Shown piece after piece: positions 1 to 64,000 of a stretch of DNA of 64,000 bases; within the stretch, counting starts at the first letter, position 1; every line of letters starts with the position of its first letter. Location: assembly GCF_009931435.1 (NCBI RefSeq), contig NZ_CP043414.1; one strand, written 5' to 3'. Origin of the DNA: Escherichia coli. GTDB lineage: Bacteria > Pseudomonadota > Gammaproteobacteria > Enterobacterales > Enterobacteriaceae. The notes under the pieces were generated by a model. The model ran no database searches. It worked only from the letters and a program-made list of their open reading frames with translations, and had not been told where the DNA came from. Both the position numbers and the translations under genes were made by a program.

Positions 1-681
1 CCATTCATCGCCAGAATAGGTCGCATGGAAACGCTGGGCGAGATTCACCTGATAGCAATCACCGCTGTGCAGATATTCCTGTACCTGGCGAAATTTTTCG
101 CCGTACAGCTCGCGGGTCATATTGGATTGCCAGTCGGAAGTGAGCGTGAAATCTTCCTGCGGCGAGAATTGCTGGCTTTCCAGCCAGGCCCGACGGGCAT
201 TGACATCATTATGACTCAGCAAAGAAACTGTTTGACGCTGGTGGTCGACAATGAGCGCCCAGTCGTAGATACCCACAGCCATATCCGGCAGAACGATATC
301 TTGCTGCGCAATTTCTGGCAGTGACTCAAAACGGCGGCCCAGATCGTAGCCAAACAACCCCAGCGCGCCGCCCTGAAATGGCAAATCTTCGTTATGCGCT
401 GGGCGAATGTCTGCGCGATCCAGCACCTGCTGGAGCACCTGTAGCGGGTCATCAGTGGTCGTTGTGCGTTTTTCGCTTTCACTAACAACGGTTTCTTTAG
501 CGAAAGTAGTCAAAGTACAAATCGGCTCGGCGACCACAATATCAAAGCGGCTATATGGATGATCGGCATAGCCGGAGTGTAAAAGCATCGCCCACGGCAG
601 GTGGCTTAAGCGGGAGAAATAAAATTCAGCGGCGTCCTGACGCCAGGGTAAAGTAATCACAGCGGGAGATAACGTCTTCAT
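1..681 (-). CDS. pabB: Aminodeoxychorismate synthase component I, N-terminal part (gene runs off the window start)
   Basis: Hand translation of the minus strand from ATG at 679..681 gives MKTLSPAVITLPWRQDAAEFYFSRLSHLPWAMLLHSGYADHPYSRFDIVVAEP..., open to position 1; not in ORF track because no stop lies in the window. Confidence 0.85.
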   Translation of the reverse strand, partial: MKTLSPAVITLPWRQDAAEFYFSRLSHLPWAMLLHSGYADHPYSRFDIVVAEPICTLTTFAKETVVSESEKRTTTTDDPLQVLQQVLDRADIRPAHNEDLPFQGGALGLFGYDLGRRFESLPEIAQQDIVLPDMAVGIYDWALIVDHQRQTVSLLSHNDVNARRAWLESQQFSPQEDFTLTSDWQSNMTRELYGEKFRQVQEYLHSGDCYQVNLAQRFHATYSGDEW

Positions 682-754
682 CAGTCCTGACTCTACTGGC
701 TAAGTGCCGGGTAGCATGAAATAATTAGCGCCAACAATTTAGCAGGAGTTAACA

Positions 755-934
755 ATGTTTGCAGGTTTACCTTCACTCACCCATGAACAGCAGCAAAAAG
801 CCGTCGAGCGGATCCAGGAACTGATGGCACAAGGGATGAGCAGCGGCCAGGCAATCGCGTTGGTGGCCGAAGAGCTGCGTGCCAACCACTCTGGCGAACG
901 AATTGTGGCGCGTTTTGAGGATGAAGACGAGTAA
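755..934 (+). CDS. yoaH: UPF0181 small protein YoaH (59 aa)
   Basis: Hand translation: [59 protein letters not shown]; SD-like AGGAG 7 bp upstream; below ORF-track size cutoff. Confidence 0.8.
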
Positions 935-1053
935 GACTCTAATCCGTATTGATTTCGTTATAGAAGCCGATGATTATTTGATTGTGAGAAAAAGGACGCT
1001 TTTTATATGTGGTTAAAAGCGTCCTGCCCCATTTATGCTGATGTAAATTTAAC

Positions 1054-1353
1054 TCAGACCAGTGCTTTTAGTTCTTCCTGCATATATGTTGAAAAGTATT
1101 CAGGATTTTTAATCACAGAGCGTTCACCAGACTCCATTTTTTTTGCCCATCCAACCATTTTTTCCGTGAACCCAGGGTTCCAGCCTTCCTGGTCAGCTCG
1201 CGCCGTAATATCAGCGGCACTCGCGGGTACTCCCAGTTCTTTCAAATATTTAAAGATTCCCTTCGCCGTGCTTTCATTCATCGAACTTGGTGTTGGCGCT
1301 GATACATCCATGGCACCAATGAAATCCAGGGCTTTATCTATTACAGCAGGCAT
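1054..1353 (-). CDS. yoaC: DUF1889 family protein YoaC
   Basis: ORF 1054..1413; start set at internal Met (MPAVIDKALDF...) to give 99 aa as in K-12. Confidence 0.75.
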   Translation of the reverse strand: MPAVIDKALDFIGAMDVSAPTPSSMNESTAKGIFKYLKELGVPASAADITARADQEGWNPGFTEKMVGWAKKMESGERSVIKNPEYFSTYMQEELKALV

Positions 1354-1773
1354 ATTCTTATCCTTAAAATTAACCATGTTATCGATAAGGCTATATATGA
1401 CCTTAATTTGCATCTAATATCAAAGGGATTATAACGATATGGCACGAGTTAACCTGTTGACATTCAGGTGTTTTAAAGGTAGCAGCTCATGGTGTGTTAT
1501 CCAGTAAGAGGGAGAAAATTAACGGTCAGTTCTCACGCTATAACCAGATGTTCAGCTAAGAAAGAAAACCAGAGATGCTAATCGAAGGGCGAACACAACG
1601 GCATTGTTATGTTTATTTATATAGTTAGTTTTATAGCTAAAATTGAAATTATAAAAATAAATAATGAATTAGCAGGAGCATCAACAGTAATATCTTAATC
1701 TCTGGTCGATTTATGTAAAACCGACCAGTATTATCGATAAATTATCGTCTGACTTATTTTGCTTCGATAAAGC

Positions 1774-2118
1774 TTACACCGCAGCCACAATCTTAATTTC
1801 AACTTTATACTTCGGGTTCATCAAACCCGCTTGTACCGTGCAGCGCACCGGCGCATGACCCGCGACAACCCAGGCATCCCACGCTTTATTCATCGCCGCG
1901 AAGTCGTTTTTATCAGCCAGGAAAATGGTGGCATCCAGAATGCTCGATTTATTGCTGCCCTGTTTTTCCAGCACGGCGTCAATCTGCGCCAGCGTGTTGG
2001 CGGTTTGCTCAAAGGCATTGGCGTCGAGGTTTTCCGGTACACCAGTGTAGTAGAGCGTGTTGTTGTGGATTACTACATCAGACCAGCGGGCTTCAGCATC
2101 GATACGAACGATAGTCAT
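1774..2118 (-). CDS. yoaB: RidA/YjgF-family protein YoaB
   Basis: ORF 1774..2166; start set at MTIVRIDAEARW (114 aa). Confidence 0.8.
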   Translation of the reverse strand: MTIVRIDAEARWSDVVIHNNTLYYTGVPENLDANAFEQTANTLAQIDAVLEKQGSNKSSILDATIFLADKNDFAAMNKAWDAWVVAGHAPVRCTVQAGLMNPKYKVEIKIVAAV

Positions 2119-2249
2119 CATTTTGTCCTCATTATCCTTCCATTTTCGTGCTGCAAAGACTGCCACAATGTGAGGTCGCCGTCACCACTTCAACTGGCGA
2201 AAGCGCCCTCATCCTGACATAATCCCTGTTCAAATCAACAGGGGGTAGT

Positions 2250-4160
2250 GTGACGGACGATTTTGCACCAGACGGTCAGCTGGCGAAAGCGATACCAGGC
2301 TTTAAGCCGCGAGAACCACAGCGTCAGATGGCGGTAGCCGTCGCCGGGGCGATAGATAAAAGCCAGCCGCTGGTGGTGGAGGCCGGAACCGGTACGGGCA
2401 AAACCTACGCTTACCTGGCCCCTGCGCTGCGGGCGAAAAAGAAAGTCATTATCTCGACCGGTTCAAAAGCGTTGCAGGATCAGCTCTACAGCCGCGATTT
2501 GCCAACGGTTTCAAAGGCGTTGAAATATACGGGCAACGTGGCGTTGCTGAAAGGGCGCTCTAACTACCTCTGCCTCGAACGTCTCGAACAGCAGGCGCTG
2601 GCGGGTGGCGATCTACCGGTACAGATTTTAAGCGATGTGATCCTGCTGCGCTCCTGGTCTAATCAAACAGTCGATGGTGATATCAGCACCTGCGTCAGCG
2701 TGGCGGAAGATTCACAGGCGTGGCCGCTGGTCACCAGCACCAACGACAACTGCCTTGGCAGCGACTGCCCGATGTATAAAGATTGCTTTGTGGTCAAAGC
2801 ACGCAAAAAAGCGATGGACGCCGATGTGGTGGTGGTAAACCATCATCTCTTTCTGGCGGATATGGTGGTGAAAGAGAGTGGATTTGGCGAACTGATCCCG
2901 GAAGCTGACGTGATGATCTTCGACGAAGCCCACCAACTGCCTGACATTGCCAGCCAGTATTTTGGTCAGTCACTCTCCAGTCGACAACTGCTCGACCTGG
3001 CAAAAGACATCACCATCGCCTACCGCACCGAATTAAAAGACACCCAGCAGTTACAAAAGTGCGCCGACCGCCTTGCCCAGAGCGCGCAGGATTTTCGCCT
3101 GCAATTAGGTGAGCCAGGTTATCGTGGCAACCTGCGCGAACTGTTAGCTAATCCGCAAATTCAGCGAGCATTTTTACTGCTCGATGACACCCTGGAACTT
3201 TGTTATGACGTGGCGAAACTGTCGCTGGGGCGTTCCGTCTTGCTGGATGCGGCATTTGAGCGCGCCACGTTGTATCGTACGCGGCTGAAACGGCTAAAAG
3301 AGATCAATCAGCCGGGCTACAGCTACTGGTACGAATGCACTTCGCGCCATTTTACTCTGGCACTCACGCCGCTTAGCGTGGCGGATAAATTCAAAGAATT
3401 AATGGCGCAAAAACCAGGTAGCTGGATCTTTACCTCAGCAACGCTGTCGGTGAATGACGATCTGCATCATTTTACCTCGCGGCTTGGCATTGAACAGGCA
3501 GAGTCGTTGCTGTTACCCAGCCCGTTTGATTACAGCCGCCAGGCGTTACTCTGTGTGCCGCGCAACCTGCCGCAAACCAATCAACCGGGCTCCGCACGGC
3601 AACTGGCGGCAATGTTGCGACCGATCATCGAAGCTAACAACGGTCGTTGTTTTATGCTTTGTACCTCGCACGCCATGATGCGCGATCTGGCCGAGCAGTT
3701 CCGCGCTACCATGACGCTTCCCGTGTTGTTGCAGGGGGAAACCAGCAAAGGCCAACTGCTACAGCAGTTTGTCAGCGCCGGTAACGCGCTGCTTGTGGCG
3801 ACCAGCAGTTTCTGGGAGGGGGTGGACGTGCGTGGCGATACATTGTCACTGGTGATTATCGACAAGTTGCCGTTTACCTCCCCGGATGACCCGTTGTTAA
3901 AAGCGCGCATGGAAGATTGCCGTTTGCGCGGTGGTGACCCGTTCGATGAAGTACAACTGCCGGATGCGGTCATTACTCTCAAGCAGGGAGTAGGGCGACT
4001 GATTCGCGACGCCGACGATCGAGGGGTTTTGGTGATTTGCGACAATCGGCTGGTGATGCGCCCTTACGGCGCGACGTTTCTCGCCAGTCTGCCGCCAGCG
4101 CCGCGCACCCGTGACATTGCCCGTGCGGTTCGTTTCCTTGCGATACCATCCTCCAGGTAA
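2250..4160 (+). CDS. yoaA: DinG-family ATP-dependent DNA helicase YoaA
   Basis: 636-aa ORF, GTG start; Walker A AGTGTGKT, DEAH-like box (MIFDEAHQL) and four-Cys Fe-S cluster region. Confidence 0.9.
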   Translation: MTDDFAPDGQLAKAIPGFKPREPQRQMAVAVAGAIDKSQPLVVEAGTGTGKTYAYLAPALRAKKKVIISTGSKALQDQLYSRDLPTVSKALKYTGNVALLKGRSNYLCLERLEQQALAGGDLPVQILSDVILLRSWSNQTVDGDISTCVSVAEDSQAWPLVTSTNDNCLGSDCPMYKDCFVVKARKKAMDADVVVVNHHLFLADMVVKESGFGELIPEADVMIFDEAHQLPDIASQYFGQSLSSRQLLDLAKDITIAYRTELKDTQQLQKCADRLAQSAQDFRLQLGEPGYRGNLRELLANPQIQRAFLLLDDTLELCYDVAKLSLGRSVLLDAAFERATLYRTRLKRLKEINQPGYSYWYECTSRHFTLALTPLSVADKFKELMAQKPGSWIFTSATLSVNDDLHHFTSRLGIEQAESLLLPSPFDYSRQALLCVPRNLPQTNQPGSARQLAAMLRPIIEANNGRCFMLCTSHAMMRDLAEQFRATMTLPVLLQGETSKGQLLQQFVSAGNALLVATSSFWEGVDVRGDTLSLVIIDKLPFTSPDDPLLKARMEDCRLRGGDPFDEVQLPDAVITLKQGVGRLIRDADDRGVLVICDNRLVMRPYGATFLASLPPAPRTRDIARAVRFLAIPSSR

Positions 4161-4217
4161 TTTGTGATGGAGTATGGTATGATGCGCGCCTTTTTATTGA
4201 TCTAAGCACGAAGACCC

Positions 4218-4913
4218 ATGCGAATTCTGGCTATCGATACCGCGACAGAGGCCTGCTCTGTCGCCCTGTGGAACGACGGCACTGTCAACGCTCATTTTGA
4301 GCTTTGCCCTCGTGAACATACTCAACGAATCTTACCGATGGTGCAGGATATCCTGACCACCAGCGGAACTTCCCTGACGGACATAAATGCTCTGGCTTAC
4401 GGGCGCGGCCCCGGTAGCTTTACCGGCGTGCGCATTGGTATTGGCATTGCGCAAGGGCTGGCGCTTGGCGCGGAATTACCGATGATTGGCGTCTCCACGC
4501 TAATGACGATGGCGCAAGGGGCGTGGCGCAAAAACGGCGCAACCCGCGTGCTGGCAGCCATTGACGCGCGAATGGGCGAAGTTTACTGGGCCGAATATCA
4601 GCGTGATGAAAATGGTATCTGGCACGGTGAAGAAACCGAAGCCGTACTCAAACCTGAACTCGTTCATGAACGGATGCAACAGCTTTCCGGCGAATGGGTG
4701 ACGGTAGGGACGGGCTGGCAAGCCTGGCCGGATCTCGGTAAAGAGAGCGGTTTGGCCCTGCGCGATGGCGAAGTGTTACTGCCCGCTGCAGAAGATATGC
4801 TGCCGATTGCTTGTCAGATGTTTGCCGAGGGTAAAACGGTGGCGGTGGAACATGCCGAACCGGTTTATTTACGTAACAACGTCGCATGGAAGAAACTTCC
4901 GGGCAAAGAATGA
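4218..4913 (+). CDS. tsaB: tRNA t6A37 threonylcarbamoyladenosine biosynthesis protein TsaB (YeaZ)
   Basis: 231-aa [21 protein letters not shown]... Confidence 0.9.
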
Positions 4914-4952
4914 ATCTTAAGAGTATGCCCTGAGAAAAAAAGGAGTCGCATC

Positions 4953-5534
4953 ATGGCGGTTCAAAAGAATGTTATCAAAGGCATACTGGCAGGTACGTTT
5001 GCGCTAATGCTCAGCGGTTGTGTCACTGTGCCGGACGCCATTAAAGGCAACAGTCCCACGCCGCAACAAGATTTAGTTCGGGTAATGAGTGCGCCGCAGC
5101 TGTACGTTGGTCAGGAGGCACGCTTTGGCGGCAAAGTGGTTGCGGTACAAAACCAGCAAGGGAAAACCCGCCTGGAAATTGCCACCGTACCGCTGGACAG
5201 TGGAGCCAGACCGACGCTGGGAGAACCTTCTCGCGGTCGCATTTATGCCGATGTGAACGGTTTTCTGGATCCGCTAGATTTTCGTGGACAATTGGTCACG
5301 GTAGTTGGACCAATCACCGGTGCGGTTGACGGCAAAATCGGCAACACGCCCTATAAATTTATGGTGATGCAGGTAACGGGTTACAAACGTTGGCATTTAA
5401 CCCAGCAGGTGATTATGCCGCCTCAGCCGATTGATCCATGGTTTTATGGCGGTCGTGGCTGGCCCTATGGCTACGGTGGATGGGGCTGGTATAATCCCGG
5501 CCCCGCGAGAGTACAAACTGTTGTAACTGAATAA
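4953..5534 (+). CDS. yeaY: Slp-family outer-membrane lipoprotein YeaY
   Basis: 193-aa ORF with lipobox LSGC signal peptide. Confidence 0.85.
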
Positions 5535-5555
5535 TTGCTTGTTTTTAAAGAAAAA

Positions 5556-5590
5556 GAAACAGCGGCTGGTCCGCTGTTTCTGCATTCTTA
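5556..5590 (+). terminator. Rho-independent terminator downstream of yeaY
   Basis: Hairpin gaaacagcgg-ctggt-ccgctgtttc followed by a T-rich tract; overlaps a FadR-like motif. Confidence 0.5.
5563..5579 (+). promoter_or_regulatory. Putative distal FadR operator of fadD
   Basis: GGCTGGTCCGCTGTTTC resembles FadR consensus (CTGGTC-GA-TGTT); about 87 bp upstream of the second site, matching the two-operator architecture known for fadD. Confidence 0.4.
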
Positions 5591-5649
5591 CGGTAAAGAT
5601 AAAAATAAATAGTGACGCGCTTCGCAACCTTTTCGTTGGGTAATTATCA

Positions 5650-5666
5650 AGCTGGTATGATGAGTT
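5650..5666 (+). promoter_or_regulatory. Putative proximal FadR operator of fadD
   Basis: AGCTGGTATGATGAGTT, FadR-like half-sites, 73 bp upstream of the fadD TTG start. Confidence 0.45.
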
Positions 5667-5738
5667 AATATTATGTTAACAGCATGTATATCATTTGGGG
5701 TTGCGATGACGACGAACACGCATTTTAGAGGTGAAGAA

Positions 5739-7424
5739 TTGAAGAAGGTTTGGCTTAACCGTTATCCCGCGGACGTTCCGACGGAGATCAACCCTGACCG
5801 TTATCAATCTCTGGTAGATATGTTTGAGCAGTCGGTCGCGCGCTACGCCGATCAACCCGCGTTTGTGAATATGGGGGAGGTGATGACCTTCCGCAAACTG
5901 GAAGAACGCAGTCGCGCGTTTGCCGCTTATTTGCAACAAGGGTTGGGACTGAAGAAAGGCGATCGCGTTGCGTTGATGATGCCTAATTTATTGCAATATC
6001 CGGTGGCGCTGTTTGGCATTTTGCGTGCCGGGATGATCGTTGTAAACGTTAACCCGTTGTATACCCCGCGTGAGCTGGAGCATCAGCTTAACGATAGCGG
6101 CGCATCAGCGATTGTTATCGTGTCTAATTTTGCCCACACTCTGGAAAAAGTGGTTGATAAAACCGCCGTTCAGCACGTTATTCTGACCCGTATGGGCGAT
6201 CAGCTATCCACGGCAAAAGGCACGGTAGTCAACTTCGTTGTTAAATACATCAAGCGTCTGGTGCCGAAATACCATCTGCCAGATGCCATCTCATTTCGCA
6301 GCGCACTGCATAACGGCTACCGGATGCAGTACGTCAAACCCGAACTGGTGCCAGAAGATTTAGCTTTCCTGCAATATACCGGCGGTACCACTGGTGTGGC
6401 GAAGGGCGCGATGCTGACTCACCGCAATATGCTGGCGAATCTGGAACAAGTTAACGCGACTTATGGGCCGCTGTTGCATCCGGGCAAAGAGCTGGTGGTG
6501 ACGGCACTGCCGCTGTATCACATTTTTGCTCTGACCATTAACTGCCTGCTGTTTATTGAACTGGGTGGGCAGAACCTGCTTATCACTAACCCGCGCGATA
6601 TTCCGGGGTTGGTAAAAGAGTTAGCGAAATATCCGTTTACCGCGATAACCGGCGTTAACACCTTGTTCAATGCGTTGCTGAACAATAAAGAGTTCCAGCA
6701 GCTGGATTTCTCCAGTCTGCATCTTTCTGCAGGCGGTGGTATGCCTGTTCAACAAGTGGTGGCTGAACGTTGGGTGAAACTGACCGGACAGTATCTGCTG
6801 GAAGGTTATGGCCTGACCGAGTGTGCGCCGCTGGTCAGCGTTAACCCGTATGATATTGATTATCATAGTGGTAGCATCGGTTTGCCGGTGCCGTCGACGG
6901 AAGCCAAACTGGTGGATGATGATGATAATGAAGTACCACCGGGTCAACCGGGTGAGCTTTGTGTCAAAGGACCGCAGGTGATGCTGGGTTACTGGCAGCG
7001 TCCGGATGCTACCGATGAAATCATCAAAAATGGCTGGTTACACACCGGCGATATCGCGGTGATGGATGAAGAAGGATTCCTGCGCATTGTCGATCGTAAA
7101 AAAGACATGATTCTGGTTTCCGGTTTTAATGTCTATCCCAACGAAATTGAAGATGTCGTCATGCAGCATCCTGGCGTACAGGAAGTCGCAGCTGTTGGCG
7201 TACCTTCCGGCTCCAGTGGTGAAGCGGTGAAAATCTTCGTAGTGAAAAAAGATCCATCGCTTACCGAAGAGTCACTGGTGACCTTTTGCCGCCGTCAGCT
7301 CACGGGCTACAAAGTACCGAAGCTGGTGGAGTTTCGTGATGAGTTACCGAAATCTAACGTCGGAAAAATTTTGCGACGAGAATTACGTGACGAAGCGCGC
7401 GGCAAAGTGGACAATAAAGCCTGA
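5739..7424 (+). CDS. fadD: Long-chain fatty acid--CoA ligase
   Basis: ORF 5673..7424; start set at in-frame TTG ([13 protein letters not shown]...) for 561 aa; AMP-binding motif [12 protein letters not shown]. Confidence 0.85.
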
Positions 7425-7443
7425 GCGTTAAGTCAGTCGTCAG

Positions 7444-7469
7444 ACGCCGGTTAATCCGGCGTTTTTTTT
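7444..7469 (+). terminator. Rho-independent terminator of fadD
   Basis: acgccgg-ttaat-ccggcgt stem followed by T8. Confidence 0.6.
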
Positions 7470-7493
7470 GACGCCCACTAAAGAGAATACAAT

Positions 7494-8621
7494 TTGAATT
7501 ACCAAATGATTACCACGGACGATGCGCTGGCTTCTTTGTGTGAAGCCGTCCGTGCCTTTCCGGCGATAGCCCTGGATACTGAATTTGTTCGTACGCGCAC
7601 CTATTACCCGCAACTGGGTCTAATTCAACTTTTTGATGGTGAGCATCTGGCGCTAATTGATCCTCTCGGGATCTCCGACTGGTCACCGCTGAAAGCGATA
7701 CTGCGCGATCAGTCCATCACAAAATTTCTCCATGCGGGCAGTGAAGATCTGGAAGTGTTCCTCAATGTCTTTGGCGAATTACCACAACCCCTGATTGACA
7801 CGCAAATCCTTGCTGCCTTCTGCGGACGCCCGATGTCATGGGGTTTTGCTTCCATGGTGGAAGAGTATTCCGGCGTTACGCTGGACAAGAGTGAATCGCG
7901 CACCGACTGGCTGGCCAGACCGCTGACTGAACGTCAGTGTGAATACGCAGCGGCGGATGTCTGGTATCTGTTACCGATCACCGCAAAGCTTATGGTAGAA
8001 ACGGAGGCCTCCGGCTGGCTACCTGCGGCGCTGGATGAATGCCGCCTGATGCAAATGCGTCGTCAGGAAGTCGTTGCACCGGAAGATGCCTGGCGTGATA
8101 TCACCAATGCCTGGCAGTTACGCACACGCCAGCTAGCCTGTTTGCAACTGTTAGCCGACTGGCGACTGCGCAAGGCGCGGGAGCGCGATTTGGCAGTGAA
8201 CTTTGTTGTGCGTGAAGAGCATTTGTGGTCGGTAGCACGTTATATGCCGGGAAGTCTTGGCGAACTGGATAGCCTGGGCTTATCCGGTAGCGAAATCCGC
8301 TTTCACGGTAAAACGCTGCTGGCGCTGGTGGAAAAAGCGCAGACATTGCCGGAAGAGGCCTTACCGCAGCCGATGCTTAACCTGATGGACATGCCGGGTT
8401 ATCGTAAAGCGTTTAAAGCGATTAAGTCGCTGATTACTGACGTGAGCGAAACACACAAGATCAGCGCCGAATTGCTGGCATCGCGTCGGCAAATCAACCA
8501 GCTGCTGAACTGGCACTGGAAACTGAAACCGCAGAACAATTTGCCGGAGCTGATTTCCGGCTGGCGTGGTGAGCTGATGGCGGAAGCATTACACAATTTA
8601 TTGCAGGAATATCCACAGTAA
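7494..8621 (+). CDS. rnd: Ribonuclease D
   Basis: 375-aa ORF MNYQMITTDDALASLCEAV...; DEDD 3-5 exonuclease plus HRDC architecture. Confidence 0.9.
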   Translation: MNYQMITTDDALASLCEAVRAFPAIALDTEFVRTRTYYPQLGLIQLFDGEHLALIDPLGISDWSPLKAILRDQSITKFLHAGSEDLEVFLNVFGELPQPLIDTQILAAFCGRPMSWGFASMVEEYSGVTLDKSESRTDWLARPLTERQCEYAAADVWYLLPITAKLMVETEASGWLPAALDECRLMQMRRQEVVAPEDAWRDITNAWQLRTRQLACLQLLADWRLRKARERDLAVNFVVREEHLWSVARYMPGSLGELDSLGLSGSEIRFHGKTLLALVEKAQTLPEEALPQPMLNLMDMPGYRKAFKAIKSLITDVSETHKISAELLASRRQINQLLNWHWKLKPQNNLPELISGWRGELMAEALHNLLQEYPQ

Positions 8622-8627
8622 AATCTT

Positions 8628-8670
8628 CCGAAGCCGGACTGGGCGCGCTCAGCGCCACATCCGGCTTCGG
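8628..8670. terminator. Stem-loop between convergent rnd and yeaX (possible bidirectional terminator)
   Basis: ccgaagccgg ... ccggcttcgg long inverted repeat; no clean U-tract on either strand. Confidence 0.35.
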
Positions 8671-8674
8671 CAAA

Positions 8675-9640
8675 CTACAAATCCAACACCAGGCGTTTAC
8701 CCTTCGCGCGTGAACAACAGATCAACATACTTTGCTGGCTGGCACGCTCTTCATCGCTAAAATACTGATCCCGATGGTCAGCTTCACCTTCCAGTATTGC
8801 CGTTTCGCAGGTTCCGCATACCCCTTCACGACATAAACATTCCACTTTCGCTGCTTTACTATTTTCAATAACCTGCAAAATAGTCATCTCTTCCGGCACC
8901 ACAAACTCTTTTCCGGAACGGGCAAGCACCAGCGTAAATGCATCGCCGGTTTTGTCTTCGATAGCAAATTGCTCAAAGTGCAGCGTATCGGTGGCGATGT
9001 CCAGACGCGCAGCTTCACTTCTTACCGCCTCATTTAGCGCCTCGGGGCCACAGGTATAAACATGTGTGCCAGGTTCGATATCCGCCAATAATCGCGCTAA
9101 TTCCAGTCGTGTTCCGGTTGATGAATGATGCAAATGGACTTTCTCGGCCTGCGGATGCTGGACTAGCTCATCACGAAATGCGCAACTTTCTGGATTTCGC
9201 GAGCAGTAATGTAACTGCCAGTCGACGTCGCTGTATTGCAACTCTGCCATGTGCGACAGGAAAGGGGTGATACCAATACCGCCCGCGATAAATAGATGCT
9301 TTCTGGCCGAGGGAATTAGCGCAAACAGATTATTAGGCGTCGAAATGGTCAACCGATCGCCTGCTTTCACCTGCTGATGCAAAAAGCGCGAACCACCGCG
9401 CGAGTTTTCTTCCAGCCGAACGGCAATCTGATAACGAGACGTATCGAGTGGCGAACTCAGCAGTGAGTACGCATTGCTGTACTGGTTATCACCATCGCTC
9501 ATCTGCACAATGATGTGACTTCCTCCAGTAAACGCAGGTAATGGTTTGCCATCGGTTGCCACCAGCGTGAAGCGTTTCACCTGTTCGGTAAGGGGGTCAA
9601 CCTGACTCACCTGTACTTCAAACATTTGATAGTCTGACAT
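8675..9640 (-). CDS. yeaX: Carnitine monooxygenase reductase subunit (FMN/2Fe-2S ferredoxin reductase, CntB-like)
   Basis: 321-aa ORF; C-terminal plant-type ferredoxin cysteine motif CREGVCGTCE. Confidence 0.85.
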   Translation of the reverse strand: MSDYQMFEVQVSQVDPLTEQVKRFTLVATDGKPLPAFTGGSHIIVQMSDGDNQYSNAYSLLSSPLDTSRYQIAVRLEENSRGGSRFLHQQVKAGDRLTISTPNNLFALIPSARKHLFIAGGIGITPFLSHMAELQYSDVDWQLHYCSRNPESCAFRDELVQHPQAEKVHLHHSSTGTRLELARLLADIEPGTHVYTCGPEALNEAVRSEAARLDIATDTLHFEQFAIEDKTGDAFTLVLARSGKEFVVPEEMTILQVIENSKAAKVECLCREGVCGTCETAILEGEADHRDQYFSDEERASQQSMLICCSRAKGKRLVLDL

Positions 9641-9695
9641 TGCTGTACTCCATCAAAAATCAGCCCAGCGGCGGAAAATACCGCCGCCGATGTCA

Positions 9696-10820
9696 TTAGT
9701 CCTTAAACACCTGCGCCAGCAGATTATGGAAATGGGCGATACCATGTTCGGAAATGCCACTACCGCTACTGTCGGCCATGATGCGCCCCTGACCACGGTA
9801 GCCACGCGATTTCAGCCCTTTCTGTACGCTTTCAACCAGACGTAAATCTTCCGGGCGGAACACATCGCGATACCACTCAATCAACGATTTTTGCTCGTCA
9901 GTTAACTCTTTATTGGTGAAGTAAATATCGTAGTTTTGCAGGGTGGTTTCAGAATCTACAGGGAATTCATAAATGACCGTCATCATCCCTTTGATCGGTG
10001 TGACGTTCAGCATGGTGCACGGCCACAGCCAGAAACCGTGGAATGCCGCATCCGTACCTTCTTCAAATTTAAAAGATTGTTCGGATGGTTTGGCAAAGCC
10101 GTATTGCAGCGTCCAGTTGCCGTGCATGGTGTGCCAGTAACGGTCAACCTGAACGGAGTCAGAAAAGCCTGGATGTGCCGGACCACAGTGATAGCACTCA
10201 AGATAGTTATCGACAATGTTCTTCCAGTTGGCAGGCGTGCGGGTGGTAAAGCGGGCCGCTAGTTTCAGATCGTGGACTTCCGGGCAGGCTTCCAGCACTT
10301 TTGCCCCCAGACCAGGTAACTGATCTTCCACGCTGGTGGCGTTAGGGTCCATGTTGATGAAGACGAATCCGGCATACTCTTCCAGACGCACCGGGACCAG
10401 TTGCGCTTTGTCGCTGTCGAAATTAGCGACGTTTTCGCAGTTACGCGCATGGGCCAGGTTGCCATCGAGTTTGAATGCCCAGGCGTGATACGGGCAGGTA
10501 ATCACATTTTTCGCTTTCCCTTCGCCGCTCAATAACTGATGACCACGGTGCGGGCAAACGTTATAGAACGCGCGCAAAACCTTATCACGACCGCGTACCA
10601 GAACAATGCTTTCGCCAATGATCTCACGCGTCACGTAATCATTGGCATTCACCAGTTCGCTATTGTGAGCGACGCAAATCCAGCTTTTGGCGAAGACGTT
10701 CTCTTTTTCATGTTCAAAGGCGTTCTGATCGGTATAGAAACGGGCCGGAATAGTCCATGCTTCTTGCGGGTTGGCGCAAAAATTTTCAGGTAGTACTAAG
10801 TCAGGGCTCAGATTGCTCAT
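9696..10820 (-). CDS. yeaW: Carnitine monooxygenase oxygenase subunit (Rieske non-heme iron oxygenase, CntA-like)
   Basis: 374-aa ORF; Rieske motif CPHRGHQ...CPYHAW. Confidence 0.9.
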   Translation of the reverse strand: MSNLSPDLVLPENFCANPQEAWTIPARFYTDQNAFEHEKENVFAKSWICVAHNSELVNANDYVTREIIGESIVLVRGRDKVLRAFYNVCPHRGHQLLSGEGKAKNVITCPYHAWAFKLDGNLAHARNCENVANFDSDKAQLVPVRLEEYAGFVFINMDPNATSVEDQLPGLGAKVLEACPEVHDLKLAARFTTRTPANWKNIVDNYLECYHCGPAHPGFSDSVQVDRYWHTMHGNWTLQYGFAKPSEQSFKFEEGTDAAFHGFWLWPCTMLNVTPIKGMMTVIYEFPVDSETTLQNYDIYFTNKELTDEQKSLIEWYRDVFRPEDLRLVESVQKGLKSRGYRGQGRIMADSSGSGISEHGIAHFHNLLAQVFKD

Positions 10821-10851
10821 AGGGATACCTTTATCGTTAGGATGATGGCGT

Positions 10852-12462
10852 TCAGTTGTCGCCTTTGAATACCGTTCCTGCCGGGATCAGCGGATTTTTT
10901 TCCGATGCTTCTACCGGTGTCTGCGGGAGATAATCTTCAACTTGATGAGCCGGGATATCGGCGTAATCCTGCTTCAGCCAGCGAATAAATCCACCGACTT
11001 TCACCAGTAAAATAACGAGGAAGGGCAGGGCTGTTAGTACCACAGTGGTTTTCATGGTTTCCAGCGATGCGCCAGTAAATAAGATAGACAGTGGGATCAG
11101 GGTGATCACCACGCACCAGAATAGGCGAAGACCACGGTCAGGGTCGTCACCTTCCTGAAGATTTCGCGTACTGGTCGCCGCCATAGTGTAGGCCACCGCA
11201 TCCATATGCGAGGCAAGGAAAATAATCATCACGCCCAGGTATGCGGCGAGGAATAATTTACCGGCTGGCAATGACATCAGAACTTGTTGAACGGCAGTTT
11301 CACCGCCCAACGTTTCCAGCACTTGCGGGACGTTGATCACGCCATTGATAAACTGATGAATAGCATAGCTTTCCATTACGCCGAAGAAGAACCAGCAGCC
11401 GACGGTGCTTCCGAGGATCAAGCCCCAAATAACTTCTTTGATCTTACGACCACGCGATACGCGAGTGACAAACATTGCTACGCCGGGCGTGTAAGAGATC
11501 CACCAGAGCCAGTAGAAAACGGTCCAGTTGCGGGTAAATAAACCATCGCCAAGTGGATCGGTAAATAAACTCATTTGCAGGAAGTTTTGGGTGGTCAGGC
11601 CGATGGCATTGATGATGCTGTTGGTAATAAATTCGGTTGGGCCGACAATCAGGACCAGCAATGGCAGAAGGAACGCCCCCCAGCCGACCATTTTGCTCAG
11701 ACGTTGCAAACCGTTGTTGATACCAATCCACGAGCTTAGGCAAAAAATGCCGCCGGAAAGCAGGATAACAAAAGCCTGAACGGTGAAGTTATCTGGTAAA
11801 CCGGTCAGTGCGGAAAGTCCACGAGTAAAGGTTGCGGCGGTGACGACCAGGGAAATAGTCAGCGCACCGACAGTGGCGATCAGGAACATCAAATCAACCA
11901 GTTTTCCCCACGGGCCTTGCGGACGAACGCCGGTAATAGCAGCAATAATGCCGGAAAGGCTCAGCCCTTTATTTTTCCGCACATGAAAGTGATAAGCCAT
12001 GATTAATGAGGCCAGCGTATAAGTTGCCCAGGCGCTGATGCCCCAGTGGAAGAAGGAGTAGGGAACGCTAAATTCGAGTGCCTGTTGTGAACGCGGTGCG
12101 ATATTTAATCCAGGCGTTTGATAATAATAGGCCCATTCAGCAACCCCCCAATAAAGCGTAGAAGAACCTAAACCTGCACAAATAAACATAAACAGCCAGG
12201 AGAGCGTGCTGTATTCCGGTTTTCCTTCGCCAAGACGAATATTGCCGTATTTACTGGTGGCTAAATAAATCACCAGTCCCATTGCCAGCAAAACCAATAC
12301 CTGTACGGCGGAACCTAACGTACGCGTGACAAAAGTGTATATAGCGTTGGCCGCGTCGGCCGATTGTTGTGGGAAAAGGCTTAATGCAGCTGCGATGAAA
12401 AGAATGGCCACCAGGCTGATGCTTATCAACGGCACATCTTTTTTCTTAACATTGCTCATCAT
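10852..12462 (-). CDS. yeaV: BCCT-family betaine/carnitine/choline transporter
   Basis: 536-aa ORF, multiple TM segments; true start may be an internal Met. Confidence 0.8.
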
Positions 12463-12663
12463 GAGTCATCTCCTGGGCATAAAAGCCCGTCTCTGGCTTT
12501 TGCCAGTTGTAATTATTTGCAGGGTATGAGTTGTATGTTGTGTTTAACAAATTGATTATTTACATGTTACATAAATTAAACAATTAAGAATACGGAAAGC
12601 CATAAAACACGAAACGGAAACAATAAAAGGTGAAATGACGCAGGTTATTTACTGCAAAGAACG

Positions 12664-12691
12664 AATAAAAAAACCGCGTCAGTGACGCGGT
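12664..12691 (-). terminator. Rho-independent terminator of dmlA
   Basis: On minus strand: accgcgtcactgacgcggt hairpin followed by T7. Confidence 0.65.
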
Positions 12692-12711
12692 TCAAATAAA
12701 CTGGTTTGACC

Positions 12712-13797
12712 TTAACGCAAAATAATTTTGCAAATCGCGTCGGCAACCTGTGGCGTGGTGGCATTGCCTTTCATATCAGGTGTTTTCGGACCGTGAGCAA
12801 TCACTTCTTCAATCGCGGCCAGAATACCGTTGTGTGCTTGCCGGAAACGCTCATCGCCATTGCCGAGGAAATCAAGCATCATTGCACCGGCCCAAATCGT
12901 GGCGATAGGGTTAGCAATATTTTTCCCGTAGATATCCGGCGCGGAACCGTGGACTGGCTCGAAGAGCGACGGGAAAGTGCGTTCCGGATTCAGGTTGGCG
13001 GATGGGGCAATGCCGATGGTGCCGGTGCAGGCCGGGCCAAGATCGGAAAGAATATCGCCAAACAAATTAGACGCCACCACCACATCGAAGCGTTCCGGCT
13101 GCATCACAAAACGTGCGCAGAGAATATCAATATGCTGCTTGTCCCAGCGGATCTCCGGGTAATTCTCAGCCATTGCTTCCACTCGCTCATCCCAGTACGG
13201 CATGCTGATGGCTAAACCGTTCGATTTAGTGGCAGAAGTTAGCGTCTTACGTGGGCGGCTTTGCGCAAGTTCAAAGGCATAGCGCAAAATACGATCGACA
13301 CCACGACGAGTAAATACCGATTCCTGAATGACGACTTCATGCTCTGTACCTTCATTCACTCTACCGCCGAGCGAGGAATATTCGCCTTCGGTGTTTTCCC
13401 TGACCACGTAAAAATCGATGTCGCCAGGCTGTTTTCCCGCCAGCGGGCAGGGAACGCCAGGAAAGAGACGAACCGGGCGCAGGTTGACGTACTGGTCGAA
13501 CTCACGACGAAATTTCAGCAGCGAACCCCACAACGAAATATGGTCCGGAACGGTATCCGGCCAGCCGACGGCACCAAAATAGATGGCGTCGAAACGGCTA
13601 AGTTGCTCATGCCAGTCGTCCGGCATCATTTTACCGTGATGGCTGTAATACTCGCAGCTCGCCCACTCCATTTGCTCAAAACTCAAGGCGAAGCCCCAGC
13701 GCTCAGCGGCAGCCTGTAACACGCGAATCCCTTCAGGAAGGACTTCTTTGCCAATCCCGTCTCCCGGGATCGCAGCAATACGCATCGTTTTCATCAT
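12712..13797 (-). CDS. dmlA: D-malate dehydrogenase (decarboxylating), isocitrate/isopropylmalate dehydrogenase family
   Basis: 361-aa ORF MMKTMRIAAIPGDGIGKEV... Confidence 0.9.
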   Translation of the reverse strand: MMKTMRIAAIPGDGIGKEVLPEGIRVLQAAAERWGFALSFEQMEWASCEYYSHHGKMMPDDWHEQLSRFDAIYFGAVGWPDTVPDHISLWGSLLKFRREFDQYVNLRPVRLFPGVPCPLAGKQPGDIDFYVVRENTEGEYSSLGGRVNEGTEHEVVIQESVFTRRGVDRILRYAFELAQSRPRKTLTSATKSNGLAISMPYWDERVEAMAENYPEIRWDKQHIDILCARFVMQPERFDVVVASNLFGDILSDLGPACTGTIGIAPSANLNPERTFPSLFEPVHGSAPDIYGKNIANPIATIWAGAMMLDFLGNGDERFRQAHNGILAAIEEVIAHGPKTPDMKGNATTPQVADAICKIILR

Positions 13798-13899
13798 TGG
13801 GTTCTCACTTCCTGACCATCAAAATTGACAATACCCTCATCCTATAATTGACTGAAAAGGAATTAATCCCCGTAACTGGTGAAACATAAAACACGAATC

Positions 13900-14823
13900 A
13901 TGAATAATTTACCGCTGCTGAACGATTTGCGCGTCTTTATGCTGGTGGCTCGCCGGGCTGGTTTTGCCTCCGTGGCAGAAGAATTGGGTGTTTCACCGGC
14001 TTTTGTCAGCAAACGCATTGCCTTGCTGGAACAAACGCTAAATGTGGTGTTGTTACACCGTACCACCCGCCGCGTCACTATTACCGAAGAAGGAGAGCGG
14101 ATTTATGAATGGGCGCAGCGGATTTTGCAGGATGTCGGCCAGATGATGGACGAGCTTTCTGACGTGCGTCAGGTGCCGCAGGGGATGTTGCGTATTATCA
14201 GCAGCTTTGGTTTTGGACGGCAGGTGGTGGCTCCGGCGTTATCGGCGTTGGCGAAGGCGTATCCGCAACTGGAGTTACGTTTTGATGTGGAAGACCGACT
14301 GGTCGATTTGGTCAATGAAGGTGTTGATCTCGATATTCGTATTGGTGATGACATTGCACCTAACTTAATCGCCCGCAAACTGGCGACCAATTACCGTATT
14401 CTCTGCGCATCGCCGGAATTTATTGCGCAATATGGCACGCCGAAACATTTAACCGACCTTTCTGCATTGCCGTGCCTGGTCATTAAAGAGCGCGATCATC
14501 CTTTTGGTATCTGGCAATTACGCAATAAAGAAGGCCACCATGCGATTAAAGTCACCGGCCCGCTGTCGTCTAATCATGGAGAAATTGTTCATCAGTGGTG
14601 TCTTGATGGTCAGGGGATTGCGCTACGCTCCTGGTGGGATGTCAGCGAAAATATTGCCAGTGGTCATTTAGTGCAAGTGCTACCGGAGTATTACCAGCCA
14701 GCAAATGTCTGGGCCGTTTATGTTTCAAGGCTGGCGACGTCAGCGAAAGTGCGGATAACGGTAGAATTTTTACGCCAGTATTTTGCCGAGCACTACCCGA
14801 ATTTTTCACTGGACCACGCCTGA
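13900..14823 (+). CDS. dmlR: LysR-family transcriptional regulator of dmlA
   Basis: ORF 13879..14823; start set at MNNLPLLNDLRVF; divergent from dmlA. Confidence 0.85.
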   Translation: MNNLPLLNDLRVFMLVARRAGFASVAEELGVSPAFVSKRIALLEQTLNVVLLHRTTRRVTITEEGERIYEWAQRILQDVGQMMDELSDVRQVPQGMLRIISSFGFGRQVVAPALSALAKAYPQLELRFDVEDRLVDLVNEGVDLDIRIGDDIAPNLIARKLATNYRILCASPEFIAQYGTPKHLTDLSALPCLVIKERDHPFGIWQLRNKEGHHAIKVTGPLSSNHGEIVHQWCLDGQGIALRSWWDVSENIASGHLVQVLPEYYQPANVWAVYVSRLATSAKVRITVEFLRQYFAEHYPNFSLDHA

Positions 14824-14931
14824 TTAATGATTCAATTATCGTGTTGATATCAGGTTAAACCCTGATTTTCTCCTTTCTAAGCCGCTAGAGATTGGTTAGC
14901 ATATTCACCTTTAATCGCGCATGATCGATAG

Positions 14932-15588
<657 letters not shown>

Positions 15589-15760
15589 TGCATTCAGCCC
15601 GCGTTGTCGCGGGCTTCCAACCTGTAATCCTCCCTGATTCTTCTCTGATACGGTGCTAAATAGTAACCAATAAATGGTATTTAAAATGCAAATTATCAGG
15701 CGTACCCTGAAACGGCTGAAATAAACCGTTTTCAGCGCATTCACCGAAGGAGGGAAAAGG

Positions 15761-16120
15761 ATGCTGCAAATCCCACAGAATTATATTCATACGCGCTCAA
15801 CGCCTTTCTGGAATAAACAAACTGCGCCTGCCGGAATATTCGAACGTCATCTTGATAAAGGAACGCGCCCAGGGGTATACCCACGCCTTTCCGTTATGCA
15901 TGGGGCGGTCAAATATCTCGGCTACGCTGATGAACACAGTACAGAGCCTGATCAAGTGATCCTTATCGAAGCGGGGCAGTTTGCGGTGTTCCCTCCAGAA
16001 AAGTGGCACAACATTGAAGCCATGACTGACGACACTTATTTCAACATTGACTTCTTCGTTGCTCCTGAAGTCCTGATGGAAGGCGCGCAACAACGAAAAG
16101 TCATTCATAACGGGAAATGA
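15761..16120 (+). CDS. yeaR: DUF1971 protein YeaR
   Basis: 119-aa ORF; forms a pair with yoaG 3 bp downstream. Confidence 0.85.
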   Translation: MLQIPQNYIHTRSTPFWNKQTAPAGIFERHLDKGTRPGVYPRLSVMHGAVKYLGYADEHSTEPDQVILIEAGQFAVFPPEKWHNIEAMTDDTYFNIDFFVAPEVLMEGAQQRKVIHNGK

Positions 16121-16123
16121 ATC

Positions 16124-16306
16124 ATGGGCAAAGCAACGTATACCGTGACCGTCACCAATAACAGTAATGGCGTTTCTGTCGATTATGAAACAGAGACGCC
16201 GATGACTTTGCTGGTGCCAGAAGTGGCGGCTGAAGTGATAAAAGATCTGGTGAATACCGTGCGTTCTTATGACACGGAAAACGAACATGATGTTTGTGGT
16301 TGGTAA
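16124..16306 (+). CDS. yoaG: DUF1869 protein YoaG
   Basis: 60-aa ORF MGKATYTVTVTNNSNGVSVDYETE... Confidence 0.8.
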   Translation: MGKATYTVTVTNNSNGVSVDYETETPMTLLVPEVAAEVIKDLVNTVRSYDTENEHDVCGW

Positions 16307-16453
16307 TTATCACTGATCGTAGATGGCGCAATTTCTGCGCCATCGCAAAAAAATCCTCCGTGATGCTTGTCACAAATCTTGCCCTCCTGATGTTGTGCTA
16401 TGCTTTTTATCAGCGACTAACCCGCTAATGCAAAACAGATAAGTGAGGAAACA

Positions 16454-16702
16454 ATGGGCATTCTGTCATGGATTATTTTTGGGCTTATTGCCGGTATTCT
16501 GGCGAAGTGGATCATGCCAGGTAAAGATGGTGGTGGATTCTTTATGACTATCCTGCTGGGGATAGTCGGTGCCGTAGTCGGCGGATGGATCAGCACGCTG
16601 TTTGGCTTTGGTAAAGTCGATGGCTTCAATTTTGGCAGCTTCGTGGTTGCCGTTATTGGTGCGATTGTCGTGCTGTTTATCTACAGAAAGATCAAAAGTT
16701 AA
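16454..16702 (+). CDS. yeaQ: GlsB/YeaQ/YmgE-family small membrane protein
   Basis: 82-aa ORF, glycine-rich TM helices. Confidence 0.85.
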   Translation: MGILSWIIFGLIAGILAKWIMPGKDGGGFFMTILLGIVGAVVGGWISTLFGFGKVDGFNFGSFVVAVIGAIVVLFIYRKIKS

Positions 16703-16760
16703 CGCGTAAATTGCACAAAGGCTGCACACAGGCAGCCTTTGCTATTTTTTAGATGTGACG

Positions 16761-16835
16761 TTACCACCATCCCAACTCAGTGCCGAGAACGACAATAATC
16801 GCTACGCCCATCATAATAATCGTTGTTTTTTTCAT
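16761..16835 (-). CDS. yoaJ: Small membrane protein YoaJ (24 aa)
   Basis: Hand translation of minus strand: MKKTTIIMMGVAIIVVLGTELGWW; not in ORF track. Confidence 0.75.
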   Translation of the reverse strand: MKKTTIIMMGVAIIVVLGTELGWW

Positions 16836-16837
16836 CT

Positions 16838-16936
16838 TTATGCTCCCGGGGCAGCATAGCCGCCAATAAAAAACCATGCTAAAAATACGACCGCTGTAAT
16901 AAAGATTACAACCGGAAAAATAATACCGATTCGCAT
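16838..16936 (-). CDS. yoaK: Small membrane protein YoaK (32 aa)
   Basis: Hand translation of minus strand: MRIGIIFPVVIFITAVVFLAWFFIGGYAAPGA; stop lies 2 bp upstream of the yoaJ start. Confidence 0.75.
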   Translation of the reverse strand: MRIGIIFPVVIFITAVVFLAWFFIGGYAAPGA

Positions 16937-16968
16937 GTTATCACCAATCAAAAGGATGTGAATACGCC

Positions 16969-17994
16969 TCAGGAATGTAGCGCTGAATGCGCGACAAAAG
17001 GTGTTTTCTGTTTGTGTTTTTTCTCCTGATACATCGCGATATCGGCAGCATGCAGGGCGCTGTCTGCATCGGTCGTTTCAGGATCGACTTCTACTATGCC
17101 AAGACTGGCACCAGGATAATACAAATCAACATCACCTAAGTGATATTCTCCGCGTATTTGCTGTTGAATACGTTCTCGCAGCGATGGAATATCCGCATTC
17201 TCATTGTTCAGTGAAACAACCAAAAACTCATCACCGCCGAGACGACCAATAACTTCGCCATTTTGCTGGAGCGTATTAAGGCGCTCGCCAACCTGAATAA
17301 GAAACAGATCGCCACTATTATGACCAAAACGATCATTGATTAATTTGAAGTTATCCAGATCGATAAATGCGATCATTATCTTATGGTTAAGATGCCTCGC
17401 AAGAGAAAACAGCGTCGTCAGGTTTTCAAAAATCGCCCGCCGATTCGGTAGCCCGGTTAACGAGTCGGTATACGATTGCGCAATCAGTGCGGCATTGGCT
17501 TCGCGCAGCTGTTCAACCAGCGCCTCTTTTTGAATATATTGTGCAATCAGTCCGGCGAATAACTGCAAAACCTGTTCCGCGCGTTCACTCCACTGGCGCT
17601 TCTCACTGCTGGCGGCGCAAAGCGTGCCATAGAATGATCCATCCGGTAAGTGAATTGGCGTGCTCAGAAATGTGGTGATGCCAAGATTGCGTGCCGCAAT
17701 ACAGTCGCCCCAACGGTCGGGGACTTCATCGCTGAAAAAGCAGTTTTCATCAATGGCGCGTTTGCATAACGAGTAATCCCACGAGACGGTAAAATTCTCC
17801 GGGATGTGCATTTTCTGGCTGTTACGGGCAAACATTATATGCTGCAGGCGCGCTTCGACATCCACTTTGGTCAGGTAGGTTGATTCCATATCAGTGACCA
17901 TTTCCAGCATCTCCAGAAGCTGTCGGACCAGGCTTTCCAGTGACTGTTCTTTGGCAAGGGATTGCGAGACGCGGGCGATAATCTGATCTGACAC
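16969..17994 (-). CDS. dgcP: Diguanylate cyclase, GAF-GGDEF
   Basis: ORF 16969..18123; start set at in-frame GTG (VSDQIIARV) for 341 aa; intact RLGGDEF motif. Confidence 0.85.
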   Translation of the reverse strand: MSDQIIARVSQSLAKEQSLESLVRQLLEMLEMVTDMESTYLTKVDVEARLQHIMFARNSQKMHIPENFTVSWDYSLCKRAIDENCFFSDEVPDRWGDCIAARNLGITTFLSTPIHLPDGSFYGTLCAASSEKRQWSERAEQVLQLFAGLIAQYIQKEALVEQLREANAALIAQSYTDSLTGLPNRRAIFENLTTLFSLARHLNHKIMIAFIDLDNFKLINDRFGHNSGDLFLIQVGERLNTLQQNGEVIGRLGGDEFLVVSLNNENADIPSLRERIQQQIRGEYHLGDVDLYYPGASLGIVEVDPETTDADSALHAADIAMYQEKKHKQKTPFVAHSALHS

Positions 17995-18176
17995 GAAACA
18001 ACTCCAGGATACGGCGGGTAAATGCTGATTATTTAATCTTTGCAGGCATGATAAAACATCAACAACAAAGATGAAACAAGGCGTAATATGATTTGAGTGA
18101 ATGTAATAAAAATAGTGCTGCAAAACAAAACGATACCGCGATACTCTAAGCCTGGATAAATATGTGAGATCAATAA

Positions 18177-18431
18177 ATGAAAATTATCAGTTTTGTTCTG
18201 CCTTGCTTGCTGGTCCTGGCTGGTTGTTCAACCCCTTCTCAGCCAGAAGCACCTAAACCGCCGCAGATTGGTATGGCAAATCCGGCGTCGGTCTATTGCC
18301 AGCAGAAGGGCGGGACGCTCATTCCTGTGCAGACAGCGCAAGGGGTCAGCAACAATTGCAAATTACCGGGCGGTGAAACGATTGATGAATGGGCATTGTG
18401 GCGACGGGACCATCCGGCTGGTGAAAAATAA
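18177..18431 (+). CDS. yoaF: DUF333 lipoprotein YoaF
   Basis: 84-aa ORF with LAGC lipobox. Confidence 0.8.
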   Translation: MKIISFVLPCLLVLAGCSTPSQPEAPKPPQIGMANPASVYCQQKGGTLIPVQTAQGVSNNCKLPGGETIDEWALWRRDHPAGEK

Positions 18432-18452
18432 CCGCCGGATGCTGCACTAAAA

Positions 18453-18800
18453 TCACAAGCTACGTAGCCAGTCTGCCAGCACCAGCGCATGGTTCTGCGT
18501 GGTGTTTTTTGCTGAGTAGAGCAGGGTTAGCGGCTGTTTTTTGGCGATGTCTGCCAGCCGCTTTCCTTCTTGCTCGTGTTGCGCCAGTTCTGCAAGATAT
18601 TGCTCGCGAAAGGTTGCAAAATCGACGACTTCGCCGTGAAAGGCTTTGCGCAGTTCCGTTGACGGCGTGATTTCTTTATCCCACTCATCAAGGGCTAAAT
18701 CGGTTTTTTTGATACCACGCGGCCAGAGGCGGTCGACCAGTACGCGATAACCATCGCTCTGTTCAGCCGGATCATAAACGCGTTTGCACTGAATATTCAT
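18453..18800 (-). CDS. yeaO: DUF488 protein YeaO
   Basis: ORF 18453..18821; start set at MNIQCKRVYDP (115 aa). Confidence 0.8.
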   Translation of the reverse strand: MNIQCKRVYDPAEQSDGYRVLVDRLWPRGIKKTDLALDEWDKEITPSTELRKAFHGEVVDFATFREQYLAELAQHEQEGKRLADIAKKQPLTLLYSAKNTTQNHALVLADWLRSL

Positions 18801-18854
18801 CGTATTTGTTCTCCTTTTCACGCATGATTTGTCACGTCACTATAGCACCGGATA

Positions 18855-20036
18855 TTAGCGAATTTCTTTGTCTCTTCCGGCGCAAAGTCCGAAAATCGCC
18901 ATCAGTAGTGAAAGTATTGCAACTCCCATCAGTGGTACGGACCAGTCACCGTTAGCATCGTGTATTTTGCCCATCAGCGGCGGCCCACAGGCTGCCAGCA
19001 AATACCCGACGGATTGTGCCATCCCCGAGAGTGCCGCCGCCTGATGCGCCGAACTTGCCCTCAGACCAATGAACGTCAACCCCAGTATCATTGTTGCGCC
19101 GGAACCAAAACCGAAAAGCAGAGTCCAGGTGATCGCGTGTGCTGGCATAAAGCAGAGCCCAACCGCGCCCACTGCGCACATCAAGGCAACGAACGCTGCA
19201 ATACCACGCTGATCTTTCACATGATGTAAGAAAAGTGGGATCAGCAAACCGGGAGCTGCTGTGGCTAGTTGCAGCAAACCATGCAGTGAACCCGCCTGTG
19301 CTTCGCTATAGCCGTGACTGATGAGGATCGCCGGAAGCCAGCCAATAATCACGTAATAGACGAGTGAGTTGATCCCAAGAAACAATGTTACCTGCCAGGC
19401 AAGCGGCGAACGCCAGATACCCCGAGTATGTAAGGCGCGTGAGGTACTCAAATTTGCATGTTGTTGACTTCGCCACTGTGGCAGCCATAAAAAAAGAGCC
19501 AGCAGAGGAAAACACATCAGCATGAGCAACGCGCCTTGCCAGCCAAAACCGTTCAAAGCCAGCGGCACGACCATAGCCGATCCCAGTGCCGCCGCAGCTC
19601 CCATTGTCAGGGAATATGCGCCGGTAAGTCTGGCGACGGAATGAGGGAAATCGCGTTTAATTAATCCTGGCAGTAAGACATTGCCTAATGCAATCCCACC
19701 GCCAATGACCGCTGTACCGCCAAATAATAAGTAAGGCGAAGGGAGAGAGCGAATTGCAATACCAGCACAGATCAAAAGTAACGCGGCAAACAGGCTACGT
19801 TCCATACCAAAACGTCGCGCCACCGGGGCGGCCAGCGGTGAGATTAGCGCAAAGGCTAATAATGGCAGGGTGGTCAATAAGCCGGTTTGCGCCGTCGTTA
19901 GCGAGTAAGCGGAACGAATCGTATCCAGTAACGGTGCTGCGCCGGTAAAGGTGACGCGTAATGTTGTGGCAATCATCAGAATGCCAGCGATAAGGACAAT
20001 CCTGTTTTTACCGCTTAATGAAGTTGAACAGGTCAT
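18855..20036 (-). CDS. nimT: MFS transporter (2-nitroimidazole exporter NimT)
   Basis: 393-aa ORF, 12-TM MFS-like. Confidence 0.85.
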   Translation of the reverse strand: MTCSTSLSGKNRIVLIAGILMIATTLRVTFTGAAPLLDTIRSAYSLTTAQTGLLTTLPLLAFALISPLAAPVARRFGMERSLFAALLLICAGIAIRSLPSPYLLFGGTAVIGGGIALGNVLLPGLIKRDFPHSVARLTGAYSLTMGAAAALGSAMVVPLALNGFGWQGALLMLMCFPLLALFLWLPQWRSQQHANLSTSRALHTRGIWRSPLAWQVTLFLGINSLVYYVIIGWLPAILISHGYSEAQAGSLHGLLQLATAAPGLLIPLFLHHVKDQRGIAAFVALMCAVGAVGLCFMPAHAITWTLLFGFGSGATMILGLTFIGLRASSAHQAAALSGMAQSVGYLLAACGPPLMGKIHDANGDWSVPLMGVAILSLLMAIFGLCAGRDKEIR

Positions 20037-20132
20037 ATGCTTCTCATTGTTACAAACGAGGCTGTACCTTACCGTTTTTATTGTTATGTTGAATCAAGCT
20101 AAAATGACAAAATATCGCTAAATTCGGACAAA

Positions 20133-20954
20133 ATGATGCACAGGTTGAATCTCAATGGCTATGAACCCGACCGACACCATGAAGCCGCGGTCGCATTTTG
20201 TATTCACGCCGGAACGGATGAGTTAACCAGTTCTGTACATAAGCACCGCAAAGGGCAGTTGATACTGGCACTACATGGTGCAATTACCTGTACGGTGGAA
20301 AATGCTTTGTGGATGGTGCCGCCACAATATGCGGTTTGGATACCGGGCGGGGTGAAACATAGCAATCAAGTGACAGCTAACGCTGAACTCTGTTTTCTGT
20401 TTATCGAACCCAGCGCAGTGACAATGCCGACAACATGTTGCACATTGAAAATATCGCCCTTATGCCGGGAATTAATTTTAACCCTGGCAAACAGGACGAC
20501 GACTCAGCGTGCTGAGCCGATGACCCGCAGATTAATTCAGGTCCTGTTTGATGAACTCCCTCAGCAGCCACAACAACAGCTGCACCTGCCCGTTTCTTCT
20601 CATCCTAAAATCCGCACGATGGTGGAGATGATGGCGAAAGAGCCCGTCGAGTGGGGCTCATTGGGGCAATGGGCTGGCTTTTTTGCGATGAGTGAACGCA
20701 ATCTTGCCCGGCTGATAGTGAAAGAGACGGGGTTGAGTTTTCGCCAGTGGCGTCAGCAGTTACAGCTGATTATGGCGCTTCAGGGATTAGTAAAAGGCGA
20801 TACAGTACAGAAAGTTGCACATACGCTGGGGTATGATTCAACAACGGCCTTTATTACTATGTTTAAGAAAGGCCTGGGGCAAACGCCAGGCCGATATATT
20901 GCGGGATTAACTACTGTTTCCCCACAATCAGCGAAACCAGACCCGCGGCAATAA
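20133..20954 (+). CDS. nimR: AraC-family transcriptional regulator NimR
   Basis: 273-aa ORF with cupin N-domain and AraC HTH C-domain; divergent from nimT. Confidence 0.85.
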
Positions 20955-21357
20955 GCGGGCCAACCGGTACGCCGCGAAACAGCGCCACGCCCAAAACAGT
21001 GCCCACCAGCAGCCCGGCGACCAGTTGCGGCTGGCTGCCCATTAACGTCACGCCGCGCCCACCTAGCCAGGAGACAATAACGCCTACTGCAATTGCCACC
21101 AGCGATTTCCAGTTCAGAAATGAGTGAATCAGGGTTGAGGGCGGTAGCGTCCCGCTGGCGATGGGGGCCATAACGCCAATCGTCAGAATGATTATCCCGA
21201 TACTTAGCCCCTGTTTTTCAATCCACGGGAAAAAGGTGCTTAACGGTGTGACGCGGACAATGATTAACACCAGAATTGAAACGGCGACAGTGGTGTTATG
21301 ACTGATAAAGCCCAGCGCAGCTAACCCGAGCAGGATCAGCAAAGTGACATCAAACAT
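20911..21357 (-). CDS. yeaL: UPF0756 membrane protein YeaL
   Basis: 148-aa ORF; 3-prime end overlaps nimR by 44 bp (convergent). Confidence 0.8.
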
Positions 21358-21525
21358 CGTGGTTTCCTTGCCAAAAAATAATAAGCCTGCTTACTTTACG
21401 CTTGCTGCAGGAAGGAAGTAGAAAATCTTTACGTTTTTTGCATAAAAAATCAGGCGAACTGTCATCAAACTGCCATTTGTACACGCTATCAATAACGTGA
21501 AAACAGTTATCTCCCGGGGCATACC

Positions 21526-21630
21526 ATGAACGATCAAATGTTCGTTGAGACACTGATTATCACGTCATCGTTTTTTGTTATTGCTGTTGTGCTAGTTTTG
21601 TCCGTTCTGCTTATTGAACGGACAGGCTAG
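21526..21630 (+). CDS. yoaI: Small membrane protein YoaI (34 aa)
   Basis: Hand translation: [34 protein letters not shown]; not in ORF track; stop abuts the yeaK stop. Confidence 0.7.
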
Positions 21631-22134
21631 TTACGCAGTGCGGCGGAAATTCACCAGTTCTGGTTTCGCAATGCGCAGATAATCCGCAGTTTTCAAAATA
21701 ACGGATTTATTCAGCATGCCTGCATTAAAGGCGATTTCATCGAATCGCTCGAAGAGCAATGGGTCGGCGACCAGTTTGAGTTTTGGATGGAAGCTGAAAG
21801 GGGGGATCGCGCCAAAGACACAGCCTGTGAGTTCATCGACTTCCGCCGGGCTGGCCAACGAAGCGCGTAATCCGCCTATATGGATGGCAAGTTGGCTCAG
21901 ATCGGCCTGTTGATCGGCAGCGAGGATCGCCAGAACATGTTGATTTACGCCATTGCCTTTGACTTTACATACCAGTGCCTTAGCCCCCTGGCCTAAAGCG
22001 GTGCCACGAATTTCTGACACCGCTTCGCATTTACCTACCGCCTCATGGGTAACGACGCGGAAGTCAGCTCCTTCTTGTGATAATAAAGCGATTAACCGCT
22101 GATGCGTCACGCTTCCTTTAGCCATTTCAGTCAT
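21631..22134 (-). CDS. yeaK: YbaK/ProX-type aminoacyl-tRNA deacylase YeaK
   Basis: 167-aa ORF. Confidence 0.8.
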   Translation of the reverse strand: MTEMAKGSVTHQRLIALLSQEGADFRVVTHEAVGKCEAVSEIRGTALGQGAKALVCKVKGNGVNQHVLAILAADQQADLSQLAIHIGGLRASLASPAEVDELTGCVFGAIPPFSFHPKLKLVADPLLFERFDEIAFNAGMLNKSVILKTADYLRIAKPELVNFRRTA

Positions 22135-22176
22135 TTCATGCTCCTGAGATTACAAGCAAACAACCACAGAAGATTA

Positions 22177-23667
22177 TCATGAACGGCTGTTTTTGTTCTG
22201 CTTATTGACATATAAACGCTCATCGGAAGCTTTATACGCATCATGTAACGTATCGTTTTCTTTCATCGCATAAATACCGGAAGAGAAGCCGATCTCTTTC
22301 TGCGGCGCGATATGTTGCAGACGTTTTTCGATACGTTCAGGCAGTTGTGCTGCAATTTGCGGCGTCGAATCGACAAGAATGATGCAGAATTCATCGCCAC
22401 CGAGTCGGATGGCATAATCACTTTTACGAATCGACTGTTTAATCGCCTGAGCTAATAACGTAATCGCTAAATCTCCTTCCTGATGACCGAGCGTGTCATT
22501 TATTTGCTTTAACTTGTCCATGTCAATTGCAATAAACATCACCGAAGAACCAGATTGCACCAGTTTTTGCAACCGCTGCTCCAGTTCAGGGGTTAATATT
22601 TTGCGATTATACAGTCCGGTCATCGCATCACTAATATTTTCTCGCGACACATTTTGGTATAAACGGAAGTGCATCCGCACCATATTCAGCAAAATTAACG
22701 CCGTCAAAATCCAGAACAGAACGCTTTTCCACGAAGATGTGATAAAGTAAAGAATATCAATGGATAACGATACACGAATGCCGCCCGGTAAGTCATGGAC
22801 GTAACTGACATACTGGAACAGATTATCTTCGCTCTGGTTGATGATAATGTCGCGCCCAGAATCTGTATCGGTTAGCGTGACATTGAGAAAACGCCAGAGG
22901 AGAGGGCGGTCATGCGTGTAAAAGATATTCCGCAGATTGTTTTTATTAATATCCAGCAGCACAATTCCTTTTAGCTGCCCTGCAACATACACTGGCGTCA
23001 GCAAACTCATCACGTTCTGTTTAGTACGCTGATCCTGGTAAATGCTCGATAATACGGTGCGACCGGTAAAAACTTTTTCAATATCTTTGCGATCGATGCC
23101 AATGCTTCCTGACTGCAGGAAGGACCAGTTATTCATCGCAAAGTACTCAACATTAACCGGCTCATAAAAATAGACATAGAGGTCATTGAGATCGAGATAA
23201 TAGTGAAATTTCTCTTCGGCCATTCCAAGACCTGAACCATAATCATCCTGGTGGCGGTTGCCTTCCACTGCCTGATCAAAAGCGGGTAATAGTGCCGCAG
23301 CTTCCACAATTGTGTCGCAGTCAGTGGATGCGGTTTGTAGTGTACCGTGTAAGCCCGTGTACTTATGGGCAGTCAGGTTTAAACCATGGGTATTATTGGC
23401 AGACTCAAAAGCCTCGCAGATGGCGCGCCGCTGTTCTGGCGACACTTCCGACTGCTCAGCAGCGAGAGCGCGCATCACATGCGCGGCAATGCTCTGATTC
23501 TGATACTTATCATAAAGAAAGGAGGAGTCTGCTCTCTGCACGATATAGCGCAGATAGGCACTCATTGCTCTGTCGCTGGCGACAAGTTCAAAAATAAGGA
23601 AGGAAGATGTCAGCACAATGACACTTGCGGCGATAAAATGCCGGAGCATTCTATGGTGCAATTTCAT
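22177..23667 (-). CDS. dgcJ: Membrane-anchored diguanylate cyclase
   Basis: ORF 22177..23847; start set at MKLHHRMLRHF (496 aa); intact RLGGDEF. Confidence 0.85.
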   Translation of the reverse strand: MKLHHRMLRHFIAASVIVLTSSFLIFELVASDRAMSAYLRYIVQRADSSFLYDKYQNQSIAAHVMRALAAEQSEVSPEQRRAICEAFESANNTHGLNLTAHKYTGLHGTLQTASTDCDTIVEAAALLPAFDQAVEGNRHQDDYGSGLGMAEEKFHYYLDLNDLYVYFYEPVNVEYFAMNNWSFLQSGSIGIDRKDIEKVFTGRTVLSSIYQDQRTKQNVMSLLTPVYVAGQLKGIVLLDINKNNLRNIFYTHDRPLLWRFLNVTLTDTDSGRDIIINQSEDNLFQYVSYVHDLPGGIRVSLSIDILYFITSSWKSVLFWILTALILLNMVRMHFRLYQNVSRENISDAMTGLYNRKILTPELEQRLQKLVQSGSSVMFIAIDMDKLKQINDTLGHQEGDLAITLLAQAIKQSIRKSDYAIRLGGDEFCIILVDSTPQIAAQLPERIEKRLQHIAPQKEIGFSSGIYAMKENDTLHDAYKASDERLYVNKQNKNSRS

Positions 23668-23847
23668 GATAAATGGCACTCCTTCGGTTAGTGAAACGAG
23701 AAAACCAGATAAAGTTCGATTGCGGCCTGGCACAGGGGCGCTAATTATACTCATCTCTGCGCCGCTGGGGAGGGGAAATTTAGGGGTAATAGTAATAAAT
23801 TGTATGCAAAAGCCACGCAAAAAGCATGGCTCTGAATATTTTTGCAC

Positions 23848-25323
23848 TTAAATATGATGAATAATCACTTTGTTGCCCCCCTCGCTTTTCGCTTCGCGTA
23901 AGGCTTTATCTGCTTCCGTCATGACAAGCGAGATATTACGCGTGTCACCCGTTGAAAAAACCGTGCCAATACTGATGGTCATTTGTTCAGGAACATCATA
24001 TCTGTTACTAAAACCGGTCAGGAGTTCGACATTTTTACGCATACGTTCCGCAATGATTTTTGCCTGGGCACTATTGAGTTCGGTAAATAGCAAGCCAAAC
24101 ACCTCACCCTCCAGTCGCGCTAAAATATCATCGGGGCGGATGCTTTGCTGGATAATATCGACAATTGAAACCAGCACTTTATCACCCACACGATGTCCCC
24201 ATTGGGCATTGATGCGCTTGAACTGATTAATATCAACCAGCATGACACAAAAGTCCTTAACAACAGGTCGCGACAATAATGACTCTACGCTGTTGAAAAA
24301 GTAGCGCCGATTATAAATATTGGTCAGTACATCATGAACTGCCAGTTTGCTGGAGAGTTGCAGTTCCTGAAAAATGTTATAAATCAGAAAAGACACAACA
24401 AACAGTTTACTGGAAACTTCAATCCCGCGACTGATATACCAGATGGTGTAATTATACTCATCCAGAGTCAGTAGAAGTAAGTTGCAGCATAGCGATGCCA
24501 GACATAATAATGCTATTAACGGCCATAGTTCGCTGGCTAATCGTGTACGCATGATAATAAAGAACAGTAAAAATGCCCACAAACAAACCAATATTTTTGT
24601 ATAGTTGATTCCCCAGGTCGCAGTATGGTTGTCCGGACAGTAATCGACGACATACAAAGAATAGTCAGCGTTATAACTGCTCAGATTGTGTGCCAGAAGG
24701 GGAAAAACTAAAAAAGGAATCAGCGCCAGCAACAGAATGCCAGTTTTTTTCTTATTGTTGTCAAGGATGTTGTCTTTCCCATAACAAAAGAGCGCCAGCG
24801 AGGTTAAACAAATGAAACTGAGTTGGCGGAAAATATAGAAAATAGAAACATCATTCGACTTTGTCTGGATCAGTGTACTGCCGTTGATTGGTTTATGGAT
24901 AATTACAATGGTTTCAACTAAATAGATAAGGCCACTTAAAAATGCAAGGCTTAAAATGAGTGTTGGTAAAATTTGTTTGTTAGTGAAATACTTCATTAAC
25001 ATGAAAAGAAAAATGACGGCGTTAAGGAAAAACAAAGCCACAACAACCATCAGGTAATTCATCTGTGGGATGAGTTTTACATTGGTGTTTTCGTTATATA
25101 AGGTAGTAATGCAAAATAAAATTAACGTCAGCAATAAGCTGAAAATAAAAAAGCCTTGAGCTTTTAATTTTTGTGTACCCATAGAAGCCATAAAAAGGAG
25201 AGCAATGTGAGTGCTGGATTTTATTGATGGCAGAGATATATGGTTTTGACCAAGATCAATTTTCGTTGACGATAAAAAATAATTAAAGAATAACCCCAGG
25301 GAAATACGTGTTGACCGAATCAT
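23848..25323 (-). CDS. cdgI: Membrane GGDEF-domain protein with degenerate active site (c-di-GMP binding, CdgI/YeaI)
   Basis: 491-aa ORF; GGDEF position reads ARLEGEVFGLLF (EGEVF), so likely catalytically inactive. Confidence 0.85.
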   Translation of the reverse strand: MIRSTRISLGLFFNYFLSSTKIDLGQNHISLPSIKSSTHIALLFMASMGTQKLKAQGFFIFSLLLTLILFCITTLYNENTNVKLIPQMNYLMVVVALFFLNAVIFLFMLMKYFTNKQILPTLILSLAFLSGLIYLVETIVIIHKPINGSTLIQTKSNDVSIFYIFRQLSFICLTSLALFCYGKDNILDNNKKKTGILLLALIPFLVFPLLAHNLSSYNADYSLYVVDYCPDNHTATWGINYTKILVCLWAFLLFFIIMRTRLASELWPLIALLCLASLCCNLLLLTLDEYNYTIWYISRGIEVSSKLFVVSFLIYNIFQELQLSSKLAVHDVLTNIYNRRYFFNSVESLLSRPVVKDFCVMLVDINQFKRINAQWGHRVGDKVLVSIVDIIQQSIRPDDILARLEGEVFGLLFTELNSAQAKIIAERMRKNVELLTGFSNRYDVPEQMTISIGTVFSTGDTRNISLVMTEADKALREAKSEGGNKVIIHHI

Positions 25324-25469
25324 TTTTCCGAATGATTGTTTTCTGAAACTAAATTGTGTAAAGGTTATGCTGTCATATTTAAAGCGATTGTAAGCTAATG
25401 TATGTAATAAATGAGATAATTTACAGTGAGCTAAAAATCAGCCAGGCGATAATGACCCGGCTGACAGTT

Positions 25470-26765
<1,296 letters not shown>

Positions 26766-26865
26766 CTACATTTGCCAACTGTTTGCTACGCCTGTGTTGC
26801 CGCTTCTCTGGCCCACGGTTCGCTGTCGTTGTAGGCCCGGTAGCATGCGTACCGGGCCATGGTTG

Positions 26866-28800
26866 TTAAGACGATTTACGTACGCGCAAATACCATTCGC
26901 ACAGTAAACGCACCTGTTTACGGGTGTAGCCTTTTTCCATCATACGGTCGACAAAATCGTCGTGTTTCTTCTGCTCGTCGGTTGACGTTTTGGCGTTAAA
27001 CGAAATAACCGGCAACAGCTCCTCGGTATTAGAGAACATTTTCTTCTCAATAACCGTGCGCAGTTTTTCATAGCTGGTCCAGTTCGGATTGCGTCCGCTG
27101 TTATTCGCTCTGGCGCGCAGTACGAAGTTGACAATCTCGTTGCGGAAATCTTTTGGATTACTGATCCCCGCCGGTTTCTCAATTTTCTCCAGCTCAGCGT
27201 TGAGAGATTCGCGGTCAAATAGCTGCCCGGTATCCGGGTCGCGATACTCCTGATCCTGAATCCAGAAATCTGCATACGTGACATAACGGTCAAAAATGTT
27301 TTGTCCATATTCAGAATAGGATTCAAGATACGCAGTCTGAATCTCTTTACCGATAAACTCAGCATATTTCGGAATCAAGTAACCTTTCAGGAACTCGAGA
27401 TAACGCTCAGCCTGCTCCTGAGGGAACTGCTCGCGCTCGATCTGCTGTTCCAGGACGTAGAACAGATGAACAGGGTTTGCTGCCACTTCCACGTGGTCGA
27501 AGTTGAACACGCGAGAGAGGATCTTAAACGCAAAACGCGTGGACAGACCGTTCATCCCTTCATCAACGCCTGCGTAGTCACGATATTCCTGATACGACTT
27601 GGCTTTCGGATCGGTGTCTTTCAGACTTTCGCCATCATAAACCCGCATCTTCGAATAAATGCTGGAGTTTTCCGGCTCTTTCAGACGCGAAAGAATGGAA
27701 AAACGAGACAGCGTTTCCAGCGTGCCAGGTGCGCATGGGGCGTGAGTCAGTTCACTGTGATTAAGCAATTTCTCGTAGATTTTGATCTCTTCGGAAATAC
27801 GCAAGCAATATGGCACCTTCACGATATAAACACGATCGAGGAAGGCTTCGTTGTTCTTGTTATTACGGAAAGTGACCCATTCGGATTCGTTCGAATGGGC
27901 GAGAATAATCCCGTTAAACGGCAGGGCGGAGATACCTTCCGTCCCGTTGTAGTTACCTTCCTGAGTGGCGGTTAACAGGGGATGCAGCACTTTAATCGGT
28001 GCTTTAAACATCTCGACAAACTCCATGATCCCCTGGTTGGCGCGGCATAGTGCACCGGAATATCCGTAGGCGTCCGGATCGTTCTGCGCGTAGTGTTCGA
28101 GTTTACGGATATCGACTTTCCCTACCAGCGCTGAGATGTCCTGGTTGTTCTCATCGCCAGGTTCCGTTTTGGCGATAGCAATTTGTTGCAGAATTGACGG
28201 CCAGACCTTTACCACCCGGAACTTAGTAATATCGCCACCAAATTCATGCAGGCGTTTTGCTGCCCACGGCGACATGATGGTGCCAAGATAGCGTCGAGGA
28301 ATGCCATACTCTTTTTCCAGAATCTGCGCATCTTCTTGCGGATTGAAAAGACAGAACGGATGATCGTTGACCGGGCTCCGCTCACCGTTAGCGCTTAATA
28401 CATAGATCGGCACGAGCTGCATTAATGATTTCAGTCGCTCAGCAAGCGATGATTTACCCCCACCCACAGGCCCCAGCAGATACAGGATTTGTTTCTTCTC
28501 CTCCAGCCCCTGAGCCGCGTGTTTCAGATAAGAGACAATCTGTTCAATCGCGTCTTCCATGCCGTAAAACTCTTCAAAGGCCGGGTAACGTGCAATGACC
28601 CGGTTAGAAAAGAGTCGAGAAAGTCTGGGTTCCTGGGCTGTATCGACCATGACAGGCTCACCGATAGCCATCAATAGCCGCTCAGCCGCGTTGGCATAAG
28701 CACTGCGATCTTGCCGACAAGTGGTAAGAAACTCCTGCAGTGTGAACTCTTCGTCCTTGGCAGCTTCATATCGCTGGCGATAGTGATCGAATATATTCAT
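26866..28800 (-). CDS. yeaG: PrkA-family serine protein kinase YeaG
   Basis: 644-aa ORF; Walker A LLGPVGGGKSSL. Confidence 0.9.
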   Translation of the reverse strand: MNIFDHYRQRYEAAKDEEFTLQEFLTTCRQDRSAYANAAERLLMAIGEPVMVDTAQEPRLSRLFSNRVIARYPAFEEFYGMEDAIEQIVSYLKHAAQGLEEKKQILYLLGPVGGGKSSLAERLKSLMQLVPIYVLSANGERSPVNDHPFCLFNPQEDAQILEKEYGIPRRYLGTIMSPWAAKRLHEFGGDITKFRVVKVWPSILQQIAIAKTEPGDENNQDISALVGKVDIRKLEHYAQNDPDAYGYSGALCRANQGIMEFVEMFKAPIKVLHPLLTATQEGNYNGTEGISALPFNGIILAHSNESEWVTFRNNKNNEAFLDRVYIVKVPYCLRISEEIKIYEKLLNHSELTHAPCAPGTLETLSRFSILSRLKEPENSSIYSKMRVYDGESLKDTDPKAKSYQEYRDYAGVDEGMNGLSTRFAFKILSRVFNFDHVEVAANPVHLFYVLEQQIEREQFPQEQAERYLEFLKGYLIPKYAEFIGKEIQTAYLESYSEYGQNIFDRYVTYADFWIQDQEYRDPDTGQLFDRESLNAELEKIEKPAGISNPKDFRNEIVNFVLRARANNSGRNPNWTSYEKLRTVIEKKMFSNTEELLPVISFNAKTSTDEQKKHDDFVDRMMEKGYTRKQVRLLCEWYLRVRKSS

Positions 28801-29235
28801 GGTATGCCGTCCTTTCGTTTTTTAGCACAGGTTAAGAGCCGTTCATATGAATAGTAGAGGCTCCCGGAAGAGGTAAACTGAACGACGTCTCTTGCTAAAA
28901 CACAGCAACTCTCATGCCATTTTATCGACGATGAGAACAACGTGCCCGGTGATACACCTTCAAAATTAAGCGTAGATGGCAAATGGAAAACTTGCCTGCA
29001 CGGCTTTCTTAATTTCAATGGCATATCAACAACTCATCCATAAAATTTGCATAATTAATGTAAAGACCAGGGTCGCCAGTAACGCGTAATTCATTTGGCT
29101 GTAAGCGTGGTGTCATCTGCGTCAGGAAAATTAAACAGTTACTTTAAAAAATGAAAACGTAAAAAGGTTGGGTTTCGATGTATTGACGGGTAAACTTTGT
29201 CGCCCGCTAAACATTTGTTTAAGGAATGATTAATT

Positions 29236-29982
29236 GTGACCAAACTCAAACTTCTGGCACTTGGAGTGCTTATCGCAACGTCTGCAGGCGTAGCGCACGC
29301 TGAAGGTAAATTTTCCCTGGGCGCAGGCGTAGGTGTCGTTGAACACCCATATAAAGATTACGATACCGATGTTTACCCAGTACCGGTAATCAACTATGAA
29401 GGCGATAACTTCTGGTTCCGTGGCTTAGGTGGTGGTTACTACCTGTGGAATGACGCAACGGATAAACTTTCAATTACCGCTTACTGGTCGCCGCTTTACT
29501 TCAAAGCTAAAGACAGTGGCGATCACCAAATGCGTCACCTGGATGACCGTAAGAGCACCATGATGGCTGGTCTGTCTTATGCTCACTTTACCCAGTACGG
29601 TTACCTGCGTACCACCCTGGCTGGCGATACCCTGGATAACAGCAACGGCATCGTCTGGGATATGGCCTGGTTGTATCGTTACACCAACGGTGGCCTGACC
29701 GTGACTCCGGGTATTGGTGTGCAGTGGAACAGCGAAAACCAGAACGAATACTATTATGGCGTATCGCGCAAAGAGTCTGCGCGCAGCGGTCTGCGTGGCT
29801 ATAACCCGAATGACAGCTGGAACCCTTACCTGGAGCTAAGTGCCAGCTACAACTTCCTCGGCGACTGGAGTGTTTACGGCACCGCACGCTACACTCGTCT
29901 GTCTGATGAAGTTACTGACAGCCCGATGGTAGATAAATCCTGGACTGGCCTGATTTCTACCGGGATCACCTACAAATTCTGA
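29236..29982 (+). CDS. mipA: MltA-interacting outer-membrane protein MipA
   Basis: 248-aa ORF, GTG start, signal peptide, ends in aromatic (F) typical of beta-barrel OMPs. Confidence 0.85.
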   Translation: MTKLKLLALGVLIATSAGVAHAEGKFSLGAGVGVVEHPYKDYDTDVYPVPVINYEGDNFWFRGLGGGYYLWNDATDKLSITAYWSPLYFKAKDSGDHQMRHLDDRKSTMMAGLSYAHFTQYGYLRTTLAGDTLDNSNGIVWDMAWLYRYTNGGLTVTPGIGVQWNSENQNEYYYGVSRKESARSGLRGYNPNDSWNPYLELSASYNFLGDWSVYGTARYTRLSDEVTDSPMVDKSWTGLISTGITYKF

Positions 29983-30071
29983 TAATGCATCTTTCCAGGG
30001 CATTTTGTGCATAAAAACAGGGCGTAACGCCCTGTTTTGCATTACGGTGGTGCTATACCTGGGAGGAAACA

Positions 30072-30926
30072 ATGCAACAAAAAATGATTCAATTTAGTGG
30101 CGATGTCTCACTGCCAGCCATAGGGCAGGGAACATGGTATATGGGCGAAGATGCCAGTCAGCGTAAAACAGAAGTTGCTGCACTACGCGCGGGCATTGAA
30201 CTCGGTTTAACCCTCATTGATACCGCCGAAATGTATGCCGATGGCGGTGCCGAAAAAGTGGTTGGGGAAGCATTAATCGGTCTGCGTGAGAACGTCTTTC
30301 TCGTCTCTAAAGTCTATCCGTGGAATGCTGGCGGGCAAAAAGCGATAAATGCATGCGAAGCCAGTTTACGCCGTCTCAATACTGATTATCTCGATCTCTA
30401 CTTATTACACTGGTCTGGCAGTTTCGCTCTCGAAGAGACTGTCGCAGCGATGGAAAAATTGATCGCCCAGGGAAAAATCCGCCGCTGGGGCGTTTCTAAC
30501 CTTGATTATGCCGATATGCAGGAACTCTGGCAGCTGCCGGGGGGAAATCAGTGTGCCACTAATCAGGTGCTTTACCATCTCGGTTCACGAGGGATTGAGT
30601 ACGATCTACTGCCCTGGTGCCAGAAACAGCAGATGCCGGTGATGGCTTACAGTCCATTAGCCCAGGCCGGCCGGTTGCGCAATGGACTGTTAAAAAATGC
30701 GGTAGTCAACGAAATTGCACATGCTCACAATATCAGTGCGGCACAAGTATTGTTGGCGTGGGTAATCAGCCATCAGGGTGTGATGGCGATTCCAAAAGCG
30801 GCAACTGTCGCACATGTCCAACAAAATGCGGATGTGCTTGAGGTTGAACTTTCGTCAGCGGAATTAGTTATGCTGGATAAAGCGTATCCGGCACCAAAAG
30901 GAAAAACTGCGTTGGATATGGTGTGA
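30072..30926 (+). CDS. yeaE: Aldo-keto reductase YeaE
   Basis: 284-aa ORF. Confidence 0.85.
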   Translation: MQQKMIQFSGDVSLPAIGQGTWYMGEDASQRKTEVAALRAGIELGLTLIDTAEMYADGGAEKVVGEALIGLRENVFLVSKVYPWNAGGQKAINACEASLRRLNTDYLDLYLLHWSGSFALEETVAAMEKLIAQGKIRRWGVSNLDYADMQELWQLPGGNQCATNQVLYHLGSRGIEYDLLPWCQKQQMPVMAYSPLAQAGRLRNGLLKNAVVNEIAHAHNISAAQVLLAWVISHQGVMAIPKAATVAHVQQNADVLEVELSSAELVMLDKAYPAPKGKTALDMV

Positions 30927-30976
30927 TGTTGATACGTGCCGGATGCATCGCACCCGGCACACAATATTAACGCAAA

Positions 30977-31861
30977 TTAACGTTTCGCAACGCGAATGGA
31001 TTGCGCCAGATGTGCAGGTTTCTCTTTGGTGACTTTTTGCGTTTCTGAAGCGTATGCCGTTTCTACACAAACAAAGGTCTTGTAGCCATCATCCGGCATA
31101 TCGCCCATGCTAACTGAAAGCGCCGGTCCTGGGTTCCAGCCTACAACGTTCAGATGATGCTGGTGGCCTACGGCGATAATACGATTCAGCGCTTCGTCAT
31201 TAATTACGCTGCAATCTTGCGGATTCAGATACACGCGATCGGTACGGTCAGGGAAGGTCTGAATACCGTCGGTCAGTACATCTTCTTTCGCGTCATTTAC
31301 TTTATCAATGAAGCGATCGCCTAGTCCACTGACGCTTACCTTAGCGATATCACCCACGTTAAAGTAGGTATGCAGAGCAGAGGTAGTTTCAAATTCGCCG
31401 TGTGCTTCAAGATCGATTTCACAGGTTTTACCCACGTGGAAATGCGCTAACAGCGTAAAGTCGTGCGGCCAGAATTTTTTCGTCTCTTCGCTTTGTGTCA
31501 ATTCAAAAGTCAGCGCTACACCATCAGCATCTTCACGATGTGATTTCAGCGTCCACGGCAGGTTGCGGGCAAAACCGTGCGCAGGCAGACCTTGTTGTGC
31601 AGCCGGACCAAACCACGGCCAGCAAACCGGTATGCCACCGCGAATGGCGACGCCATTTTTGAACGGTGTGTTGTTACTCAACCACAGAACTTCTTCTGCA
31701 CCCGCAGGTTTCCACGAGAGAAGGTGTGCGCCCTGTAATGCAAAAGAGGCTTTTACCTGGGGATGATCGACCACAATGAGGTCCAGTTCATCCAGTTTAC
31801 GACGGGAGAGGACAGGGGAGATTTGTTCGATGACCGGAAGGGCAAAAATTTTCTTAATCAT
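30977..31861 (-). CDS. yeaD: Glucose-6-phosphate 1-epimerase-like (aldose 1-epimerase family) YeaD
   Basis: ORF 30977..31882; start set at MIKKIFALPV (294 aa). Confidence 0.85.
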   Translation of the reverse strand: MIKKIFALPVIEQISPVLSRRKLDELDLIVVDHPQVKASFALQGAHLLSWKPAGAEEVLWLSNNTPFKNGVAIRGGIPVCWPWFGPAAQQGLPAHGFARNLPWTLKSHREDADGVALTFELTQSEETKKFWPHDFTLLAHFHVGKTCEIDLEAHGEFETTSALHTYFNVGDIAKVSVSGLGDRFIDKVNDAKEDVLTDGIQTFPDRTDRVYLNPQDCSVINDEALNRIIAVGHQHHLNVVGWNPGPALSVSMGDMPDDGYKTFVCVETAYASETQKVTKEKPAHLAQSIRVAKR

Positions 31862-31944
31862 GACGCAGTCCTTTAACTTCATTTTATCAGGTAAAAAAAA
31901 GAGCGACCGAAGTCGCTCTTTTTAGATCACAGAGTCATCTCAAC

Positions 31945-32952
<1,008 letters not shown>

Positions 32953-33281
32953 CTATTTGTTAGTGAATAAAAGGTTGCCTGTAAAATTACAAAAACCTTA
33001 CGCAGCGTCAAGCGGAATCGTGTCAATCATTGCGACAAATCAATCCTGTGCCTAAGCATTATGCGACTGACTCGCCTCACTCTTCCTTTGGGCTTGAGAC
33101 CACATGGGGTCGGCGCCCCGAATTTTAAAGGGCAATTACGATAAAAATGTGATTTTCATCACGATTTAGGTGCAGCCATTTCGTCGAGATCAAGTTTAGG
33201 ACAAAATTTTGCCAGTTGGTGTTAATGTTTTGTTAGAATCAGTCACGTAATGTGAGCACGATTAAAGTGAGATGTGAGCAA

Positions 33282-33695
33282 ATGGCTAATAAACCTTCGG
33301 CAGAAGAACTGAAAAAAAATTTGTCCGAGATGCAGTTCTACGTGACGCAGAATCATGGGACAGAGCCGCCATTTACGGGTCGTTTACTGCATAACAAGCG
33401 TGACGGCGTATATCACTGTTTGATCTGCGATGCCCCGCTGTTTCATTCCCAAACCAAGTATGATTCCGGCTGTGGCTGGCCCAGTTTCTACGAACCGGTG
33501 AGTGAAGAATCCATTCGTTATATCAAAGACTTGTCACATGGAATGCAGCGCATAGAAATTCGTTGCGGTAACTGTGATGCCCATCTGGGGCATGTCTTCC
33601 CCGACGGGCCACAGCCAACGGGTGAACGTTATTGTGTTAACTCAGCCTCTTTACGCTTTACCGATGGCGAAAACGGCGAAGAAATCAACGGTTGA
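33282..33695 (+). CDS. msrB: Peptide methionine (R)-S-oxide reductase MsrB
   Basis: ORF 33252..33695; start set at [10 protein letters not shown] (137 aa); two CxxC zinc motifs and catalytic RYCVNSASL. Confidence 0.9.
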
Positions 33696-33736
33696 AAAAA
33701 CGATTCAGCAACTTATTCCACAGGAGCGGAAAATTT

Positions 33737-34009
33737 ATGAATCTTGATGACATTATCAACAGCATGACGCCTGAGGTATACCAGCGTTTGTCGACAGCCG
33801 TTGAACTGGGTAAGTGGCCAGATGGCGTTGCGCTGACCGAGGAACAAAAAGAGAACTGCCTACAGCTGGTGATGCTGTGGCAAGCCCGCCATAATACCGA
33901 AGCACAGCATATGACAATTGACACACATGGTCAGATGGTTATGAAGAGCAAACAACAGTTAAAAGAAGATTTTGGTATCTCAGCAAAGCCTATTGCCATG
34001 TTTAAATGA
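33737..34009 (+). CDS. yeaC: DUF1315 protein YeaC
   Basis: ORF 33692..34009; start set at MNLDDIINSM (90 aa). Confidence 0.8.
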   Translation: MNLDDIINSMTPEVYQRLSTAVELGKWPDGVALTEEQKENCLQLVMLWQARHNTEAQHMTIDTHGQMVMKSKQQLKEDFGISAKPIAMFK

Positions 34010-34177
34010 TTGAATTATTCAGCTTTTTGAGTCTGTTATTAAGTGCGAACAAAAATACTTGTTTGACGTCTTGATTGTTCGATTTAGCGGTTGATAGGTT
34101 AAATGCAACACTGACGAGTATAACCTGGCCTACGATGTCAATGAGGAAATGTAGGCCAGAGATGTATTCAACTAATA

Positions 34178-34819
34178 TTACTCCTGCGTCTCTTCCCAGT
34201 CTGCCAGCGTATATAGCGTTGCCCCAGCTGCTGACATCTCCATAAACGCGTGCGCACTGTCCTGTGGCTGGATATTCACGCCACGACAACCATCGGTAAT
34301 CACATTAACCTTATAACCTAACTGTAACGCGTCCAGCACGGTAAACTTCACGCAATAGTCAGTAGCCAGGCCCATAATGATCAATTCATCGATTTCATGA
34401 TCGCGTAACCAGTCATCGAGCGTGGTTTTCTGCCGACGGCCGTTATCAAAAAAGGCACTGTAACTGTCAACTAAAGGATTTTCGCCTTTATGGAACACCG
34501 CTGCGATCGCTTTTTGGTTCAGTAACGGATGTAATTGTGCGCCTTCACTGTTCTGCACACAGTGATCTGGCCAGAAGGTTTGTGGCAAACCGTCGAGTTG
34601 GCCTGGCGTATAAGGCTCTACACCGTGCTGACTGGCAAAACTGCCGTGATTCGCCGGGTGCCAGTCTTGACTGGCGATAACCGCTTCACCGCGCGACTGG
34701 CACCAGTCAATCAGGCGGTTAGCGACATCCACCGTACTGTCACCTTCCGGCACGGCGAGCGCGCCACCAGCACAGAAATCATTTTGTAAATCGACCAGTA
34801 ACAGGGCGCGAGGGGGCAT
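34178..34819 (-). CDS. pncA: Nicotinamidase / pyrazinamidase
   Basis: ORF 34178..34837; start set at MPPRALLLVDLQNDF (213 aa). Confidence 0.9.
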   Translation of the reverse strand: MPPRALLLVDLQNDFCAGGALAVPEGDSTVDVANRLIDWCQSRGEAVIASQDWHPANHGSFASQHGVEPYTPGQLDGLPQTFWPDHCVQNSEGAQLHPLLNQKAIAAVFHKGENPLVDSYSAFFDNGRRQKTTLDDWLRDHEIDELIIMGLATDYCVKFTVLDALQLGYKVNVITDGCRGVNIQPQDSAHAFMEMSAAGATLYTLADWEETQE

Positions 34820-34829
34820 TGCAGTCTCC

Positions 34830-35846
34830 TTAATCATCCGGCGTCAGTTCGCCGCGCAGGTTTTGGCTCATGGCCTTGCGAATGGTTTCAGTATCCAGTT
34901 CCTGGCTAAGCAGGTAATGCAGTTTGGTTAGCGTGGCTTCTACAGTCATATCTGCACCGCCAATAACGCCGGCATGGGCGAGGGCGTTACCAGTGGCATA
35001 ACCCCCCATGTTCACTTTGCCGGACATACATTGTGTCAGGTTGACTACCACAATTCCGCGATCGCTGGCTTCTTGTAATTCTTGCAGGAAGGCTTTGTTT
35101 TGTGGCGCATTACCCACGCCATATGAGCGCAGAATCAATGCCTTCACCGGTTGGCGCAGAAAATTGCGCACGACGTCAGCAGAAATCCCTGGATAAATCG
35201 TCACTACGCCAATCGGTTGTGGGGTGATTGGATGAACGATCAATTCCCCTTCACCGTGCGGGGCGGGTGGCGTATTCAAACGACGAATATGGATACCTGC
35301 TTCCAGTAACGGAGGAAGGTTTGGAGAGGCAAACGCATCAAAACCATCGGCATGGGCTTTGGTGGTACGGTTGCCACGATAAAGTCGATTATTAAAAAAG
35401 AGAGTTACTTCGTTGATAGGATAATTCGCCGCAACGTACAACGCATTCAGCAGATTAATTTGTCCGTCAGAGCGTAACTCAGCCAGCGGGATTTGTGACC
35501 CTGTCACAATGACCGGTTTACCGAGATTCTCGAGCATGAACGACAGCGCAGAGGCGGTATACGCCATCGTGTCGGTGCCGTGCAGAATGACAAAACCATC
35601 ATAGTCGTCATAATGCGCTTTAATATCTTCAGCAATATGCTGCCAGTCTTCTGGCGTCATATCTGAAGAGTCCATCAGCGGCGTATATTCATGAATGGTG
35701 AAATCTGGCATCTCCGGGCGATGGAATTCCGGCATCAGCGCCAGTTGGCGTTGTAGATGACCTGACACCGGAATATAACCCTGCTCGGAACGCTGCATCC
35801 CGATGGTCCCGCCCGTGTAGGCGACGTAAATTGATTTCTTTTGCAT
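34830..35846 (-). CDS. ansA: Cytoplasmic L-asparaginase I
   Basis: 338-aa ORF MQKKSIYVAYTGGTIGMQRS... Confidence 0.9.
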   Translation of the reverse strand: MQKKSIYVAYTGGTIGMQRSEQGYIPVSGHLQRQLALMPEFHRPEMPDFTIHEYTPLMDSSDMTPEDWQHIAEDIKAHYDDYDGFVILHGTDTMAYTASALSFMLENLGKPVIVTGSQIPLAELRSDGQINLLNALYVAANYPINEVTLFFNNRLYRGNRTTKAHADGFDAFASPNLPPLLEAGIHIRRLNTPPAPHGEGELIVHPITPQPIGVVTIYPGISADVVRNFLRQPVKALILRSYGVGNAPQNKAFLQELQEASDRGIVVVNLTQCMSGKVNMGGYATGNALAHAGVIGGADMTVEATLTKLHYLLSQELDTETIRKAMSQNLRGELTPDD

Positions 35847-35977
35847 GATATTGATATGAATGATATCGAAAGAGCAAAAGTATATACGTGAGGGGCAGCG
35901 AGCGCACCTGGATACTCTGTGGATATGAGAAAAGTCCGGCAGAACGGAGGGATTAGTGTCCCGCCGGAGAAAAGTGG

Positions 35978-36700
35978 TTAATCCTGCAACGCATAGGTTA
36001 CGGTGGTTACTACGCGTACCGTTTTATTAATCGCCGTAGGATCATCTTCATCACTGCCACTGGCGAAGATCTGGAACACGCCTTGTGAGGCATCGCTAAT
36101 TGACCCCACCTGGCTACCTGAGTCCGTTGCAAATTGTAATGCTGCGTTGCGTGCATCTTTGGTGGCGGCGGCAATCATCTCAGCGCGCAGTGCGCCAATA
36201 CCATTAAAGCGATAGGCGACTTTGCTCTCAGCGATAGCGCCCTCCGTAGCGACTTGCAGTTCGTTTAATTTCGCGACGACTTTTTCGACAGCAGCAACAT
36301 TATGGGTTTTTATCGTCACTGACCCGTCTGCGTTATAGCGTGGCATTGTGGGATCATCTTTCAGATAAAAGGAATCTGTTCGCTTGCTTGTCCATTGGCC
36401 CAGGGTTATCTCTTTCTCGTTAATCCCCTGAGCATTGAGTTCGGCAACAATTTTTTTCTGCGCGTCTTCCAGTTTCGGGAACAGTTCGCCGGGAATATTA
36501 CCCTTAAAGTTAATCGCAATTGTTAATTCTGCCGTATCTGCGCGAACTTCTTTTTCAGAAAGCCCACGCACATTTACATAACGGTTATTGGTTTTTAAAT
36601 GTTTAACACCATCGCCAACAAAATAACCACAGGCGCTAATCCCCAGTCCGAGGACGATAGCGGCAATTAAAGAGGGGGCCTTATTCACTGATGACTCCAT
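35978..36700 (-). CDS. SIMPL/DUF541-like (YggE/BP26-like) exported or membrane-anchored protein; not expected between ansA and sppA in K-12
   Basis: ORF 35978..36790; probable start at Met31 (MESSVNKAPSLIAAIVLGLGISACGYF, hydrophobic signal/anchor) or at in-frame GTG 36688, which has GGAG 6 nt upstream. Confidence 0.6.
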   Translation of the reverse strand: MESSVNKAPSLIAAIVLGLGISACGYFVGDGVKHLKTNNRYVNVRGLSEKEVRADTAELTIAINFKGNIPGELFPKLEDAQKKIVAELNAQGINEKEITLGQWTSKRTDSFYLKDDPTMPRYNADGSVTIKTHNVAAVEKVVAKLNELQVATEGAIAESKVAYRFNGIGALRAEMIAAATKDARNAALQFATDSGSQVGSISDASQGVFQIFASGSDEDDPTAINKTVRVVTTVTYALQD

Positions 36701-36803
36701 ATCAGATGCTAAATGAGCAAGGGAATGTAGTGGAGAGAGGGAGTGAAAGACAGTCCGATTCAGGAGTGTGGCCGACAGCATATCGGCCACATTTTTGCAG
36801 GAT

Positions 36804-38660
36804 TTAACGCACGTTGGCGCAGGTCAGGCAAAACGCATAACGGTTTTGTGGGTCGTTAAACGCTGCCAGCTTGTCGCTTTCACTTTTAACGGTAGAGGCT
36901 ACCGAGGCCAGCGGTGCAGGTAACATGGCCTGGAACGCATCTGGCAACATTGCCCGGACAGAACCAGACATATTGTCCATCACTTTGTCGAAGAAGGTCG
37001 GTTCATCAACGTAGTATTCCAGATGCCACTGTTTCACTTTTGCCAGCTCTGCTGCTTTGGCAACCGCATCATCGAAATCTCCGAGACTATCGACCAGCCC
37101 GTTAGCTTTTGCATCCTGACCGGTCCAGACGTGGCCCTGGGCGATTTTATCAATCTGCTCCGGCGTCGAATGACGCGCATCAGCAACCAGCGTGATAAAG
37201 CGTTTATAGCCATTCTCAATGCTTAACTGCATCATCTGCTGCGCTTCCGGCGGCAGTGCCTTGGTGATAGAAACATCCGCCAGCGGTGAAGTTGAGACGC
37301 CATCGGTATGAACACCAATCGAATCCAAACTATTTTCTACGGTAGTGATCACGCCGAAGATACCGATAGAACCGGTCAGGGTGCTGGGGTTAGCCACAAT
37401 GTAATTAGCTGGCGTGGAAATCCAGTAACCACCAGATGCCGCCATGCCGCCCATCGATACAACCACAGGCTTACCCGCTGCCCTGGCGGCTGCCAGTTCA
37501 GCGCGAATCACTTCAGAGGCGGTAACGCTGCCGCCAGGGCTATTAACACGCAGAACAATCGCTTTCACTTTCGGGTCAAGGCGAGCGTCGCGGATTTGTG
37601 CCGCAGTGGTATCACCGCCAACATTCCCCTGAGTTTCCTCGCCATCCATAATTGCGCCATTCGCGAAGACGACACCGATGCTGTCACCGGTATCTGCCGG
37701 CGTTTTCAATGCGTAATCGTAATAACTGATGGCGCGATAATTTTTATCAGTCTTACTCCAGCCGAACTCTTTGGTCAGAGCTTTTTCGATTTCGGCACTT
37801 GATGCCAGTGCATCGACCAGCTTGTTTTCCAGCGCATATTTCGCGGTATCGCCACCTGTTTTGGTTAAACCCTCAAGCAACCCTTGCGCACCAGGGAATA
37901 CCTGCTGAGCAGGGATCTGCCGGTTAGCGGCAACAGTATTCAGATAGTTTTGCCACAGCTCACCGATCCAGCGGCTGTCAGCTTCGCGGGCTGCCGGTGA
38001 CATATCATCACGAATAAACGGTTCAACGGCAGATTTATACGTACCCACGCGGAACACATGGGTGGAGACTTTCAGCTTATCCAGTAACGATTTGTAGTAC
38101 AGACCGTTGGTAGCAAAACCGTGCAGATCCACCACGCCTTGTGGAGATAGCCAAATTTTGTTGGCGAAACTGGCGAGATAATATTGCCCCTGGCTGTAGT
38201 TCTCGCCTATGGCATAAACTGGCTTCCCGCTGTCACGAAACTCTTTCAGGGCTTTGCCGATGTACTGCATAGACGGCTGGTCGCCGCCTGCGAAGTTTTT
38301 CAGATCCATCACGATACCGGTGATATTGCGGTCGTCCTTCGCCTGGCGAATGGTGTTGACGATATCAAACAGTGAGTTTTCCTGCAGACGGTCGGAACTG
38401 GCACCAAGGAGCTGGCGGCTTAGCTTACTAAACCGCTGAGAACTGTCGGGTTTATCGACGATTACACCAGATATGTCCAGCAGCAGCGCGCCACGACTGG
38501 CCGTTTCTTTCGAATCACCACCTCTGACCTGCATCCAGATCCCCACACCAACCAGTACGAGAAAAATAAAGAACAGGTTAAGTACCATTTCACGGACGAA
38601 ATTCAGCAGACGCCACGTCCATTTAAAAAATCCGGCAATAAATCGCCAAAGGGTTCGCAT
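36804..38660 (-). CDS. sppA: Signal peptide peptidase A (protease IV)
   Basis: ORF 36804..38804; start set at [14 protein letters not shown] (618 aa). Confidence 0.9.
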
Positions 38661-38820
38661 GTATTCTCCCAACTTAAGGTCACACCTGTCACAGGCGCAA
38701 TAGATGTGGTTATCGTAATGACCCAACCGGCACTTGTCAGCAGGAATTGCGGACTGTGCTGTAACAAAATCCACTCTCGTGTTAATTTTGTGAATAAATA
38801 TCATGACAGGAGTTAATCAA

Positions 38821-39372
38821 ATGGATGCACTCGAACTATTGATCAATCGCCGTAGCGCCTCCCGCCTGGCTGAACCTGCGCCAACGGGTGAACAACTGCA
38901 AAACATCCTGCGTGCGGGTATGCGTGCCCCGGACCATAAGTCCATGCAACCGTGGCATTTTTTTGTGATTGAAGGGGAAGGACGCGAGCGTTTCAGCGCA
39001 TTATTGGAACAGGGGGCGATTGCTGCCGGTAGTGATGACAAAGCTATCGACAAAGCGCGTAATGCGCCGTTCCGCGCACCGCTCATCATAACGGTGGTGG
39101 CAAAATGCGAAGAAAATCATAAAGTCCCGCGCTGGGAACAGGAAATGTCTGCGGGATGTGCGGTCATGGCGATGCAAATGGCAGCAGTTGCCCAGGGGTT
39201 TGGCGGTATCTGGCGCAGTGGCGCATTAACTGAAAGTCCGGTAGTGCGTGAAGCATTCGGTTGCCGTGAGCAGGATAAAATTGTCGGTTTTCTCTACCTT
39301 GGTACGCCGCAGTTGAAAGCATCTACGTCGATAAACGTCCCGGACCCGACGCCGTTTGTGACTTATTTCTGA
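38821..39372 (+). CDS. ydjA: NAD(P)H nitroreductase YdjA
   Basis: ORF 38803..39372; start set at [13 protein letters not shown] (183 aa). Confidence 0.85.
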
Positions 39373-39488
39373 TAATTGTCGCGAAACTGTCTGGATTGTG
39401 AGCAAAGGCGCAGGAATTCAGACACTCTCACTTATCACTTCATGGAATGAGGGTTACCATACCCGGATTGCATTGACAGGAGATGTCC

Positions 39489-40532
39489 ATGAGCGAGAAC
39501 TCGATTCGTTTGACCCAATACAGCCACGGTGCAGGTTGCGGCTGTAAAATTTCCCCAAAAGTGTTGGAGACCATCCTGCACAGTGAGCAGGCGAAGTTTG
39601 TTGATCCGAATTTGCTTGTGGGTAATGAAACCCGCGACGATGCGGCGGTGTACGATCTGGGCAATGGCACCAGCGTTATCAGTACCACCGACTTCTTTAT
39701 GCCGATCGTTGATAATCCTTTCGATTTTGGCCGCATTGCGGCGACTAACGCCATCAGCGATATCTTCGCGATGGGTGGCAAACCGATTATGGCGATTGCG
39801 ATCCTCGGCTGGCCTATTAACAAACTTTCCCCTGAAATTGCCCGCGAAGTAACCGAAGGTGGACGCTATGCATGCCGTCAGGCGGGTATTGCGCTGGCTG
39901 GCGGTCACTCCATCGATGCGCCGGAGCCGATTTTTGGTCTGGCGGTAACGGGGATCGTACCGACCGAGCGGGTGAAGAAAAACAGTACTGCACAAGCCGG
40001 ATGCAAACTGTTCCTGACGAAACCGCTGGGAATTGGCGTTCTTACTACGGCTGAGAAAAAATCACTGCTGAAACCAGAACATCAGGGACTAGCGACGGAA
40101 GTGATGTGCCGGATGAATATTGCAGGCGCGTCCTTTGCCAACATCGAAGGCGTAAAAGCGATGACTGACGTGACTGGTTTTGGTCTGCTGGGGCATTTGA
40201 GCGAAATGTGTCAGGGTGCTGGTGTGCAGGCGCGAGTCGACTATGACGCGATCCCGAAACTGCCGGGGGTTGAAGAGTACATTAAGTTGGGCGCAGTGCC
40301 TGGCGGCACCGAACGTAACTTTGCCAGCTATGGGCATCTGATGGGTGAAATGCCGCGTGAAGTGCGCGATCTGCTGTGCGATCCGCAAACTTCTGGCGGT
40401 CTGCTGCTGGCGGTCATGCCGGAAGCAGAAAATGAGGTCAAAGCTACAGCCGCCGAGTTTGGCATTGAACTGACGGCGATTGGCGAACTGGTGCCAGCGC
40501 GCGGCGGTCGTGCCATGGTTGAGATCCGTTAA
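39489..40532 (+). CDS. selD: Selenide, water dikinase (selenophosphate synthetase)
   Basis: ORF 39483..40532; start set at [10 protein letters not shown] (347 aa); N-terminal [11 protein letters not shown] with Cys at the Sec/Cys position. Confidence 0.9.
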
Positions 40533-40536
40533 TTCA

Positions 40537-42492
40537 ATGCGGTTGTTTATTGCCGAAAAACCGAGTCTGGCGCGCGCCATTGCTGATGTCCTGCCCAAAC
40601 CGCACCGGAAAGGCGATGGCTTTATCGAGTGCGGTAATGGCCAGGTGGTGACCTGGTGTATCGGTCACCTGCTTGAGCAGGCGCAGCCAGACGCCTACGA
40701 CAGTCGCTATGCGCGCTGGAACCTGGCCGATCTCCCCATTGTCCCGGAAAAGTGGCAATTACAGCCACGACCCTCCGTGACCAAACAACTTAATGTGATC
40801 AAACGCTTCCTGCATGAAGCCAGCGAAATCGTTCACGCCGGGGACCCGGATCGCGAAGGACAATTGCTGGTGGATGAAGTGCTGGACTACCTGCAACTGG
40901 CACCGGAAAAGCGCCAGCAGGTACAGCGTTGTTTGATAAACGACCTGAACCCGCAGGCGGTTGAGCGGGCGATCGATCGTCTTCGCTCCAATAGCGAGTT
41001 TGTACCACTGTGCGTTTCTGCGCTGGCGCGAGCACGAGCCGACTGGTTATACGGCATCAATATGACCCGCGCGTACACCATTCTCGGTCGTAATGCGGGT
41101 TATCAGGGCGTGCTTTCCGTGGGACGCGTGCAGACGCCCGTGCTCGGGCTGGTGGTGCGCCGCGATGAAGAAATTGAAAACTTCGTGGCTAAAGACTTCT
41201 TTGAAGTCAAAGCGCATATCGTGACACCTGCCGATGAGCGGTTTACCGCTATCTGGCAACCGAGCGAAGCGTGTGAACCGTACCAGGATGAAGAAGGGCG
41301 CTTGTTACATCGTCCGCTGGCGGAGCATGTAGTTAACCGCATTAGTGGTCAACCGGCTATTGTCACCAGCTATAACGATAAACGGGAATCAGAATCCGCG
41401 CCGCTGCCGTTTTCGCTTTCGGCGTTGCAGATTGAAGCGGCAAAACGCTTTGGTCTGAGCGCGCAGAATGTGCTTGATATTTGCCAGAAGCTGTACGAAA
41501 CGCACAAGCTAATCACTTATCCGCGTTCCGATTGTCGCTATTTGCCAGAAGAACATTTTGCCGGACGCCACGCGGTGATGAATGCTATCGGCGTCCATGC
41601 GCCGGATCTGTTGCCGCAACCAGTGGTAGATCCAGATATACGCAACCGCTGTTGGGATGACAAAAAGGTCGATGCGCACCACGCCATCATCCCGACCGCG
41701 AGGAGTTCTGCCATCAACCTGACGGAAAACGAGGCGAAGGTCTATAACCTGATTGCTCGTCAGTATTTGATGCAGTTCTGTCCGGACGCGGTGTTCCGCA
41801 AGTGTGTTATCGAACTGGAAATAGCCAAAGGCAAATTTGTCGCTAAAGCCCGTTTTCTAGCTGAAGCAGGCTGGCGCACGCTGTTAGGCAGCAAAGAGCG
41901 CGATGAAGAAAACGACGGCACGCCACTGCCTGTGGTGGCGAAAGGCGATGAGTTGCTGTGTGAAAAAGGTGAAGTGGTAGAGCGGCAAACCCAGCCGCCG
42001 CGCCATTTTACCGATGCAACACTGCTTTCGGCGATGACCGGGATCGCGCGCTTTGTGCAGGACAAAGATCTGAAAAAGATCCTTCGTGCCACCGATGGTC
42101 TGGGGACAGAAGCGACTCGCGCCGGGATTATTGAACTGCTGTTCAAGCGAGGCTTCCTGACCAAAAAAGGGCGCTATATCCACTCCACCGACGCCGGAAA
42201 AGCATTATTCCATTCGCTGCCAGAGATGGCGACGCGACCGGACATGACCGCGCACTGGGAATCGGTGCTGACGCAAATCAGCGAAAAGCAGTGTCGCTAT
42301 CAGGACTTTATGCAACCGTTGGTGGGGACGCTGTATCAGTTGATTGATCAGGCCAAACGTACGCCGGTGCGGCAGTTTCGCGGCATAGTGGCTCCAGATG
42401 GCGGAGAAGGAAATAAAAAGACTTCATCACGTAAGCGAGCAGCGAAAAAAAGCCCGCCATCAGCAGAGGCGGGCAGTGGAGTGATAATGTAA
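40537..42492 (+). CDS. topB: DNA topoisomerase III
   Basis: ORF 40480..42492; start set at [14 protein letters not shown], 4 bp after the selD stop; basic C-terminal tail. Confidence 0.9.
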
Positions 42493-42515
42493 TGCTCTGA
42501 TGCAGTCAGTTTTCG

Positions 42516-42560
42516 TAGGCCAGATAAGGCGTTCACGCCGCATCTGGCATAAACGCCTGA
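42516..42560. repeat. REP (repetitive extragenic palindromic) element between convergent topB and gdhA
   Basis: gtaggccagataaggcgttcacgccgcatctggca, classic REP consensus. Confidence 0.55.
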
Positions 42561-42575
42561 AACGGCGCTAATGAC

Positions 42576-43919
42576 TTAAATCACCCCCTGCGCCAGCATC
42601 GCATCGGCAACCTTCACAAAACCGGCAATGTTCGCGCCCTGCACGTAGTTGGTTTGCTCACCTTCACCACCATGCTCAACACAGGCATGGTGGATATCCA
42701 GCATGATGTGATGCAAACGTGCGTCAACTTTCTCGGCTTTCCAGCCCAGGCGCGCAGCGTTTTGCGCCATTTCCAGGCCGGATGTAGCTACGCCACCAGC
42801 ATTAGCCGCTTTACCCGGTGCAAACAGTACGCCTGCCTGCTGGAACAGTTCAGTCGCTTCGATGGTGGTCGGCATATTTGCCCCTTCGGCGACGGCTTTA
42901 ACGCCATTGGCGATAAGCTGATGCGCGGCGTCTACATCCAGTTCGTTCTGGGTGGCGCAAGGCAGGGCGATATCAACCGGTACAGACCACGGCTGTTGGC
43001 CTTCGAGATAGACCAGGCCAAATTCTTTGGCGTAATCTGCCACTCGACCATCGCGGCTGGCTTTGATTTCGATAAGACGTGCCAGTTTCTCTTTAGTGAA
43101 TCCGCTTTCATCAACGACAGTGCCACTGGAATCTGACGCAGTAATCACACGGGCACCAAATTCCATCGCTTTTTCGATAGCGTACTGAGCGACGTTGCCG
43201 GAGCCAGAAACGGAAACGCGCATCCCTTCAAAACCCATACCGTGGCGTTTTAGCATTGCTTCTGTGAAATAAACCAGACCGTAGCCGGTTGCTTCCGGGC
43301 GAATAAGACTGCCGCCAAAAGAAAGCCCCTTACCGGTGAAGACGCAGGCGGTATTGTTGGAGAGCTTTTTCATCATCCCCGCCATAAAGCCGACTTCACG
43401 ACCACCAACGCCGATATCACCTGCCGGAACGTCGGTATCCGCGCCCAGGTGGCGATACAGTTCAGTCATCAGGGCCTGGCAAAAACGCATCACTTCACCT
43501 TCGCTTTTTCCTTTCGGATCGAAATCGCTGCCACCTTTACCACCGCCCATCGGCAGGGTAGTCAGGGCATTTTTGAAGGTTTGCTCGAAGCCGAGAAATT
43601 TGAGAATGGAGAGGTTAACTGACGGATGGAAACGCATACCGCCTTTGTACGGGCCGATGGCGGAGCTGAACTGCACGCGCCATGCACGGTTGACCTGTAC
43701 CTGGTTGCGATCGTCAACCCATACCACGCGAAACTGGATCACGCGCTCCGGTTCAACCAGACGCTCCAGTAATGACATTTGGCGATATTTTGGATTTTGT
43801 TCAAGAAAAGGCCAGAGTGTGGTCATTACTTCACGAACGGCTTGCGCGAACTCGGTTTGATTCGGGTCGCGCTTTTGGACATGGTTGAGGAATGACTCCA
43901 GAGAATATGTCTGATCCAT
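42576..43919 (-). CDS. gdhA: NADP-specific glutamate dehydrogenase
   Basis: 447-aa ORF MDQTYSLESFLNHVQKRDPNQ... Confidence 0.95.
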   Translation of the reverse strand: MDQTYSLESFLNHVQKRDPNQTEFAQAVREVMTTLWPFLEQNPKYRQMSLLERLVEPERVIQFRVVWVDDRNQVQVNRAWRVQFSSAIGPYKGGMRFHPSVNLSILKFLGFEQTFKNALTTLPMGGGKGGSDFDPKGKSEGEVMRFCQALMTELYRHLGADTDVPAGDIGVGGREVGFMAGMMKKLSNNTACVFTGKGLSFGGSLIRPEATGYGLVYFTEAMLKRHGMGFEGMRVSVSGSGNVAQYAIEKAMEFGARVITASDSSGTVVDESGFTKEKLARLIEIKASRDGRVADYAKEFGLVYLEGQQPWSVPVDIALPCATQNELDVDAAHQLIANGVKAVAEGANMPTTIEATELFQQAGVLFAPGKAANAGGVATSGLEMAQNAARLGWKAEKVDARLHHIMLDIHHACVEHGGEGEQTNYVQGANIAGFVKVADAMLAQGVI

Positions 43920-44154
43920 AGATATAAAACCCTTATATATTAATACGATTATGCTTATGTTGTTTATGTCATGTGCTTTTGCAGTTTTCGACTATACCAT
44001 CAAGAATGTGACGGTAAGCAAGAAAAAAATGACTCACGAAAGCAAATTAATAACGGGAGAAATCTCATAACCAAAAGCGATAACTCAGACGCTAAAGTTT
44101 TGCCGCCAGGCTACCGTTATCAGTAACAGAGACAAAAACGTTAAGGAGTTCCCT

Positions 44155-44427
44155 GTGAGTCGAGCATTGTTCGCCCTAGCATTGGCATTTCCATTCATTG
44201 CACTGGCTAACCCGCATTATCGTCCGGACGTGGAGGTAAACGTACCGCCTGAAGTATTCAGTTCAGGCGGGCAGTCAGCGCAGCCCTGTAATCAGTGCTG
44301 CGTCTATCAGGATCAAAACTATTCTGAAGGGGCGGTAATTAAAGCCGAAGGAATACTGCTGCAATGCCAGCGGGATGACAAAACTCTTGGCACTAATCCG
44401 CTGGTCTGGCGGCGCGTAAAGCCATAA
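44155..44427 (+). CDS. ynjH: DUF1496 exported protein YnjH
   Basis: 90-aa ORF with signal peptide; 3-prime end overlaps nudG by 35 bp. Confidence 0.8.
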   Translation: MSRALFALALAFPFIALANPHYRPDVEVNVPPEVFSSGGQSAQPCNQCCVYQDQNYSEGAVIKAEGILLQCQRDDKTLGTNPLVWRRVKP

Positions 44428-44800
44428 ACGCCTTTAATAGTGGAATGTCAGCAGGGGCCAGCGGATATTGCAGCGCCTCTTCAGGTGAGCACCAGACCAG
44501 CGCCTGATGTTCATGTGCCTGTAACGTCCCGTGGAAGTGGGGTATGTGCCAGGCATGAAGATGGATAATCCGCCCCGAAACTTCTCGCTGATGGCTGGCA
44601 ACATACTCACCCACAGTTGCTTCGATGCCCAATTCTTCGCGTAACTCACGCACCAGCGCCTGCCGCTGGCTTTCATCCGGTTCGACTTTACCACCAGCAA
44701 ATTCCCATAATCCCGCTTGATCGCTATGCGTAGGGCGTTGCGCGATTAAAATTTTGTCATCCTGTTCGATGATGGCGGCAACAACATCAATCATTTTCAT
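44393..44800 (-). CDS. nudG: CTP pyrophosphohydrolase (Nudix)
   Basis: 135-aa ORF; Nudix box GGKVEPDESQRQALVRELREELGIE. Confidence 0.85.
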   Translation of the reverse strand: MKMIDVVAAIIEQDDKILIAQRPTHSDQAGLWEFAGGKVEPDESQRQALVRELREELGIEATVGEYVASHQREVSGRIIHLHAWHIPHFHGTLQAHEHQALVWCSPEEALQYPLAPADIPLLKAFMALRAARPAD

Positions 44801-44886
44801 AAATTACACACGGTCGAATACAGGAAAAATGCCATAATATCCGCAGTGTTGCTCAATCAGAAAGGCTTTATATTTAAGGAGTGCCT

Positions 44887-45507
44887 GTGTTAGACCGCCA
44901 TCTTCATCCCCGAATTAAACCTTTGTTGCATCAGTGTGTGAAGGTGCTGGATAAACCCGGCATTACGCCAGATGGTTTAACATTAGTGGGATTTGCCATC
45001 GGCGTGCTGGCACTGCCGTTTCTGGCGCTGGGCTGGTATCTGGCGGCGCTAATCGTCATTTTGTTGAACAGGCTGCTTGATGGTCTGGACGGCGCGTTGG
45101 CGCGGCGAAGAGGACTTACCGACGCGGGTGGCTTTCTCGATATTTCTCTCGATTTTCTTTTTTACGCACTGGTGCCTTTTGGGTTTATCCTCGCCGCACC
45201 GGAGCAAAACGCGCTGGCAGGCGGCTGGCTGCTGTTTGCGTTTATCGGCACGGGCAGCAGTTTTCTCGCTTTTGCTGCGCTGGCGGCGAAACATCAGATT
45301 GATAATCCCGGTTATGCGCATAAATCGTTTTATTATCTGGGCGGGTTAACCGAAGGCAGCGAGACGATTTTGCTGTTTGTTCTGAGTTGCCTCTTGCCAG
45401 CTTATTTTCCGTGGTTTGCGTGGGTATTTGGTGCGTTGTGCTGGATGACGACCTTTACGCGGGTGTGGAGTGGGTATCTGACGCTGAAGTCGCTCCAGCG
45501 CCAGTAA
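44887..45507 (+). CDS. ynjF: CDP-alcohol phosphatidyltransferase family membrane protein YnjF
   Basis: ORF 44881..45507; start set at second GTG (MLDRHLHP, 206 aa); motif DGLDGALAR. Confidence 0.8.
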   Translation: MLDRHLHPRIKPLLHQCVKVLDKPGITPDGLTLVGFAIGVLALPFLALGWYLAALIVILLNRLLDGLDGALARRRGLTDAGGFLDISLDFLFYALVPFGFILAAPEQNALAGGWLLFAFIGTGSSFLAFAALAAKHQIDNPGYAHKSFYYLGGLTEGSETILLFVLSCLLPAYFPWFAWVFGALCWMTTFTRVWSGYLTLKSLQRQ

Positions 45508-45515
45508 TTGCAATG

Positions 45516-46823
45516 TTATTTGCTGCTGTCCGGGCCGCGCTCACCGGTTGCTACGGGATTTTTCGGATCGCTGCTCCATTCGTACCAGCCGCCGTCGTAA
45601 ACGGAGACGTTATTCCAGCCCATTGCTCGTGCGTACATAAAGGTTTCGGACGCGCGCCAGCCGGTGCCGCAGTAGAATGAAACTTGCTGATCTGGTTTGA
45701 TATTCCATGCTTTCCACATAGCGGCAATATCATCGGCGCTACGCATGGTGCCATCCGGGTTATGGAAATCCTCCATATGCGTCGAGTCGCTACCAGCGTG
45801 TCCCCAACGGGCTCCGGCTATTTCACCTTTTGGCTTAATATAGCTGTAACCACTGGTCGTACCGATAAATTCTGGCCACGAACGAATGCTCACCAGCGAT
45901 GCATCCTGGCGATGCAGCAGCCCACGGGCCTGTTCCATATCAAGCATCAACTGCGGTTGCGCCGGGATCTTCACGCCGAAATCCGGTTCAGCTTTCACTT
46001 TCGGTGGCGTTCCGCGCTCAACAGGCAGTCCCGCGTCGGACCAGGTTTGCCAGCCGCCGTCCAGCAGGCGCACATCTTTCACCCCTGCATAGAGCATAAT
46101 CTGTGCTACACGCGCTGCTGCGTATACATCACGACCATATAGAATCACCGTGGTGTCATGACGAATGCCATGCTTTGCCAGCATCGCTTTCAGTTGTTCA
46201 TCAGAGACTTTATTCCACAGCGGTTCGCTTTCCACTTCATTGGTATCGATGTAATCCGCGCCGGGAATATGGCTGATAAGGTAAAGCTTAGGAGCGCCCC
46301 AGGCCGCTTCAATGACTTTCCAGTCACCGGCAGGTTTCGCCGTAACCTCTTTACCCTGTTGCAGGTCATGCAGCCATTGCGGATAAACCAGCTGCTCAAA
46401 GTGCGGCAGTTTTTGCAGACGGGAAGGTTCGCTTAGCGCGTCACTCAGGATGGAGATATGCGTAAAACCTGCTTTTTGCAGTCGCGTTTTGACGGCGTCG
46501 ACATCTTTGTCATTACCGTACAGCGCCACCGGAGCGTCGGTTTTCAGGTTATGTTGCTTGATCCACGCGTTGAGCTGTTCGGTGCTCATTTTGTCGAGCC
46601 AGCTAGCAGAGAGGTTTAAGGCGGCAGGTTCATGACCGGAAGGGCCATTTAAGGTTTGTGGCCAGCCGTTATAAAACGCGCTGGGGCGAGTATCTATCGC
46701 TTTGCCATTTTGTTGTTGAAGCTGGTCAAGAGTAAGAGGCTTCGCCAGTTCAGCGGCCCACGAAGAAGCGCAAGCCAGCCCTAAAGCCATTGCCAGCGCG
46801 GTCATTTGAGAAACACGTTTCAT
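45516..46823 (-). CDS. ynjE: Periplasmic thiosulfate sulfurtransferase (triple rhodanese)
   Basis: ORF 45516..46871; start set at MKRVSQMTALAM (435 aa); rhodanese active-site loop FYCGTGWRASE. Confidence 0.85.
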   Translation of the reverse strand: MKRVSQMTALAMALGLACASSWAAELAKPLTLDQLQQQNGKAIDTRPSAFYNGWPQTLNGPSGHEPAALNLSASWLDKMSTEQLNAWIKQHNLKTDAPVALYGNDKDVDAVKTRLQKAGFTHISILSDALSEPSRLQKLPHFEQLVYPQWLHDLQQGKEVTAKPAGDWKVIEAAWGAPKLYLISHIPGADYIDTNEVESEPLWNKVSDEQLKAMLAKHGIRHDTTVILYGRDVYAAARVAQIMLYAGVKDVRLLDGGWQTWSDAGLPVERGTPPKVKAEPDFGVKIPAQPQLMLDMEQARGLLHRQDASLVSIRSWPEFIGTTSGYSYIKPKGEIAGARWGHAGSDSTHMEDFHNPDGTMRSADDIAAMWKAWNIKPDQQVSFYCGTGWRASETFMYARAMGWNNVSVYDGGWYEWSSDPKNPVATGERGPDSSK

Positions 46824-46889
46824 CGAAAATCCCGACATTGTAGTTTTGAGTGCGCCATTCTGAACTGACACATTGGGAAAAACTTTGCG

Positions 46890-47543
46890 TTATCGCAGTT
46901 TGTTGTAATTTTCTGACCACTGCGCCATATCCAGAACAGAACTATCAGCAGGAACATCCTGGAGATCGTGCGTTACCTGAACGACGGGGATCGCCAGTTC
47001 GCGAACTTCGCTGAACACCCACTGGCGAAAATTATCGCGCAGAGCCACATCAAGACGGCTGAACGGCTCATCCAGGAGTAACGCTTTTGGCTGGGCGAGA
47101 AGGGCGCGTAGCAGAGCAACGCGCGCTCGCTGACCGCCAGACAAAGTGGCAGGATCCTGATGGAAAGCTCCGTCAAGGCCTGAACGCTCAAGTGCATCAT
47201 TCACGGCATTACGTCGGGCATTCCCCTTAAGTGTCTCCGGTAGCGCCAGCAGTAAATTTTGCCCGACGCTGAACTGGTCAAATAACAGTGCATCCTGGAA
47301 AAGAATGCCAATCTGACGCTGTGCGGTGGGTAGCATGTCAATCCGTTGCTCATTGAGCCATAGCTCACCTGCACAAGAAAACTGTCCGGCCAGCGCACCA
47401 ATCATCCATGAAAACAGTGTAGATTTTCCACAGCCAGACGGCCCCATTAACGTGACAATGTCACCTTTATCCACCGTAAAGTTAACGTTTGTCAGCAAGC
47501 GGCTTTCTGGTAAACGTAGCGAAACATTTTTCACGCAGAGCAT
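46890..47543 (-). CDS. ynjD: ABC transporter ATP-binding protein YnjD
   Basis: ORF 46890..47630; start set at MLCVKNVSLRL (217 aa); Walker A GPSGCGKST, signature LSGGQRARV. Confidence 0.8.
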   Translation of the reverse strand: MLCVKNVSLRLPESRLLTNVNFTVDKGDIVTLMGPSGCGKSTLFSWMIGALAGQFSCAGELWLNEQRIDMLPTAQRQIGILFQDALLFDQFSVGQNLLLALPETLKGNARRNAVNDALERSGLDGAFHQDPATLSGGQRARVALLRALLAQPKALLLDEPFSRLDVALRDNFRQWVFSEVRELAIPVVQVTHDLQDVPADSSVLDMAQWSENYNKLR

Positions 47544-49078
47544 TAGCGGAGTCCTTGTCTGACATAACCTACCCATTTTGCGACTAACGCGGTCAGGGCA
47601 AAAATAATAAGCGGCAACAGTAGTTGCCATAAAGCCTGGGCGGCGAGAATGCCGTTGCTGCCGCCGCTGCTTAATGCCACCGCTTCAGTGGTGAGTGTCG
47701 GAAAACGCCCCGCGCCCAGCCACAGCGTCGGCATATACTGCGCAATACTGACTGAAAATCCCACCGCGAAGGTAATCAGCGCAGGGCGCAACATGAGTGG
47801 GCATTTCACGTAAAAGAAGATTTTGGCCCGCGACCAGCCCAGTGTTTGCGCAATCAAAATTAACCGTGAATCAATGCGCTGCCAGGCGGGTTGCAGGATA
47901 AACAGCATCCACGGCATTACCCACAGCAGATGCCCCCAGACCACCGCTGTCCAGTTCCCATCTATGTTCAGCCATAGCGCCAGCATGTACTGGCCCGCCA
48001 CCAGCGGCAGAGCGGGTAATAAAATGGGCAACCAGAGCCACAACTGGCGACGCTTTGCCCCCCATTCCAGCCACAGCAGTAACAGGACCAAAGCGATAAA
48101 CGTCGCCACCAGCCCCATTGTCAGGCTGTTGATGAGCGCTTCACTATTGATCGTCGACTGATCCGCGAGGATCGCCAGCAGAGCCACACAGAGCACACCG
48201 GTTAAGGGTAAAAAAATCGCCAGTGTATTACCGGGTAATAAAGGAGTGGCGTGCTTACGAACGCCATCTTCCTGGGGGATCGTGCGTCGCCAGGCGCGCC
48301 ATAACAGATAACCAAGCAAAACGTAGGCGGCGAGTAACAGCATCAGCAGCAGACTGGCAAGCGCGCCTTTTGTCTGTTGGTCAATGCCACCCTGGGTTAG
48401 CCACTGCCAGCTAATTACCGCCAGCGTCGGTGGATTACCCGGCCCGAGAATAATTGCCACATCCACGACCGACAACGACCATGCCACAATAGCCAGCATC
48501 GCCATTGCCAGTGCAGGCGCGACGGAGGGCAACAACAACCAGTTCAGACATTGCCAGCGGCTGTAGCCCAGCGAATCCAGTACAATAACCTGCTGCAACA
48601 GCCGTTTCTCGCTCAATACTGCCGCTAAGATCCACAGCAGAAATGCGCTTTCTTTCACCGCCAGGGTAAGGCCCAGCCCAATACCCAATTTATCCATCGG
48701 CGGAGTGAGAAAAGGAAAAACCTGATAAACCAGGCCACCTTCAGCAAACAGCAACAGGGCGCTGGTGGCAAAAGCCACATGGGGAATGGCGAGCAGCCAC
48801 GGCAGACGGGCGCACATACGCTGCCATTTCGGCCCAGGCCACAGCGCCATAACTACCAGCAGGGCAATCGTCAATGCGCCGAGCGCCGCGATGGTTGTTG
48901 ACACCAGCGTCGCCAGTAATGCCTGCGGTAGCTGCGGATCGGCAAATAACGCCTGCCAGTGTGCCAACGACAAAGCAGGCGATATCAGCGTGAACGCCGC
49001 CGGGATCAGCGGTGCATAAATCACCGCCACCATCGCCCACAGCAACAAGATTAATGCGTACCGTAACGGTGTAGCCAT
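47543..49078 (-). CDS. ynjC: ABC transporter permease YnjC
   Basis: ORF 47543..49102; start tentatively at MATPLRYALILL; stop shares 1 nt with the ynjD start. Confidence 0.75.
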   Translation of the reverse strand: MATPLRYALILLLWAMVAVIYAPLIPAAFTLISPALSLAHWQALFADPQLPQALLATLVSTTIAALGALTIALLVVMALWPGPKWQRMCARLPWLLAIPHVAFATSALLLFAEGGLVYQVFPFLTPPMDKLGIGLGLTLAVKESAFLLWILAAVLSEKRLLQQVIVLDSLGYSRWQCLNWLLLPSVAPALAMAMLAIVAWSLSVVDVAIILGPGNPPTLAVISWQWLTQGGIDQQTKGALASLLLMLLLAAYVLLGYLLWRAWRRTIPQEDGVRKHATPLLPGNTLAIFLPLTGVLCVALLAILADQSTINSEALINSLTMGLVATFIALVLLLLWLEWGAKRRQLWLWLPILLPALPLVAGQYMLALWLNIDGNWTAVVWGHLLWVMPWMLFILQPAWQRIDSRLILIAQTLGWSRAKIFFYVKCPLMLRPALITFAVGFSVSIAQYMPTLWLGAGRFPTLTTEAVALSSGGSNGILAAQALWQLLLPLIIFALTALVAKWVGYVRQGLR

Positions 49079-50220
49079 TCTTGTTCCAGCGCATTTACCC
49101 AACCTGCGTGCGGTTCAGCCAGTACCGGCGGCAGATCCTGCGGCATTCTTGATTGCAATATTTCGCGCTGCCCGTCAGGCAGTTTTTGTGGATCGAGAAC
49201 CGATGGATCGCCCCAGACAGCAGGGTCTGCTTTACGTAGCTGTGCATCAGGTGAGAGCAGGAAATTGGCAACCACCTTCGCCGCAGCACTGGCATTCGCG
49301 TTGGCAGGAACGGTGACGAAATGCACGTTGCCAATCATCCCCTCGCGAAAGCCAAAACTGTAACTGCTTGCCGGCAAATCGCCACTGGCGATTTTTTGCT
49401 GGGCATGTGCAGGATTAAAGGTCAGCGACAGGCGCAATGTGCCAGTTTTCAGCAGAGCATCCATCCGCGCGGGCGAAGGTGGGAAATCCTTTCCTTCGCG
49501 CCATAGATACGGATGCAGCGCATCAAGATATTGCCACAAGGGCGCAGTGATACGGGCGAAAGTCGCATCGTTCGGCGCTTCTTTTAATGCTGCGGGATCT
49601 GGCGTCAGCATAATCAGTAACTGTTCAAGAAATGCGGTGCCAGTAAAGTCTGGCGGGCGCGGATAGGTAACCGTGCCAGGATTGGCTTTAGCGAATTCCA
49701 GTAAGGCTTGCGGTGTTTGTGGTGGCAGTGGCGTAACATCGCGGCGGGCGATAAACGTCAGTTGTGCGCCGCCCCACGGCGATTCTGCGCCTTCGACAGG
49801 TACAGAAAAATCTTCCCGTACCGGCAGTTGTGTATCGACATAACGCCAGTTTGGCAGAGTCTCAGCCCAGCCGGTTTGCAGTAAATTGGCCTCTTTTAAG
49901 GTGCGGAAGTTTTCGCCGTTCACCCAGAGCAGATCCACCGAACCGCCTGTCTCGCGCCCGGCTGCGGCTTCGGTCTGAATGCGCTTCACCGCGTCTGCGG
50001 CATCCGCCAGGCGGACAATCTTCAGGTTTATATCATAATGGGTTTTCATCTCGCCGCTAACCCAGTCGAGATAGCGGTTAATTGCGGTATCGCCGCCCCA
50101 GGCGTTAAACCAGACGGTTTGCCCTTTGGCCTCATTTTTAACTTCCTGCCAGTCACTGGCATGTGTTGCCAGAGAAAACAGCGATAACAATCCCAGCAAC
50201 CACCCACAATGGCGCATCAT
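49051..50220 (-). CDS. ynjB: ABC transporter periplasmic substrate-binding protein YnjB
   Basis: 389-aa ORF with signal peptide; start may be second Met. Confidence 0.8.
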   Translation of the reverse strand: MMRHCGWLLGLLSLFSLATHASDWQEVKNEAKGQTVWFNAWGGDTAINRYLDWVSGEMKTHYDINLKIVRLADAADAVKRIQTEAAAGRETGGSVDLLWVNGENFRTLKEANLLQTGWAETLPNWRYVDTQLPVREDFSVPVEGAESPWGGAQLTFIARRDVTPLPPQTPQALLEFAKANPGTVTYPRPPDFTGTAFLEQLLIMLTPDPAALKEAPNDATFARITAPLWQYLDALHPYLWREGKDFPPSPARMDALLKTGTLRLSLTFNPAHAQQKIASGDLPASSYSFGFREGMIGNVHFVTVPANANASAAAKVVANFLLSPDAQLRKADPAVWGDPSVLDPQKLPDGQREILQSRMPQDLPPVLAEPHAGWVNALEQEWLHRYGTH

Positions 50221-50226
50221 CTCTCC

Positions 50227-50775
50227 TTAAGAACGTTTTTCAGGAATACGGCACAGCCCCTGAGCGGGAATGTCCATGGCAGAATTAAAACGGGCTGACA
50301 GATTTTGCAGGCCGATCAATGCCGTCAGTTCGGTGAGCGCCTGGGCGTCAAAATGCGTAGCCAGTCGGGTACGCAGGGCTGCATCGACTGTTGGCGGCGT
50401 TACGCTTGCGGCTTCGGCGTACTCCAGCGCCAGCCGTTCTTCATCGCTAAAGAGCGGGCTTTGCCGCCAGTCAGCCACTGCCAGCAGTTTATCGGTGCTG
50501 CCAGTGCGCTCGGCGACTTTCATACTGGTGATATCCACGCAAAACTCACACAGGCACATTTGCGCAATGCGCGCGCTGACAAGCGATCGCACTACCGGAT
50601 CGAGCGGTGAGCGTTTACGCTCCAGCCAACCGACAAACATCGACACCAGATAAAAGATAAACGGGATCCGTCCCCACCAGCGAATTGGACTTAGCACCTC
50701 GCCGTAATGGCGACGATGCAGCCACGCCTGCGGACGTAAACTTAAAGGAATTTTGCTAAGCGGTGGTAAACCCAT
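50227..50775 (-). CDS. ynjA: AhpD-like / carboxymuconolactone decarboxylase family protein YnjA
   Basis: 182-aa ORF; cysteine motif CLCEFC. Confidence 0.8.
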   Translation of the reverse strand: MGLPPLSKIPLSLRPQAWLHRRHYGEVLSPIRWWGRIPFIFYLVSMFVGWLERKRSPLDPVVRSLVSARIAQMCLCEFCVDITSMKVAERTGSTDKLLAVADWRQSPLFSDEERLALEYAEAASVTPPTVDAALRTRLATHFDAQALTELTALIGLQNLSARFNSAMDIPAQGLCRIPEKRS

Positions 50776-51482
50776 CAGGCATTCCTCTTCTGGCGTTCAA
50801 GCCATATTTTTTTCGCCATAAAAATCACCACGGTCAGGGCAAACAGAATAAACAGTCCGGTGACAAACCAGAAGGTACCGCCCGTTAACATACTGCCCGC
50901 CCAGGAATAAACAATAGTCGCCGGTAACTGACCAAGCCCGGTGGCGATAAAAAACGAGCGAAAACGTATTGACGTCAAACCGGCAGCATAGCTGATTGGA
51001 TCGAAAGGGACAAAAGGCAATAACCGGCATACCAGGATAGTGTGTTTGCCGTAGCGAGTGAAAAAGCCGTCCATACTGTCAAGCACGGTTTTACCGGTTA
51101 ATTTTTCCACCACTTCGCGGCCCATCACTCTGGCAATAAAAAAGCATAGCGCCGCGCCCGCCATAGAACTGGTCCACGACAGCAAGCCACCCCAGAACGC
51201 ACCGAACAGCGAGGCATTGGCAAAGGTGATCAAAAATGCAGGCAGCGGTGCAGCAATGGCCTGTAAAATCATCAACATGAACGAGACAACTGCTGCCAGT
51301 GCGCCGTAAGACTGAATAAAGCGTTCTATACCCTGTTGGTCCACGGCGGCAAACGCCGCAACGCTGCGATTGATAAACTGATGGACGCCGGGAAGCAGTG
51401 CCCATGCCAGCAGCATAGCGAACAACAGGATGATGAGGGTTATACGGTAGTACCAGATTTTACGCGATTGCATCTTCATCAT
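50775..51482 (-). CDS. ydjZ: TVP38/TMEM64 (DedA-like) family membrane protein YdjZ
   Basis: 235-aa ORF; stop shares 1 nt with the ynjA start. Confidence 0.8.
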   Translation of the reverse strand: MMKMQSRKIWYYRITLIILLFAMLLAWALLPGVHQFINRSVAAFAAVDQQGIERFIQSYGALAAVVSFMLMILQAIAAPLPAFLITFANASLFGAFWGGLLSWTSSMAGAALCFFIARVMGREVVEKLTGKTVLDSMDGFFTRYGKHTILVCRLLPFVPFDPISYAAGLTSIRFRSFFIATGLGQLPATIVYSWAGSMLTGGTFWFVTGLFILFALTVVIFMAKKIWLERQKRNA

Positions 51483-51496
51483 CCTTTATCGTGGCT

Positions 51497-52174
51497 TTAT
51501 TCGGTGATTTTAAAGGTAACCGTAGCCAGCGTGTTATCTGCCGGGAGAACCGAGGCATTGCCTTTGAATTGCACTTCACCACGTTTTTCCACCGCACCAT
51601 AAGTGTATGTTGCATTGCTGACGATGCCGACCGGGCAGCTATCCAGACATACCAGGCAGCCCGTTTTCTTCTCTTCTGCGGCGGCTAAATTACCGCCAAA
51701 GCGCATGTCCAGTTTTTTACCGTTATTGTCGACAATCACCTCATCGAATGAATACGCTTTTGCTGCCCCTTGCCAGTTGACCGAAATATCCAGTTTGCTG
51801 CCCGCTACATGAGTCGTTTCTTTATTCTCCATGGTCATGTTTTCGCCCGGGATACCACCGGCTTGTTTCAGTGCTTCATAAAATGCTTTCGGGGTCGCAT
51901 AACCCATAAACAGCGATTTATGTCCGTTGGAGCCATCTTTAAACACTATGCCGTGTCGAGTGTCGTCTGTCAGGAAACGGCCATTAATTTGTACCAGCAT
52001 GGTGACCGTATGGTTATTGTTATCGACACGCAGTGGTTGGCTGTCTGAAAGCCCGTCGTATTCCACTTTTGCTGCCGCATTCTCTTTTTGATCGCAGCCA
52101 CTAAGCCCGGCAACGGCCAGTAAACACAGTGCAGCCAGTCCTTTTTTCCATGACGCTGAATAATGTTGCAACAT
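51497..52174 (-). CDS. ydjY: Lipoprotein YdjY
   Basis: ORF 51497..52336; start set at MLQHYSASWKKG (225 aa); lipobox LSGC; C-terminal CLVCLDSCP cysteine cluster. Confidence 0.75.
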   Translation of the reverse strand: MLQHYSASWKKGLAALCLLAVAGLSGCDQKENAAAKVEYDGLSDSQPLRVDNNNHTVTMLVQINGRFLTDDTRHGIVFKDGSNGHKSLFMGYATPKAFYEALKQAGGIPGENMTMENKETTHVAGSKLDISVNWQGAAKAYSFDEVIVDNNGKKLDMRFGGNLAAAEEKKTGCLVCLDSCPVGIVSNATYTYGAVEKRGEVQFKGNASVLPADNTLATVTFKITE

Positions 52175-52178
52175 CGTT

Positions 52179-52889
52179 CTATCCTTCATTTTTGGGGTGA
52201 GTAAGTGGGCTGCGGCGCGAAGCAGACAGATCCACGTGTTTGTGTCGGGCGTAGAGTTTGGCAAGCTGGACGAGAATAAACAGTGCCAGGCCCGCCAGAC
52301 AGAGTTGTAAAATAAAGCGCAGCGTAATGCCTTCACTGGCGAGATCGCTGGCCATCACGGTATAAATAACGATACCGGGCAGGGTAGTGAGTGCCGAAAT
52401 AAAGGTATAAGGCCAGAAGGCGATAGTGGTTAATCCGTAGGCGTAATTTTGAATATTGTAAGGAAACAGCGGGATTAAGCGGGTAAGAATTAAAAAATCG
52501 ATACCGTTATGTGCAATGCCTTTTTCAATGGCCTGGAAGGTATGGCTGTGACCAACGTATTTCAGCAATAAATCGCGCCCCAAAAAGCGTGCCAACAGGA
52601 ATGAACTCGAGGAGGCCAGCGTGGCGGCAATTAATGATAGTAGTGTCCCTAAGATCGGGCCAAAAACTATGCCTCCAGCGATCACCAGTATGCTTCCTGG
52701 TAACAGAAAGAGGGTGGCAATGATGAATAACACAATATAAAGGCAATAACCGAACAATCCGCTCTGGCGAATGAGAGTTTGTAAGTGGGGTAAATCGGTG
52801 AGCAGATCGAATAAACCGCAAGCGTGGATAGCGTAAATGACCAGCGCAAAAATAAAACAGGCAAAAAGAAATTTACGCTCAGCGTTCAT
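52179..52889 (-). CDS. ydjX: TVP38/TMEM64 (DedA-like) family membrane protein YdjX
   Basis: ORF 52179..52937; start set at MNAERKFLFA (236 aa). Confidence 0.8.
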   Translation of the reverse strand: MNAERKFLFACFIFALVIYAIHACGLFDLLTDLPHLQTLIRQSGLFGYCLYIVLFIIATLFLLPGSILVIAGGIVFGPILGTLLSLIAATLASSSSFLLARFLGRDLLLKYVGHSHTFQAIEKGIAHNGIDFLILTRLIPLFPYNIQNYAYGLTTIAFWPYTFISALTTLPGIVIYTVMASDLASEGITLRFILQLCLAGLALFILVQLAKLYARHKHVDLSASRRSPLTHPKNEG

Positions 52890-53055
52890 TGTGGAGTTTC
52901 CTATATCAAACTTGATAATAGAGAAGTGGTCAGACAACTAAAAACGCAGTGACGGTATAACAAAGGACGGCAGGCAACAAATCATTACTGACAGTTTGTT
53001 GATTTTTCTCAAGGTTAATTCTCCTGACTCCGTTTGAGTCAGGAGAGCAGCTAAA

Positions 53056-53862
53056 TTAGCGGCGGAAGGTCGCCCAGACGGGGGCGTGATCGGACGGTTT
53101 TTCCATGCTGCGAATTTCATAGTCGATGCCGGTTTCTACGCAACATTCTGCCAGCGGTTGGCTGGCGAGAAGCAGGTCGATGCGCAGACCACGGTTATCG
53201 TCAAAACCTTTTGAGCGGTAATCAAACCATGAGAAACGATCTGCTGTTTGCGGATTCGCATGGCGGAAGGTATCGACCAACCCCCAGCTCATCAGTCTCT
53301 CCATCCATTCGCGTTCCTCCGGAAGGAAAGAACATTTTCCGGTACGCAGCCAGCGCTTACGGTTCTCTTCGCCAATGCCAATATCCAGGTCGGTAGGACT
53401 GATATTCATATCGCCCATAATCAGCACCGGATTTTCACGCTTGAGTTCGGTTTCCAAATAATTTTGCAGATTCTGATAAAACTGCGCCTTCGCCGGGAAT
53501 TTTATCGGATGGTCGCGGCTTTCACCCTGCGGGAAGTAACCGTTGATCACGGTGACATTGCCCAGCGGCGAGGGGATTTCCGCCATAATAATTCGCCGTT
53601 GTGCCTCTTCGCCGTCGTCAGGGAAGCCGCGACGCACAGCAATCGGCGTCTCTTTGGTCAACAATGCCACGCCGTAATGGCCTTTCTGCCCGTGATAAAA
53701 CACGTTGTAGCCGAGCTTTGCCACCTCTTCGAGCGGAAACATATCGTCATGAACTTTTGTCTCCTGCAGGCCAATCACATCCGGCTGGTGCTTTTCGACA
53801 ATGGCTTCAAGCTGGTGAGGTCTGGCGCGCAGGCCGTTGATATTAAAAGAGACAAATTTCAT
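53056..53862 (-). CDS. xthA: Exodeoxyribonuclease III
   Basis: ORF 53056..53874; start set at [14 protein letters not shown] (268 aa). Confidence 0.9.
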
Positions 53863-54219
53863 AGTCGCTGCCATTTATTCAGATAAAGAGTGCGTGGATG
53901 GTAGCAGAATTTCGCTTTGCTTACCGCCTGTTGTTAAGTGATTTGATCGATGGTTGTTAATGATGTCAACGATGGCGCAAAAATTGCCCGCTTTTGGTGC
54001 GCGCTGCGTCAGAATGGCGCAGTAATTTCCAGTAAATTTCGTCAATGATCACAATTCCAGAATTATATTTTACTTTTGCATAATATTGCGTTTTTTATTC
54101 TTTCTATTCACCATCATCGCAAACATATTCACTTTTTATGCACTTTAAATGCATAGCGTACAGTTATAACTCCTTGATTATCAGTTAATCGCCCCCTTTT
54201 ATGCACTTTTATCACTGGC

Positions 54220-54235
54220 TGGCACGAACCCTGCA
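54220..54235 (+). promoter_or_regulatory. Sigma-54 (-24/-12) promoter of astCADBE
   Basis: TGGCAC-gaacc-CTGCA matches TGGCAC-N5-TTGCA, about 73 bp upstream of the astC ATG; ArgR-box-like TATTCAC repeats lie further upstream. Confidence 0.5.
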
Positions 54236-54271
54236 ATCTACATTTACAGCGCAAACATTACTTATTATTAA

Positions 54272-60335
<6,064 letters not shown>

Positions 60336-60664
60336 TACTTACCCGCAGAAATCATTCTGCGGGTATTAAGTTACTTTCTTATAAATTAATACAGATTAAT
60401 CCTGGTTATTTGCTTTATTTATCACCAGTCATCCGGTATAGTTCTTCATAATCTCTGCAAAATCATCATGTTGTAATATTCTCTCATCACTCTCCATCAA
60501 ATTTTCTTTTTTTCTCCATAATTGGCGCAAAAGTGTTTTTTACACTTTCATTGTTTTACCGTTGCTCTGATTAATTGACGCTAAAATCAGTAAAGTTAAT
60601 CTCGTCAACACGGCACGCTACTTAAGAAAGCCGTAATAAATAACTGAAAGGAAGGATATAGAAT

Positions 60665-61150
60665 ATGCGTAAATTAACTGCACTGTTTGTTGCCTCTACC
60701 CTGGCTCTTGGCGCGGCTAACCTGGCCCATGCCGCAGACACCACTACCGCAGCACCGGCTGACGCGAAGCCGATGATGCACCACAAAGGCAAGTTCGGTC
60801 CGCATCAAGACATGATGTTCAAAGACCTTAACCTGACCGACGCGCAGAAACAGCAGATCCGCGAAATCATGAAAGGCCAGCGTGACCAGATGAAACGTCC
60901 GCCGCTGGAAGAACGCCGCGCAATGCATGACATCATTGCCAGCGATACCTTCGATAAAGCAAAAGCTGAAGCGCAGATCGCAAAAATGGAAGAACAGCGC
61001 AAAGCTAACATGCTGGCGCACATGGAAACCCAGAACAAGATTTACAACATCCTGACGCCGGAACAGAAAAAGCAATTTAATGCTAATTTTGAGAAGCGTC
61101 TGACAGAACGTCCAGCGGCAAAAGGTAAAATGCCTGCAACTGCTGAATAA
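60665..61150 (+). CDS. spy: Periplasmic ATP-independent chaperone Spy
   Basis: 161-aa ORF MRKLTALFVASTLALGAANLAHA... Confidence 0.9.
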   Translation: MRKLTALFVASTLALGAANLAHAADTTTAAPADAKPMMHHKGKFGPHQDMMFKDLNLTDAQKQQIREIMKGQRDQMKRPPLEERRAMHDIIASDTFDKAKAEAQIAKMEEQRKANMLAHMETQNKIYNILTPEQKKQFNANFEKRLTERPAAKGKMPATAE

Positions 61151-61173
61151 TCTTTCAGCCAAAAAACTTAAGA

Positions 61174-61236
61174 CCGCCGGTCTTGTCCACTACCTTGCAG
61201 TAATGCGGTGGACAGGATCGGCGGTTTTCTTTTTTG
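61174..61236 (+). terminator. Rho-independent terminator of spy
   Basis: ccgccggtcttgtccac ... gtggacaggatcggcgg long stem followed by TTTTCTTTTTTG. Confidence 0.7.
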
Positions 61237-61274
61237 TTCTCAAACAGATGCAAAAAAAGCCTGATCGCCACTAA

Positions 61275-62775
<1,501 letters not shown>

Positions 62776-62934
62776 TGTTGACTCCGAGTGCTGGTTATCT
62801 ATCCAGTGTAACAGGCGGGGAGCGATTAAAAAAGAGGCGGGTCGATGACAAAGGTTACACCATGAGACGTGCTACGCCTGTCAGGCCTATTCGACTCCTG
62901 CAATGTATTGAATTTGCATAGTTTTGTAGGTTGA

Positions 62935-62966
62935 ATAAGGCGTTCACGCCGCATCCGGCGTGAACA
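62935..62966. repeat. REP-like palindrome between nadE and cho
   Basis: ataaggcgttcacgccgcatccggcgtgaaca; perfect 10-bp stem gttcacgccg / cggcgtgaac. Confidence 0.5.
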
Positions 62967-63003
62967 AAGTACTCTTTTTCGCACAAACCAAATGTGCAAA
63001 TTA

Positions 63004-63831
63004 TTACTTTTTCCAGAAATCATCGAAAACGGTAATTGGCGGACGGCGTTTATGTTCGGTTTTCAGATACCAGTTCTCTATTGTTCTGGCGACCTGTTCA
63101 GGTAGGTTTTTCCCTTCCAGATAGTCGTCGATATTGTCATAGGTCACGCCGAGTGCCACTTCATCTGGCAGAGAAGGGCGATCATCTTCCAGATCGGCCG
63201 TTGGGGCTTTCTTATAAAGATGTTCCGGACAACCTAATGCCGCCAGTAACTGTTTACCCTGACGTTTGTTGAGGCGATACAGCGGATTAATGTCCGTACC
63301 GCCGTCACCATATTTAGTGAAGAATCCGGTAATGGCTTCTGCTGCATGATCGGTGCCCACCACGACACCGCTGGTCATACCCGCAATGCTATATTGTGCT
63401 TTCATCCGCTCACGCGCTTTTTCATTGCCACGGACAAAATCACTTAATTCAACACCCGCTTCGCGCAGCGCCTGTTCGCTGGCCAATACCGCGCCCTTGA
63501 TATTAACGGTTAATACGCGATCCGGTTGAATAAAGGCAATGGCATCCTGACAATCTTGTTCGTCGGCCTGAACACCATAGGGCAGGCGTACGGCAATAAA
63601 TTGCAGCGATTCGTTGCCGGTTTCCTGGCGCAGCTCATTAATCGCCATCTGGCACAGCTTACCGGCAAGCGTGGAGTCCTGACCGCCGCTGATCCCGAGC
63701 ACCAGTGATTTAATGAACGGATAAGTTTGCAGGTAGCTTTTCAGAAAATCGACACTACGACGAATTTCCTCTTCAGCATTAATCTGCGGTTTTGCGCCCA
63801 GCGCCTTTATTATTTGTTGTTGCAATGTCAT
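63004..63831 (-). CDS. nadE: NH3-dependent NAD+ synthetase
   Basis: 275-aa ORF; PP-loop motif LGISGGQDS. Confidence 0.9.
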
Positions 63832-64000
63832 TGAACCCCTCCAGACAGAAAAGACAAAACGTCCTTAAAGCTAACCCGTTGCTACTGAAACGACAAGCGA
63901 CAGCGGGCTGAATGGTGGTTAAAACGTCATACAGGAATCCTCTGAAAGCGGAGCCGTTTCGTTCACGGGCTTGAAAAAGCGCCCAATGTATTCCAGGCTT

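What the first reader, a model, noticed from the sequence alone, without database searches (positions are those of the whole stretch)
755..934. 59-aa yoaH divergent from pabB, absent from the ORF track
A conserved small protein (UPF0181) starts 74 bp from the pabB start on the opposite strand, so the two share a compact divergent promoter region (682..754).
Basis: partly seen in the sequence, partly recalled or inferred. Interest (0 to 1): 0.15.

Follow-up and report, generated by a model that had tools for sequence, protein, structure and literature searches.

The report
Known small gene yoaH beside pabB
This is the already-annotated E. coli gene yoaH, a real and strongly conserved 59-residue protein of still unknown function. 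It was missed only because it is one residue shorter than a 60-aa ORF cut-off, and its start overlaps the promoter of the neighbouring folate-pathway gene pabB.

Summary
Window 755..934 (+) is an ATG-started 59-codon ORF with a good ribosome-binding site. pabB starts at 681 on the other strand: 74 bp start to start, with a 73-bp spacer. The ORF is yoaH (Pfam UPF0181, NCBIfam YoaH equivalog) and is annotated in 5,424 of 5,426 complete E. coli genomes.

In 80 genomes of other species the frame is intact and dN/dS is about 0.02-0.08. pabB is the divergent neighbour in all of them, and also in Proteus.

The "shared promoter region" idea is broadly right but its bounds are too narrow. The pabB start site mapped in K-12 falls at window 729, its -10 lies in the yoaH leader, and its -35 lies in yoaH codons 2-4. 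Synonymous sites there are unusually conserved. yoaH's own promoter is unmapped; the best candidate is a conserved extended -10 at 717-725.

The protein is predicted to be a two-helix hairpin with an acidic disordered tail. Its function is unknown. Its Vibrio homologue is the last gene of a cluster matching vxrABCDE.

Verdict: ordinary and already known, so interest is low.

The parts
755..934 (+). yoaH coding sequence (59 aa plus TAA stop); UPF0181 / YoaH family protein
   Evidence: ORF; PF03701, 100.9 bits against a cut-off of 23.5; NF003476 equivalog, 114.2 against 72; annotated yoaH in E. coli; frame intact in 81 of 81 sequences, dN/dS 0.02-0.08
744..748 (+). Shine-Dalgarno AGGAG, 6 nt upstream of the yoaH ATG
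   Evidence: Sequence. The overlapping GGAGT at 745-749 is conserved in 66 of 69 distinct upstream sequences
717..725 (+). Conserved TGAAATAAT, an extended -10-like element (TGn + AATAAT). It is the predicted yoaH promoter, giving a predicted start site near 732. Not experimentally mapped
   Evidence: Exact in 53 of 69 and relaxed in 63 of 69 distinct upstream sequences, at a fixed distance from the yoaH ATG while the distance to pabB varies from 61 to 143 bp. The reading as a promoter is inference
729..729 (-). pabB transcription start site, mapped in K-12 and transferred by coordinate
   Evidence: Kim et al. 2012 Table S1: NC_000913.2 position 1892781, 334 reads, 48-nt leader. The listed 51-nt sequence equals the reverse complement of window 729-779. 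Window and K-12 are identical across 704-754
736..741 (-). pabB -10 hexamer TAAATT (at -12..-7 of the mapped start); lies within the predicted yoaH leader
   Evidence: Position derived. The form TAnATT is kept in 64 of 69 relatives (+ strand AATTTA 30, AATGTA 30, AATCTA 4)
759..764 (-). pabB -35 region CTGCAA (17-bp spacer), inside yoaH codons 2-4
   Evidence: Position derived. TTGCAG is kept in 62 of 69 relatives. Third-position entropy is 0.38 bits for codons 2-6 against 1.22 for codons 7-50
682..754 (.). 73-bp pabB-yoaH spacer. It holds the pabB leader and SD, the predicted yoaH promoter, and the yoaH leader and SD
1..681 (-). 5' part of pabB (aminodeoxychorismate synthase component 1), cut by the window start
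   Evidence: Anth_synt_I_N, E=1.6e-27; K-12 annotation; 97% identity to K-12 PabB
993..1025 (.). GC-rich hairpin between the convergent genes yoaH and yoaC. On the - strand it is followed by UUUUU (the yoaC terminator). It is the only strong stable hairpin downstream of yoaH, and its + strand U-tract is poor
   Evidence: z = -1.6 on the + strand, -2.8 on the - strand.

Best explanation
Window 755..934 is the chromosomal gene yoaH of an Escherichia coli-like genome, and it is a real, translated small protein. This is shown by family models, annotation and purifying selection.

yoaH is transcribed divergently from pabB, and the two core promoters interleave rather than sharing an empty spacer. 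The pabB start site mapped in K-12 falls at window 729 (- strand). Its -10 lies in the yoaH leader (741-736) and its -35 in yoaH codons 2-4 (764-759). The yoaH promoter is most likely the conserved extended -10 TGAAATAAT at 717-725, which predicts a start near 732 and a leader of about 23 nt carrying AGGAG. On this reading each -10 sits at +5..+10 of the other transcript. RNA polymerase could then occupy only one promoter at a time. That step is inferred.

The protein is predicted to be a cytoplasmic two-helix hairpin (helices 10-25 and 30-46, joined by the conserved GMSSG turn) with a disordered acidic tail. It has no signal peptide, no catalytic motif and no significant similarity to any solved fold. 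I therefore commit to the view that it acts by binding a partner protein, as a small adaptor or regulator, and not as an enzyme (inferred, about 55%). The only functional lead is that its Vibrio homologue is the fifth gene of a cluster matching the cell-wall-damage operon vxrABCDE.
For: Identity:
- PF03701 E=2.8e-29; NF003476 equivalog.
- yoaH is annotated under the match in 5,424 of 5,426 E. coli genomes and in K-12.

Selection:
- All 6 differences from K-12 are synonymous.
- 81 of 81 relatives have an ATG and an intact frame.
- Median pN/pS is 0.087 and dN/dS is 0.02-0.08.
- YoaH is 100% identical in E. albertii, where the PabB N-terminus is 82% identical.

Synteny:
- pabB is divergent in 80 of 80 loci and in Proteus.

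pabB promoter:
- Kim et al. 2012 mapped the start site (PMC3415461).
- Its elements are conserved.
- Synonymous sites in yoaH codons 2-6 show excess conservation.

yoaH promoter:
- TGAAATAAT is conserved in 53-63 of 69 upstream sequences, at a fixed distance from the ATG.

Protein:
- The AF2 model has two helices with pLDDT 94-97 in the core and below 50 in the tail.
- The conserved core is LTHEQQQxAVExIQxLMAxGMSSGEAIxxVAxELR.

Vibrio link:
- The V. cholerae homologue is 50% identical over 48 aa.
- It sits after HK(DUF3404), RR, DUF2861 and TraF_2 genes.
- This matches the published five-gene vxr operon VCA0565-0569, whose fourth product resembles an outer-membrane transport protein (PMC4441509; PMC7695739).

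Expression and phenotype hints:
- yoaH mRNA is listed in the MazF regulon (PMC5001579).
- Salmonella yoaH deletions have competitive indices of 0.05-0.16 on muskmelon and in LB (PMC12767474).
Against: - No start site near yoaH was reported by Kim et al. The only one assigned to yoaH is 518 nt upstream, inside pabB, with 27 reads.
- The consensus promoter scan found nothing in 550-1500. By my count the mapped pabB promoter scores 7 of 12, below the scan's 9 of 12 threshold, so the scan is insensitive here.
- TGAAATAAT also lies at +5..+13 of the pabB transcript, so its conservation could serve pabB instead.
- vxrE mutants have only minor phenotypes, and vxrCDE are dispensable for VxrAB signalling.
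- Outside Enterobacterales, yoaH homologues are not next to pabB. The pairing is therefore probably regulatory or historical, not a sign of a shared pathway.
Confidence: 0.8

Rival explanations
1. The ORF is not a gene. The region is conserved only because it carries the pabB promoter and leader, and the 59-codon frame is incidental.
For: The mapped pabB promoter does overlap the first codons of the ORF. ORFs of this size are common by chance.
Against: The constraint extends over the whole ORF and is frame-specific. Codon-position entropy is 0.27/0.15/1.12 bits, dN/dS is 0.02-0.08, and synonymous sites are near saturation at median pS 0.66. The frame is intact in 81 of 81 sequences. The family also exists in Vibrio and in other taxa with no pabB nearby. 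Pfam and NCBIfam models match at E=1e-29 to 1e-33.
Confidence: 0.01
2. YoaH is a minimal helix-turn-helix-like DNA-binding protein. It could act, for example, as a small regulator on the interleaved pabB/yoaH promoter region.
For: The helix-G-M-S-S-G-helix spacing matches a helix-turn-helix turn. The best PDB profile hits are DNA-binding domains: 2jml, a MerR-type domain, at E=0.046, and the Mu transposase Ibeta domain at E=0.41. Sub-threshold Pfam hits in several members go to HTH families (HTH_63, RsmI_C). Its position beside a promoter it could regulate fits.
Against: None of these matches is significant. Only two helices are predicted, and they are long (16-17 residues) and modelled as a hairpin. 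The protein is strongly acidic overall, with an E/D tail that some genera extend to about 30 residues, which is unusual for a DNA binder. Homologues in other taxa sit in unrelated contexts.
Confidence: 0.15
3. YoaH/VxrE is an envelope-stress accessory factor. It could be analogous to CpxP or ZraP, which carry LTXXQ motifs and modulate their sensor kinases, and it would survive in Enterobacterales as an orphan after loss of VxrABCD.
For: - The Vibrio homologue ends a cluster matching the vxrABCDE cell-wall-damage operon.
- Two lineages fuse it to the signal-peptide protein DUF2861 (VxrC-like).
- UPF0181-like repeats occur in secreted proteins, one of which carries a Peptidase_M23 domain.
- YoaH begins with L-T-H-E-Q, an LTXXQ-like motif.
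Against: - Bona fide YoaH proteins have no signal peptide.
- No member gives an LTXXQ or Metal_resist hit among the 25 families most members match, even at E up to 10.
- vxrCDE are dispensable for VxrAB-dependent regulation, and the vxrE colonisation defect is minor, CI 0.70.
- No VxrA-D homologue lies in the window.
- The fused ORFs keep an internal SD and ATG, so the small protein may still be made separately.
Confidence: 0.1
4. The strong fitness defect of Salmonella yoaH deletion mutants is a cis effect on pabB expression, that is, a folate-precursor shortage, and not loss of the YoaH protein.
For: The pabB -35 and upstream promoter DNA lie inside yoaH, so replacing the ORF with a cassette changes the DNA immediately upstream of the pabB core promoter. 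The defect appears only when cells grow: on muskmelon and in LB, not in PBS.
Against: Both cassette orientations gave the same defect: CI 0.16 and 0.15 on muskmelon, 0.08 and 0.05 in LB. The paper flags orientation-dependent polar effects for other genes but not for yoaH. pabB itself is not among that paper's hits; it appears only in the yoaH row label.
Confidence: 0.4

Closest known systems
UPF0181 / YoaH family (Pfam PF03701; NCBIfam NF003476, PRK05114), E. coli K-12 yoaH (b1811)
   Same: Same gene. The protein is identical to K-12 YoaH. Neighbours and orientation are the same, and both family models score far above their cut-offs.
   Different: Nothing of substance. There are six synonymous nucleotide differences from K-12 in the ORF and one substitution in the spacer.
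VxrE (VCA0569), last gene of the Vibrio cholerae vxrABCDE (WigKR) cell-wall-damage operon
   Same: Homologous small protein: 50% identity over 48 colinear residues, in the same Pfam family. Both lack an assigned function.
   Different: In Vibrio it follows the kinase, regulator, DUF2861 and TraF_2 genes in one cluster. Here it stands alone, divergent from pabB, with no VxrA-D homologue in the window. Equating the V. cholerae UPF0181 gene with VxrE rests on matching the five-gene architecture to the papers. I recall, but did not check, that UniProt names this protein VC_A0569.
Overlapping divergent (bidirectional) bacterial promoters, e.g. the symmetric -10 class described by Warman et al. 2021 (recalled from memory, not read here)
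   Same: Two divergent transcripts arise within a few base pairs, and their polymerase footprints must overlap.
   Different: In the symmetric class the two -10 elements coincide and the start sites are about 18 bp apart. Here the -10 elements are separate (720-725 and 736-741), and each lies downstream of the other's start site. The starts are about 3 bp apart if the yoaH prediction is right. Only the pabB start is experimental.
CpxP / Spy / ZraP (LTXXQ-motif periplasmic helical-hairpin stress proteins)
   Same: Small helical hairpins with an L-T-x-x-Q motif at a helix start. CpxP and ZraP are encoded alongside, and modulate, an envelope-stress two-component system, much as vxrE sits with vxrAB.
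   Different: Those proteins are secreted, while YoaH has no signal peptide. No YoaH family member shows an LTXXQ or Metal_resist match among the families listed. Only the distant repeat proteins P0139 and P0206 show such hits. This is a resemblance, not membership.

Membership tests
UPF0181 / YoaH family (PF03701, NF003476) | Scores above the curated cut-off of the family models | tested here: met
   PF03701 100.9 bits against 23.5; NF003476 equivalog 114.2 bits against 72, covering 1-59 of 60
UPF0181 / YoaH family (PF03701, NF003476) | Single-domain protein of about 50-65 aa with the conserved core LTHEQQQxAVExIQxLMAxGMSSGEAIxxVAxELR | tested here: met
   59 aa. All nearly invariant columns of a 37-member alignment are present (Q13, A16, E18, I20, L23, G27, A33, I34, V37, A38, R42)
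UPF0181 / YoaH family (PF03701, NF003476) | Orthologous position in Enterobacterales (divergent from pabB) | tested here: met
   80 of 80 genome loci plus Proteus hauseri; K-12 annotation
UPF0181 / YoaH family (PF03701, NF003476) | Evolves as a protein-coding frame | tested here: met
   dN/dS 0.02-0.08, third-position variation dominant, no frame breaks in 81 sequences
vxrABCDE-type operon member (VxrE) | Protein homologous to V. cholerae VxrE | tested here: met
   50% identity, E=3e-17 pairwise; same Pfam family
vxrABCDE-type operon member (VxrE) | Encoded in one cluster with the DUF3404 histidine kinase, an OmpR-type regulator, DUF2861 and TraF_2 genes | tested here: not met
   tblastn of the four V. 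cholerae products finds nothing in the 64-kb window. The neighbours here are pabB and yoaC
Helix-turn-helix DNA-binding proteins (MerR-like / HTH clan) | Significant sequence or fold match to an HTH domain, with at least three packed helices | tested here: not met
   Best PDB profile hit E=0.046; Pfam HTH hits have E of 0.013 or more and fall below cut-off; only two helices are predicted; Foldseek gives nothing with E below 1
CpxP/Spy/ZraP LTXXQ family | Match to the LTXXQ or Metal_resist models, and a signal peptide | tested here: not met
   Neither model appears among the families listed for the 37 members scanned at E up to 10. The N-terminus [12 protein letters not shown] has no hydrophobic signal sequence
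Symmetric bidirectional promoters (shared -10, start sites about 18 bp apart) | Two mapped divergent start sites flanking one shared -10 element | tested here: inconclusive
   Only the pabB start is mapped. The predicted yoaH -10 is a separate element, so the geometry does not fit, but the yoaH start site is needed to decide

The most novel reading that the evidence does not exclude
The tightly interleaved, conserved pabB/yoaH promoters could form a mutually exclusive switch. YoaH, the orphan enterobacterial counterpart of Vibrio VxrE, could itself be needed for normal growth, as the Salmonella deletion phenotype (CI 0.05-0.16) would suggest if it is not a cis effect on pabB. That would give a function to a family that is uncharacterised in both E. 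coli and Vibrio.
Probability: 0.1. Interest if true: 0.45.

Novelty: already known. Interest (0 to 1): 0.1.

Why it matters
As a finding it matters little. yoaH is annotated in essentially every E. coli genome and belongs to a curated family, and it was flagged only because it falls one residue under a 60-aa ORF threshold. It is a useful reminder that length cut-offs hide real small genes.

Three residual points could interest someone working on small proteins or on folate-gene regulation:
- The pabB promoter is embedded in the yoaH leader and first codons, so any yoaH knockout must be checked for effects on pabB.
- Salmonella yoaH deletions have a strong, unexplained growth defect.
- The family is the same as Vibrio VxrE. 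As far as the papers read here show, this link has not been used to study either protein.

Tried and rejected
- The consensus promoter/terminator scan of 550-1500 found no promoter and only one weak terminator-like site inside pabB. It is uninformative because, by my count, the experimentally mapped pabB promoter also falls below its threshold.
- Rfam on window 1-2600 at E up to 1 gave no RNA family.
- PDB sequence search with YoaH alone returned only designed repeat proteins and tautomerases at non-significant E. The profile search gave a best E of 0.046.
- Foldseek against PDB gave nothing with E below 1.
- The afdb50 library was unavailable.
It was repeated with a 12-member alignment.
- I looked for a mapped yoaH start site in other datasets. 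Thomason 2015, Kroeger 2012 and Li 2014 are not held. The stored Cappable-seq supplements have no positions near the locus. The Conway 2014 supplements are not held.
- Literature searches for yoaH, UPF0181 and b1811 gave only high-throughput mentions.
- The idea that YoaH is CpxP-like was tested and is not supported for true family members.
- One alignment member hits Sf6_terminase at E=3.9e-08. I could not trace it among the ten most divergent members. It is probably a chimeric C-terminus, and I did not pursue it.
- MazF processing at the ACA just upstream of the ATG is not a conserved feature: ACA occurs at -3..-1 in only 8 of 69 upstream sequences.

Full report
**1. Observation**

Window 755..934 on the + strand is an ATG-initiated ORF of 59 codons ending in TAA. 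It translates to [59 protein letters not shown]. AGGAG lies at 744-748, 6 nt before the ATG. On the - strand an ORF running off the window start begins with ATG at 681. It is the N-terminus of PabB (Anth_synt_I_N, E=1.6e-27; 97% identical to K-12 PabB). With the ORF tool's default 60-aa minimum, nothing is listed over 690..1000, which explains the absence from an ORF track. ORF length alone is not informative: 29 ORFs of 30 aa or more overlap the first 3 kb.

**2. Identity**

- The protein matches Pfam PF03701 (UPF0181) at E=2.8e-29 (100.9 bits, cut-off 23.5).
- It matches the NCBIfam equivalog NF003476 "YoaH family protein" at 114.2 bits (cut-off 72).
- A 1-kb query around it matches 5,424 of 5,426 complete E. 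coli genomes at 95-99% identity, with pabB, yoaH and yoaC annotated under the match.
- In a K-12 MG1655 record the gene order is sdaA, nudL, pabB (-), yoaH (+), yoaC (-), yoaB (-), yoaA (+), with yoaH at the homologous position.
- The first 8 kb of the window are at most 99.0% identical to any genome in that collection. The source is E. coli or a very close relative, but not one of those strains.

**3. Is the frame conserved?**

- Against K-12, the 180-bp ORF has six differences, all synonymous.
- A scan of one genome per species returned 80 loci from Enterobacteriaceae and Dickeya. All have ATG and an uninterrupted frame of 59-89 aa. The longer forms simply have longer acidic tails.
- Nei-Gojobori comparisons with the window give dN/dS of 0.02-0.08, with synonymous sites near saturation (median pS 0.66, pN 0.057).
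- Mean entropy at codon positions 1, 2 and 3 is 0.27, 0.15 and 1.12 bits.
- YoaH is 100% identical in E. albertii, where the PabB N-terminus is only 82% identical.

The gene is real and under strong purifying selection.

**4. Synteny**

- pabB is the divergent upstream neighbour in all 80 loci, with estimated spacers of 61-143 bp, and also in Proteus hauseri.
- Outside Enterobacterales the neighbour differs. One GC-43% contig has SUI1, UPF0181 and lolCDE-like genes. Enterovibrio has TraF_2, UPF0181 and NAD synthase. Vibrio has the cluster described in section 7.
- The pabB pairing is therefore specific to one order, which argues against a deep functional coupling to folate synthesis.
- yoaC occurs only in the Escherichia loci. 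In most other genera yoaB ends 4-30 bp from the yoaH stop, convergent.

**5. Promoters**

The consensus scan found no sigma-70 promoter in 550-1500. Published 5'-end mapping does place one there. Kim et al. 2012 (PMC3415461, Table S1) list a pabB start site at NC_000913.2 position 1892781 (+), with 334 reads and a 48-nt leader. The gene coordinates in that table are yoaH 1892576-1892755 and pabB from 1892829. Window position x therefore equals 1893510 minus the K-12 coordinate, which puts the start site at window 729 on the - strand. The listed 51-nt sequence is exactly the reverse complement of window 729-779.

- The -10 is therefore TAAATT at 741-736.
- With a 17-bp spacer, the -35 is CTGCAA at 764-759, inside yoaH codons 2-4.
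- By my count that is 7 matches of 12, below the scan's threshold of 9. This is why the scan missed it.
- The elements are conserved in relatives: TAnATT in 64 of 69 distinct sequences and TTGCAG (+ strand) in 62 of 69.
- Synonymous sites of yoaH codons 2-6 are far less variable than those of codons 7-50 (third-position entropy 0.38 against 1.22 bits). The four-fold-degenerate GCA codon 3 is invariant, while other Ala codons score 1.07-1.96 bits.

This is good evidence for a nucleotide-level constraint on the start of yoaH, as the pabB promoter would impose. A constraint from translation initiation is an alternative explanation.

For yoaH itself, that dataset gives only a weak start site 518 nt upstream, inside pabB (window 237, 27 reads). 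The best candidate for a proximal promoter is the block TGAAATAAT at 717-725.

- It reads as an extended -10 (TG, one base, AATAAT).
- It is exact in 53 and near-exact in 63 of 69 distinct upstream sequences.
- It keeps a fixed distance from the yoaH ATG while the distance to the pabB ATG varies.
- It predicts a start near 732 and a leader of about 23 nt.

If this is right, the two start sites are about 3 bp apart and diverging. Each -10 then lies at +5..+10 of the other transcript, so the polymerase footprints would overlap almost completely. From this I infer that only one promoter can be occupied at a time. The caveat is that the same block lies at +5..+13 of the pabB mRNA and could be conserved for pabB.

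**6. Downstream**

A stable hairpin at 993-1025 is followed by UUUUU on the - strand, making it the yoaC terminator. It is the only strong hairpin downstream of yoaH, but on the + strand it lacks a good U-tract. No Rfam family matches window 1-2600.

**7. The protein and its relatives**

The AlphaFold2 model, built on a 37-sequence alignment, has two helices (10-25 and 30-46) joined by the conserved QGMS turn. pLDDT is 94-97 in the core and below 50 in the acidic tail. Comparisons with solved structures were uninformative:

- Sequence search found no relative.
- The best profile hit was a MerR-type DNA-binding domain at E=0.046.
- Foldseek gave nothing with E below 1.

An exhaustive HMMER search of 1.84 billion representatives found only 94 clusters with E of 0.001 or better, so the family is narrow. 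Members with names are Enterobacterales and Vibrionaceae.

In V. cholerae the homologue is 53 aa and 50% identical over 48 residues. It follows a DUF3404 histidine kinase, an OmpR-type regulator, a DUF2861 protein and a TraF_2 protein. This matches the published five-gene operon vxrABCDE (VCA0565-0569), whose fourth product resembles outer-membrane transport proteins (PMC4441509; PMC7695739). YoaH is therefore the enterobacterial homologue of VxrE. VxrE is also uncharacterised:

- Its deletion gives a minor colonisation defect (CI 0.70).
- vxrCDE are dispensable for VxrAB-dependent regulation.
- One preprint states that the role of VxrDE is still unknown.

Two divergent lineages encode DUF2861::UPF0181 fusions with a signal peptide, although an internal SD and ATG persist. 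UPF0181-like repeats occur in secreted proteins of Armatimonadota and of a candidate-phylum bacterium. The latter carries a Peptidase_M23 domain. These observations hint at an envelope connection. However, true YoaH proteins lack a signal peptide, and none shows an LTXXQ or Metal_resist match among the families listed at E up to 10.

**8. Literature on yoaH**

There are only high-throughput mentions:

- It is listed in the MazF regulon table (PMC5001579). ACA sits directly upstream of the ATG in the window, but this is not conserved (8 of 69).
- It is named among notable differentially expressed genes in a knockout RNA-seq study (PMC12356324).
- It was a hit in an overexpression screen for oxidant resistance (PMC8228696).
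- In S. Typhimurium, transposon insertions and both single-gene deletion constructs were outcompeted: CI 0.16 and 0.15 on muskmelon, 0.08 and 0.05 in LB, and 0.77 and 1.42 in PBS (PMC12767474).

Because the pabB promoter extends into yoaH, the Salmonella phenotype may be a cis effect on pabB. The equal effect of both cassette orientations argues somewhat against a simple polar effect. I recall, but did not verify, that this deletion collection retains the first and last ~30 nt of each ORF. If so, the pabB -35 would be spared but the DNA upstream of it replaced.

**9. Verdict**

The finding is correct and ordinary: a known, annotated small gene hidden by a length cut-off. The protein's function remains unknown. 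I consider a small cytoplasmic helical-hairpin binding protein the most likely mode of action, with an HTH-like DNA binder and an envelope-stress accessory factor as rivals. Novelty: already known. Interest: low.

Noticed in passing
window 935-1773: A low-GC stretch (0.34-0.42, against 0.51-0.55 in the flanking genes) carries yoaC (DUF1889). It is present only in the Escherichia loci. In most other Enterobacteriaceae yoaB ends 4-30 bp from the yoaH stop. It looks like a lineage-specific insertion between yoaH and yoaB.
   Followed up: partly
window 1054-1413 (-): The yoaC ORF is 119 aa from the first ATG, but RefSeq K-12 annotates 99 aa starting at Met21, and the DUF1889 model covers residues 21-116. 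Kim et al. list a start site 56 nt upstream of the longer ORF's start (window ~1469), so the longer form would be transcribed.
   Followed up: no
window 237 (+), with TTGACA at 200-205: Kim et al. 2012 report a weak start site (27 reads) antisense inside pabB and assign it to yoaH with a 518-nt leader. A perfect TTGACA lies upstream, but no good -10 is visible.
   Followed up: partly
L082 ~837-906, L090 ~3431-3500, L093 ~5931-6000 (Vibrio loci, upstream of the yoaH homologue vxrE): A conserved hairpin GGCTCC-loop-GGAGCC encloses the Shine-Dalgarno sequence directly before the ATG. It is preceded by a promoter-like TTGC...TATAGT. This suggests that vxrE has its own promoter and a structured leader in addition to operon read-through.
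   Followed up: no
L092 1012-2118; L095 3054-4151: Two divergent lineages encode a single ORF fusing the signal-peptide protein DUF2861 (VxrC-like) to a UPF0181 domain. It follows the kinase and regulator genes directly, and no TraF_2 gene is present. An internal SD and ATG are retained at the UPF0181 start.
   Followed up: partly
proteins P0154, P0139, P0206: UPF0181-like modules occur as tandem repeats in large secreted proteins. P0154 (Candidatus Gottesmanbacteria, 1401 aa) carries Peptidase_M23. P0139 and P0206 have LTPEQ repeats with weak Metal_resist or LTXXQ hits.
   Followed up: partly
[not shown]
   Followed up: no
window 1-8000: The window is at most 99.0% identical to any of 5,426 complete E. 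coli genomes over its first 8 kb, and 98.0% over 500-1500. The source is a lineage not represented in that collection, or a close relative such as Shigella.
   Followed up: no

Follow-up and report, generated by a model that had tools for sequence, protein, structure and literature searches.

The yoaB-yoaC locus and the boundaries of the gap

The first 4 kb of the window, the 64-kb stretch of Escherichia coli DNA analysed here, correspond to the reverse complement of the pabB-yoaH-yoaC-yoaB-yoaA region of E. coli K-12. A 1.2-kb query centered on the AT-rich tract considered in this work recovered matches at 95-99% identity in 5425 of 5426 complete E. coli genomes, and the genes annotated beneath it are yoaB, which codes for a member of the RidA family, and yoaC, which codes for a DUF1889 protein. 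The flanking genes named in an earlier note on this sequence are thereby confirmed; the tract itself is present as a single copy in 5423 of the 5426 genomes. In the RefSeq annotations of both the closest strain and MG1655, yoaB occupies 1774-2118 and the 99-aa yoaC occupies 1054-1353 (the latter also in agreement with the Pfam alignment). With both of them on the minus strand, the tract lies downstream of yoaB and upstream of yoaC, which corrects the unclear or mistaken wording on orientation in the earlier note.

The left edge of the tract also had to be moved. It had been placed at 1414 on the basis of the longest ORF, which opens with an ATG at 1413 and would yield a YoaC of 119 aa. We rejected this longer form, given that its ATG lacks a Shine-Dalgarno sequence and is either replaced by ACG or AGG in other Escherichia species or has its frame broken there by indels of 1-2 nt, and that the Pfam DUF1889 profile begins to align only at its residue 21. 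For the 99-aa protein, whose ATG at 1353 has a Shine-Dalgarno AAGGA 7 nt upstream (1365-1361), the alignment to this profile begins at residue 1. Since yoaC starts at 1353 and not at 1413, the true yoaB-yoaC intergenic region, as defined by the RefSeq start and the Pfam alignment, is the stretch of 420 bp from 1354 to 1773, with a GC content of 33.1%; neither NC_000913.3 nor the PGAP annotation records any feature within it.

The description of the tract as unusually AT-rich holds: 1414-1773 has a GC content of 34.2% as against 50.4% for the window, placing it in the lowest 1% of 360-bp windows (only 0.9% are as AT-rich). The values are lower still in 1600-1760 (25.5%), in the middle spacer at about 1501-1700 (12-30%) and in the 60-mer that the earlier note had singled out (about 12%). 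The ORF list likewise bears out the statement that no ORF of at least 60 aa lies within the tract. Its characterization as repeat-like was not upheld: TRF finds no tandem repeats in it, and a repeat search recovered just short two-copy direct repeats at chance level along with imperfect AT palindromes. A dispersed repeat was also considered and rejected, as the tract occurs in one copy in E. coli and on no genuine plasmid, its only 'plasmid' hits being mislabelled chromosomes.

An Escherichia-specific cassette and its pattern of conservation

We compared 80 loci around YoaB homologues, using one genome per species and locating the neighboring genes by tblastn. This revealed that yoaB and yoaH are convergent genes with stop codons 0-8 nt apart in Citrobacter, Salmonella, Klebsiella, Raoultella and Enterobacter, and equally so in Lelliottia, Leclercia, Kosakonia and others. 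Among these 80 loci only those of Escherichia, namely E. coli, E. albertii, E. whittamii and three representatives of the cryptic clades, have yoaC and its AT-rich flanks between the two genes, in the form of an insert that ranges in length from 0.84 to 1.3 kb. In the window the insert spans the 839 bp between the yoaH and yoaB stop codons (935-1773), and includes yoaC along with a control region and a terminator of its own. It shows two hallmarks of a genomic islet, in being absent from the orthologous site in related genera and in having a GC content of 37.8% in comparison to the 50.4% of the window. No target-site duplication, terminal repeats or integrase are visible at its junctions; no phage homologue of YoaC was found, and the only plasmid hits of this protein are again mislabelled chromosomes. 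We conclude that the stretch between yoaB and yoaC belongs to a cassette that is small, old and confined to the genus, made up of a gene together with its control region and terminator.

The gene in question is a real, expressed and functional one: yoaC is induced 2-fold at a growth transition in O157, and a yoaC deletion mutant is sensitive to boric acid, a defect that is partly complemented. Toward yoaH, the cassette contains a bidirectional terminator shared by yoaC and yoaH (988-1025), recognized from its sequence and from Term-seq, whose hairpin (AGGACGCTTTT / AAAAGCGTCCT) occupies 993-1025. The Term-seq lists of Adams et al. 2021 (PMC7815308) include ends at this hairpin at K-12 positions 1894497/8 (+) and 1894457 (-). 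The former corresponds to about position 988 of the window on the minus strand, right after a T5 run; as far as those lists extend, Term-seq confirms canonical ends at this hairpin.

Within the gap, we found 13 differences from K-12, all of which fall between 1510 and 1698, with none in 1354-1509 or 1699-1773. A panel of 10 diverse E. coli displays 2.7 segregating sites per 100 bp in 1354-1500, 14.5 in 1501-1700 and 5.5 in 1701-1773 (four sites in all in the last of these), as against 6.0 and 4.6 in the coding sequences of yoaC and yoaB respectively. Thus, the block 1354-1500 is more conserved than the genes on either side of it, and the rate of change in the central 200 bp is close to that of neutral sequence. 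The latter segment, a fast-evolving and extremely AT-rich spacer (1501-1700), is barely alignable across the seven Escherichia sequences compared, is deleted in Escherichia sp. MOD1-EC7003, which belongs to one of the cryptic clades, and has been removed in strain D72 by an IS1-associated deletion. The approximately 150 bp proximal to yoaC are nearly invariant across the same seven sequences, and a hairpin near yoaB is kept. Conservation beyond the flanking genes, the lack of which, together with a lack of transcription, the earlier note had named as refuting its proposal, is a property of the proximal block and the hairpin and does not extend to the near-neutral middle.

The yoaB 3' end and the yoaC control region

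Inverted-repeat searches, folding and covariation converge on a conserved stem-loop at 1702-1728 on the minus strand (yoaB sense), with an 11-bp stem that includes one G.U pair and a 5-nt loop. Every position of the stem pairs on this strand, whereas the plus strand has an A.C mismatch in place of the G.U. In a context of 101 nt the minus strand folds at -24.9 kcal/mol (z = -3.4) and the plus strand at -18.1 kcal/mol (z = -2.9). An alignment of 10 distinct Escherichia sequences, in which 92.7% of the cells pair in the stem, displays compensatory double changes at two stem pairs (G-C to A-U and U-A to C-G), and its covariation score was reached by only 11 of 500 shuffles; the wobble pairs in this alignment pair on the minus strand only. 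An extended palindrome of 75 nt around the hairpin also folds in E. coli, but we did not retain it because its conservation is limited to the core stem.

Two lists of file 1 of Adams et al. 2021 (PMC7815308) report an RNA 3' end at K-12 position 1893787 (+), which those authors labelled 'orphan'. Mapping of this position, verified by sequence, places it at 1698 on the minus strand of the window, 4 nt past the stem, and the same two lists contain no other 3' end for K-12 within the gap on either strand. Measured from the stop codon to this end, the yoaB 3' UTR is 76 nt in length (1698-1773, minus strand). The hairpin has some of the features of an intrinsic terminator, in that it is a stable, G+C-containing stem-loop with a 3' end just past the stem. 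On the yoaB strand, however, the stem is followed by AGAGAUUAAG and not by a U-run; the sequence directly 3' of it, AGAGAUUAAGAUAUU, departs from an intrinsic terminator in this respect, and a terminator scan found none at the hairpin. Given this lack of a U-run we do not claim it as a proven terminator, and instead regard it as a structure that either gives rise to the yoaB 3' end or protects it; this end could arise by processing.

In the mechanism we propose, yoaB transcripts end 4 nt past the 11-bp stem-loop, which, lacking a U-tract on the yoaB strand, would function as a weak, non-canonical intrinsic terminator or as a barrier to 3' exonucleases. It is like known intrinsic terminators and 3'-protecting stem-loops in being a stable, conserved structure situated soon after the stop codon with an RNA end 4 nt beyond it. 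It is unlike the former in the sequence that follows the stem, and the neighboring yoaC/yoaH terminator is canonical by comparison.

At the opposite side of the gap, the near-invariant block contains a perfect TATAAT on the minus strand (1433-1428), which we predict to be the yoaC -10 hexamer on account of its invariance: ATAATCCCTTTGAT is unchanged in 7 Escherichia sequences, as is the ATAAT of the hexamer. There is no recognizable -35 element, with the hexamers at 16-18 bp spacing (AGGTTA, CAGGTT and ACAGGT) matching TTGACA at no more than two of six positions; a consensus promoter scan did not list the site, and inspection by eye showed no sigma-54 or sigma-S signatures. DUF1889 proteins are also found in Klebsiella, with 69% protein identity. 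The K. aerogenes gene has a -10-like element upstream at the same place, and upstream of the Klebsiella genes the similarity to E. coli begins at about the predicted start site, both of which fit a transcription start near 1421. The proximal yoaC promoter near this position is thus a prediction drawn from conservation.

The predicted 5' UTR downstream of it is about 68 nt long (1354-1421, minus strand) and ends in the Shine-Dalgarno sequence; it has no differences from K-12, is conserved throughout the genus and is partly preserved upstream of the Klebsiella DUF1889 genes. A structured leader was considered and rejected, as its fold is no better than that of shuffled sequences (z = +0.36). Reading of the sequence further points to a conserved dyad, CCTG-N8-CAGG (1453-1468, minus strand), which falls within the near-invariant block of the Escherichia alignment, fits the LysR-type T-N11-A pattern and is centered near -40 of the predicted start; it is a candidate activator site, to which an activator protein would bind. 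Taken together, the 150 bp next to yoaC would constitute a core promoter and a leader of about 68 nt with a strong Shine-Dalgarno sequence, and since the TATAAT is not accompanied by a -35 element, this promoter should depend on an activator.

Chromatin immunoprecipitation studies have placed two regulators at this locus. Connolly et al. 2019 (PMC6765310, Tables S3/S4) reported ChIP-seq peaks of the LysR-type protein YhaJ in the yoaB-yoaC intergenic region of both EHEC and UPEC, with two replicates each, and counted yoaC among the known YhaJ-regulated genes; in their EHEC table, whose rows are ordered by the replicate-1 peak-shape score, this peak occupies the 4th row. Gao et al. 2018 (PMC6237786) found by ChIP-exo that YeiE binds upstream of the RNA polymerase site of yoaC, with activation. 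The proposal in the earlier note of a nucleoid-protein-bound regulatory region is accordingly borne out as far as a protein-bound regulatory region goes, the documented proteins being YhaJ and YeiE; occupancy by a nucleoid protein is a separate matter, which we take up below.

By coordinate mapping the YhaJ peaks fall approximately within 1677-1728, with centers at about 1694-1718. The UPEC CFT073 centers (2045445 and 2045463), mapped through the CFT073 locus, correspond to about 1694-1712 of the window, and the EHEC center, as estimated from the reported distances, to about 1711-1718, on the hairpin. A YhaJ box of the LTTR type (T-N11-A) was predicted by Connolly et al. (PMC6765310) at what is here 1631-1646 on the plus strand, and reads TTATAGATAAAATTGA in K-12, EHEC and UPEC. 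The window has a C at 1637 within it, a position that is C in four and A in six of 10 E. coli. The box keeps the T-N11-A and one half-site of TCAA-N5-TTGA, and is a weak match to a position weight matrix (PWM) that we derived from strong YhaJ sites. Within the gap the PWM scores no higher than 5.3 bits, in comparison to 13.5-21 for the training sites, and 421 positions of the window score 4 or more; we found no convincing match to it in the gap and did not adopt a strong YhaJ box there. Nor did we adopt a sequence at 1476-1461 that resembles the yhaJ autoregulatory site, as it lies far from the ChIP center.

The YhaJ peak centers lie about 270-300 bp upstream of the predicted yoaC promoter. 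Recognition sites of LysR-type regulators are usually centered near -65. Because the peak centers are far from that position, a second, more distal promoter may give rise to a long leader, or the action of YhaJ may be indirect. The yoaC region resembles the promoters of the YhaJ regulon with which it is listed (yqjF, yhaK, ybiJ and yhhW) in its intergenic YhaJ occupancy in vivo, in its proposed T-N11-A box and in having a core without a -35, as expected for activator dependence. It differs from them in that its box matches a single half-site (TTGA) and scores poorly next to strong sites, and from textbook LysR-type promoters in the roughly 270-300 bp that separate the peak center from the best-conserved -10.

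A motif scan also identified an exact match, TCGATAAATT, to the high-affinity (nucleation) motif of H-NS on the plus strand at 1734-1743, beside the hairpin and just beyond the AT-rich spacer at about 1501-1700. This is the sole 10/10 match in the 64-kb window to the 10-bp motif tCGATAAATT defined by Lang et al. 2007 (PMC2094087). Of the five other Escherichia species compared, four have it exactly or at 9/10 positions, and Escherichia sp. MOD1-EC7003 matches at 8/10. From this one motif match and the base composition we infer a putative H-NS nucleation site. The likely logic would be H-NS silencing of the foreign cassette, which LysR-type activators would relieve or modulate, with the AT-rich middle of about 200 bp probably acting as a low-constraint landing pad for DNA-binding proteins, where YhaJ is cross-linked in vivo. 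The comparison with H-NS-silenced loci, such as the proU negative regulatory element and bgl, is apt insofar as the cassette is AT-rich foreign DNA, absent here from sister genera, and insofar as its exact tCGATAAATT is flanked by AT-rich sequence of lower quality that could support spreading. Unlike those loci, the yoaC islet is very small (0.84 kb) and has just one high-affinity motif.

Alternative readings of the gap and its biological meaning

The earlier note had offered an unannotated small RNA or a micro-ORF as candidates for the function of the tract, and had suggested a search for conserved structure with covariance models. Rfam run at a permissive threshold over 900-2300 gave no match near any threshold, the best ones (10-22 bits, E = 1.7-9.9) being to models such as those of eukaryotic snoRNAs and falling well short of their gathering scores. 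With no Rfam match, no annotation and the only mapped 3' end in the Term-seq lists being in the yoaB sense at the hairpin, the small-RNA proposal finds no support. One form of it would be an independent gene of about 90 nt on the plus strand, running from a promoter-like TTTATA-16-TAAAAT (1616-1643) to the hairpin. That site scores 9/12, the hairpin also folds on the plus strand (z = -2.9), and U-rich sequence is found downstream of it in all Escherichia species. Nevertheless, promoter-like sites are no commoner here than in shuffled sequence (2 found against 3.2 expected), sequences from outside E. coli do not preserve the -10 element, and the stem has A.C mismatches on this strand where the minus strand has G.U. 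Moreover, the K-12 Term-seq lists contain no plus-strand 3' end in the gap, and the body of the supposed RNA would lie in the fastest-evolving segment. We therefore regard such a gene as highly improbable.

A different possibility is that the 76-nt yoaB 3' UTR accumulates or is released as a regulatory RNA, for instance one bound by ProQ. The stable 'orphan' 3' end in the two Term-seq lists, the compensatory changes in the hairpin and the mere four segregating sites in 1701-1773 of the E. coli panel are all compatible with this. Against it, the sequence from the stop codon to the hairpin varies by indels and substitutions among Escherichia species, which leaves the 3' UTR without a conserved seed; we identified neither an internal promoter nor a processing site in it, it lacks a U-tail for Hfq, and a hairpin at an mRNA 3' end is the default expectation. 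In light of these points we consider a regulatory RNA of this kind improbable.

Translated micro-ORFs fare worst, and we see hardly any chance that one exists here. The window does contain candidates on the plus strand at 1609-1698 (29 aa), 1489-1581 (30 aa) and 1439-1507 (22 aa), in addition to the 20 codons by which the ATG at 1413 would extend the N terminus of yoaC, and older annotations apparently used the 119-aa yoaC, judging from the distances in the ChIP table. Yet the 30-aa ORF exists only since the window lacks a T at 1548 that all nine other E. coli carry, and the 29-aa ORF has a 1-bp insertion (at 1686) in two of 10 strains along with eight substitutions. None of the candidates is preserved in other Escherichia species and none has a Pfam hit; the extension, as noted above, has no Shine-Dalgarno sequence and is ACG/AGG or frameshifted in the sister species. 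Indels within E. coli thus interrupt these ORFs of 20-30 aa, which are missing from sister species, and the micro-ORF proposal is not supported. In sum, the idea that the gap conceals a hidden small RNA or mini-gene is not supported, and its conserved parts are explained by the hairpin, the promoter and the leader.

One might go further and regard everything apart from a short promoter and the hairpin as functionless, neutral filler of the yoaC cassette, with the ChIP signal reflecting non-specific affinity for AT-rich DNA. The near-neutral diversity of the middle 200 bp, its deletion in one clade and its IS1-associated loss in strain D72 are in keeping with this, as is the lack of a convincing YhaJ box. 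The YhaJ signal speaks against it, being 4th in the EHEC table and reproduced in UPEC and in both replicates, as do the citation of yoaC as YhaJ-regulated (PMC6765310) and the conservation of the exact H-NS motif in most of the Escherichia species compared. On balance this reading appears unlikely. At the other extreme, the hairpin, the adjacent H-NS motif and the YhaJ peak centered on them might together form a single boundary element at the cassette edge, coupling yoaB termination, H-NS nucleation and LysR-type counter-silencing, and possibly driving a distal promoter with a leader of about 300 nt, or else the yoaB 3' UTR might be released as a regulatory RNA; we offer this as a speculation that is quite unlikely to be correct.

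The explanation that best accounts for the gap, and probably the right one, is that of a composite control and UTR region within a small horizontally acquired cassette. The gap is an ordinary though composite non-coding stretch, in which the hairpin-capped end of the yoaB message is followed by the regulator-bound control region of yoaC. It represents a known kind of regulatory intergenic region, the regulatory half of which is already documented in the ChIP literature, and the remaining gaps in knowledge at the yoaC control region are ordinary ones and not signs of a new kind of element. Beyond annotation hygiene these results matter little. Nevertheless, they bring the 'orphan' Term-seq 3' end and the ChIP peaks from the literature together in one coherent map, strike one entry from the candidates for new small RNAs or small proteins, and show that the cassette is an Escherichia-specific insertion. 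The tract itself acts as the control region for yoaC, a DUF1889 gene that is poorly understood, belongs to the YhaJ regulon and affects boric-acid tolerance.

Transcript ends and leader of yoaC

Between yoaC and yoaH lies a canonical bidirectional terminator (993-1025; arms AGGACGCTTTT / AAAAGCGTCCT) with a run of five T on the yoaC strand, which the consensus scan did not find because its loop is 11 nt long. Published K-12 Term-seq data place RNA 3' ends on both strands at this terminator; the minus-strand end maps to window position ~988 and the plus-strand end to ~1029 (PMC7815308). A separate comparative Term-seq table of the same study (file 2; PMC7815308), presumably a Rho/bicyclomycin comparison, lists a further 3' end at K-12 position 1894397, which is antisense to yoaC.

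At the other end of the gene, comparison of the yoaC leader (1354-1426) with those of Klebsiella DUF1889 homologues (L084 2430-2500 and L085 2425-2500, the fetched genomic loci) revealed that the ~70 nt 5' of the start codons are recognisably alike. These homologues sit at a different genomic location from yoaC, and the promoters upstream also differ. An anti-Shine-Dalgarno CCUU ~25 nt upstream is common to E. coli yoaC and K. aerogenes and absent in K. pneumoniae; the fold of the yoaC leader was not significant.

A palindrome in the yoaC-yoaB gap

The gap also contains two copies of a perfect 10-bp palindrome, TTATCGATAA, one within the yoaC leader (1379-1388) and the other (1731-1740) overlapping the H-NS motif and close to the center of the YhaJ ChIP-seq peak. 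Its first 8 nt are identical to the start of the box TTATCGATCG... listed for the EHEC YhaJ peaks at z1211 and z1651, which are Ag43-like genes (PMC6765310). This shared sequence could hint at an alternative recognition element for YhaJ.

The yoaB/yoaH junction across strains and genera

In the window strain, positions 486-4200 show an identity of only 96.1% to K-12, with yoaA diverging by 5.3% versus 1.2-1.3% for yoaB and yoaC; over 1000-2200, only 9 genomes match it at 99% identity or higher. These values point either to a lineage that has diverged or to recombination of the yoaA segment. In E. coli strain D72 (L092 1520-2580), an IS1A element with an adjoining deletion takes the place of most of the intergenic region; the 5' end of yoaC is lost as well, and the gene carries a pseudogene annotation. 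In ~60 of 5426 E. coli genomes less than 80% of the tract is covered. Some strains can therefore do without the yoaC cassette.

We compared the junction (insertion points 934/935 and 1773/1774) with the loci L024 (4346-7594), L043 (4381-5433), L052, L073, L035 and L032. It holds the yoaC cassette in Escherichia, a 3.2-kb ABC amino-acid transporter operon in 'Enterobacteriaceae bacterium 89', and an insert of ~1.1 kb containing a 350-aa ORF in Phytobacter and Kosakonia; in several Kluyvera, yoaH and pabB do not adjoin yoaB. The point where the stop codons of the convergent genes yoaB and yoaH meet is an insertion site used recurrently in Enterobacteriaceae.

Follow-up and report, generated by a model that had tools for sequence, protein, structure and literature searches.

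The distal FadR site of Escherichia coli fadD lies within the stem-loop that follows yeaY

Two FadR sites precede fadD in E. coli, one of them near −100 as counted from the transcription start. Why a FadR site should be found at that position, and whether it is relevant, is a small puzzle raised by a 2022 review (PMC9329746), in which it is remarked that a site at −100 'is surprising if it is to act as a repressor' and that there has been no in vivo test of it. This question was addressed here with a stretch of 64,000 nucleotides from the E. coli chromosome (the window), for which an original prediction, made from the sequence alone, had placed the distal site in a terminator hairpin of yeaY.

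In the window, yoaA, tsaB, yeaY, fadD and rnd are all situated on the + strand, as judged from open reading frames and the RefSeq annotation. yeaY, which encodes a Slp-family lipoprotein, occupies 4953..5534 (+), with its TAA stop codon at 5532..5534, and fadD (561 aa) occupies 5739..7424 (+) in the RefSeq annotation, the frame of which was checked. The 204-bp spacer between them was found in 5,425 of 5,426 complete E. coli genomes. It differs from that of K-12 MG1655 by a single base, at 5681, outside both FadR sites, and the K-12 literature is therefore directly applicable to the window (the K-12 coordinate is 1895485 minus the window coordinate).

The two FadR sites and the fadD promoter

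The proximal operator (OD1, or 'site 1'), AGCTGGTATGATGAGTT, was found as an exact match at 5650..5666 (+), where it had been predicted. The distal one (OD2, or 'site 2'), GGCTGGTCCGCTGTTTC, is also an exact match, at 5564..5580 (+), and not at 5563..5579, a shift of one base. The start-to-start distance is accordingly 86 bp, with a gap of 69 bp, where about 87 bp had been proposed; this agrees with the reported two-operator arrangement. The assignment of site 2 as distal and site 1 as proximal follows the gel-shift probe table of PMC3460868 (probe fadD-FadR-site2). Both exact 17-mers are contained in the gel-shift probes of PMC3460868 and PMC4259882, and in sequence and position they are identical to OD1 and OD2 of fadD in E. 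coli (Black et al. 1992; PMC3460868).

The transcription start of fadD (an A) was placed at 5679 (+), 60 bp upstream of the TTG, by locating the published distance (PMC3460868) on the sequence. The proximal site overlaps the −35/−10 region relative to this start, a position that fits repression. The distal site does not overlap the −35, −10 or +1 elements, and the spans of the two sites, −29..−13 and approximately −115..−99, agree with the OD1 and OD2 coordinates that Black 1992 is reported to give. A CRP site with the core AGTGA-N6-TCGCA is found at 5611..5626 (+), centred near −60.5 and inside the CRP gel-shift probe of PMC3460868 (window 5593..5640), where it is described as class I. Feng & Cronan (2012, PMC3460868) reported that fadD has, besides its two FadR sites, a CRP site of class I and a site for ArcA, the latter sharing 1 bp with 'site 2'. 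Since these sites had already been mapped experimentally, their detection here re-identifies known elements; the FadR operators and the CRP site are textbook knowledge, and the same is true of the fadD transcription start and of its TTG start codon. An alternative promoter, TTAATA-18-TATCAT at 5665..5694, which is also a genomic SELEX prediction, disagrees with the mapped start at 5679 and was set aside.

The predicted TTG start of fadD was borne out at 5739, and among 81 sequences there were 76 TTG, 5 GTG and no ATG starts. N-terminal sequencing of FadD in Black 1992 is said to support the TTG start as well. A Shine-Dalgarno sequence, AGAGGTGA, lies at 5727..5734 (+), 4 nt before the TTG, and AGAGGTG or CAGGAGT is present in all loci. 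An in-frame ATG at 5706..5708, inside the 60-nt 5′ UTR of fadD, is situated exactly 11 codons upstream of the TTG or GTG, with no intervening stop codon, in 71 of the 81 sequences; it may serve as another start codon, or represent a conserved feature of the RNA or leader.

The two sites were compared using a FadR matrix built from five non-fadD operators only (fadL sites 1 and 2, fadBA, fabA and fabB, taken from published probe tables). The prediction had held that both resemble the FadR consensus, and the matrix scan upheld this for the proximal site alone. That site scored 13.7 bits, the best of the approximately 128,000 positions in the 64-kb window, where about 0.9 such matches would be expected per random 64 kb. 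It agrees with the consensus, aaCTGGTCnGACC(T/A)Gtt (PMC9329746), at 12 of the 16 specified positions, with a perfect left half, CTGGT, and is like the canonical operators of fadBA, fadL, fadE and fadIJ in overlapping the −35/−10 region. The distal site is unlike them: its distance from the transcription start is about 100 bp, on the upstream side, it matches the consensus at 9 of 16 positions, and its right half, CTGT, agrees with ACCA at none of four. With the same five-site matrix it scored 5.0 bits, rank 110 in the window, where about 113 equal or better matches are expected per 64 kb. From its sequence alone, it thus resembles a FadR operator no more than chance would produce, and its standing as one depends on the published binding data.

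Those data (PMC3460868) show high affinity of FadR for site 1 in gel shifts and binding in vitro at site 2 that is more than 10-fold weaker than at the other sites; oleoyl-CoA releases FadR from both fadD sites, and the gel shifts are said to agree with the DNase I footprints of Black et al. 1992, J Biol Chem 267:25513. Deletion of fadR derepresses fadD by 2–3-fold only (Feng & Cronan). A literature search for FadR occupancy by ChIP-exo or ChIP-seq gave no usable data.

Two further sequences in the window exceeded 13 bits, which indicates that even high matrix scores need context. They are CACTGGTCTGAGTTAAA (13.7 bits; 1048..1064, − strand), at the 3′ end of yoaC in the convergent yoaC–yoaH spacer, and GACTGGCCTGATTTCTA (13.4 bits; 29943..29959, + strand), inside yeaE. 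Both were treated as probable chance matches.

The stem-loop after yeaY and its evolution

A stem-loop, AGAAACAGCGG-CTGGT-CCGCTGTTTCT, is predicted by folding at 5555..5581 (+). Its core stem of 11 bp, with 6 GC pairs, begins 20 nt past the yeaY stop codon, and its loop, CTGGT, is at 5566..5570 (+). In a 66-nt context the energy is −21.6 kcal/mol (z −3.4); for the stem-loop itself the values are −16 to −20 kcal/mol, with z from −3.4 to −5.4. The minimum free energy structure is an extended, imperfect hairpin at 5548..5589 (+; −20.2 kcal/mol, z −5.4), in which AAGAA and TTCTT flank an internal loop (AA versus GCA) and the 11-bp core. It is apparent that the distal site does coincide with the hairpin after yeaY, as had been predicted, given that 5564..5580 overlaps 5555..5581. 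Only the left FadR half-site of the distal operator is a good one, and it is identical with the loop CTGGT; the remainder of the 17-mer corresponds to the stem's 3′ arm. The overlap is real, and it does not appear to be discussed in the fadD FadR literature examined; neither 'terminator' nor 'yeaY' occurs in the text of PMC3460868.

The fadD loci of 80 species of Enterobacterales, a sample to which Salmonella, Shigella and Klebsiella proper do not belong, were then compared. yeaY is upstream of fadD in 79 of the 80, and the remaining locus ends at a contig end. The proximal operator is present in 77 loci, 85–96 nt before the start codon, as a sequence of the type AACTGGTA[C/A]GCTGAGTT (typically AACTGGTACGCTGAGTT), and the CRP site is conserved in 78. 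A further FadR-like site scoring 6.5 bits or more is present in hardly any of the 80 loci, from which it follows that the two-operator arrangement is not conserved at this promoter. Some loci merit separate mention. In Enterobacter sp. 10-1 (L013), another FadR-like sequence, TTCTGGTCTGATAAGAA (8.7 bits), is situated just downstream of the hairpin, approximately 154 nt upstream of fadD. It was seen only in that species, its close relatives L014 and L015 being without it, and may have arisen independently in this lineage as a weak site, or may match by chance. Two Edwardsiella loci (L075 and L080) have neither a proximal FadR operator nor a CRP site at fadD, although yeaY is still upstream; from sequence, the regulation of fadD appears to have been rewired in this genus.

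A hairpin follows yeaY essentially everywhere in the 80 loci. In Serratia, Pantoea, Erwinia and Yersinia it consists of an unrelated GC-rich stem and then a T-run, a replacement that is typical of terminator turnover. A stem homologous to that of E. coli (…ACAGCGG/CCGCTGT…) was found in 53 Enterobacteriaceae loci, and here the base pairing has been maintained: in 49 distinct sequences 93.2 % of the stem cells pair, as against 42–70 % in slid controls, both-side (compensatory) changes occur in 5 of the 12 stem pairs, and the observed covariation score was reached by none of 500 shuffles.

The loop is a different matter. Its columns contain 0.06–0.97 bits, compared with 1.7–2.0 bits for the stem core, and within TGGT the T carries 0.60 bits and the first G 0.06 bits (loop positions 2–3). 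The variants include CTCGT, CTTGT, CTAGT, CCGGT, CAGGT, CATGT, CGTGT, CCAGT and C-TCA-G, among others. CTGGT itself was found in only 8 of the 80 species (E. coli, two C. amalonaticus, Pluralibacter, Phytobacter, one Kosakonia, Entomohabitans and one Buttiauxella). It is nevertheless the commonest single loop, occurs in at least six genera and is one substitution away from most of the others, and for these reasons it may be ancestral and weakly retained. Feng & Cronan described the sites and their spacing as 'largely conserved' in Citrobacter, Klebsiella and Enterobacter; for site 2, the conservation that they noted arises because the stem, and not the FadR half-site, has been kept.

The loop is also polymorphic within E. 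coli. The spacer allele of K-12 and the window accounts for approximately 74 % of the 5,426 complete genomes, and TGGT is kept in 81 %. A CCGGT loop is present in 1,024 genomes (19 %); in this allele the T of TGGT is lost (T>C at window 5567), and the matrix score falls from 5.0 to 0.6 bits (scored on L035). That a key contact base is so commonly polymorphic speaks against strong selection for distal FadR binding. E. coli E302 (L083) carries CCGGT. The same genome, like L002, has a T>A change at the centre of the proximal operator (AGCTGGTAAGATGAGTT).

A third allele, in 360 of the 5,426 genomes (6.6 %; e.g. AR_0162, L084), has AAGAATGCAG… in place of AAGAAAAAG… on the 5′ side of the hairpin. 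This AA to TGC change in the 5′ flank gives the extended hairpin a perfect stem of 19 bp in place of the imperfect one (−31.8 versus −20.2 kcal/mol), and in thus restoring symmetry it looks like a quasipalindrome template-switch mutation. In E. coli PEC301 (H35, NZ_CM168013.1) the match to the spacer is split in two places near window 5604, which points to an insertion that separates the hairpin from the CRP site.

The terminator question and read-through from yeaY

The prediction had called the hairpin the yeaY terminator. This label is supported by the stable GC-rich stem-loop, the compensatory changes and the U-tract that is present in most related genera, but in E. coli the + strand offers no free U-tract, no 3′ end at this position is given in one Term-seq study, and fadD rises together with yeaY on sigma-E induction. 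The + strand tail, UGCAUUCUU, pairs with the upstream AAGAA and so extends the hairpin, leaving no free U-run. Scored as a U-tract, the tail GCAUUCUUA has a T-score of 0.56 and falls short of five T in eight, and the terminator scan called the hairpin on the minus strand only, with the tail UUUUUCUUUAA. In Citrobacter the T-tract score is likewise low (0.4–0.7), compared with 1.1–3.5 in nearly all other genera. The tail in E. coli and Citrobacter is GCAUUC…, while most related genera have 5–7 U after the stem. The A-rich 5′ flank of the hairpin (alignment columns 8–12) is conserved across genera.

A check for a yeaY 3′ end in Term-seq data had been proposed, and none was found at the site in the Adams 2021 tables, which hold nothing on either strand between K-12 1888017 and 1893787 beyond the fadD/sroD end at 1888017/1888020; low expression of yeaY could account for the lack of a peak. 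The TERMITe supplements gave no relevant match for a yeaY 3′ end. An Rfam search of the spacer yielded no family, the sole match being that of the sRNA sroD (RF00370, 115 bits), which overlaps the 3′ end of fadD at window 7383..7468. The Term-seq ends at K-12 1888017/1888020 correspond to the sroD terminator.

A motif inside the 3′ end of tsaB, GAAACTT-N16-TCTTA at 4891..4918 (+), is taken here, by its agreement with the sigma-E consensus, to be a sigma-E-like promoter for yeaY. The listing of yeaY as a member of the sigma-E regulon (PMC2731931) is consistent with this motif. Upon sigma-E induction, yeaY increased 2.8-fold, fadD 2.2-fold and rnd 1.5-fold, and yeaZ-yeaY-fadD-rnd is listed as one unit (Bury-Moné 2009, PMC2731931). 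yeaY is absent from the text of the Rhodius 2006 sigma-E paper, so the sigma-E evidence comes from Bury-Moné 2009 only.

With intrinsic terminators, among them the bidirectional type that has A- and U-tracts on its flanks, the E. coli hairpin shares the GC-rich stem-loop, the A-rich 5′ flank and compensatory evolution. It differs from them in that GCAUUCUU, pairing upstream, occupies the place on the + strand where a U-tract is expected, and in that the downstream gene is co-induced. The E. coli hairpin is best described as an ancestral intrinsic terminator that has become degenerate and leaky.

Origin and role of the distal site

Taken together, these data lead us to favour, with somewhat better than even confidence, the reading that the proximal site is the functional operator and the distal site a weak by-product of a selected yeaY hairpin. 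On this reading, FadR bound over the −35/−10 spacer of the CRP-dependent fadD promoter would block RNA polymerase, long-chain acyl-CoA would free the proximal operator of FadR and relieve the occlusion, and control of fadD would consist of this occlusion together with class I activation by CRP and repression by ArcA. The sequence of the weak distal 'operator' would be that of the CTGGT loop followed by the stem-loop's 3′ arm, and selection there would act on the hairpin, as an ancestral intrinsic terminator of yeaY or as a 3′-end structure. In the Escherichia/Citrobacter lineage, the U-tract would have been lost and the hairpin would leak, such that yeaY transcription could run into fadD. We infer that the hairpin acts on the RNA of yeaY and that fadD does not need the distal site; most likely, FadR binding there has low affinity and is evolutionarily labile, a by-product for which the repression of fadD has little or no need. 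The proposal that one sequence does two jobs holds to the extent that FadR binds the distal site in vitro and that this site overlaps the hairpin, but the FadR job is weak in vitro (binding more than 10-fold weaker), other genera have not kept it and E. coli itself is polymorphic for it. Several points count against the favoured reading. FadR does bind the distal site in vitro, with release by acyl-CoA; Feng & Cronan's statement of conservation covers Citrobacter, Klebsiella and Enterobacter, and Salmonella and Klebsiella proper lie outside the 80-locus sample; CTGGT is the modal loop, in at least six genera, and is perhaps ancestral; the matrix derives from only five sites; and low yeaY expression may explain the lack of a Term-seq peak.

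Some of the same observations would be expected if the distal site were a genuine auxiliary operator, at which FadR, at −107, cooperates with proximal FadR through local concentration, looping or interference with CRP/alpha-CTD at −60.5, the same DNA also encoding the hairpin. The footprint and the gel shift with acyl-CoA release point in this direction, as do a centre-to-centre distance of 86 bp, or about 8.2 helical turns, the frequency of CTGGT and its scatter over at least six genera, and the retention of TGGT by 81 % of E. coli genomes. This reading is nevertheless considered unlikely. The matrix score of the distal site is at chance level, 72 of the 80 species are without TGGT although the proximal site is nearly invariant, and the CCGGT allele has reached 19 % in E. 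coli. To our knowledge, neither tetramerisation of FadR nor looping by it has been described. The binding is more than 10-fold weaker, FadR represses fadD by 2–3-fold in total, and the 2022 review (PMC9329746) knows of no in vivo test. A role of the hairpin other than termination of yeaY transcription, namely as a 3′-end stabiliser, an RNase processing site or a minus-strand (antisense) terminator, would make the FadR overlap irrelevant. It would fit the scan result on the minus strand only, the conserved A-rich 5′ flank, the absence of a + strand 3′ end from the Term-seq tables and the perfect 19-bp stem allele, which is more like a double-stranded RNA element than a terminator. We regard it as improbable, given that there is no promoter-like site for the minus strand downstream and no minus-strand 3′ end in the Adams 2021 tables, and that the same hairpin after yeaY bears a canonical + strand U-tract in most related genera.

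Slightly less probable still is that distal FadR serves as a roadblock or insulator on the DNA of the decayed terminator, limiting sigma-E-driven read-through from yeaY into fadD and so keeping fadD under fatty-acid control. The degenerate U-tract of E. coli, the co-induction of yeaY and fadD by sigma-E, a site position that promoter repression does not explain, and the combination of a weak tail with CTGGT at both C. amalonaticus loci are in its favour. If it were true, an RNA hairpin and a DNA-bound repressor would form two layers of insulation between yeaY and fadD, and the CTGGT and CCGGT alleles of E. coli would be a natural polymorphism in insulation. The Citrobacter freundii complex, however, has equally weak tails but the loops CTCGT or CGTGT, CTGGT persists in several genera whose U-tracts are good, and the mean T-score is 1.95 for TGGT loops versus 2.24 for the others, which is no association; a link between U-tract decay and retention of TGGT was rejected on these grounds. 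The low affinity of the site and the 2.2-fold rise of fadD on sigma-E induction also speak against a roadblock.

The interpretation of the distal site as a by-product of the yeaY hairpin is a modest new angle on a known promoter, and it is probably the explanation of the puzzling FadR site at −100. The CCGGT allele, carried by 19 % of complete E. coli genomes, is a ready natural allele with which the function of the distal site can be compared. More generally, when palindromic terminator DNA is footprinted in vitro, the result can be a regulon entry that has no support from selection.

What the first reader, a model, noticed from the sequence alone, without database searches (positions are those of the whole stretch)
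8675..12462. Carnitine-to-trimethylamine module yeaV-yeaW-yeaX
A BCCT transporter gene, a Rieske oxygenase gene (CPHRGHQ...CPYHAW) and a reductase gene with a ferredoxin motif (CREGVCGTCE) sit contiguously on the minus strand, a substrate-import-plus-two-component-oxygenase arrangement. It is known as the carnitine monooxygenase locus relevant to gut TMA production. The yeaV start codon is ambiguous.
Basis: partly seen in the sequence, partly recalled or inferred. Interest (0 to 1): 0.25.

Follow-up and report, generated by a model that had tools for sequence, protein, structure and literature searches.

The report
Known E. coli carnitine-to-trimethylamine gene cluster
This is the already characterised E. 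coli yeaV-yeaW-yeaX locus (a transporter plus the two-part enzyme that splits carnitine into trimethylamine), here in its intact form, whereas the laboratory strains K-12 and B have lost the front of the transporter gene.

Summary
Three contiguous minus-strand ORFs encode YeaX (8675-9640), YeaW (9696-10820) and YeaV (10852-12462).

- **Identity:** RefSeq annotates the same genes in thousands of E. coli genomes. YeaW is 370/374 identical to the biochemically characterised K-12 enzyme and 72% identical to crystallised CntA. Every published metal ligand, bridging residue and substrate-pocket residue is present. This is an already known system of low interest.

- **yeaV start:** It is not ambiguous here. 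ATG at 12462 has an AGGAG 7 nt upstream, and Met-1 and the first transmembrane helix are conserved in Klebsiella, Serratia and Acinetobacter. The ambiguity comes from K-12 and BL21, which lack 224 bp (window 12335-12558). That deletion removes the predicted -10, leader, ribosome site and 43 codons.

- **Population:** About 54% of 5,426 complete E. coli genomes are intact, about 27% carry that deletion and about 19% lack the whole cluster.

- **Module size:** The functional unit is five genes, with dmlA and dmlR, as already published. E. coli lacks the cluster-encoded malic-semialdehyde dehydrogenase found in other genera.

- **Regulation:** A conserved 24-nt element occurs upstream of both yeaV and dmlA, which suggests common (DmlR?) control. 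This is untested.

The parts
8675..9640 (-). yeaX (cntB): NADH-dependent reductase, FNR-like flavin/NAD domains followed by a C-terminal plant-type [2Fe-2S] ferredoxin domain
   Evidence: ORF. Pfam FAD_binding_6, NAD_binding_1 and Fer2. Full-length match to phthalate dioxygenase reductase 2pia, E=6.6e-57. C270, C275, C278, C308 and docking residues R271, K313, D320 are present (residues defined in PMC9508527). 312/321 identical to K-12 YeaX.
9696..10820 (-). yeaW (cntA): Rieske-type carnitine monooxygenase, oxygenase subunit
   Evidence: ORF. Rieske + Ring_hydroxyl_A. 6y8j CntA E=1e-195. All 19 functional residues mapped from CntA are conserved. 370/374 identical to K-12 YeaW; 55 synonymous versus 4 non-synonymous codon differences.
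10852..12462 (-). yeaV: full-length (536 aa) BCCT-family transporter, probable carnitine importer
   Evidence: NCBIfam NF007412 matched 1-536/536, 1028.7 bits against a cutoff of 647. Pfam BCCT covers residues 14-499. 53% identical to the characterised A. baumannii carnitine transporter (PMC6562126). The Trp/Tyr box is conserved, and the CaiT antiporter residues R262/M331 are replaced by Val.
12470..12474 (-). Shine-Dalgarno AGGAG, 7 nt upstream of the yeaV ATG (12462-12460)
   Evidence: Sequence read. AGGAG and the ATG are conserved in Klebsiella, Serratia and L005.
12335..12558 (.). 224-bp segment (+/-1) present here but deleted in K-12 MG1655 and BL21: part of the predicted -10, the whole leader, SD, ATG and codons 1-43 of yeaV
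   Evidence: Three-way alignment. BL21 yeaV is flagged as a pseudogene 'missing N-terminus' by PGAP. The segment is found in 2930 of 5426 complete genomes, whereas yeaVW is found in 4373. Rows with 97% coverage in two pieces appear.
12555..12583 (-). Predicted yeaV promoter: -35 TTGTTT (12583-12578), 17-nt spacer, -10 AATAAT (12560-12555)
   Evidence: Read from the sequence. The block is conserved between E. coli, L005 and both Klebsiella loci. It was not picked up by the consensus scan because the -35 matches only 3/6. This is a prediction only.
12601..12624 (-). Conserved upstream element ATTGTTTCCGTTTCGTGTTTTATG; its centre lies about 64 nt upstream of the predicted start of transcription; candidate LysR-type (DmlR) site
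   Evidence: 19/24 identical to 13885-13908. The 13-mer TTCGTGTTTTATG occurs only at these two places in 64 kb, against 0.11 expected. It is conserved in the orthologous regions of Klebsiella, with the core conserved in Serratia.
12671..12693 (-). Intrinsic terminator of dmlA, separating it from the yeaVWX transcription unit
   Evidence: 10-bp stem followed by a T-run. Fold -16.9 kcal/mol, z=-4.1.
9665..9690 (-). Stable hairpin plus U-run in the yeaW-yeaX gap, just 5' of the yeaX SD (GGAG 9651-9648); possible partial terminator or processing barrier
   Evidence: Terminator-like hit. Fold -26.2 kcal/mol, z=-4.6. A hairpin plus T-run in the same place, with different stem sequences, occurs in Klebsiella and L005; Serratia has the hairpin without a clear T-run.
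8628..8670 (.). Long hairpin (REP-like) between the convergent yeaX and rnd genes; likely bidirectional terminator or mRNA stabiliser
   Evidence: Sequence. Fold -35.5 kcal/mol, z=-7.0.
   Evidence: Annotation. 71.5% identical to the A. baumannii D-malate dehydrogenase, whose role is shown in PMC11353897. Adjacent to the BCCT gene in all five orthologous loci.
13900..14823 (+). dmlR: divergent LysR-type regulator, orthologue of A. baumannii CarR
   Evidence: Annotation. 45.6% identical to the Acinetobacter regulator. Divergent from the Iso_dh gene in all loci.
13885..13908 (-). Second copy of the conserved element, in the dmlR-dmlA divergent control region, overlapping the dmlR start codon
   Evidence: Conserved in E. 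coli, L005, Klebsiella and Serratia, and partly in Acinetobacter.

Best explanation
The locus is the E. coli carnitine monooxygenase operon in its intact, ancestral form.

**Proposed mechanism**
1. YeaV, a 12-helix BCCT transporter, imports L-carnitine. This is inferred from 53% identity to the characterised Acinetobacter carnitine importer and from a conserved aromatic box.
2. [quoted passage not shown]
3. From there the electron crosses the subunit interface via Glu208 to the mononuclear iron (His211, His216, Asp325).
4. That iron activates O2 and oxidises carnitine next to the quaternary nitrogen, which releases trimethylamine and malic semialdehyde. These steps are shown experimentally for E. 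coli YeaW/YeaX and for CntA/CntB; here they are supported by complete residue conservation.
5. Malic semialdehyde would be oxidised to D-malate by an unlinked aldehyde dehydrogenase. The literature proposes GabD; this step is inferred.
6. D-malate is then decarboxylated to pyruvate by the adjacent DmlA.

**Transcription**
yeaVWX is its own transcription unit behind the dmlA terminator. It probably runs from an activator-dependent promoter (-35 TTGTTT, -10 AATAAT). A conserved upstream element is shared with the dmlR/dmlA control region, so DmlR is the likely activator. This is inferred and untested.
For: Gene calls and annotation.

**Oxygenase**
- E=1e-195 to the CntA crystal structure.
- All 19 functional residues conserved (residue roles from PMC7948474 and PMC9508527).
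- 370/374 identical to K-12 YeaW, whose activity, cofactors and inhibition were measured (PMC9508527).

**Reductase**
- Phthalate-dioxygenase-reductase architecture.
- Four cluster cysteines and three docking residues present.

**Transporter**
- Equivalog-level NCBIfam hit over the full length.
- N-terminus and Met-1 conserved in four other genera or lineages.
- Trp box kept and CaiT-specific R262/M331 absent, as in the Acinetobacter importer (importer function in PMC6562126).

**Selection**
- Synonymous to non-synonymous codon differences against K-12 are 55:4 (yeaW), 94:6 (yeaV) and 28:9 (yeaX).

**Cluster context**
- The order LysR | Iso_dh | BCCT | CntA | (Aldedh) | CntB is conserved in Klebsiella, Serratia and Acinetobacter.
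- The pathway carnitine -> malic semialdehyde -> D-malate -> pyruvate was reconstituted in PMC11353897.

**Regulation**
- dmlA terminator.
- Promoter block and shared element.
Against: - No expression or activity data exist for this strain.
- PMC11353897 found no condition with substantial cntA transcription in public E. coli expression data. It also found no carnitine monooxygenase activity in BL21 extract and no growth of BL21, B or K12 on carnitine. All of those strains carry the 224-bp deletion, so these results may not transfer to the intact allele.
- The cluster lacks the malic-semialdehyde dehydrogenase gene that sits between cntA and cntB in other genera, so complete catabolism is uncertain.
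- The YeaV substrate has never been measured directly. An untargeted metabolomics screen, presumably with the truncated K-12 gene, gave a broad and non-specific substrate list (PMC10971958).
- The predicted promoter has a poor -35, and the shared element shows no clear LysR-type dyad.
- About 46% of complete E. coli genomes have lost the integrity of the locus.
Confidence: 0.9

Rival explanations
1. The enzyme's main physiological substrate in E. coli is gamma-butyrobetaine (the end product of E. coli's own anaerobic Cai pathway) or another quaternary amine, rather than carnitine. The product would then be succinic semialdehyde, which E. coli's succinate-semialdehyde dehydrogenases can handle. 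That would explain why no malic-semialdehyde dehydrogenase gene is kept in the cluster.
For: - CntA turns over carnitine and gamma-butyrobetaine and was crystallised with both (PMC7948474).
- YeaW/X was reported to be promiscuous towards gamma-butyrobetaine, carnitine, choline and betaine (summarised in PMC5433236).
- The aldehyde dehydrogenase gene is absent from the E. coli-type cluster but present in Klebsiella, Serratia and Acinetobacter.
Against: - The cluster keeps dmlA and dmlR next to yeaVWX, and D-malate arises only from carnitine, not from gamma-butyrobetaine (PMC11353897).
- The whole carnitine-binding pocket, including the residues that contact the 3-hydroxyl and carboxylate, is unchanged from CntA.
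- The two substrates are not mutually exclusive.
Confidence: 0.2
2. In E. coli the module is a decaying remnant that is essentially silent in vivo. At most it trims intracellular carnitine pools, and it contributes little to TMA production.
For: - Only about 54% of 5,426 complete genomes keep the intact locus. About 27% carry the 224-bp deletion of the promoter and 5' end, and about 19% have lost the whole cluster, leaving dmlR/dmlA stubs.
- Occasional IS insertions and fusions occur.
- No expression or growth phenotype was found in the laboratory strains, and PMC11353897 proposes a carnitine-homeostasis role for clusters lacking msadh.
Against: - Codon differences are overwhelmingly synonymous, and every catalytic residue is intact.
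- The promoter region, leader hairpins and SD are conserved from E. coli to Klebsiella.
- The negative experiments used only strains with the deletion.
- E. coli SE11, which is listed as confirmed to make TMA from carnitine (PMC6200775 Table 1), has the intact 536-aa yeaV and full upstream region.
Confidence: 0.25
3. YeaV is a CaiT-like substrate:product antiporter (for example carnitine in, TMA or gamma-butyrobetaine out) rather than an ion-coupled importer.
For: E. coli CaiT is among the solved relatives, E=3e-69. NCBIfam's CaiT model scores 343 bits, below its cutoff of 541.
Against: - Val stands at the positions of CaiT Arg262 and Met331 in both YeaV and the energy-dependent Acinetobacter importer. 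From my own knowledge of the CaiT structures, those two residues replace the coupling ions.
- The YeaV-specific equivalog model fits far better (1028.7 bits).
- The closest solved relative is DddT, not CaiT.
Confidence: 0.07

Closest known systems
E. coli K-12 YeaW/YeaX carnitine monooxygenase (Piskol et al. 2022, PMC9508527)
   Same: Same genes at the same chromosomal position between rnd and dmlA. YeaW is 370/374 identical and YeaX 312/321 identical. All cofactor ligands and docking residues are identical.
   Different: The nucleotide sequence of yeaV-yeaW is an uncommon allele, at most 94.6% identical to any of 5,426 complete genomes, against about 98% for the surrounding 25 kb. The exact proteins are nevertheless on record from other E. 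coli assemblies. The upstream gene yeaV is intact here but truncated in K-12.
Acinetobacter baumannii carnitine degradation cluster carR-mdh-bcct-hyd-cntA-msadh-cntB (PMC11353897, PMC6562126, PMC7948474)
   Same: Five orthologous genes in the same order and orientation. Identities are 45.6% (regulator), 71.5% (D-malate dehydrogenase), 52.6% (transporter), 72.2% (oxygenase) and 52.2% (reductase). The catalytic and substrate-binding residues are the same.
   Different: E. coli lacks the acylcarnitine hydrolase and the malic-semialdehyde dehydrogenase genes. A terminator and a separate promoter region lie between the dehydrogenase and transporter genes (249 nt against 20 nt). Growth on carnitine has not been shown for E. 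coli.
Klebsiella / Serratia cntA clusters
   Same: Same order LysR | Iso_dh | BCCT (535-536 aa) | CntA | ... | CntB. In Klebsiella the BCCT promoter block, leader hairpins, SD and the hairpin in front of cntB are conserved; in Serratia only the GTGTTTTAT core, SD, ATG and a cntB hairpin are.
   Different: These clusters keep a 482-aa aldehyde dehydrogenase gene between cntA and cntB. In E. coli and the related L005 lineage it is cleanly absent, and only the hairpin-plus-SD segment remains.
E. coli CaiT carnitine/gamma-butyrobetaine antiporter
   Same: BCCT fold and a conserved aromatic box for the trimethylammonium group.
   Different: The CaiT-specific Arg262 and Met331 are both Val in YeaV. 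YeaV fails the CaiT equivalog cutoff (343 bits against 541).

Membership tests
Carnitine monooxygenase oxygenase subunit CntA/YeaW (group V Rieske oxygenases) | Rieske [2Fe-2S] ligands Cys-X-His ... Cys-X-X-His | tested here: met
   C89, H91, C109 and H112 are present. They map to CntA C86, H88, C106 and H109.
Carnitine monooxygenase oxygenase subunit CntA/YeaW (group V Rieske oxygenases) | Mononuclear iron 2-His-1-carboxylate triad | tested here: met
   H211, H216 and D325 are present. Ligand roles are from PMC9508527.
Carnitine monooxygenase oxygenase subunit CntA/YeaW (group V Rieske oxygenases) | Bridging glutamate (rather than aspartate) between the Rieske centre and the iron of the neighbouring subunit, with the flanking cysteine pair | tested here: met
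   E208, C209 and C212 correspond to CntA E205, C206 and C209 (PMC9508527, PMC10952381).
Carnitine monooxygenase oxygenase subunit CntA/YeaW (group V Rieske oxygenases) | Carnitine pocket: pi-cation Tyr plus polar and hydrophobic residues (CntA Y203, Y225, F258, N270, Y295, Y315, F319) | tested here: met
   All seven are identical in YeaW: Y206, Y228, F260, N272, Y297, Y317 and F321. Residue roles are from PMC7948474.
Carnitine monooxygenase oxygenase subunit CntA/YeaW (group V Rieske oxygenases) | O2- and NADH-dependent cleavage of L-carnitine to TMA and malic semialdehyde | not testable with these tools
   Shown for the K-12 protein, which differs at 4 of 374 residues, none of them a functional residue (PMC9508527).
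CntB/YeaX reductase (phthalate dioxygenase reductase type) | N-terminal flavin and NAD(H) domains followed by a C-terminal plant-type [2Fe-2S] domain with four Cys ligands | tested here: met
   Pfam FAD_binding_6 (9-103), NAD_binding_1 (117-207) and Fer2 (240-313). Full-length match to 2pia. C270, C275, C278 and C308 are present.
CntB/YeaX reductase (phthalate dioxygenase reductase type) | Docking residues shown by mutagenesis (R271, K313, D320) | tested here: met
   All three are present (PMC9508527).
BCCT transporter, YeaV equivalog | Full-length match to the family model above the curated cutoff, including the first transmembrane helix | tested here: met
   NF007412 matched 1-536/536, 1028.7 bits against a cutoff of 647. 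Hydrophobic segments lie at residues 7-35 and 47-73. The N-terminus is conserved in orthologues.
BCCT transporter, YeaV equivalog | Aromatic box for quaternary ammonium | tested here: met
   W140, W145, Y148, W320, W321 and Y324 align with the CaiT box.
BCCT transporter, YeaV equivalog | Carnitine transport | not testable with these tools
   Shown only for the 53%-identical Acinetobacter protein (PMC6562126). There is no direct assay of full-length YeaV in the papers searched.
CaiT-type substrate:product antiporter | Arg262 and Met331 standing in for the coupling ions; CaiT equivalog score | tested here: not met
   V259 and V328 stand at those positions. NF002887 scores 343 bits against a cutoff of 541.
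Complete carnitine catabolic cluster (A. baumannii type) | LysR regulator and D-malate dehydrogenase adjacent to the transporter and oxygenase genes | tested here: met
   dmlR is at 13900-14823 and dmlA at 12712-13797.
Complete carnitine catabolic cluster (A. baumannii type) | Malic-semialdehyde dehydrogenase gene between cntA and cntB | tested here: not met
   Only 55 nt separate yeaW and yeaX. The 482-483-aa Aldedh gene is present in L004, L006, L007 and L008 but not here or in L005.
Complete carnitine catabolic cluster (A. baumannii type) | Acylcarnitine hydrolase gene | tested here: not met
   No esterase ORF lies between yeaV and yeaW; the gap is 31 nt. Among the loci examined it is present only in Acinetobacter.

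The most novel reading that the evidence does not exclude
The intact locus may behave differently from what K-12 and B strains have led the field to believe. This reading has three parts.

1. yeaVWX would be a DmlR-activated operon. The 24-nt element at 12601-12624, about 64 nt upstream of the predicted start, would be the operator shared with dmlA.
2. The operon would form a carnitine/D-malate regulon with dmlA. Natural isolates that carry the 224-bp segment would then import and cleave carnitine aerobically, and perhaps grow on it using an unlinked semialdehyde dehydrogenase.
3. The negative expression and growth results from BL21, B and K12 would be explained by the deletion, which removes the -10, leader, ribosome site and first 43 codons of yeaV.

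If so, metagenomic counts of cntA in E. coli should be split by this allele.
Probability: 0.25. Interest if true: 0.35.

Novelty: already known. Interest (0 to 1): 0.12.

Why it matters
Carnitine monooxygenase is one of the recognised microbial routes to trimethylamine, the precursor of TMAO, which is linked to cardiovascular risk. E. coli is a major carrier of cntA/yeaW in gut gene surveys. The locus itself holds no surprise. The practical point is that E. coli comes in three states: intact, 224-bp deletion of the yeaV promoter and 5' end, and whole-cluster deletion. The laboratory strains used for negative in-vivo experiments and for YeaV transporter screens all carry the truncated gene. Presence of cntA alone is therefore a poor proxy for function, and K-12 data on YeaV should be read with caution.

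Tried and rejected
- **Not E. coli:** the 5.5-kb region was at best 96.4% identical to any E. coli genome, which raised this possibility. It was rejected. The 25-kb flanks are about 98% identical with full synteny, and the exact proteins are on record as E. coli. The lower identity is confined to a mosaic stretch in yeaV-yeaW and to dmlR.
- **Consensus sigma-70 scan:** it found no minus-strand promoter upstream of yeaV. The promoter proposed here rests on cross-genus conservation instead.
- **Rfam scan of 8400-14100 at E<=1:** only two sub-threshold chance hits, so there is no known riboswitch or sRNA in the leader or the gaps.
- **LysR-type T-N11-A dyad in the shared element:** a weak dyad (5/8) in the dmlR/dmlA copy and none in the yeaV copy, so the DmlR assignment remains an inference.
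- **Primary papers:** I tried to read Zhu et al. 2014 and Lukas et al. 2010 (DmlR). Neither is held, so SE11's phenotype is cited second-hand from PMC6200775. That table also lists BL21, DH10B and K12 as positive. For K12 the cited source used only its DNA as a qPCR standard. The basis for BL21 and DH10B could not be checked.
- **CaiT-like antiport for YeaV:** rejected on residues and model scores.
- **No structure prediction or large metagenome scan was run:** crystal structures and characterised orthologues already answer the question.

Full report
**1. What is there**

The ORF table shows three consecutive minus-strand ORFs at exactly the coordinates given:
- 8675-9640, 321 aa
- 9696-10820, 374 aa
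- 10852-12462, 536 aa

The gaps between them are 55 nt and 31 nt. Megablast against 5,426 complete E. coli genomes finds the region in essentially all of them, annotated rnd | yeaX | yeaW | yeaV | dmlA. The neighbourhood is fadD, rnd on one side and dmlA, dmlR, leuE on the other, which is the standard E. coli arrangement. The window as a whole is E. coli chromosome, about 98% identical and fully syntenic to the nearest complete genomes.

**2. The enzyme**

The 374-aa protein has Rieske and Ring_hydroxyl_A domains. It matches the crystal structure of A. baumannii CntA (6y8j) at E=1e-195 over its whole length.

Using the residue assignments of Piskol et al. 2022 for E. coli YeaW/YeaX (PMC9508527) and Quareshy et al. 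2020 for CntA (PMC7948474), I checked each position:

| Role | Residues in this YeaW |
|---|---|
| Rieske ligands | C89, H91, C109, H112 |
| Bridging residue | E208 |
| Iron ligands | H211, H216, D325 |
| Cysteine pair | C209, C212 |
| Pocket residues | Y206, Y228, F260, N272, Y297, Y317, F321 |
| Proposed docking residues | R83, K104, K117 |

All of them are present. The protein differs from the characterised K-12 YeaW at four residues, none of them functional.

The 321-aa protein has the flavin/NAD/Fer2 architecture of phthalate dioxygenase reductase. It carries C270, C275, C278 and C308 plus R271, K313 and D320.

Codon differences against K-12 are overwhelmingly synonymous: 55:4, 28:9 and 94:6 for yeaW, yeaX and yeaV.

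**3. The transporter and its start**

- YeaV matches the NCBIfam YeaV equivalog over 1-536/536, at 1028.7 bits against a cutoff of 647. The Pfam BCCT domain starts at residue 14.
- The ATG at 12462 has AGGAG (12474-12470) 7 nt upstream.
- Met-1, the KKKD motif and the first hydrophobic helix are conserved in the orthologues from a close relative (L005), K. pneumoniae and Serratia. They are alignable with the characterised A. baumannii carnitine importer (PMC6562126).

So the start is not ambiguous in this sequence. The ambiguity has a concrete origin. K-12 MG1655 lacks 224 bp (window 12335-12558, +/-1) that are present here and in most E. coli. K-12's 481-aa annotation starts at a TTG equivalent to codon 56, inside the second helix. 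In BL21 the same gene is flagged by PGAP as a pseudogene 'missing N-terminus'.

YeaV keeps the aromatic box. It has Val at the two positions that (from my knowledge of CaiT) make CaiT an ion-independent antiporter, as does the Acinetobacter importer. I therefore read YeaV as an importer, not a CaiT-like exchanger.

**4. Population states**

Counts come from three searches of the same 5,426 genomes:
- yeaV-yeaW is present in 4,373 genomes.
- The 224-bp segment is present in 2,930 genomes.
- Rows spread down the ranking show three classes: 100% coverage; 97% coverage in two pieces (the 224-bp deletion); and about 24% coverage with only rnd plus stubs of the LysR and dehydrogenase genes.

This gives roughly 54% intact, 27% with the 5' deletion and 19% with the whole cluster gone.

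Rarer lesions also exist: an IS3 insertion in yeaW, a yeaW-to-dmlA deletion and a dmlA::yeaW fusion ORF (P0043). Complete genomes over-sample laboratory and clinical lineages, so the percentages are indicative only.

**5. The module is five genes, as already published**

Piskol et al. 2024 (PMC11353897) describe the E. coli cluster as carR, mdh, bcct, cntA, cntB. It lacks the hydrolase and the malic-semialdehyde dehydrogenase of A. baumannii. They also show the route carnitine -> malic semialdehyde -> D-malate -> pyruvate.

My identities reproduce theirs for four of the five proteins: 45.6%, 71.5%, 72.2% and 52.2%. The transporter is 52.6% against their 56%.

| Locus | Gene order |
|---|---|
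| K. aerogenes, K. pneumoniae, Serratia | LysR, Iso_dh, BCCT, CntA, Aldedh (482 aa), CntB |
| A. baumannii | as above, plus an esterase |
| L005 (90% YeaW identity, flanked by rnd and fadD) | E. coli arrangement, without Aldedh |

The E. coli yeaW-yeaX gap retains the hairpin, U-run and SD segment that precedes cntB in Klebsiella. This fits a clean loss of the dehydrogenase gene.

**6. Transcription signals (inferred)**

- dmlA ends in a good intrinsic terminator at 12693-12671, so yeaVWX needs its own promoter.
- The 110 bp upstream of the leader are strongly conserved between E. coli, L005 and both Klebsiella species. They contain TTGTTT, 17 nt, then AATAAT (12583-12555). This is a plausible activator-dependent promoter.
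- Its -10 is cut by the K-12 deletion.
- Upstream of the promoter, the 24-mer at 12624-12601 is 19/24 identical to 13908-13885 in the dmlR/dmlA divergent region.
- The shared 13-mer occurs nowhere else in the window, against 0.11 expected. Both copies are conserved across genera.
- The centre of the yeaV copy lies about 64 nt upstream of the predicted start. That is the usual place for a LysR-type recognition site (general knowledge of the family).

I found no paper that links DmlR to yeaVWX. This is a hypothesis and not a result.

The 86-nt leader, the yeaW-yeaX hairpin and the yeaX-rnd hairpin all fold much better than shuffled controls. None matches an Rfam family.

**7. In-vivo function**

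PMC11353897 reports no growth of BL21, B or K12 on carnitine, no activity in BL21 extract and no evident expression in public data. It suggests a different physiological role in E. coli. All three strains carry the deletion.

E. coli SE11 is listed as confirmed to convert carnitine to TMA (PMC6200775 Table 1). It has the intact 1,611-bp yeaV and the full 250-nt upstream region.

This correlation is suggestive but weak. The same table also lists BL21, DH10B and K12. For K12 the cited source used only its DNA as a qPCR standard. The basis for BL21 and DH10B could not be checked, and I could not read the primary paper.

**8. Verdict**

The finding is correct and already known. The added points are all modest, and most are already implicit in database annotation or the 2024 paper:
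- The start is resolved.
- The deletion in laboratory strains is described.
- The E. coli population falls into three locus states.
- The aldehyde dehydrogenase gene has been lost from the E. coli cluster.
- A candidate regulatory element is shared by the yeaV and dmlA control regions.

Interest is low.

Noticed in passing
window 9700-12000: The yeaW and 3' yeaV DNA is an uncommon allele. It is at most 94.6% identical to any of 5,426 complete E. coli genomes, and to 89-93% in some 250-bp windows. The adjacent yeaV 5' end, the intergenic region and dmlA are 99-100% identical to some genomes. This mosaic pattern suggests an old recombination import. The proteins are almost unchanged, and the exact sequences are seen on only 17-18 contigs.
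   Followed up: partly
window 8675-13900 (whole cluster), compared with e.g. NC_017651.1: About 19% of complete E. coli genomes (e.g. 'clone D i2') have lost yeaX-yeaW-yeaV and most of dmlA/dmlR. Only annotated stubs remain ('LysR family transcriptional regulator', 'tartrate dehydrogenase') between rnd and leuE. One strain has a different deletion, running from inside yeaW to the dmlR start.
   Followed up: partly
window 9641-9695; L004/L006 9593-9649; L005 8126-8195; L007 9622-9662: A stable hairpin immediately 5' of the reductase gene's ribosome-binding site is kept at the same place in E. coli, L005, Klebsiella and Serratia. A T-run follows it in all but Serratia. The stem sequences differ, so the structure is conserved rather than the sequence. 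It might set the oxygenase:reductase expression ratio.
   Followed up: partly
window 8628-8670: A very stable 12-bp-stem hairpin (-35.5 kcal/mol, z=-7) with a REP-like sequence (GCCGGATG...) fills the 53-nt gap between the convergent yeaX and rnd genes.
   Followed up: no
protein P0043 (E. coli, 472 aa): A database protein combines an Iso_dh domain with Rieske and Ring_hydroxyl_A domains and is 99% identical to YeaW over 80% of its length. It is apparently a dmlA::yeaW fusion created by deletion of yeaV in some E. coli.
   Followed up: no
hit H5, NZ_CM128596.1 (strain 100117): An IS3-family transposase interrupts yeaW in this genome; yeaW is annotated twice.
   Followed up: no
window 5673-7424 and 7494-8621: The longest ORFs for fadD (583 aa from ATG 5673) and rnd (375 aa from TTG 7494) are longer than the RefSeq annotations in the closest genomes (fadD 1,686 bp; rnd 1,116 bp). 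K-12 annotates rnd at 1,128 bp. These are ordinary start-codon annotation differences.
   Followed up: no
L004 4590-5355 and L006 4903-5356 (Klebsiella): The dehydrogenase-transporter intergenic region is expanded to 454-766 nt in Klebsiella by GC-rich palindromic repeat units (GCCGGGTAAGGCGCAGCCGCTACCCGG-like). These lie upstream of the conserved promoter block.
   Followed up: no

Follow-up and report, generated by a model that had tools for sequence, protein, structure and literature searches.

The two short genes lying head to tail on the minus strand between yeaQ and dgcP, in the 64,000-nucleotide stretch of Escherichia coli DNA analysed here (hereafter the window), are very probably the protein-coding genes yoaK and yoaJ, each specifying a small membrane peptide; this assessment concerns identity, coding status and membrane-peptide nature, any partner of the peptides being a separate matter. 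The pair counts as already known, because its annotation, the detection of the tagged proteins, their membrane insertion and their cleavage by RseP have all been published, and it is thus an ordinary finding: both genes are catalogued, annotated and experimentally detected. Their recovery confirms that such genes can be found from raw sequence where length-based ORF tracks miss them.

Identity and coordinates of the two genes

The first-pass annotation had described tandem minus-strand genes of 24 and 32 codons separated by a 2-bp spacer. On re-reading, coordinates, lengths, strand and spacer proved exact, as did the location between yeaQ and dgcP (Table 1), and the two CDSs together occupy exactly positions 16761-16936.

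Table 1. Features of the yoaK-yoaJ region, with positions in the window
Feature	Position	Strand	Description
yoaK CDS	16838..16936	minus	ATG at 16936, TAA 16840-16838; 32 aa, MRIGIIFPVVIFITAVVFLAWFFIGGYAAPGA
yoaJ CDS	16761..16835	minus	ATG at 16835, TAA 16763-16761; 24 aa, MKKTTIIMMGVAIIVVLGTELGWW
Spacer, yoaK stop to yoaJ start	16836..16837	minus	2 nt, AG
yoaK Shine-Dalgarno-like motif	16941..16945	minus	GGTGA, the weaker of the two
yoaJ Shine-Dalgarno motif	16843..16847	minus	GGGAG, within the last yoaK codons (P-G-A)
dgcP (yeaP)	16969..17994	minus	cytoplasmic diguanylate cyclase; GAF residues 17-155, GGDEF residues 175-330
dgcP-yoaK intergenic region	16937..16968	minus	32 nt; no terminator-like site detected
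Candidate internal promoter, dgcP 3' end	16974..17001	minus	block CCTTTTGTCG at 16992-17001; -10-like TACATT at 16974-16979
Hairpin shared by yoaJ and yeaQ	16716..16751	both	10-bp GC-rich stem CAAAGGCTGC/GCAGCCTTTG, hairpin at 16716-16741; terminator-like site on the plus strand
yeaQ	16454..16702	plus	82 aa, Transgly_assoc/YeaQ; downstream of yoaJ, convergent

The names that had been proposed are supported by RefSeq, which labels the products 'YoaK family small membrane protein' and 'protein YoaJ', and by family models. YoaK matched the NCBIfam equivalog NF033821 with 69.1 bits (cut-off 32), residues 1-32 corresponding to model positions 1-32, and YoaJ matched the 24-position NCBIfam equivalog NF011343 over its full length with 60.4 bits (cut-off 54). 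Both peptides are letter-for-letter identical to E. coli K-12 YoaK and YoaJ, the second being YOAJ_ECOLI in an exact-cluster look-up. In addition, PF28021 (Pfam YoaK) is among the precomputed matches of YoaK orthologues, and YoaK fits the family motif M-[RK]-x-G-x-x-F-P ... A ... W-F-x-x-G-G-Y-A-x-P together with a single hydrophobic helix. The window pair also matches that of K-12 in its strand relation, its spacer of 2 nt and its neighbours, with dgcP lying upstream and yeaQ running towards it, and shows no difference of substance. A 901-bp region covering the locus is present in 5418 of the 5426 complete E. coli genomes, where RefSeq annotates both yoaK and yoaJ. Sequence identity of the window is 95-99% with most E. 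coli genomes and reaches 99.9% with strain Z0117EC0005. In one E. coli strain, the segment from leuE' through yoaK is deleted beside an IS1 element.

Both genes were said to have been missed by the ORF track. They are indeed absent from it, but a length cut-off is the sole cause, as both are listed when the minimum is set to 20 aa. At that setting they appear as longer ORFs with alternative upstream starts, of 38 aa (ATG 16877) and 37 aa (TTG 16951). These extensions are not conserved and, in Salmonella, an in-frame TAA lies two codons ahead of the yoaK ATG.

Evidence for coding, selection and expression

When the window's 590 ORFs of 20-50 aa that start with ATG are ranked by hydrophobicity, YoaK comes second (best 17-residue Kyte-Doolittle mean 2.98) and is the sole ORF at or above 2.5 with a Shine-Dalgarno-like motif; YoaJ, with a best mean of 2.26, also has such a motif. 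The decisive evidence that these frames are more than chance is their conservation across genera. A phmmer search of 1.84 billion representatives yielded 25 YoaK relatives, whose alignment gave the pattern WF[FI][IVF]GGYA. Scanning one genome per species with this pattern returned 80 loci from about 20 Enterobacteriaceae genera, and five more were added through exact-sequence look-ups. As the pattern was used for searching, the invariance of its residues and the open yoaK frame are partly a matter of construction. By contrast, yoaJ played no part in locus selection, so its frame is independently tested: an intact 24-codon yoaJ ORF, with the pattern M-[RK]-K-[TS]-T ... A12 ... G18 ... G22-W-W, follows yoaK in 71 of the 84 usable loci, at -4 to +3 nt from the yoaK stop. 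Conservation of the reading frames across Enterobacteriaceae, which had been suggested as a check, thus holds over the roughly 85 loci compared.

Pairwise Nei-Gojobori proportions are consistent with this picture, with pN of 0.13 and pS of 0.69 for yoaK (pN/pS 0.19) and pN of 0.18 and pS of 0.63 for yoaJ (pN/pS 0.29), synonymous change being near saturation in both. In each gene the annotated frame has the lowest pN/pS of the six; other sense frames range from 1.1 to 2.7, and the mirror antisense frames reach 0.32 and 0.41. Variable columns at codon positions 1, 2 and 3 number 19, 10 and 28 in yoaK and 15, 10 and 21 in yoaJ. Judged from these substitution patterns, both frames are under purifying selection, and there is good support from the alignments for selection on specific residues, beyond hydrophobicity. 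Conserved YoaK positions comprise G4, F7, P8 and A15, which lie outside the search pattern, and W21, F22 and G25-A28, which are partly forced by it, while none of the conserved YoaJ residues (K3, T5, A12, G18, G22 and W23-W24) was used for selection. Frameshifts in yoaK or yoaJ were found in three assemblies (Citrobacter sedlakii, L015; C. amalonaticus, L017; Kluyvera genomosp. 3, L084). All of them fall in homopolymer runs, which makes them indistinguishable from sequencing errors, and they were therefore not counted as decay.

The same data bear on the notion that the region is conserved as RNA (a dgcP 3'UTR, a sRNA or a terminator), that the hydrophobic frames arose by chance, or that a type I toxin is paired here with an antisense RNA. 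Short ORFs do arise by chance, as the 590 in the window attest; moreover, a conserved hairpin follows yoaJ, the yoaJ antisense frame is open in 69 of the 71 loci, and the opposite strand has a promoter-like match at 16789-16817. However, substitutions pile up at third codon positions, the open antisense frame scores worse than yoaJ itself, as expected of a mirror frame, and a sigma-70 scan of the region stays at chance level (three matches versus 3.5 expected from shuffles). Rfam returned no match at E<=1 in 16300-17400, the NCBIfam scan matched the YoaK and YoaJ models only and no toxin family (Hok/Ldr/Ibs-like), and toxicity is unreported. Together with the published detection of the tagged proteins, the codon-position pattern and the Rfam result effectively exclude these readings, whose probability we regard as negligible.

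Detection of tagged fusions, another check that had been suggested, is already in print (Hemm 2008, via citing papers, and a YoaK-SPA blot in bioRxiv 10.1101/511675); in the latter, Weaver et al. used chromosomally tagged YoaK-SPA as a low-abundance reference in stationary-phase blots. Akiyama et al. 2015 (PMC4597795), with reference to Hemm 2008 and Fontaine 2011, describe these small membrane proteins as expressed. According to the same paper, the N-in/C-out topology of YoaJ was confirmed by experiment, and HA-MBP-YoaJ is an integral membrane protein that co-precipitates RseP and is not cleaved. The first-pass annotation's view of both peptides as single-TM candidates agrees with the TMHMM assignments and experimental topologies given in Table S1 of a 2023 mBio paper (PMC10470546). 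That table gives an experimental N-in/C-out topology for YoaJ; for YoaK, the prediction is N-in/C-out and the experimental result 'dual', with Fontaine 2011 cited. The N-terminal KK of YoaJ fits the positive-inside rule, and YoaJ has been employed as an N-in/C-out membrane-anchoring tag for periplasmic display (PMC7558204).

Probable coupling of the pair and linkage to dgcP

In the 71 loci with an intact yoaJ, the gap between the two genes is 0 nt in 30, +2 in 24, -4 in 11, -1 in four and +3 in two. The predicted duplex of the yoaJ Shine-Dalgarno region with the anti-SD reaches -4 kcal/mol or lower in 96% of 68 distinct loci (median -6.8, versus -3.2 in shuffled controls). Ahead of yoaK, GGTGAT or GGTAAT is kept 4-9 nt from the ATG in most genera, and the anti-SD duplex reaches -4 kcal/mol or lower in 53% of 81 loci. 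This arrangement suggests that translation of the two genes is coupled. Given a junction of -4 to +3 nt and a strong yoaJ ribosome-binding site within the 3' end of yoaK, we infer that the peptides are co-made in coupled amounts; there is good support for their production from one mRNA via coupled translation, and they probably act as a pair.

The pair is presumed to form the distal part of the dgcP transcription unit. dgcP, yoaK and yoaJ share one strand and are set 32 nt and 2 nt apart, the intervals containing no terminator-like site, and an RNA-seq-based operon call groups yeaP-yoaK-yoaJ in K-12 (OperomeDB, PMC4620388). The T-run of the hairpin beyond yoaJ (fold -18.6 kcal/mol) is strong when read on the plus (yeaQ) strand but weak on that of yoaJ; a hairpin of -12 kcal/mol or lower follows yoaJ in 93% of the loci.

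A DgcP orthologue, at 99% down to 56% identity, is encoded by the gene immediately preceding yoaK, in the same orientation, in 63 of the 85 loci (Escherichia, Enterobacter, Lelliottia, the Citrobacter freundii group, Leclercia, Klebsiella/Raoultella, Kluyvera, Pseudocitrobacter and Yokenella). In three subspecies of Salmonella enterica, C. amalonaticus and C. sedlakii, dgcP is absent and yoaK-yoaJ is kept between yoaF and yeaQ. These dgcP-less genomes retain a remnant of the dgcP 3' end, with the block CCTTTTGTCG followed by a TGnTAT(T/C)CT extended -10-like element; at the same place, Enterobacter-like genera carry TACACT and the Klebsiella/Kluyvera/Yokenella group carries TATGAT. Such motifs suggest an internal yoaK-yoaJ promoter in many genera, for which the E. 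coli candidate is weak. As the E. coli TACATT overlaps the final codons of dgcP and its spacing is poor, transcription reading through from dgcP may be more important in this species. Of the sigma-70 matches, the one near yoaK (16962-16935) was disregarded, as it overlaps the start codon.

Sarenko et al. 2017 place dgcP under vegetative control, with lower expression in stationary phase; this speaks against RpoS dependence of dgcP, and an argument from sigma-S control was dropped. In UPEC, dgcP mRNA and protein are both higher at 37 °C. Production of c-di-GMP was sluggish when dgcP alone was supplied on a plasmid (PMC11327459). The supplement of PMC12890032, searched for co-regulation of dgcP, yoaK and yoaJ, held no entries for them.

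The best contextual candidate for a role of the pair is c-di-GMP signalling around DgcP, a proposal that we put forward only tentatively. As Salmonella keeps the pair without dgcP, DgcP cannot be the sole role. The DgcP link consists of synteny alone, mostly one inherited arrangement; many YoaK-like genes have no GGDEF neighbour, and others lie in prophages. Gene order across these genomes indicates that the linkage of the pair to dgcP is long-lived but dispensable.

YoaK relatives elsewhere and possible modes of action

A divergent YoaK (WFI, not WFF) occurs alone, without yoaJ or dgcP, in Kosakonia, Phytobacter, Dryocola, Buttiauxella and some misnamed 'Enterobacter'. Its immediate upstream neighbour in Buttiauxella-like genomes encodes a MASE5-GGDEF diguanylate cyclase, which is a second, independent GGDEF association of yoaK.

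Other divergent relatives are found in phages. Three prophages (contexts L088, L089 and L091) carry one in the immunity region, directly after a CI-type repressor gene. Similarly, a tblastn search located in the cultured lambdoid coliphages HK106, mEp234 and mEp506 a 32-aa homologue, MRIGIVFPILVFIVAMGFMAWFIIDGYATPSG, with 61% identity to E. coli YoaK; it is unannotated and lies about 105 nt after cI, ahead of hicAB-like genes. This cI-to-PL interval is where lambda carries rexAB. A Klebsiella phage homologue is annotated as 'CI transcriptional regulator', and in 6 of 5426 E. coli genomes PGAP gives the name 'YoaK family small membrane protein' to the prophage copy of HK106 type. Scanning IMG/VR revealed YoaK-like peptides of 30-34 aa in 70 viral contigs/loci (40 distinct intact sequences); in 53 of these contigs/loci the gene is preceded, in the same orientation, by one for a CI-type repressor (HTH_3 with or without Peptidase_S24, or Phage_CI_repr). 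Genes downstream of phage yoaK are hypervariable and include HicA, HipA_2, M78/IrrE, DUF7946/7947 and an SDH-type protease. Eight copies from phages, prophages and GGDEF-linked loci were inspected and showed no yoaJ-like partner, PHROGs and PADLOC hold no family for the phage or chromosomal peptides, and a link between YoaK and prophages was not found in the literature searched.

Like rexA-rexB of lambda and the hicAB-type cargo of mEp234 and HK106, phage yoaK occupies the interval after cI, on the cI strand, with variable cargo behind it, but the phage peptides show no homology to RexB or to known exclusion proteins. The window copy differs from them in being chromosomal and outside any prophage. 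The position of YoaK-like genes directly after the repressor gene, in IMG/VR contigs, coliphages and prophages alike, hints at a membrane function useful in lysogens.

These relatives bear on an alternative that we consider unlikely, in which YoaK would be a DgcP-independent general membrane peptide acting on a conserved inner-membrane target, temperate phages would use the same activity in lysogens (for example in superinfection exclusion or another lysogenic conversion), and YoaJ would be a partner added later in core Enterobacteriaceae. The phage copies and the dgcP-less genomes show that YoaK at least can work without DgcP, and the lack of yoaJ beside the Kosakonia, Phytobacter, Dryocola and Buttiauxella genes and the inspected phage copies is in line with a later addition. 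However, no exclusion or defence phenotype is known and defence and phage family collections hold no counterpart, the clades differ (phage WFI/WFV versus chromosomal WFF, at about 61% identity) so that functions may have diverged, and it would be left unexplained why the chromosomal clade has stayed so closely linked to dgcP for so long. A wider scheme, which must be regarded as quite improbable, would make YoaK a mobile family of 30-34 aa inner-membrane peptides on a conserved host target: lambdoid phages would express a cI-operon copy in lysogens, possibly for exclusion or host-membrane reprogramming, and core Enterobacteriaceae would have fixed the coupled YoaK-YoaJ pair at dgcP, where it might tie local synthesis of c-di-GMP to the state of the membrane.

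A bilayer or membrane-potential effect has been proposed for YohP. YoaK and YoaJ could likewise be stress-related peptides of this kind with no specific partner, or low-level RseP substrates cleared by quality control, a reading that also seems to us doubtful. Purified RseP cleaves both YoaK and YoaJ in vitro, and 3xFLAG-YoaJ levels drop with RseP activity (PMC10470546). Diamide reportedly induces YoaJ (Hemm 2010, as cited in PMC12542507), the low abundance of tagged YoaK fits, and the region is dispensable in laboratory growth: a yeaJ-yeaV deletion, which takes out both genes, grows normally in M9 glucose, and yoaK and yoaJ are listed as of unknown function in the same paper (PMC9769844). On the other hand, cleavage by RseP in vivo is tag-dependent and was not seen with chromosomal RseP, and as the in vivo assays differ between tags, both peptides were assigned to 'class II' (PMC10470546). 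Position-specific conservation exceeds the needs of generic hydrophobicity, and a coupled two-gene architecture kept across genera argues for a specific assembly.

Our working model is a co-made pair of single-pass inner-membrane accessory peptides. On the sequence and published evidence, YoaK and YoaJ are both translated and each inserts in the inner membrane as a single helix; in YoaJ, the N-terminus is cytoplasmic and the GWW end periplasmic. In vitro, both can undergo intramembrane cleavage by RseP, a site-2 protease. Analogy with AcrZ, MgrB, CydX and MgtS weakly suggests that the pair would most likely bind and tune a larger inner-membrane or membrane-associated protein; the remark in the first-pass annotation that small proteins often regulate membrane proteins amounts, for YoaK and YoaJ, to a generic expectation. 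The tight coupling, the dispensable dgcP linkage and the homologues in phage immunity regions narrow the functional experiments worth doing.

Several small proteins offer points of comparison. AcrZ binds AcrB, MgrB inhibits PhoQ, MgtS stabilises MgtA and CydX is a cytochrome bd subunit. Like these four proteins and YoaI, which is encoded in the same window, YoaK and YoaJ are shorter than 50 aa, have a single TM helix, reside in the inner membrane and are overlooked when a length cut-off is applied. MgrB and CydX are, in addition, RseP 'class II' substrates as YoaK and YoaJ are (PMC10470546). In contrast, partners are known for AcrZ, MgrB, MgtS and CydX and none is known for YoaK or YoaJ, and there is no sequence similarity between the two sets. 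Unlike AcrZ-type regulators, YoaK and YoaJ form a coupled pair, encoded downstream of the gene for a soluble enzyme and not beside a membrane complex.

Candidate promoter and changes at the yoaK-yoaJ locus

The dgcP gene has been lost in Salmonella and in C. amalonaticus/sedlakii, but the 3' end of the gene survives there as a remnant, CCTTTTGTCG, and is followed, just upstream of yoaK, by an extended -10-like element, TGnTAT(T/C)CT. These sequences suggest a candidate internal promoter for yoaK-yoaJ, which in E. coli would overlap the end of the dgcP coding sequence. When the whole window was scanned, no Rfam gathering-level match was found in the vicinity of yoaK-yoaJ, the only two in the window being the distant sRNAs sroD and ES036/CssrF.

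One of the 5426 complete E. coli genomes searched, that of strain 700481, carries a natural deletion of the gene pair: an IS1 element replaces the 3' part of leuE, yeaR, yoaG, yeaQ, yoaJ and yoaK, and its boundary lies right at the dgcP-yoaK intergenic region. Two other Escherichia loci have no yeaQ downstream of yoaJ: yeaR comes next in E. albertii (L011), and leuE follows directly in Escherichia sp. MOD1-EC7003 (L080), where yeaQ, yoaG and yeaR are all absent. Single-base frameshifts affect yoaJ in C. sedlakii (L015, about 2600-2625), and yoaK in C. amalonaticus AUH_CA_2023_1 (L017, about 2590-2600) and Kluyvera genomosp. 3 YDC799 (L084, 2501-2535). All three lie within A, G or C homopolymer runs, and may be either assembly errors or true pseudogenes; an A7 run is also found within the start of E. 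coli yoaJ.

Features at yoaK-yoaJ and related loci (L-numbers, comparison loci with their own coordinates)
Feature	Position	Strand	Source
dgcP 3'-end block and -10-like element	L002/L003 2900-3000; L032, L015, L018 about 2400-2500; window 16974-17001
IS1-associated deletion, E. coli 700481	L087 1815-3031		NZ_CM129038.1
sroD sRNA	window 7383-7468	+	Rfam, 115 bits
ES036/CssrF sRNA	window 62883-62925	-	Rfam, 42.9 bits
yoaI (34 aa)	window 21526-21630	+
MASE5-GGDEF/yoaK-like arrangement	L085 1348-2596; L082 970-2596; L090 1883-3135
YoaK homologue, phage HK106	L092 2501-2596 (30464-30559)		NC_019768.1
39-aa YoaK-homologous ORF, Klebsiella phage	L093 2480-2599		MK448237.1

GGDEF genes and yoaK-like genes

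Independently of dgcP, an association with GGDEF is seen a second time in Buttiauxella-like genomes: near zntB/ttcA, a MASE5-GGDEF diguanylate cyclase gene is followed by a divergent yoaK-like gene, located directly after its end or overlapping it. The window itself encodes a second very hydrophobic small protein, the annotated small membrane protein YoaI, in the same 10 kb as three GGDEF genes (cdgI, dgcJ and dgcP).

A yoaK-like gene of Enterobacteriaceae type is present on a contig titled Chryseobacterium sp. 18061 (L065), and the peptide that it encodes also occurs, unchanged, in "Citrobacter sp. 18056" (L067) and "Enterobacteriaceae bacterium 89" (L066). The Chryseobacterium record is probably mislabelled or contaminated.

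YoaK-like peptides in phages and prophages

Seventy IMG/VR viral contigs (L094-L163) encode YoaK-like peptides, with 40 different intact sequences of 30-34 aa, for which PHROG and PADLOC have no family; prophage loci with such genes are L088, L089 and L091. A CI-type repressor gene lies upstream on the same strand in 53 of the 70 contigs, and 3' neighbours are hypervariable (HicA, HipA_2, M78/IrrE, DUF7946/7947). No yoaJ partner was found beside the eight phage, prophage and GGDEF-linked copies inspected.

Among cultured phages, a Klebsiella phage carries a YoaK-homologous ORF labelled "CI transcriptional regulator", and the lambdoid coliphages HK106, mEp234 and mEp506 encode a YoaK homologue of 32 aa that has no annotation. 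It lies downstream of cI, at a distance of about 105 nt, in the interval that rexAB occupies in lambda.

Follow-up and report, generated by a model that had tools for sequence, protein, structure and literature searches.

Convergent 3' overlaps of nimR/yeaL, ynjH/nudG and ves/cho in Escherichia coli: catalogued gene ends that very probably reflect neutral stop-codon drift

The window, by which we mean the whole stretch of 64,000 nucleotides analysed here, corresponds to the E. coli segment from yoaB to nadE, onto which 63 annotated genes of strain 2020CK-00188 were mapped. Convergent genes sharing their 3' ends are present at several places along it. The first pair is composed of nimR (20133..20954, plus strand; a six-frame ORF of 273 aa), which codes for the AraC-family repressor of nimT, and yeaL (20911..21357, minus strand; 148 aa, ORF and annotation), which codes for a DUF441 inner-membrane protein; the 44 nt that they share (20911..20954) correspond to NimR residues 260-273 and YeaL residues 135-148. 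The second is composed of ynjH (44155..44427, plus strand; 90 aa, DUF1496) and nudG (44393..44800, minus strand; 135 aa, a NUDIX pyrimidine (d)NTP diphosphatase), both supported by ORF and annotation, which have 35 nt in common (44393..44427). The third, ves and cho, would overlap by 41 nt (61888..61928) if ves were intact: the undisrupted ves frame ends at 61928, and the stop of cho (61888..62775, minus strand; 295 aa, excinuclease Cho) lies at 61888. The sequence-only reading had proposed these three overlaps under the same gene names; the names are right, and the six-frame ORF list bears out the coordinates of the first two overlaps. In nimR/yeaL and ynjH/nudG, each stop codon lies inside the intact ORF of the partner. 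This is also the case for ves/cho in K-12 and other strains, where the 41-nt overlap is real, but not in the window, where ves has a premature stop.

Earlier stop codons and errors shifting the frames, which would have undermined these overlaps, were looked for by alignment and in the annotation, and neither is involved in them. The nimR gene shows 99% identity to annotated nimR, an identical protein is recorded under E. coli NimR, and most of the members listed from the 3,722-member NimR cluster also have 273 aa. Close RefSeq strains are annotated with identical overlaps of 44, 35 and 41 nt, and all three are likewise present in the annotation of K-12 MG1655 (yeaL 1874352-1874798 / nimR 1874755-1875576; nudG 1841490-1841897 / ynjH 1841863-1842135; cho 1823515-1824402 / ves 1824362-1824937). 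The junction regions have matches of 90-100% identity in more than 5,400 complete E. coli genomes. Moreover, the calling of start codons has no bearing on convergent overlaps (Palleja et al. 2008, PMC2478687). A production of the overlaps by sequencing errors, frameshifts or misannotated gene ends has thus a negligible probability: the stop codons are unambiguous, K-12 MG1655 and other strains are annotated with the same ends, the NimR length is the common one, and the alignments rule the artefact out. Nothing supporting it was found, the sole lesion at the three junctions being the ves nonsense codon, which takes away an overlap and creates none.

This lesion consists of a TGG to TGA change at codon 158 of ves (61824-61826), so that 61 nt separate the truncated gene (61353..61826, plus strand) from cho. 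The codon is TGG in K-12 and two other strains, W158 is invariant in 15 Ves homologues, and W158* removes the last 34 residues of the protein. The 251-nt stretch containing the TGA has a 100% match in none of 5,426 complete E. coli genomes, and an exact look-up of the truncated 157-aa Ves found it absent from the protein collection. The change is either a strain-private pseudogene mutation or a sequencing error.

The window is a mosaic of 86-100% identity to strain 2020CK-00188, with for example 93.6% for astB, 93.5% for yeaV, 94% for yoaB and 86% for the DUF1889 gene. The ynjH-nudG region (43900-45000) is 100% identical to 2020CK-00188 and shows 90-95% identity to 5,209 of 5,423 E. coli genomes; set against the 93-99% identity of other parts to 2020CK-00188, this indicates a putative recombinational mosaic. 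The window also lacks, at 1774-2250, the SMI1/KNR4-family gene found between yoaA and yoaB in 2020CK-00188. At 34005-34180, yeaC abuts pncA with a gap of 168 nt, and the ydjE-ydjL sugar-utilisation cluster of about 9 kb that lies between them in K-12 and 2020CK-00188 is missing; the same junction occurs in 1,089 of the 5,426 complete E. coli genomes and represents a common polymorphism. Codirectional overlaps typical of operons are present at 47543-50220 and 54308-60335: ynjB and ynjC share 28 nt, ynjC/ynjD and ydjZ/ynjA 1 nt each, and the successive genes of astCADBE overlap by 4, 4, 4 and 8 nt. Finally, two small RNAs reach the Rfam gathering score, sroD at the 3' end of fadD (7383-7468, plus strand, 115 bits) and ES036/CssrF between cho and nadE (62883-62925, minus strand, 42.9 bits).

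Eleven convergent junctions are present in the window, with gaps of 53, 135, 21, -44, 0, 50, 168, 83, -35, 8 and -41 nt, and three of them are overlapping. Other junctions are also tight, such as yoaI/yeaK (21526-22134), whose stop codons abut with a gap of 0, ynjF/ynjE (44887-46823), which converge with a gap of 8 nt, and yoaF/yeaO (18177-18800), which converge with a gap of 21 nt. The E. coli genome has been reported to contain 58 convergent overlaps (Lillo & Krakauer 2007, PMC2174442), among which the three pairs presumably figure, and 370 convergent operon junctions (Conway et al., PMC4161252). By our own estimate, three overlaps in 64 kb correspond to P ~0.06 when genome length is taken as the basis and to P ~0.24 when junctions are counted; a local enrichment was rejected as non-significant, there being at most a weak local excess.

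The overlap lengths were compared with a free-run model in which, for each of the 63 genes of the window, a convergent frame is read into the 3' end until a stop is encountered. The median free runs are 72, 49 and 59 nt depending on the phase, and a run of at least 35-44 nt is attained in 51-79% of cases. The observed lengths of 35-44 nt are therefore typical or short. All three lengths equal 2 modulo 3 and correspond to phase (123:132), in which codon position 1 faces 1, 2 faces 3 and 3 faces 2. This is the commonest phase of convergent overlaps longer than 4 nt, accounting for 49% of them across prokaryotes and for 46% in E. coli, where a stop-codon-mutation model predicts 39% (PMC2174442). 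A meaning of the shared phase was accordingly rejected, since three pairs in the commonest phase have a chance of 0.46 cubed, or about 0.1. Both length and phase agree with a frame that runs on by chance until the antisense offers a stop.

The position of the stop codons shifts between genera in all three pairs, as is best documented for nimR/yeaL. Scanning species-representative genomes for YeaL provided 80 loci, in 57 of which nimR is convergent to yeaL, including two degraded copies (L006 and L037). The 44-nt overlap is found in 13 loci, from the Citrobacter freundii complex and relatives, plus the window, while an overlap of 17 nt is found in 27, from Klebsiella, Enterobacter, Raoultella, Kluyvera, Leclercia, Lelliottia and others, as well as a divergent “E. 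coli E69”. The remaining arrangements are overlaps of 20-21 nt (four loci; C. amalonaticus and S. diarizonae), 6 nt (two loci; Trabulsiella), 45 nt (one locus; Yokenella) and 0 nt (two loci; S. arizonae and L006, the latter with a nimR remnant only), gaps of 1-5 nt (seven loci; Cedecea, C. werkmanii and Buttiauxella) and gaps of 122-216 nt (four loci; various taxa). The difference between 17 and 44 nt lies in a single nimR codon: in an alignment of 23 species, the 17-nt class has a stop, TAA or TGA, at codon 265 (20925..20927, plus strand), where E. coli has CAA and reads nine more codons before the next stop. The stop shifts of the orthologues stay in frame, with no frameshift.

The presence of nimR is itself not universal in Escherichia. 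In Escherichia sp. MOD1-EC7003 (L006, ~2473-2620), only a remnant is left, in which residues ~2-42 are joined to the last codons through an internal deletion at a GCCAG microhomology. No NimR match was found beside yeaL in E. albertii, E. whittamii, Escherichia sp. E1V33 and L008, an E. coli-labelled contig of strain SCPM-O-B-8794 (L008-L011).

It had also been proposed from the sequence that such overlaps constrain the C-termini of both proteins, and this proved half right, because in the two pairs that were tested, nimR/yeaL and nudG/ynjH, the constraint falls on one partner only. According to Pfam, DUF441 covers residues 7-145 of the 148 of YeaL and runs through the overlap, whereas the HTH_18 domain of NimR ends at residue 255-256 of 273, upstream of it. 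All 14 sequences compared in the 44-nt class have the same YeaL tail, against 12 variants of the NimR tail. The third-position entropy of yeaL is 0.85 bits in the nine extra overlapped codons against 0.95 bits in non-overlapped codons, so that synonymous diversity is not reduced there. Since yeaL third positions face nimR second positions in this phase, the NimR tail varies with the synonymous drift of yeaL, and as its residues change freely in this way, it is a passenger. Where nimR is present, the synonymous diversity of the last five yeaL codons is 0.38-0.62 bits, against 1.25, a comparison that concerns five codons, is confounded by phylogeny and draws on differently sampled clades.

A similar situation is observed for nudG/ynjH, with few genera compared. 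DUF1496 covers residues 33-89 of the 90 of YnjH and runs through the overlap, whereas the NUDIX domain ends at residue 124 of the 135 of NudG, before it (Pfam). In Phytobacter, 26 nt are shared, against 35 nt in E. coli and 41 nt in both E. fergusonii and Salmonella; NudG homologues end in ...RAAR, ...RAARPAD or ...RAARPADSC/SY, and the tails differ by -5, 0 or +2 residues. Looking up the context of the C. amalonaticus NudG (P0095) yielded no recorded gene. The YnjH tail NPLVWRRVKP stays nearly invariant among these few genera while the NudG stop shifts. The NudG tail RAARPAD is fairly conserved, which can be explained by the conserved YnjH tail encoded on the opposite strand.

For ves/cho, the HutD domain of Ves ends at residue 175 of 191 (Pfam), so that the Ves tail likewise lies outside its domain; no match to Cho was obtained in the Pfam copy searched. 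Ves homologues have 185, 191 or 200 aa and Cho homologues 287 or 295 aa. In an enterobacterial metagenome contig (L092), a Ves of 185 aa and a Cho of 287 aa overlap by 4 nt (TTAA), and the E. coli tails of both proteins are longer than these. The cho gene is absent in Salmonella, yet Ves still has 191 aa there, and it is also absent from the contig encoding the 200-aa Ves. In Salmonella enterica (L091), nadE follows ves with no cho in between, and the ves stop is directly followed (2076-2140) by a palindromic REP-like sequence (GTGCCGGATAAG...CTTATCCGGCAC-like).

We then considered whether the shared ends contain termination signals. A candidate terminator-like hairpin was identified by pattern scan on the minus strand at 20871..20892, with a stem of 7 bp (6 GC) followed by TTTCTT. 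Located 19 nt past the yeaL stop, it occupies nimR codons that specify KGLGQTPGR, and the AraC-family motif codons of nimR may thus form the terminator of yeaL on the opposite strand (20892..20871 plus TTTCTT). This dual coding, which is compatible with the neutral-drift explanation, appears to us a tentative idea that is somewhat unlikely to hold. The hairpin and its T-run are placed as expected, and the stem is among the most stable 2-5% of 1,000 synonymous recodings in Escherichia, Citrobacter and Salmonella, in other words more stable than ~95-98% of them. In addition, antisense RNA over nimR is very low in K-12 (0.84 RPM against 17.6 RPM for sense), and there is a precedent in that 20% of the E. 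coli genes in convergent overlaps contain a predicted rho-independent terminator of their partner (PMC2174442). Other observations speak against it. The protein motif largely forces the hairpin, about one in five sets of synonymous choices giving the full stem by our own estimate from typical E. coli codon usage; in none of the other eight genera tested, Klebsiella, Enterobacter and Raoultella among them, does its stability stand out; and Escherichia, Citrobacter and Salmonella are related and so do not provide independent support. Weak expression of yeaL alone could explain the low antisense signal over nimR.

Terminator-like matches in the three regions are not more numerous than in shuffled sequences (3 against 2.2 in the yeaL region), and none was found by pattern scan at ynjH/nudG. 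The fold z-scores of ~150 nt per junction on both strands range from -0.08 to -2.0 and are not convincing against shuffles, the value of -2.0 being that of a hairpin downstream of cho. No known RNA family was detected by Rfam at any of the three junctions. The Term-seq supplements of PMC7815308 have no entry for the 3' ends of yeaL, nimR, nudG, ynjH and cho, the only nearby one being the spy terminator upstream of ves, and the Term-seq paper PMC12207403 contains nothing relevant to 3' ends at these junctions. The yeaL hairpin is a candidate embedded terminator, nothing more.

Read on the antisense strand, the AraC-family C-terminal motif at 20862-20900 gives a GC hairpin and then a T-run, the G-L-G and P-G-R codons being self-complementary and K-K giving YTTYTT. 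Judging from these codons, a pseudo-terminator of this kind might be provided by any AraC-family gene to a gene converging on it.

The transcripts of these genes overlap well beyond the shared codons. An mRNA has to extend at least as far as its own stop codon, so that the 3' ends of the two transcripts of a pair are complementary, and the antisense 3' interactions that had been predicted from the sequence are supported by published K-12 data (PMC12288877, PMC7373196). The list of 165 convergent excludons in MG1655 (ExcludonFinder, Table 1, PMC12288877) includes cho-ves, nudG-ynjH and yeaL-nimR, together with their neighbours ynjE-ynjF, yeaK-yoaI and yeaO-yoaF, whose coding sequences do not overlap. 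In wild-type K-12, the sense and antisense values given by Huang et al. (Table S1c, PMC7373196) are 9.0 and 45.4 RPM for nudG, 80.0 and 2.7 for ynjH, 7.9 and 19.2 for cho, 156.7 and 4.7 for ves, 4.5 and 2.9 for yeaL, and 17.6 and 0.84 for nimR. RNase III products captured by p19 lie inside cho and ves, 140-450 nt from their stops (PMC7373196). Antisense RNA across the weaker partner is thus real and reaches far beyond the CDS overlap, which guarantees a complementarity of at least 35-44 nt but does not create antisense transcription. Transcripts overlap at their 3' ends at 276 of 370 convergent operons (~75%), over 286 nt on average (Conway et al., PMC4161252), and the long transcript overlap at the present junctions is a generic behaviour of convergent operons and not a consequence of the shared codons.

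These data also bear on a functional excludon, in which selection would maintain the overlaps because convergent transcription, by letting RNA polymerases collide and RNase III cut the RNA duplex, would allow only one of the two genes to be expressed at a time, for example ynjH or nudG, and ves or the SOS-induced cho. The inclusion of all three pairs in the MG1655 list, the excess of antisense over sense RNA on nudG and cho, the captured double-stranded RNA in cho and ves, and the conservation of the convergent arrangement in many Enterobacteriaceae speak in favor of such a function. We regard it as quite improbable, as overlap length is not conserved and is zero or replaced by gaps in several genera, transcripts overlap at about three quarters of convergent operons whether or not their coding sequences do, and the captured RNAs lie far outside the 41 nt shared by cho and ves. 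Furthermore, no reciprocal regulation or mutually exclusive expression was found for these pairs in the literature covered. We know of no functional link between the paired genes.

The explanation that we favor is that these are ordinary convergent CDS overlaps arisen by neutral drift of the stop codon, which is very probably correct. The genes of each pair lie end to end with almost no spacer. When a stop is lost or moved, the frame would read the antisense of its neighbour up to the next chance in-frame stop, which would add a few residues past the last conserved domain, and such an extension would be tolerated, being functionally irrelevant. In nimR/yeaL and nudG/ynjH, the result would be a passenger tail whose sequence is dictated by the codons of the neighbour. 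Convergent overlaps have indeed been attributed to 3' extension following stop loss (PMC2174442; PMC2478687). The overlaps analysed here are real, their lengths vary among genera and fit the chance model, and the tail of one partner is unconstrained in nimR/yeaL and nudG/ynjH. The extended tails lie outside the conserved domain and are devoid of a constraint of their own, less firmly so for NudG and Ves, for which few genera were compared. From this we infer that the tails are neutral.

Some observations argue against neutrality. Many genera have kept the tight convergent arrangement, possibly through selection acting on the junction, the synonymous sites of the last five yeaL codons are less diverse where nimR is present, and the NudG tail RAARPAD is fairly conserved. 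The published excludon listing and the antisense RNA exceeding sense over nudG and cho make a regulatory role possible as well. One may imagine that the stop position or overlap length is not neutral and tunes an excludon-type reciprocal switch or a dual-coded terminator, which we consider very unlikely. If it were true, the nimR AraC-family HTH motif would for instance double as the yeaL terminator, or high transcription of ves and ynjH would silence the weakly expressed cho and nudG through antisense RNA and RNase III.

Under the favored explanation of neutral drift, the last 9-14 residues of NimR and NudG are probably a passenger sequence that the proteins can do without. The feature is already known, being catalogued and statistically ordinary, and it matters little: the three overlaps belong to the reference annotation of K-12, agree with the statistics published for convergent overlaps, and figure in a published list of pairs with overlapping transcripts. 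Two practical consequences can be mentioned: the overlaps are no product of misannotation and there is no reason to “correct” them, and deletions or 3'-end tags at these junctions affect two genes at once.

Three known systems can be compared with these pairs. Overlapping bidirectional terminators between convergent genes were reportedly described by Ju et al. 2019. As in the examples of this type (e.g. ynaJ-uspE; Wang et al. preprint 10.1101/2022.10.23.513370), there is no room here for two intergenic terminators. Candidate hairpins are present close to the yeaL junction and on the downstream side of cho, and none was found at ynjH/nudG. In contrast with this type, the junction fold energies are not distinguishable from those of shuffled sequences. 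Excludons are defined by transcript overlap (PMC12288877), whereas the present pairs were noted by the overlap of their coding sequences. As in convergent excludons, the genes here are adjacent, lie on opposite strands and have their 3' ends facing each other. One difference concerns cho-ves, which is listed among the convergent excludons of MG1655, while ves reads as a pseudogene in the window. Finally, convergent overlapping gene pairs arising by stop-codon mutation are said to have been described in prokaryotes by Fukuda et al. 2003. Compared with pairs of this type (PMC2174442; PMC2478687), those of the window are likewise composed of intact ORFs on opposite strands sharing their 3' ends, with the exception of the truncated ves. 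Their overlaps are similarly shorter than 60 nt, in phase (123:132), with a stop that varies among orthologues and an extension past the conserved domain, and they display no substantive difference from this class.
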